From Candidatus Thorarchaeota archaeon (lineage in GTDB: Archaea; Asgardarchaeota; Thorarchaeia; Thorarchaeales; Thorarchaeaceae), in assembly GCA_038893995.1 (NCBI GenBank), contig JAWAQK010000018.1, positions 1-10,812 of the forward strand: a DNA stretch of 10,812 bases, given 5' to 3'. This document shows positions 1-10,812 of this stretch, in pieces (position 1 is the stretch's first letter; the number at the start of each line of letters is the position of its first letter). The notes below the pieces were generated by a model. The model had not been told where the DNA came from and searched no databases. It was given only the letters and a program-made list of their open reading frames with translations. Made by a program: the position numbers and the translations under genes.

Positions 1-39
1 TCTCATCTCCTGCGGATCCTTGACCTCGATCGTGTTCAT
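1..39 (-). CDS. Possible 5' end of a gene running off the left edge (MNTIEVKDPQEMR...), product unknown
   Basis: ATG at 39-37 with an open frame to the window edge. The in-frame upstream stretch is short, with a TAA about 18 codons upstream. Only 13 codons are visible. Confidence 0.4.
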   Translation of the reverse strand, partial: MNTIEVKDPQEMR

Positions 40-99
40 TCGGAGAGCAGAACTTGGCTGCAGTCTGTGGGAGTTTATCACTATGGGCACTTACCTATG

Positions 100-393
100 A
101 CATACCCTCTATCTCGACTTGATACCTGGTCCAGCATGCGATTATCGGACCGTGCTGAACCTCAGTCTGCGAGAGGTTGAGTGTAGTCTCTGCTGACATC
201 GGGGACCTACGGGCCCATCTCAATCCTGGAATTTCGGCCAAGTGTCCGTTGCCACTGAACTCCTGTACGTGAGTCTGACGCCTTGAGTACCGAACTTGGA
301 TCAGTGACTCCAGTCACTGGCCTCAGAGTTGCAGACCATCGAGGTCAAGGTATGCAACACCCCACAGACACTATTGCCAAGATAGAGATATGT
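100..393 (-). ncRNA. Candidate structured non-coding RNA or leader, family unassigned
   Basis: An 18-bp terminal helix 393-376/118-100 (one bulge, three G-U pairs that form only on the minus strand). A 9-bp helix 372-364/249-241 (one G-U, minus only). Hairpins at 358-328, 319-302, 178-158 and 151-128. No credible ORF in the interval. Confidence 0.6.
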
Positions 394-414
394 AACCACA
401 GAGATGGCGTTGAA

Positions 415-816
415 TCAACGAATACGCCGAATTGCAGTAAGATCTTCCAAGAACAGGATGCCGAAGATCAGATCTCCCGTGACTACCAAGAGTAGCGTAG
501 GTGTGGCCTGCATGAAGAGGAAGTAGAGTAGGCCCACCACAAACACCCATGTCTTCTCGAAGGAGGCAATCATTATCAGACCGTGATTCTCCTTCTCATT
601 GCGGCTCACAATAAAGAACCCCAGACCGAAGGCGAAGACCAGGCCCATGAACGCATCAAACCAGATCATGTTCTCCCGAGCGGGGATTATGGGCCCTGCC
701 AGATAGAAGTAGTCCATGCTTATCCTGGGCAGGCTCAGAAACAGAATGGCAAGTATCCAATTCCAAAGTGCCGCGATGAGGAACAGCATGCGATGGTAAT
801 TGTGCCGGTCCATCAT
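415..816 (-). CDS. Hypothetical 4-TM integral membrane protein (~133 aa; start at ATG 816 or 813 rather than 933)
   Basis: Four hydrophobic segments (LFLIAALWNWILAILFL, AFMGLVFAFGLGFFIV, WVFVVGLLYFLF, LLLVVTGDLIFGILFL). SD-like GGTGA at 822-818 and TATA-like TTATAT at 853-848 favour the downstream start. Confidence 0.75.
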   Translation of the reverse strand: MMDRHNYHRMLFLIAALWNWILAILFLSLPRISMDYFYLAGPIIPARENMIWFDAFMGLVFAFGLGFFIVSRNEKENHGLIMIASFEKTWVFVVGLLYFLFMQATPTLLLVVTGDLIFGILFLEDLTAIRRIR

Positions 817-847
817 ATCACCGTCCAATCTTGCCAGCGCGACCCAG

Positions 848-853
848 ATATAA
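848..853 (-). promoter_or_regulatory. Putative archaeal TATA box for the 4-TM protein gene
   Basis: Minus-strand TTATAT about 32 nt upstream of ATG 816, in an otherwise ~50% GC intergenic region. Confidence 0.4.
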
Positions 854-982
854 GTACGAGCCTCGCATCTCCTGTGTCTGGACGCACCTAACACCGGGTG
901 GAGAACGACCTCTATCACACAACCTATGTCCATCTCGAATCATTGATATTGGGATGCCCATTCTCCGCATCAGGGACCGCCA

Positions 983-2095
983 TTGAAGACAGAGTCAATA
1001 CAGATTGCAACGGGTGCTGCTACTCTGTCCGCCATAACATTCGTGCCCATATTCGCACGTGAATCAATGGGGGCCGATGAGTTCTTTGTCAGCCTCCTAG
1101 TAGGGAGCTACGCCTCAGCCTCATTCATATCGTCCTATCTGTCTGGACGTGCTGGCGATATTCACGGACGACGGTCCGTACTTAGGGTGGGCCTACTCCT
1201 GTCTGCAGTCAGTTTCGCATTACTCTTGTTTGTTGATAGCCCGTTAACACTGTACATTGTCCGCCTCATGAACGGATTTTCCATAGGAATCTATCCAGGC
1301 GCCCTTGCGGCCTACGCCTACGACTCTCATATGAGAATGGGCCGCTTTGCCTCATTCGGTGCAGTCGGATGGGGAGCAGGCACAGTTCTTGCGGGGTTCT
1401 CTGCCCTTGTTTTCCTCGATCTCAGAGCATCCTTTGCGGTCGCCTCTCTCTTCTTCGTCATTGCGTTCGTCAGTGCTATGAGTCTGCCACCCATGGATCA
1501 ACCAAGGCTCTCCGTACCACTCTTCCCAGTGGCCACCCTCAAGCGCAATATTGCGCCTTATGTTGCGGTCCTCGTACGTCATAGCAGCGCATCAGCAGTA
1601 TGGACATTCTGGCCGCTCTTTCTCAGGAGTCTTGGTGGGGACTATCTGATGATCTCTACGATACAGTGCATCAATTCGTTCGCACAGGTCGTATTCATGG
1701 CCGCCATAACCGACCGCCTAGACTCACGACGGCTCGTTTCGATCGGGCTTGTCAGCAGTAGCGTCACATTCCTGTCCTTTACTGTTGCCACGGATATCCT
1801 CGAACTGTTGCCCACTCAGGTATTGCTAGGTTTCTCGTGGGCTTGTCTGTATGTGGGTGCGCTGCGCTTCGTTGTTGAGAACAATGAGGAACGCGCCACA
1901 TCGGTAGGCCTCTTGCAATCGATACTATCGATCTCTAGTGTCATTGGTCCTGTCATTGCTGCGATTCTCTTCTCGGTTTTTCAAGACTACATCCCAATAA
2001 TGAGGTTTGCAGCCATCAGCTCGGTAGCCAGCCTTGTACTCTTCCTAGCCCTTAGCCGCAGTTCACAGGCTGTAAGCCCAAAGCCACACATGTGA
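983..2095 (+). CDS. Major facilitator superfamily (MFS) transporter
   Basis: 370 aa with about 12 hydrophobic helices in two halves. MFS motif A appears as GRAGDIHGRR in loop 2-3 and as AITDRLDSRR in loop 8-9. TTG start. Confidence 0.92.
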   Translation: MKTESIQIATGAATLSAITFVPIFARESMGADEFFVSLLVGSYASASFISSYLSGRAGDIHGRRSVLRVGLLLSAVSFALLLFVDSPLTLYIVRLMNGFSIGIYPGALAAYAYDSHMRMGRFASFGAVGWGAGTVLAGFSALVFLDLRASFAVASLFFVIAFVSAMSLPPMDQPRLSVPLFPVATLKRNIAPYVAVLVRHSSASAVWTFWPLFLRSLGGDYLMISTIQCINSFAQVVFMAAITDRLDSRRLVSIGLVSSSVTFLSFTVATDILELLPTQVLLGFSWACLYVGALRFVVENNEERATSVGLLQSILSISSVIGPVIAAILFSVFQDYIPIMRFAAISSVASLVLFLALSRSSQAVSPKPHM

Positions 2096-2279
2096 CATAA
2101 GCGACCGAGGGCATTCGTTGACAACTGGGCTCTGTAGCAAATTGCCCTGTGACACCTGGAGCCGCCTGGATGTCTGGATCACAGTCTGTCCCCTCGTTCT
2201 TTGGCAGCCTGAACTCCGATTCGACTGCTTCTCCTTCGCAGTAATCTCTTATGACTGCCCATCTTCGTACGGAGCCCCG

Positions 2280-2660
2280 TCATATCTTTCCGATGAGACT
2301 GACTGCTGCTCTCCCAAGGTCAACAACCGTCAGTTCCGGTACTGAGTCCGGGGTCGACCATGCCAAGAGCCAGGTTGTCCCATCGACAAGAAAGGTCAGG
2401 AAGTTTCCCCCATCATCTGCAGTCGAAACGTAGTACTCAGGAGTCGATGTGATTCTTCGATAGCTCACTCCATTAATCGTGACGGAGGGTGTAGCCTCCT
2501 TCGCAGCTGAGACCAGTGCTTCAGCAACTGGCACCAGATCCCAATTGGATGTCTGCCAGATGACCTCCGAGCCGCGGCAAACCGCGAAGGCCTGTATCTT
2601 AGGATTATGACCATACAGTGTTGCCCACGCTTTCTCGATCTCGGACACTCCATCGACCAT
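2280..2660 (-). CDS. Asgard-type profilin paralogue 2 (divergent, acidic)
   Basis: 126 aa. The pattern IQAFAV..EVIWQTSNWDL..SVTINGVSY..STPE..GG..AWSTP..VD.GRAA..L.GKI follows the Asgard profilin layout (Loki-type QTENW, SI.GIKY, G.G). About 40% identical to its neighbour by hand alignment. AGGAG SD upstream. Confidence 0.8.
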   Translation of the reverse strand: MVDGVSEIEKAWATLYGHNPKIQAFAVCRGSEVIWQTSNWDLVPVAEALVSAAKEATPSVTINGVSYRRITSTPEYYVSTADDGGNFLTFLVDGTTWLLAWSTPDSVPELTVVDLGRAAVSLIGKI

Positions 2661-2691
2661 CGTCTTATTCTCCTTTCTGGCAGAGCGCAGT

Positions 2692-2717
2692 GGGTGCGGA
2701 TTTGATCAACCGCACCC
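2692..2717. terminator. Intergenic stem-loop between the two profilin genes (mRNA stabiliser, attenuator or processing site)
   Basis: Perfect 8-bp GC-rich inverted repeat GGGTGCGG/CCGCACCC with a 10-nt loop, 14 nt after the profilin-1 stop. Confidence 0.55.
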
Positions 2718-2731
2718 CTCAGTACCCTTGA

Positions 2732-3112
2732 CTAGATCTTTCCCTTGAGTCGTTTGGCTGCTCTGTCCACATCAACATACACCTGATCTGGAGCAGCATT
2801 GGGACTCGCCCAAGCCACAACAAACTTGTCGTTGTCGATTCTTGCCAGAAGAAGTATTCCATTACCCGCAACACTCCGGGCCACAAGACTCTCCGGCGTG
2901 GAGCGTATAGTGCTGTACTTTACTTGGTTCTGTACTACAGACGCAGCCCTCTGAGCAACGGCCGAGCTCAGTGCAGGTGCGTCAGCAGTCAGGTCCCAGT
3001 TGTTGCTCTGCCACAGAACTCTTCCAGATGTAGTTATAACTCCGAATGCCTGAATCATTTGGTTCGAGTCATTGTAAGCCTGTGTGTATGCTTCCATTAC
3101 TGGATCTGTCAC
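2732..3112 (-). CDS. Asgard-type profilin paralogue 1 (actin-binding motif retained)
   Basis: 126 aa containing GRVLWQSNNWDL, NQVKYSTIRST (compare human profilin-1 GQKCSVIRDS) and GNGILLL, with a basic C-terminal helix RAAKRLKGKI. GTG start 6 nt after SD GGGGTGA. Confidence 0.88.
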   Translation of the reverse strand: MTDPVMEAYTQAYNDSNQMIQAFGVITTSGRVLWQSNNWDLTADAPALSSAVAQRAASVVQNQVKYSTIRSTPESLVARSVAGNGILLLARIDNDKFVVAWASPNAAPDQVYVDVDRAAKRLKGKI

Positions 3113-3169
3113 ATTTCTTCACCCCGTGATGTTGGACTCTGTGGTCTGCTATGCTCTAGCATGGCATCA

Positions 3170-3183
3170 CATTTTAAGTTAAT
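3170..3183. promoter_or_regulatory. AT-rich putative bidirectional TATA region between the divergent profilin and DUF167 genes
   Basis: ATTTTAAGTTAAT is the only AT-rich island in the 100-bp divergent spacer. It reads TTTTAAG on + and CTTAAAAT on -. Confidence 0.45.
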
Positions 3184-3212
3184 CCAGACAGCCTCCACCA
3201 TGCGATGGACCG

Positions 3213-3521
3213 ATGTCAGATACCATGCTACGACAGACGGACAAAGGTGTCCTCCTCAGAGTGCATGTGAGGTTCAATCCCAGAGAGCGTCGGCTTGTCA
3301 CGGAACTCCACGACGAAGTTGCAATAGTCAACATTCATTCGCTTCCAGAAGGTGGCAAGGCAAATGCCGAACTCGTCAAACGACTGGCGAAAATACTCGG
3401 AGTTTCGACTTCCGACGTAGTCATTGCTTCTGGTTCTAGGTCACGTGAGAAGATCATTCTGGTCTCTGGTCTCAGGACTGATGAGGTCCGCGCGTCACTT
3501 GAACGCTCCCTAGGTGAGTAG
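3213..3521 (+). CDS. DUF167 / UPF0235 (YggU-like) protein
   Basis: 102 aa with the family signature P.GGKAN.EL...LA..LGV....V.I.SG..SR.K. Confidence 0.9.
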   Translation: MSDTMLRQTDKGVLLRVHVRFNPRERRLVTELHDEVAIVNIHSLPEGGKANAELVKRLAKILGVSTSDVVIASGSRSREKIILVSGLRTDEVRASLERSLGE

Positions 3522-3562
3522 ATAAGTACCCTCCATCTTGAAACCTTCTCGGCCATACACAG

Positions 3563-6082
3563 GTGAGGTCATCAGTGCCCGGTCGACAGATCTCCCGATT
3601 CATTTCGGCATCAAGTGCAGCTGCAGGCATGTTGGTGGTGGCCACATCGATATTGTCAGGTCGACTTGATATCACATCAGTAGTCACAATGGGCTCCTTG
3701 GTCTATGTGATACATGCATCTCTGTTCAGACCCGCACCGACCGTGAGAGAGTCTGCTATCGCACTGATGTCTGTCTTGGTGTACTCAGCTGCGCTGGCGC
3801 TGGTTGGAAACCTCACAGAGTCCATGATGCTCTTAGGAGTAGTCGTTCTCTATGTCACACTAGTGGGGCGACCTCGCCTCCTAGCAGACCTGGACCGACG
3901 ACCGACAAGGATGTTATGTGTAGGTCTGTTCTCCGCAGGTGCTGCATATGCTGTCTTTGCAATGCTGAATGGAAGGGCCTCCGATCCCACCACAATCATC
4001 GCACTGACCGTTGAGATGCTATTGGTTGTAGCCTCACTCAGGGTTCATCATCTTTCGAATAGGGCGTATCTTGCTCTCGGCCTTCTGATGGTCCTGTTTC
4101 CCGTCCTTGCATTGGCAATGGACCTTGTCACAGAGCTGGTGCTGATGGTGAGTGCAGGTGTAGCCGCCTACATGATCCTGATGAGTAATCCAAGGTTTCC
4201 ACTGACGAAGAGAGCCTTGTCAACTGGGTTGGTAGTAGGAACAGTCATGACCTTCCTGGGCATATACCTCTCACTCAAGCTTGGCATCATCTACTTCGTA
4301 GGCGCAGAGATGTTGGGGGCAATCCTACTTGGCGCACGGGGCGGCTACACGAAGGAGGAGAATACAATTGTTGTTACGATTGCCAACAGCTCCTCAATGA
4401 TATCGGTTGGAACGCTCATCACCATTCCTGCAATTGCAATATTCGATAGTCCTGTCGACCCCATCGCACCGACTCTGTTGACATATGAGTTCATCGCGTT
4501 TCTTACTGGTATGAGCGCCGTGCTCGGAATCATGCTACTCTTGCCCTTCCGGGAGCGTTTCGAGAACGATCCATGGCCTCAGGTGCGGCCACAGGCAGAG
4601 TGTATTGTGTCCATAGGTTCTGATAGAGTCGCCAAGCGTAATGTCCTGACAGGAGTCCTGCTCTCTGTGGGATTCTCTGGATCTCTGAGAACGGTCGAGC
4701 AAGTCACATCCAGGCGTATTGTGTCGTTACCGAATGCGCTTGTCGGTTCTGTCCCCGAGTGGATCGGGCTGAGCACATCTCCGCTCATTGCCGCGATTGG
4801 TTATTTTGTCGGCTGGAAGCGGGCCGTATCACTCGTGATCGGAAGTTGCATCTCACTGGGCATATGGTTGGCTCTAGAGGGTGCAGCCCCTCTGCAGTTC
4901 TCAGAACACATTCGTCGTCCAGAAATACTCTACTTGGTCCTGGGCTGCTTTGGAGCAATCGTCACGGGTGACATGGTTGCATCTAGAAAGAATGCAGTAC
5001 TCTCGCCCACGATCTTTGAAGAGTACACGAATCATAGAAACGCGTTGCTGGATGATGGCTTCCTGATAGATGCGCCCCACAATGCATCTGAGATTCGTAG
5101 AGTCATCCGTACTCGTACCGAATTGGTTTCAATCAGCGAGATCCGCAATGAGATTCGTGCCATAATAGAGAATCCTCGCGCATACCTTCGTTCCAAACAG
5201 GGCCGGTTACCCTATTGGTTGAGTTTCCTGTCCCTTGGCATCTTTACGGTGGTCGGAGTCGTGGTCTTCTCTGTGTTGAGAGCATTTCAGCCGCTAGAGA
5301 TTCACTGGCTGTTGTTCATACTAGGGGCGCCCCTTGTTCTCGTGTCTGCTTACTTCACGGCCAGAGCAATAAGTGAGACCGCAATGCTAGCGGGCTATAT
5401 CTCCGACGTAATTGCAATCCCCGCAATTGTTTTCCTTCGAGTGTCGTTTGCTGCAATGACCTCGTTCATGGCAATGGTCGGCTCTCTCCAAGACTCTGCC
5501 ATTGCCGCGTTGCTTCACATCAAGCTAGGATCGCTCACCGGAGTCAGGGCCCGGGATGTGCTCAAGGCCGTATTCATCGGCATCATGCTGGCCACCATTT
5601 CGGGTGCCCTCATGATATACGGGATCTATAGGGTATATGGCTTCGGAGGCAGTGACTTTCCCAGCCCAACAGCCCAGCTATTTGGTTTCCTCTTGACCGG
5701 TCTCCAGGGCCTGAGTGATTTCAGGTTGCCTGGCATGACAGTTCCGTTTTCGATTTCACTGGAGTTCTTCGTGTCATTTCTCTACCTGATGTCATTCGCT
5801 GTCGGAGGCTATCTGCTGGGACGGGAGTTGAATAGGCGCGGGGCGAGTGCAATCAGCCTTGCGGTAGGTTTCCTCATCCCGCCTGCCACATCTCTGGCCA
5901 TACTCTTGGGCGGTTTCCTTGAACTGAAGTCGACAAATCCCCCCTCTAGCGAGACATGCATGAGTCAGGAGGTACCGAATCGGCAACGTCTCAATCGCAT
6001 ACTCAGTGGGATAATCGCAGGGGAGGCGATAGTCACGTTTCTCTGGGTCATGGGAGGTGCACTGAGTCTGCTCCTGCTCTAA
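3563..6082 (+). CDS. OPT/YSL-family oligopeptide or metal-chelate transporter with an extra N-terminal membrane domain
   Basis: OPT motifs begin near aa 213: LTKRAL..G...G.....IYLSLKLG, EENTIVVT.A, WP....AE, SP....GYFVG, KLG.LTG, FPSPTA and LSGIIAGEA. The start may be the in-frame GTG at 3575, which follows GGTGAGG. Confidence 0.85.
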   Translation: MRSSVPGRQISRFISASSAAAGMLVVATSILSGRLDITSVVTMGSLVYVIHASLFRPAPTVRESAIALMSVLVYSAALALVGNLTESMMLLGVVVLYVTLVGRPRLLADLDRRPTRMLCVGLFSAGAAYAVFAMLNGRASDPTTIIALTVEMLLVVASLRVHHLSNRAYLALGLLMVLFPVLALAMDLVTELVLMVSAGVAAYMILMSNPRFPLTKRALSTGLVVGTVMTFLGIYLSLKLGIIYFVGAEMLGAILLGARGGYTKEENTIVVTIANSSSMISVGTLITIPAIAIFDSPVDPIAPTLLTYEFIAFLTGMSAVLGIMLLLPFRERFENDPWPQVRPQAECIVSIGSDRVAKRNVLTGVLLSVGFSGSLRTVEQVTSRRIVSLPNALVGSVPEWIGLSTSPLIAAIGYFVGWKRAVSLVIGSCISLGIWLALEGAAPLQFSEHIRRPEILYLVLGCFGAIVTGDMVASRKNAVLSPTIFEEYTNHRNALLDDGFLIDAPHNASEIRRVIRTRTELVSISEIRNEIRAIIENPRAYLRSKQGRLPYWLSFLSLGIFTVVGVVVFSVLRAFQPLEIHWLLFILGAPLVLVSAYFTARAISETAMLAGYISDVIAIPAIVFLRVSFAAMTSFMAMVGSLQDSAIAALLHIKLGSLTGVRARDVLKAVFIGIMLATISGALMIYGIYRVYGFGGSDFPSPTAQLFGFLLTGLQGLSDFRLPGMTVPFSISLEFFVSFLYLMSFAVGGYLLGRELNRRGASAISLAVGFLIPPATSLAILLGGFLELKSTNPPSSETCMSQEVPNRQRLNRILSGIIAGEAIVTFLWVMGGALSLLLL

Positions 6083-7037
6083 TGGCATATTCCGCAAGAT
6101 TCTTGACAAACTCAGAGAAGTGTACTTTTTGGAGGCTTGCCCCTGCTGCTGCTGGGTGACCTCCCCCCTGCGCCTCAGGAATGCCACTCAGTACCCGCTG
6201 TACAGCGACATTGAGATCAATATCAGAGTCACGTCTTCTCAATGACAGATCGACCTCGTTTCCGAATGATCTCCCACTGATACCGATGGTGCCTCCCGCG
6301 CAGTACGCAGCGAACTTTGCACTCTTTCCCCGGTATCCATTCAAAGGCATGTCAAGCACGTAACCGACTGGACCCAATTTCCTGACGTGTTGTTGGACAT
6401 ATCTGAACACTTCGTGTTCCACTCGTGTTGCCTTCACTGCCATCTCAACGATTTGACTCATTGAACTCGGTTGGATTCCCAGGGCAAGATGGTAGAGAGT
6501 TTCCTTGGCCCCTTTCGTGTAGTCCATCTCCTGAAGCGCCTGCACCAATATTCCCGCCTCAAAATAGATGGTACGTTTGTCCAGGTCCTCGAATCGTTTC
6601 ACGGCGAAGGGTGAGTTGTCGCAATAGTCTCCAATTGATCCATACAGCGCGAGGAGTACTGCTCCATCTGGCAGCCGGTCCTCGAACCTCCTGTAGACAA
6701 GCTCCGCCGCGCAACTACCCGTCTCATTGAAGTAGTCCACTCGTTCCGAGAGTTTCTTCCTGTGCTCATTATCGATTGGATGATGGTCCGTCCATAGTAC
6801 AGTTGTCTTGCTGGGAATCTGATTGAGCGCCTTGAGTATCTCAGAAAATGACGACCGATTGACTGCAATGTCGCTTATGGATATCAGTTCAGGTTCGTCA
6901 CGAGCCAGACGAGCCAGATCGTGCTGGATCTGGGATGGTCGTGTGAAAAACACGCTGGAACCAGGTAATGCCATGAGTGCAATTGCGCCTGATGTTATCC
7001 CATCAAGGTCTCCGTGCGTCAGTATCACTGAGTTCAT
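6048..7037 (-). CDS. DHH-family phosphoesterase with a DHHA1 domain
   Basis: Motifs H.D.DG (THGDLDG), SD, DHH (WTDHHP), GD and the C-terminal GGGHPAAAGA. GGAGG SD upstream. Starts 13 nt after the upstream stop. Confidence 0.92.
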   Translation of the reverse strand: MNSVILTHGDLDGITSGAIALMALPGSSVFFTRPSQIQHDLARLARDEPELISISDIAVNRSSFSEILKALNQIPSKTTVLWTDHHPIDNEHRKKLSERVDYFNETGSCAAELVYRRFEDRLPDGAVLLALYGSIGDYCDNSPFAVKRFEDLDKRTIYFEAGILVQALQEMDYTKGAKETLYHLALGIQPSSMSQIVEMAVKATRVEHEVFRYVQQHVRKLGPVGYVLDMPLNGYRGKSAKFAAYCAGGTIGISGRSFGNEVDLSLRRRDSDIDLNVAVQRVLSGIPEAQGGGHPAAAGASLQKVHFSEFVKNLAEYAIRAGADSVHLP

Positions 7038-7050
7038 TCTGTTTCCTCCC

Positions 7051-8406
7051 TCAAGAACGGGTCATCTCCGACAGCGCCTTATCCCACTCGTCCTCCTCGT
7101 GTCCACTCTCCGTCTTTCGTGCCTCACGTTTCATCTTCCTTCTGGCAGCCCTGGCTTCTCGTAGACGACGCGCGATCTCCCTCTTCTTCATTCTTTCGTC
7201 AGATTCAGTCTTCTTCTCCTCCGACTGGTCTCGCCCGAACACATTGCGGATCAGCATTGCGGTGAATGGGAAGACTAGAATGATTGGAATGAAGTACAAC
7301 ATGATGATCTCGGGCTGTACGAACTCTACACTCGACCTGACTCCAATCGGAGGTGTGAGCGCGCCCAACACTATTGAGGGGCTCAGTAGAATAAAGGACA
7401 GGGGTATGACTATCGCAAACCTTGCTAGTGATCCCATGACTGTCGATAGTGCAACGTATCTCTGGGACGGTGCTGATGCTTTTGCCGTCAACTCCGAAGA
7501 CGCATTTGGATCGCTGGCAATCAGCTCATCCACATAGATCTGCAACCGTCGTACGTCACTGACTGTGTCGAGTAGCTGAAATGCCATCTTGTCCTCTGTT
7601 GATGCCTTTCTCTCCATGACCTCCCTCAAGAACGAGAATACGGTTGCTCCTGCAAGTTTGCTGGAAGTAAGACCTGAGTGATCCTCTCCCCGCTCCAGTG
7701 CCTCCTGCTTTCTTGCTGCCTTACGGAGAGCGAGAAGCTGTTGTTTCAAGTACTCCTCTCGGTCTTCGATTGGTTTGCCCACTGTATGGCTGTATATCAT
7801 CTGGTAACTGACCTCCAGATAGGCGAATGAGACAAGCACCAGGATCTGGAGATCGCTCTGCAGGAACAGGAGGAAGTCTTGGGATATCGACGTGTACTGG
7901 TATATGCCTCGGAACGCAGCTACTGCGAGGATAAGCTGGACACAGACGAACGCTCCGCTCACGAACTTGTGGTCCATTCGCACGATTGACTGCAGAAATA
8001 GCATGACGGCTACCACAGCGAACATCAAGTAGAGAAAAGAGAACGCCTCGTCAATGATTATCGACGACCTGCTCAAGAGGTTCCGCAGCATTTCACCGAT
8101 CATCGTGGAATCGGGCACAACAGCTGAACCCGTGGAAGGCCAGAGATACCACATTTTCGCGAGAAACACACCGTAGATTCCTGTGAACAGACTCTGGGCG
8201 CCTGGCATGATCGACTGTGTTACTATCGCAATGATGTTCAGCGACACGAACAGTATCGCGAGCGACAGCAATCTGAATATTGACACCACAAAATCATAGG
8301 CAGCGTTCCAGTTCCAGTATCCTTGTAGGAGTAAGTACACTCGCCAGCTCATGTAGGCGAATAGCACTGTGGAGAGGGCACGGAGAATCCATGTGACAAG
8401 CCTCAT
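7051..8406 (-). CDS. Hypothetical polytopic membrane protein with a cytoplasmic helical loop and a charged C-terminal tail
   Basis: 451 aa: about 6 N-terminal TM segments, a charged helical region (aa ~210-315), 2 further TMs, a basic helix and an acidic EEDEWD tail. ATGA overlap with the DUF58 stop at 8403-8406. Confidence 0.8.
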   Translation of the reverse strand: MRLVTWILRALSTVLFAYMSWRVYLLLQGYWNWNAAYDFVVSIFRLLSLAILFVSLNIIAIVTQSIMPGAQSLFTGIYGVFLAKMWYLWPSTGSAVVPDSTMIGEMLRNLLSRSSIIIDEAFSFLYLMFAVVAVMLFLQSIVRMDHKFVSGAFVCVQLILAVAAFRGIYQYTSISQDFLLFLQSDLQILVLVSFAYLEVSYQMIYSHTVGKPIEDREEYLKQQLLALRKAARKQEALERGEDHSGLTSSKLAGATVFSFLREVMERKASTEDKMAFQLLDTVSDVRRLQIYVDELIASDPNASSELTAKASAPSQRYVALSTVMGSLARFAIVIPLSFILLSPSIVLGALTPPIGVRSSVEFVQPEIIMLYFIPIILVFPFTAMLIRNVFGRDQSEEKKTESDERMKKREIARRLREARAARRKMKREARKTESGHEEDEWDKALSEMTRS

Positions 8407-9725
8407 GTGAGTGCGACCCCCCTTTGTTTTGCCAGGTGATACTGTCGAATGATAGTCGGCAGGAAGTCCTCTGGCCCAACATTCACAACATCTATCTCAA
8501 AACGCGACAGTGCCTTTGCTATCTTGTTTCTGCGTTCCCAGAGCTCCTCCGAAACTGCCTCTGCGATTGCTCTCTCAATTGGGCCAAACTGTCCCATTGG
8601 AGCCTCGAACCAGGGTCCGAACGGGCTGATGACAAGAGCTCTATGCCCACTTGCTATGACCCTCTTCATGGCGCCCAAGAGGGGGGCGGGACTCTCCTCG
8701 AGGTCTGTCAGAAATATGAGCAACGTTCGCTTTTTCAATCGCTGAATGACCGTCGTTACTGCATCCTCGTAGTTGCTCCAGCCGCCTGGTTCTGCCATTG
8801 CTAGAGCATCAAGAACCTTGTAGAGTTGATTGGGGCTGACACCAGGTTGAACTAACGAGTGGACAGTGTTGGAGAACACGCAGACTCCTACTAGATCTTG
8901 TCGCTCAAGACCCATGTATGTGAGTAGGACTGCAGCTCTAATTGCGTATTCCAGCTTTGTATTCTCAGGATAACCATTCCCCATGCTCCCAGAAGCATCC
9001 ACCATACACAATATCTGGATGTTCTTTTCCATCTCGTACTGTTTTACGACAAGCTCCGTCTGCTTGGCACTACTCTTCCAGCAGATCAGTCTGAATGGAT
9101 CCCCAGGCACGTATCCTCGGAAACCCGCAAAGTCAGTCCCCATGCCCACAACCTTTGTGCGATGTGTTCCAAACATTAGTCCCAACTGCCTCTGCTTTCC
9201 GAGCGTTTCTAGTCTGCGAACATCCTTCCATGTGGGATACACCAGTATCTCTGTCCTGCTCTTCAGAATCCTTTTGTAGTAGTGTAGTCCGAGACGATCG
9301 CGGATAATGACCTCCGTTGGGCCGATGTGGTATCGGCCTCGCATTCTTGTCTGCAGTACGTATGAGTACGTTATGCTTGTTCCCGCCTCGATCCTTGTGG
9401 CGATGAAGTTGCTTCCTATCGCAAGCACCCACGTTTCCGGATACTGGTCGACTATCTCGATGAAGTCGAAGGCTCGTCTCGATCTGTTCCGTATCATGAC
9501 ACGCACACGAAGGAAATCGCCCGAGAATATCCGCGCCTTATCGATCTTGCGATCCACTTCGATATCCGATATGTTCGCCGTGATGGCAAACGTTGGAAGG
9601 GTGACGACAAGTCCAACTAGGAGGTATGCTCCCAGAGTAAGCAGATAGTAGTTGTAGTAGGCAAATCCACTGGTCATCAGGAGAATGCCTGAGAATAACA
9701 CTACAAAGCCTCTAATGGTTATCAG
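8403..9725 (-). CDS. DUF58 / von Willebrand A domain protein, MoxR partner (likely CTG start at 9725; first canonical start is GTG 9701)
   Basis: DUF58 signature F.GFR.Y.PGD..R.I.WK.SAK, MIDAS motif DASGS and later TD. Two N-terminal TMs followed by a beta-rich Ig-like segment. Confidence 0.9.
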   Translation of the reverse strand: MITIRGFVVLFSGILLMTSGFAYYNYYLLTLGAYLLVGLVVTLPTFAITANISDIEVDRKIDKARIFSGDFLRVRVMIRNRSRRAFDFIEIVDQYPETWVLAIGSNFIATRIEAGTSITYSYVLQTRMRGRYHIGPTEVIIRDRLGLHYYKRILKSRTEILVYPTWKDVRRLETLGKQRQLGLMFGTHRTKVVGMGTDFAGFRGYVPGDPFRLICWKSSAKQTELVVKQYEMEKNIQILCMVDASGSMGNGYPENTKLEYAIRAAVLLTYMGLERQDLVGVCVFSNTVHSLVQPGVSPNQLYKVLDALAMAEPGGWSNYEDAVTTVIQRLKKRTLLIFLTDLEESPAPLLGAMKRVIASGHRALVISPFGPWFEAPMGQFGPIERAIAEAVSEELWERRNKIAKALSRFEIDVVNVGPEDFLPTIIRQYHLAKQRGVALT

Positions 9726-9764
9726 AGCAGTTGCCTCCGAGTCTGATTCACTTCACTTTCGACA

Positions 9765-10754
9765 CTATACCGGACAGTCCACTTCGCCGAGTATCTTTGA
9801 TATCATTCGCTCGACAGTCATCCCTTCGAGCTCGGCTTCTGGTTTTAGCAAGAGTCTGTGATTCAGGGTCTGCACAGTCAGCCTTCGGACATCCTCCGGA
9901 GTCACATAGTCTCGACCACACATTGCTGCATGTGTTTTCGAGGCGTTCATCAACACTAGGGACGCACGAGGAGACCCTCCCAACAGAATCTGCGGATCAT
10001 TCCGTGTTCTCACCACTATGTCCCTGATGTAGTTGATGATGTCGTTATCGAGGTAGACTGTCTTGCAGGCATTCTGCATCCCCAGAATCACTTCGGGGCT
10101 CGCAAGAACACGAAGATCGTGTGCCTCACCAACATGTTTCCTGCGTATCACCTCGGCCTCCTCGTCCCCAGTCGGATATCCTAGGATCAACCTGAACATG
10201 AACCGATCGAGTTGAGCCTCCGGCAGTGGATAGGTCCCCTCCTGCTCAATGGGGTTCTGCGTGGCTATTATCAAGAACGGCTCAGGGAGTTTTCGAGTGA
10301 CTCCCTCAATTGAAACCTGACGTTCCTCCATCACCTCTAGCAGTGCACTCTGTGATTTTGGAGGGCATCGGTTGATCTCGTCAGCCAGCACAAGATTGGC
10401 AAACACAGGCCCCTTGCGGAACCAGAACTCACCAGTCTTCTGGTTAAAGATGTTTCCGCCAAGTATATCGCCGGGCAGCGTGTCGACTGTCAACTGGATC
10501 CTCTTGAAGGAACAGCCCAGAATGGCCGCAAAGGTTCTAGCCATGTACGTCTTTGCCAGTCCAGGCACTCCCTCGAGGACCACATGGCCGTTAGACAGGA
10601 ACGCGATGAGAACATCTCTCAGTACATCGGTCTTGCCTACGATTACCCGTTGGCACTCACGAATGATTTCATCTGTTATCTCGTGAACCTCGTCGATACT
10701 CATCATCGGAGTCGTTCCGTTTGTGGTTCGGGTCTCATGGTCTTCTTGTGTCAT
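9765..10754 (-). CDS. moxR: MoxR-family AAA+ ATPase (MoxR-proper type)
   Basis: Walker A GVPGLAKT, Walker B LVLADEINR, ATQNPIEQEGTYPLPEAQLDRF and GGSPRA. GGTGA SD upstream of ATG 10754. Confidence 0.96.
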   Translation of the reverse strand: MTQEDHETRTTNGTTPMMSIDEVHEITDEIIRECQRVIVGKTDVLRDVLIAFLSNGHVVLEGVPGLAKTYMARTFAAILGCSFKRIQLTVDTLPGDILGGNIFNQKTGEFWFRKGPVFANLVLADEINRCPPKSQSALLEVMEERQVSIEGVTRKLPEPFLIIATQNPIEQEGTYPLPEAQLDRFMFRLILGYPTGDEEAEVIRRKHVGEAHDLRVLASPEVILGMQNACKTVYLDNDIINYIRDIVVRTRNDPQILLGGSPRASLVLMNASKTHAAMCGRDYVTPEDVRRLTVQTLNHRLLLKPEAELEGMTVERMISKILGEVDCPV

Positions 10755-10761
10755 TCAGTTG

Positions 10762-10812
10762 TCACCTTCTTTCTCCTGTTAGACTTGACTGTATCCTGTC
10801 CATGAACAGGAA
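10762..10812 (-). CDS. Probable 3' end of an upstream operon gene (frame uncertain)
   Basis: The frame ...FLFMDRIQSSLTGERR* stops at 10762. An alternative frame ...RRKKVTTE* ends in an ATGA overlap with the moxR start at 10751-10754. No promoter-like AT island precedes moxR. Confidence 0.35.
   Translation of the reverse strand, partial: FLFMDRIQSSLTGERR

Follow-up and report, generated by a model that had tools for sequence, protein, structure and literature searches.

The window considered here is an entire contig of 10.8 kb, which belongs to a genome of 2.33 Mb in 82 contigs that is 91% complete. On its minus strand lie two co-oriented genes, profilin A upstream and profilin B downstream, separated by a gap of 71 bp. 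The features of this locus and its neighbours in the window are as follows.

3171..3184, minus strand: BRE/TATA-like box GATTAACTTAAAAT, about 60-70 nt before the profilin A start; putative promoter element
3119..3125, minus strand: Shine-Dalgarno sequence GGGGTGA of profilin A, 6 nt before the GTG, as read off the sequence
2732..3112, minus strand: profilin A (P0002), 126 aa, GTG start, TAG stop; orthologue of thorProfilin, clade A
2661..2731, minus strand: spacer between the two cistrons, 71 nt, without a TATA-like element
2692..2717, minus strand: stem-loop GGGTGCGG-N10-CCGCACCC, just 3' of the profilin A stop
2669..2675, minus strand: Shine-Dalgarno sequence AAGGAGA of profilin B, with the GGAG core 9 nt before the ATG
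2280..2660, minus strand: profilin B (P0001), 126 aa, ATG start; fast-evolving paralogue, "hypothetical protein" in public records
3213..3521, plus strand: DUF167/YggU-family gene, divergent neighbour (Pfam PF02594, E 5e-17); synteny marker of the locus
9765-10754, minus strand: MoxR-type AAA ATPase
8403-9701, minus strand: DUF58/vWA protein
7051-8406, minus strand: 451-aa protein without a Pfam hit
6048-7037, minus strand: DHH/DHHA1 phosphoesterase

The last four genes form a co-oriented minus-strand cluster of their own (window 6048-10754).

A first-pass annotation, made from the sequence alone, had described two co-oriented 126-aa ORFs, 71 bp apart and each with its own Shine-Dalgarno sequence, and a renewed reading of the sequence bears this out. 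By BLASTP, A and B are identical at 49/122 positions (40%) with an E value of 1e-24, which places their likeness far beyond chance. The earlier hand count of about 51 of 126 residues comes close to this figure, and the shared motifs listed with it (IQAF, WQ..NWDL, STPE, AW..P, and VD..RAA..L.GKI) can each be found in both proteins. The GTG start of profilin A is supported by its orthologues, in most of which the aligned codon is ATG.

Both genes encode profilin-fold proteins. Profilin A matches the Thorarchaeota profilin 7PBH with an E value of 3e-56 (93/125 identical residues by our own count, ~74%), as well as the profilins of Odin (5ZZA, 5e-10), Loki (5ZZB, 9e-6, and also 5YED), and Heimdall (6YRR, 5e-5). 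Profilin B matches 7PBH with E 8e-19 and Odin 5ZZA with E 7e-4, and its nearest named relatives are "hypothetical protein" records from Candidatus Thorarchaeota that have no Pfam domain. The Thorarchaeota origin that had been proposed for this DNA is also supported by how the nearest database proteins are named and by the match to 7PBH. Against the Pfam Profilin model PF00235, A scores 19.2 bits (gathering threshold 25 bits) and B gives no hit. This model seems to under-detect Asgard profilins, since it reaches only 16.6 bits on a Loki-type profilin and returned no match in a search of the whole genome. A third profilin was not found in this genome, 91% complete, when it was searched with both proteins, the Pfam model, and a 45-sequence profile; the profile search adds two weak hits, which are Roadblock/LC7 genes and not profilins.

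For profilin B, an AlphaFold2 model was built on a 45-sequence alignment and reached a pLDDT of 96.4 and a pTM of 0.88. Its elements (H2-18, E22-29, E32-36, H43-55, five more strands, and H108-122) make up the profilin fold, that is, an N-terminal helix, a seven-strand antiparallel sheet with a short helix, and a C-terminal helix. A Foldseek search of the PDB with this model returned, in order, the Odin, Loki-2, Thor, Loki-1, and Heimdall profilins, followed by those of yeast and Acanthamoeba (TM 0.62-0.89, rmsd 1.4-2.2 Å for these top matches; TM 0.8-0.9 for Odin, Loki, and Thor), and Roadblock and MglB chains appear at rank 10 or lower with rmsd 3.8-7.0 Å. The same fold is predicted for A from its ~74% identity to 7PBH. 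The profilin identity put forward by the first-pass annotation therefore holds for A and B by sequence, and for B also by fold. That annotation had suggested the AlphaFold and Foldseek comparison and had named Roadblock and longin folds as the competing identity; the best matches of B turned out to be profilins, with Roadblock clearly worse, and we reject a Roadblock/longin identity on the sequence matches to solved profilins together with the Foldseek ranking.

Profilin A is the orthologue, within the same clade, of a protein that has been studied experimentally. This protein, thorProfilin (Thorarchaeota TEKIR_14, TFG12995.1, NMR structure 7PBH), was described by Survery et al. 2021 (PMC8410842) and by Inturi et al. 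(bioRxiv 10.1101/2021.08.06.455371). It slowed the elongation of rabbit actin at 100 µM and bound polyproline weakly, with a Kd of 250-500 µM (PMC8410842), and it co-localised with actin in HeLa cells (bioRxiv 10.1101/2021.08.06.455371). The poly-proline positions of thorProfilin (V24, Y28, T29, W53, K139, L141, and I145) are all identical in A, where they correspond, in order, to V5, Y9, T10, W34, K120, L122, and I126. The two differ at the N-terminus, where thorProfilin has a disordered extension of 20 residues that A lacks; such an extension is impossible here, because a TGA stands three codons upstream of the start (window 3113-3121, minus strand). In about half of 24 A orthologues (L004-L027) a stop likewise lies one to three codons upstream, and the common start of these proteins is M-(S/T/A)-D-P-V-M. 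Probably the start was mis-called in the one record that shows the extension.

The adjacent B gene goes unmentioned in the thorProfilin literature that we searched, and we found no description in the literature of B or of the Thor tandem profilin pair. The nearest statements are general ones, on duplications in Asgard profilins and on tandem duplications in Asgard genomes. It should be remembered that several Asgard lineages are already known to carry more than one profilin, and that A has already been characterised.

How widespread is the pair? Loci were sampled from 24 family genomes, which represent 15 other genera, and with this one they number 25. A lies next to B, in the same orientation and ahead of it, in 24/24 of the sampled family genomes and, with this one, in 25/25 loci. 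When this genome is counted, 78 of 86 family genomes have exactly two profilin matches; five have none (completeness 52-85%), two have a single match, which in one of them lies at a contig end, and one has four. Every listed pair lies on a single contig and strand with the sole exception of G068, whose A and B matches are split over contigs C218 and C34. Genome G080 carries two complete pairs (contigs C177 and C153), which may reflect either a mixed bin or a true second copy. The pair is found across the family in at least 16 genera, and the synteny survey across Thorarchaeia that the first-pass annotation had called for thus finds it in fixed order in nearly all family genomes.

In the rest of the phylum, most families have one profilin. 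One Loki-type family has two to five, and these are dispersed over different contigs, whereas the Thor pair is a fixed tandem. Separately, in the Loki-type family f9 there are profilins of ~202-206 aa (L031, L076, and L084) that consist of an N-terminal profilin domain and an extension of ~75 residues, and these form a well-supported clade of their own.

The DUF167/YggU gene lies divergently upstream of profilin A in 21/24 family loci, and it also adjoins the stand-alone profilin in the only genome of the sister family. On the strength of this common neighbour, we regard the stand-alone profilin as the positional counterpart of the pair. As a side observation, genome G025 of the sister family contains two ORFs of 447 and 431 aa (L034:490-1830, plus strand, and L035:1456-2748, minus strand) that end in profilin-like domains, with E values to A of 4e-8 and 5e-5, respectively. 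The L034 ORF also shows a sub-threshold MIT domain (26.4 vs 30 bits) just before its profilin-like domain, and could be a profilin fused to an ESCRT-related module.

A maximum-likelihood tree of 77 sequences recovered clade A (support 100/99), clade B (100/98), and the two as sisters (100/98). In the best tree, the remaining Asgard profilins, including the stand-alone profilin of the sister family, fall outside A+B. The pair therefore goes back to a single tandem duplication that took place at or before the base of the family. It may be older than the family, since the AU test did not reject a grouping of the sister-family profilin with A (lnL difference 16.1, p 0.18). The old, retained tandem duplication that had been proposed on first reading is thus upheld by a pair that is family-wide, spans at least 16 genera, and falls into two sister clades, and the suggested phylogeny with Asgard profilins dates it as at least as old as the family.

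The expression signals are arranged in a similar manner throughout the family. Upstream of A, a T/A-rich box following GA(A)TT was present in 24/24 family loci with upstream sequence, at about -40 to -70 and mostly at -60 to -70, and most orthologous loci have ACGGGGTGA or a one- to two-base variant of it as the Shine-Dalgarno sequence at -14 to -7. The A-B spacers of the family loci measure 29-184 nt. A TATA-like hexamer of any kind occurs in only one spacer of 25, where it stands 11 nt before the start and is too close to serve, and a Shine-Dalgarno-like motif is found 11-18 nt before the B start in 22/25 loci. As would be expected of a bicistronic operon, the genes share a strand, a short spacer, and a fixed order, with a promoter signal before A only and a Shine-Dalgarno sequence before B. 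It is likely that A and B are co-transcribed as one bicistronic mRNA, given that the box lies upstream of A only and that the spacers are free of usable TATA-like elements. For the bicistronic unit proposed in the first-pass annotation the support is indirect, and consists of the promoter-like boxes upstream of A alone and the Shine-Dalgarno motifs before B.

The spacer of this window folds with an MFE of -23.4 (z -1.8), and hairpins that are GC-rich and unrelated in sequence occur in the spacers of most family loci. The statistic for these hairpins gives a Wilcoxon p of about 0.007 over loci that are not independent. With a mean z of -0.82 over 25 loci and only 4/25 below -2, the hairpin was set aside as a conserved element.

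Both genes are under purifying selection, at different strengths. Mean pairwise identity across orthologues is 72.7% for A vs 42.3% for B, and dN(B)/dN(A) ranged from 1.5 to 7.4 in eleven pairs of closely related genomes. In comparisons with unsaturated dS, dN/dS came to 0.03-0.09 in A and 0.07-0.11 in B. These values, and a profilin B that is intact in 25/25 loci, tell us that B is selected, but more loosely than A. Its extra divergence is spread over most structural elements (ratios 1.3-5.7) and is not limited to the actin face.

We then asked of each copy which ancestral residues it retains. Of 46 alignment columns with an outgroup conservation of 60% or more, 10 are preserved in both copies, 12 only in A, and 6 only in B. 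Those kept by A alone are G30, S58, K65, S67, T68, L76, N80, V81, G83, A90, Y112, and A118; K65, S67, and T68 belong to the VKYS strand, L76, N80, V81, and G83 to the next hairpin, and Y112 stands at the start of the C-terminal helix. A has therefore retained the pan-Asgard residues of strands beta4-beta6 and of the beginning of the C-terminal helix. In profilin-actin complexes, these strands and the first half of this helix form the actin face, which was mapped here through secondary-structure elements and through alignment to residue equivalences in the literature rather than from coordinates.

At the actin/PIP2 face, K65, G83, and Y112 are present in 100% of 24 A orthologues, S67 in 96%, and N80 in 62%. 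In 25 B orthologues, the outgroup residue is found at the lysine position in 20%, the serine in 20%, the asparagine in 0%, the glycine in 12%, and the tyrosine in 0%. Thus A has the VKYS strand motif, the N-x-x-G-x-G loop, and the tyrosine at the start of the C-terminal helix, and B does not have this set. Four of these residues (K65, S67, G83, and Y112) reach a conservation of 86% or more in other Asgard profilins; they are fixed in A (S67 at 96%) and lost in B. K65 of A aligns with the lysine of the Odin chain's only GVKYS motif, which is residue 60 by our own count of the chain; human K69 corresponds to Odin K58, the predicted PIP2 lysine (PMC8410842), and we took the difference of two residues to be a matter of chain numbering. 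To judge from the sequences, these losses lower the case for B binding actin in the manner of a profilin, and leave its membership in the fold unaffected.

The near-invariant residues of B lie elsewhere; most of them fall within the N-terminal helix, in strand beta2, or where the C-terminal helix begins (I8, W12, L15, N19, P20, W35, Q36, T37, N39, W40, V43, P108, L110, D114, and A119). In eukaryotic profilins, this side binds poly-proline. At the poly-proline positions given for thorProfilin, B has hydrophobic or aromatic residues (I8, W12, W35, L122, and I126). The two copies also differ in charge: B is the more acidic one in 22/24 genomes, where A is more positive by a mean of 4.5 charges (here +1 for A and -6 for B), and the difference is located in beta4, beta5, beta7, and the C-terminal helix; the ranges of A and B do overlap between genera.

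The Odin and Loki profilins (5ZZA, 5ZZB, and 5YED/5YEE), reportedly described by Akil and Robinson in 2018, have the same fold as the B model (TM 0.84-0.89, rmsd 1.4-1.8 Å) and are only ~22% identical to B. They share with A the VKYS strand motif, of which B lacks the conserved lysine and serine.

As for the partner, this genome has one actin (G000:C33:15551-16654), which is adjoined by a convergent two-domain gelsolin (the two genes together occupy G000:C33:13154-16654), and a one-domain gelsolin is found on contig C10. Exactly one Pfam-actin match was obtained in 26/31 family genomes. The two profilins thus usually face a single actin; the idea that each profilin serves an actin of its own is unlikely, given the one match here and in 26/31 relatives.

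A separate observation concerns the actin gene itself. In 6/31 family genomes an insert of 30 nt, which brings in an in-frame stop, sits in the single actin gene 20-21 codons ahead of its end; examples are loci L089-L092 (G013:C24, G019:C3, G008:C13, and G022:C90). The insert folds into a bulge-helix-bulge-like motif with compensatory changes, and cutting it in both bulges restores QKMW exactly as in intron-less actins. The actin of the present genome is without it.

Taken together, we read the locus as a conserved two-gene Thorarchaeota profilin unit comprising a canonical copy, A, and a specialised copy, B, and we give this reading a probability of about 0.72. In such a unit, one archaeal promoter upstream of A would give rise to a bicistronic mRNA, from which B would be translated by means of its own Shine-Dalgarno sequence. 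A would be the canonical profilin, with actin monomers and acidic lipids as its ligands, as suggested by its ~74% identical orthologue, which slowed the elongation of rabbit actin and showed weak binding to polyproline. B would be a specialised copy whose binding of actin and lipids has been weakened or changed, and it would either act through its helix face on another ligand or tune the same single actin differently. For B taken by itself, we lean, at somewhat better than even odds, towards a specialised sister copy with a remodelled actin/lipid face. The isoform-level actin regulation that was proposed at the outset stays an inference.

Because the conserved residues of the actin/lipid face are lost, B may not bind actin at all. 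It could instead be a profilin-fold adaptor that is no actin-monomer binder and that has a new partner at its conserved N/C-helix face, with a proline-rich or membrane protein, gelsolin, or profilin A as candidates. We put this forward tentatively, and at odds of well under one half. If true, the locus would hold a two-component profilin module acting on a single actin, and would represent an archaeal neofunctionalisation of a eukaryotic signature protein.

It is unlikely that B is instead a second ordinary actin-binding isoform of broadly the same activity, retained for the sake of dosage or for use under other expression conditions. In favour of such an isoform are the completely preserved fold of B (pLDDT 96), the hydrophobic or aromatic character of its poly-proline-face positions, and the two to five profilins of Loki-type genomes; however, the two copies evolve at strongly asymmetric rates, K65, S67, G83, and Y112, conserved in A and in other Asgard profilins, are gone from B, and the putative single promoter speaks against separate regulation. 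Eukaryotic profilin isoforms, such as human PFN1/PFN2 and Acanthamoeba profilin I/II, offer a comparison, being likewise paralogues within one cell, with a presumed division of labour over actin, lipids, and proline-rich ligands; eukaryotic profilins match B structurally (TM 0.6-0.76). To our knowledge, they arose independently, are separately transcribed, and all keep actin binding. The Thor pair, unlike them, appears to share one promoter, and its B copy has lost conserved actin-face residues.

Another proposal makes A and B partners in a heterodimer, obligate or regulatory, in which the acidic B would mask or tune the actin/lipid binding of the basic face of A. In prokaryotes, neighbouring paralogues that are co-transcribed often assemble into hetero-oligomers; dimers are also formed by the related Roadblock fold, and the PDB contains a profilin dimer (7KYW). 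The charges are also suggestive, since A is more basic than B in 22/24 genomes, in the same elements in which B has lost basic residues. Profilins, however, are normally monomers, and the A-type orthologue was soluble on its own, could be solved by NMR in solution, and affected actin in the absence of B, so we consider a heterodimer improbable.

Lastly, that B is a functionless, decaying duplicate, or that both ORFs are of the Roadblock/longin type, can draw on the missing Pfam hit and "hypothetical" annotation of B and on the weak contact of the profilin profile with two Roadblock genes elsewhere in the genome, but it is excluded by a B that is intact in 25/25 loci with dN/dS of about 0.1, by E values of 8e-19 and 3e-56 to solved profilins, and by a Foldseek list in which profilins come first.

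The two-profilin unit extends a known family. Asgard profilins serve as evidence that regulated actin dynamics are older than eukaryotes, and the work on Thorarchaeota has so far dealt with the A-type protein only. The pair described here offers a clean natural example of two copies of a eukaryotic signature protein that have diverged asymmetrically after duplication within a prokaryote. Relative to what published work has tested, the Thor actin toolkit gains one profilin, and comprises one actin, two profilins, and one- and two-domain gelsolins; with a second profilin that is universally retained, apparently co-expressed, and altered at its actin/lipid face, the cellular system may differ from the in vitro results obtained with A alone.

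Follow-up and report, generated by a model that had tools for sequence, protein, structure and literature searches.

Two adjacent profilin genes in a Thorarchaeia genome

The window analysed here is a stretch of 10,812 nucleotides from a Thorarchaeia genome assembly (2.33 Mb, 91% complete). Its minus strand carries two open reading frames of 126 codons each between positions 2280 and 3112, referred to as P1 and P2, with 71 nucleotides between them (Table 1). The open reading frames on the opposite strand are shadows of the two profilin genes.

We compared both predicted proteins to known profilins. P1 matched thorProfilin, the Thorarchaeota protein TFG12995.1 with an NMR structure (PDB 7PBH; PMC8410842; bioRxiv 10.1101/2021.08.06.455371), with a phmmer E-value of 3.3e-56 and approximately 75% identity, and on sequence comparison P1 is the orthologue of this protein. 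The phmmer matches of P1 to Odin profilin (E 4.7e-10) and the Loki profilins were weaker than that to 7PBH. P2 matched 7PBH with an E-value of 8.3e-19 and Odin profilin with 6.8e-4, and the two neighbours are 40% identical to each other across 122 residues (E 1e-24). Hence, both proteins show significant sequence similarity to proven profilins.

P1 scored below the gathering threshold of the Pfam Profilin model (PF00235; 19.2 bits against 25, E 0.0013) and a Pfam search with P2 gave no match. Across the family, 61 of 64 proteins of the P1 clade gave a match to the Pfam profilin model at E ≤ 1, against 10 of 60 from the P2 clade. Since P1 is the orthologue of a profilin of solved structure and still falls short of the threshold, the Pfam failure is due to the limited range of the model and does not speak against either protein being a profilin.

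The structure of P2 was predicted by AF2 from an alignment of 60 orthologues (pLDDT 94.6). The model contains an α-helix at residues 3–18, seven strands and a second α-helix at residues 108–122, in the order seen in profilins, whose fold is defined by a central antiparallel sheet that has the N- and C-terminal helices on one face. The best Foldseek matches of the model were the Odin, Loki-2, Thor and Loki-1 profilins (TM 0.78–0.88, E 1e-9 to 1e-7), of which the Odin and Loki structures gave TM values of 0.83–0.88 and 7PBH 0.78, and eukaryotic profilins came next in the ranking. Both proteins also carry the Asgard W-Q-[ST]-x-N-W motif after β2, as WQSNNW in P1 (residues 34–39) and WQTSNW in P2 (residues 35–40). 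The Trp, Gln, Asn and second Trp are conserved at 97–100% in the P1 and P2 clades; among 46 other Asgard profilins the Gln, Asn and second Trp are the majority residues, and the first position is mostly Tyr or Phe.

The phmmer matches, the predicted fold of P2 and its Foldseek matches thus establish that P1 and P2 are both real profilins, as a preliminary description of the DNA had proposed. Public orthologues of P2 are all named 'hypothetical protein' and have no Pfam domain. P2 is an unannotated, new profilin, and the pair is comparable to the isoform pairs of Lokiarchaeota and eukaryotes.

Table 1 Features of the profilin locus, listed in the direction of transcription.
Feature	Positions	Strand	Remarks
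TATA-like box CTTAAAAT	3171–3178	−	Lies before P1; putative shared promoter
Shine-Dalgarno-like GGGGTGA	3119–3125	−	Precedes P1 start; SD-like motif there in 56/63 genomes
P1, profilin 1	2735–3112	−	126 aa; GTG start at 3112; TAG stop 2734–2732
KYSTIR, P1 residues 65–70	2920–2903	−	Strand β4; aligned by HMMER to Odin VKYSVI and Loki-2 IKYMIV
Stem-loop in the P1–P2 spacer	2682–2728	−	Core GGGGTGCGG (2718–2710) pairs with CCGCACCC (2699–2692)
Shine-Dalgarno-like GGAG	2670–2673	−	Precedes P2 start; SD-like motif there in 44/63 genomes
P2, profilin 2	2283–2660	−	126 aa; ATG start at 2660; stop 2280–2282
SYRRIT, P2 residues 66–71	2465–2448	−	Same strand as KYSTIR; AF2 strand 65–72; aligned to Odin VKYSVI

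Expression signals

Uninterrupted A/T stretches of 7 nt or longer occur at −85 to −40 before P1 in 54 of 63 genomes, and only 10 of 63 P1–P2 spacers have one. The presence of this box on the P1 side, and its rarity in the spacer, points to a single promoter for the pair. A scan for bacterial-type promoters and terminators found none, as expected for an archaeon. The stem-loop in the spacer of the window (minimum free energy −22.5 kcal/mol, z −1.77) is marginally more stable than shuffled sequences. A GC-rich hairpin of unrelated sequence lies just past the P1 stop in most orthologous spacers, with a median z of −1.45 over 63 spacers versus −0.09 inside the P1 coding sequence. We infer that P1 and P2 share one bicistronic transcript, in which the stem-loop may adjust how much P2 is made relative to P1.

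An in-frame TGA stands two codons upstream of the P1 start and P1 lacks the N-terminal extension of the published thorProfilin. This extension is probably a start-codon miscall.

The pair is present in nearly all genomes of the family

The class Thorarchaeia was searched with P2, including 85 genomes from the family of the window. Two adjacent matches were found in 80 of these 85 genomes, always on one strand in the order P1 then P2, and the spacer between them is mostly 55–110 nt in length. The sister family, represented by a single genome, has one stand-alone profilin together with two profilin domains within longer open reading frames. In a careful maximum-likelihood tree, P1 and P2 form separate clades (support 100/99 and 100/98, respectively) that are sisters to each other (100/96), and the stand-alone profilin of the sister family falls outside both, a placement with which a quick tree concurs. 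AU tests did not reject the grouping of the sister-family profilin with P2 (p 0.79 and 0.30). Taken together, the best trees and the AU tests show that the tandem duplication had taken place by the time the family's common ancestor lived, and it may be older.

Both copies are under purifying selection

P1 orthologues (n = 64) are 69–86% identical and form essentially one cluster at 50% identity, and P2 orthologues are 36–53% identical and fall into eight or more such clusters. Over 95 within-genus pairs, P1 has a median dN/dS of 0.042 and P2 one of 0.104, with a dN in P2 that is 3.2 times that of P1. Both genes are under purifying selection. With a dN/dS of 0.104, P2 is maintained by selection and is not in decay.

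We mapped column conservation over 66 P1 and 64–67 P2 orthologues. In P1, the β4 strand is nearly fixed, with Lys or Arg at position 65 (100%), Y66 (100%), S67 (97%), T68 (97%) and R70 (97%). Elsewhere in P1, R79 (98%), Y9 (100%) and Lys or Arg at 120 (100%) are retained, and Y112, D116, R117 and Lys or Arg at 123 are invariant or nearly so. P2 has a set of its own, comprised of the invariant W12 (100%), L15, N19, T37, L110 and D114 and the near-invariant P20, H86 (95%) and W97; in addition, position 80 is Thr or Ser in approximately 96% and position 120 is hydrophobic in approximately 90%. The loss of conservation in P2 affects all parts of the protein, not the actin face alone. The differences between P1 and P2 are conserved family-wide and are no quirk of one genome.

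The predicted actin-binding face

Profilins bind monomeric actin at its barbed-end face. In solved profilin–actin complexes, the contacts come from β4–β6 and the N-terminal half of the C-terminal helix. Contacts were mapped onto P1 and P2 from the bovine profilin–actin structure, from the Odin and Loki alignments, from two published residue equivalences (PMC8410842) and from published mutants (PMC10907219). The two equivalences pair the Lys of Odin VKYSVI (Odin K58) with human K69, and human K90 with Loki K71, 11 residues past the β4 Lys (PMC8410842). Mutation of the equivalent Lys in Leishmania profilin (K68A) weakens its affinity for actin (PMC10907219).

The preliminary description had singled out KYSTIR in P1 and SYRRIT in P2, and translation of the minus strand confirms both motifs and their coordinates. 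Its placement of them at the actin-binding strand is also borne out, by the AF2 strand and by the alignment to Odin profilin (Table 1). By this alignment, KYSTIR and SYRRIT lie on the strand homologous to human K69–R74, the contact strand. The other paired motifs that it listed for P1 and P2, LVARS and YYVST, RAAKRLKGKI and RAAVSLIGKI, and EAYTQAY and KAWATLY, are all present.

The β4 strand is conserved to a different degree in the two clades. Of 46 other Asgard profilins, 34 have its Lys, and in P1 position 65 is Lys or Arg in 100% of sequences. At the equivalent position 66 of the P2 clade, Lys is found in only 33%, with Thr in 28% and Glu in 13%. The neighbouring Y67 is present in 100% of P2, position 68 is Lys or Arg in approximately 54%, R69 is found in 70%, and position 71 is Ser, Ala or Thr and almost never Arg. 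The mean charge of the strand is +1.5 in P2 and +2.0 in P1, so both are net basic.

The preliminary description read P1, with the Arg residues of KYSTIR and LVARS (R70 and R79), as the canonical actin binder, and this reading of the Arg residues is not supported. Among the 46 other Asgard representatives, the position of R70 holds Gln, Glu or Asp and that of R79 holds Thr in 37. The Odin and Loki-2 profilins, which were crystallized on rabbit actin (PDB 5ZZA, 5ZZB), have Asp and Thr, and Glu and Thr, respectively, at these two positions. On these alignments, R70 and R79 are novelties specific to P1 and not the canonical Asgard state, while T80 and G85–H86 of P2 represent the ancestral state, as in Odin and Loki-2 profilins. 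Since the Odin and Loki-2 proteins lack these Arg residues and still sit on actin, their absence from P2 is no sign of lost binding. The equation of R79 with human R88 is also doubtful. The equivalence of human K90 and Loki K71 places the R88 region at P1 residues 74–76, where 28 of the 46 other Asgard profilins have an Arg at position 75 and P1 and P2 both have Ser. The better argument for an altered actin face in P2 is its poorly conserved β4 Lys. Given the retained T80 and G85–H86, P2 may nevertheless bind actin perfectly well.

Net charge, C-terminal tail and putative polyproline groove

The net charges (K+R−D−E) given in the preliminary description, +1 for P1 and −6 for P2 in the window, were reproduced, and the difference extends across the family, where P1 averages −0.9 and P2 averages −4.3; in 53 of 61 pairs the charge of P1 exceeds that of P2. 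The charge loss of P2 is located in helix α2, β5, β7 and the C-terminal tail. The end of the C-terminal helix together with the tail has a mean charge of +3.1 in P1 and +1.1 in P2.

Poly-L-proline is bound by profilins in a groove lined by aromatic residues of the two terminal helices and by the β2 Trp. The polyproline site of 7PBH is formed by V24, Y28, T29, W53, K139, L141 and I145 (bioRxiv 10.1101/2021.08.06.455371). The equivalent residues are V5, Y9, T10, W34, K120, L122 and I126 in P1, and I8, W12, A13, W35, V120, L122 and I126 in P2. The putative P2 groove is therefore more aromatic and hydrophobic, and these changes are conserved, with Tyr replaced by an invariant Trp and Lys120 by Ile, Val or Leu. 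Such changes would be expected to raise the affinity of P2 for proline-rich ligands and to lower that for anionic lipid. The P1 orthologue thorProfilin binds a VASP polyproline peptide with a Kd of 250–500 µM and slows the elongation of rabbit actin (PMC8410842).

Complementary retention of ancestral residues

To polarise the differences between the two clades, the 46 other Asgard representatives and the sister-family protein were used as outgroup, which gave 58 columns with a clear outgroup majority. The majority residue is retained by both P1 and P2 in 19 columns, by P1 only in 11, by P2 only in 12 and by neither in 16. Nine of the 11 retentions private to P1 lie in β4, in β5, in the turn between β5 and β6 or in the N-terminal half of the C-terminal helix, and six of the 12 private to P2 lie in the N-terminal helix and β1–β2. 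Fisher's exact test on a hand count (9 and 1 versus 3 and 6) gives approximately 0.02, a value to be read with the regions assigned post hoc and the counts small. This complementary retention is the best evidence for a division of labour between the two proteins, and the pattern appears compatible with subfunctionalisation.

Candidate partners in the genome

A Pfam search and tblastn found one actin in this genome (G000:C33:15545-16729). A two-domain gelsolin adjoins the actin gene, and the genome encodes one further gelsolin domain. A single actin is likewise present in 34 of the 39 family genomes with an actin match, and a second, divergent actin-like gene occurs in a few (G026, G013 and G007). 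The actin Pfam scores are nearly unchanged across the family, all between 415 and 445 bits. No third profilin was found in this 91% complete genome; one weak candidate (G000:C1:113240-113611) was rejected as a Roadblock/LC7 protein.

We scanned the genome for polyproline tracts and found an acidic protein of 406 residues (G000:C1:20121-21353) without a Pfam match. This protein appears mostly disordered outside an N-terminal hairpin and a C-terminal module. Its N-terminal domain is a two-helix hairpin without a sequence match in the PDB. Of 30 family genomes sampled, 29 have an orthologue. The orthologues share this hairpin, a W-[ST]-P-x-D-E-P motif (10 of 11 loci), a tract of 5–9 prolines (7–9 in all but one) close to the C-terminus and a basic, invariant-looking ...RRLFFG end. 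Two other Asgard families also have the N-terminal domain, whereas a search of the sister family did not find it, so that the distribution of the polyproline protein does not track that of P2. We regard this protein as a plausible native profilin ligand.

A proposed division of labour between P1 and P2

P1 and P2 have probably split the job. The subfunctionalisation suggested in the preliminary description stands as far as it is carried by the conserved, complementary divergence of the two clades; its reasoning from lost Arg residues and from a second actin does not. The locus encodes a conserved Thorarchaeia two-profilin unit, and we consider it moderately probable that P2 is a working second isoform with shifted affinities. 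P1, the slow-evolving thorProfilin orthologue, keeps the ancestral residues of β4–β6 and of the N-terminal half of the C-terminal helix and has gained two Arg and a basic C-terminal tail. It would most likely be the main binder of the single actin of the cell and of anionic lipid. P2, probably produced from the same transcript, has the same fold with remodelled and less constrained actin-side strands and tail, and is on average 3–4 charges more acidic than P1. It is expected to bind lipid less strongly than P1, probably to have a lower affinity for actin and possibly a higher one for proline-rich ligands. Both proteins would serve one actin system side by side.

A sharper version of this proposal, in which P1 is specialised for actin and lipid and P2 for a proline-rich ligand, possibly the protein with the 7–9 proline run described above, seems to us rather unlikely. 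If true, the classical binding functions of one eukaryotic profilin would be split over two co-expressed polypeptides, and the pair would represent an archaeal forerunner of, or alternative to, the delivery of actin by profilin and polyproline.

Other readings of the pair were weighed against the two-isoform unit. It is possible, if somewhat doubtful, that P2 is an ordinary actin-binding isoform that binds the same actin as P1, in the way of the Odin and Loki profilins, with the pair differing mainly in charge, hence in lipid affinity, and with the β4 and β5 differences neutral for actin. This would fit the greater acidity of P2 in 53 of 61 pairs, the purifying selection on P2, its retained β6 Gly-His (H86 95%) and net-basic β4, and its likeness to the actin-crystallized Odin and Loki-2 profilins, which have Asp or Glu at the position of P1 R70 and Thr at that of R79. 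However, P2 has lost nine outgroup-majority residues of the actin-face elements, and a β4 Lys found in 34 of 46 other Asgard profilins and all P1 is kept in only 33% of P2; in Leishmania, the equivalent K68A mutation lowers the affinity for actin (PMC10907219). The opposite reading, that P2 does not bind actin and instead has another partner or acts as a decoy or regulator, is unlikely in our view. The variable actin-side residues and unconserved key Lys would be in line with it, as would the invariant residues that P2 has for itself (W12, L110, T37 and N19, unlike P1) and the threefold faster evolution of P2 relative to P1 beside an actin that is nearly unchanged (415–445 bits). Mammalian profilin-4, which is not known to bind actin or polyproline, offers a parallel. 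Yet no alternative partner was identified, P2 retains T80 and H86 of the ancestral actin-binding type, and a gene so strictly linked to P1, and apparently transcribed with it, is likely to take part in the same process as P1.

It is very improbable that the partner of P2 is another member of the actin family, such as an Arp or a divergent actin. The preliminary description had offered a different actin paralogue as a partner for P2, and the divergent actin-like genes of G026, G013 and G007 are what speaks for it; the Pfam and tblastn searches found a single actin in this 91% complete genome, and one actin is the rule in 34 of 39 family genomes, yet the profilin pair is found in 80 of 85. We also give little credence to an obligate pair or P1–P2 heterodimer, in which one protein would hold actin and the other a proline-rich ligand. 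Constant adjacency, an apparently shared promoter and the complementary retention of two functional sides would agree with such an arrangement, and the related Roadblock/LC7 fold, which is among the Foldseek matches, is dimeric. However, profilins are normally monomeric, and the large difference in rate argues against a tight co-evolving interface.

Comparison with known profilin systems

The nearest relative of known structure is thorProfilin itself. Relative to it, the paralogue P2 differs at approximately 60% of positions, with Trp in place of the polyproline-site Tyr, a hydrophobic residue in place of K120 and neither R70 nor R79. The Odin profilin and Loki profilin-1 and -2 have the same fold and have been solved with rabbit actin (PDB 5ZZA, 5YEE, 5ZZB). 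These proteins share the WQ[ST]xNW motif and the β4 Lys-Tyr with the Thor pair, and their β5 Thr and β6 Gly-His are also found in P2; they are only approximately 20–25% identical, and the Thor pair lacks the Loki loop. As noted above, P1 and P2 also differ from most other Asgard profilins in lacking the Arg at position 75.

To our knowledge, the lokiarchaeal profilin paralogues have not been reported as a fixed tandem pair. In Acanthamoeba, the basic isoform binds PIP2 far more strongly, and the affinity for actin is similar between the isoforms. Acanthamoeba profilins I and II (PDB 1ACF, 2ACG), which are among the Foldseek matches, are likewise two isoforms that differ in charge. They are, however, eukaryotic, not operonic and far more alike than P1 and P2 at 40% identity. 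Mammalian profilin-4 and profilin-3 are divergent paralogues that keep the fold, with actin and polyproline sites that are weakened or gone. They are encoded by eukaryotic genes with tissue-specific expression. In P2, by contrast, the aromatic residues of the putative polyproline groove are retained and even reinforced.

The case for a regulated actin cytoskeleton before eukaryotes rests centrally on Asgard profilins. Work on Thorarchaeota has so far dealt with a single profilin, which is weak on rabbit actin and polyproline. The analysis also corrects the view of P1, as its eukaryote-like Arg residues are a lineage novelty and not the ancestral state. The complementary retention of residues leads to a concrete, testable hypothesis of a division of labour. 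With a second profilin that is selected, invisible to Pfam and present in nearly every genome of the family, experiments on actin regulation in Thorarchaeota would have seen half of the system.

A candidate polyproline ligand

We identified an acidic protein with a polyproline tract that occurs throughout the Thorarchaeaceae (44 of 48 genomes) and is a candidate for the native polyproline ligand of the profilins. A Pfam search with this protein returned no match. A two-helix hairpin forms its N-terminal domain, which is also seen in two further Asgard families, and the region between this conserved hairpin and a C-terminal module is apparently disordered. This module combines a W-[ST]-P-x-D-E-P motif with an acidic stretch, a proline tract and a basic end (...EEERRRRARRLFFG[AT]). 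The tract contains 5–9 prolines, with 7–9 in all orthologues except one.

Coordinates of features in the window and the compared genomes (G, genome, G000 being the window's own and G001 from the sister family; C, contig; L, extracted locus; P, profilin protein representative)
Feature	Location	Strand	Remarks
Acidic polyproline protein	G000:C1:20121-21353 (= locus L082:1622-2839:-)	- (in L082)	orthologues in L084-L094
GC-rich stem-loop	window 2682-2728	-	directly 3' of P1 stop codon
Embedded profilin domains, sister family	G001:C34:7761-8063; G001:C8:3762-3983		
Embedded profilin domains, other metagenomic representatives	P0036, P0038, P0043, P0056, P0070, P0094		
Single actin gene adjoining gelsolin gene	G000:C33:13154-16729	opposite strands	two-domain gelsolin
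Longer actin match with in-frame stop	G009:C24, G015:C90, G008:C13, G003:C3, G007:C1, G026:C103		

Fused profilins and actin genes

Profilin domains are also embedded in far longer proteins of 200–2200 residues, both in the sister family and among other metagenomic representatives; these are fused profilins. In the window's own genome, the profilin pair lies on a different contig from the actin and gelsolin genes, which adjoin each other. In six genomes of the family, the match to actin exceeds the others by 30 nt and carries one in-frame stop (TGA or TAA), which could reflect a short insertion, frameshifting or recoding.

Start and 3' flank of profilin 1

The start region of profilin 1 (P1) was inspected at window 3110-3125 and upstream of P1 in loci L003-L072. 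The conserved start is MSDPVM, with a conserved GGGGTGA ahead of it. In 34/66 genomes, including that of the window, an in-frame stop lies at most two codons 5' of this start; where the frame is open, the upstream peptides lack conservation. Judged from these sequences, a miscalled start codon appears to account for the "extended N-terminus" described for thorProfilin (7PBH, TFG12995.1), a possibility also raised by the thorProfilin authors (PMC8410842).

Comparison of the spacers between P1 and its paralogue P2 across 63 genomes reveals, immediately 3' of the P1 stop, a GC-rich stem-loop whose structure is conserved while its sequence varies. It may set the P1:P2 ratio, acting in processing, stability or attenuation.
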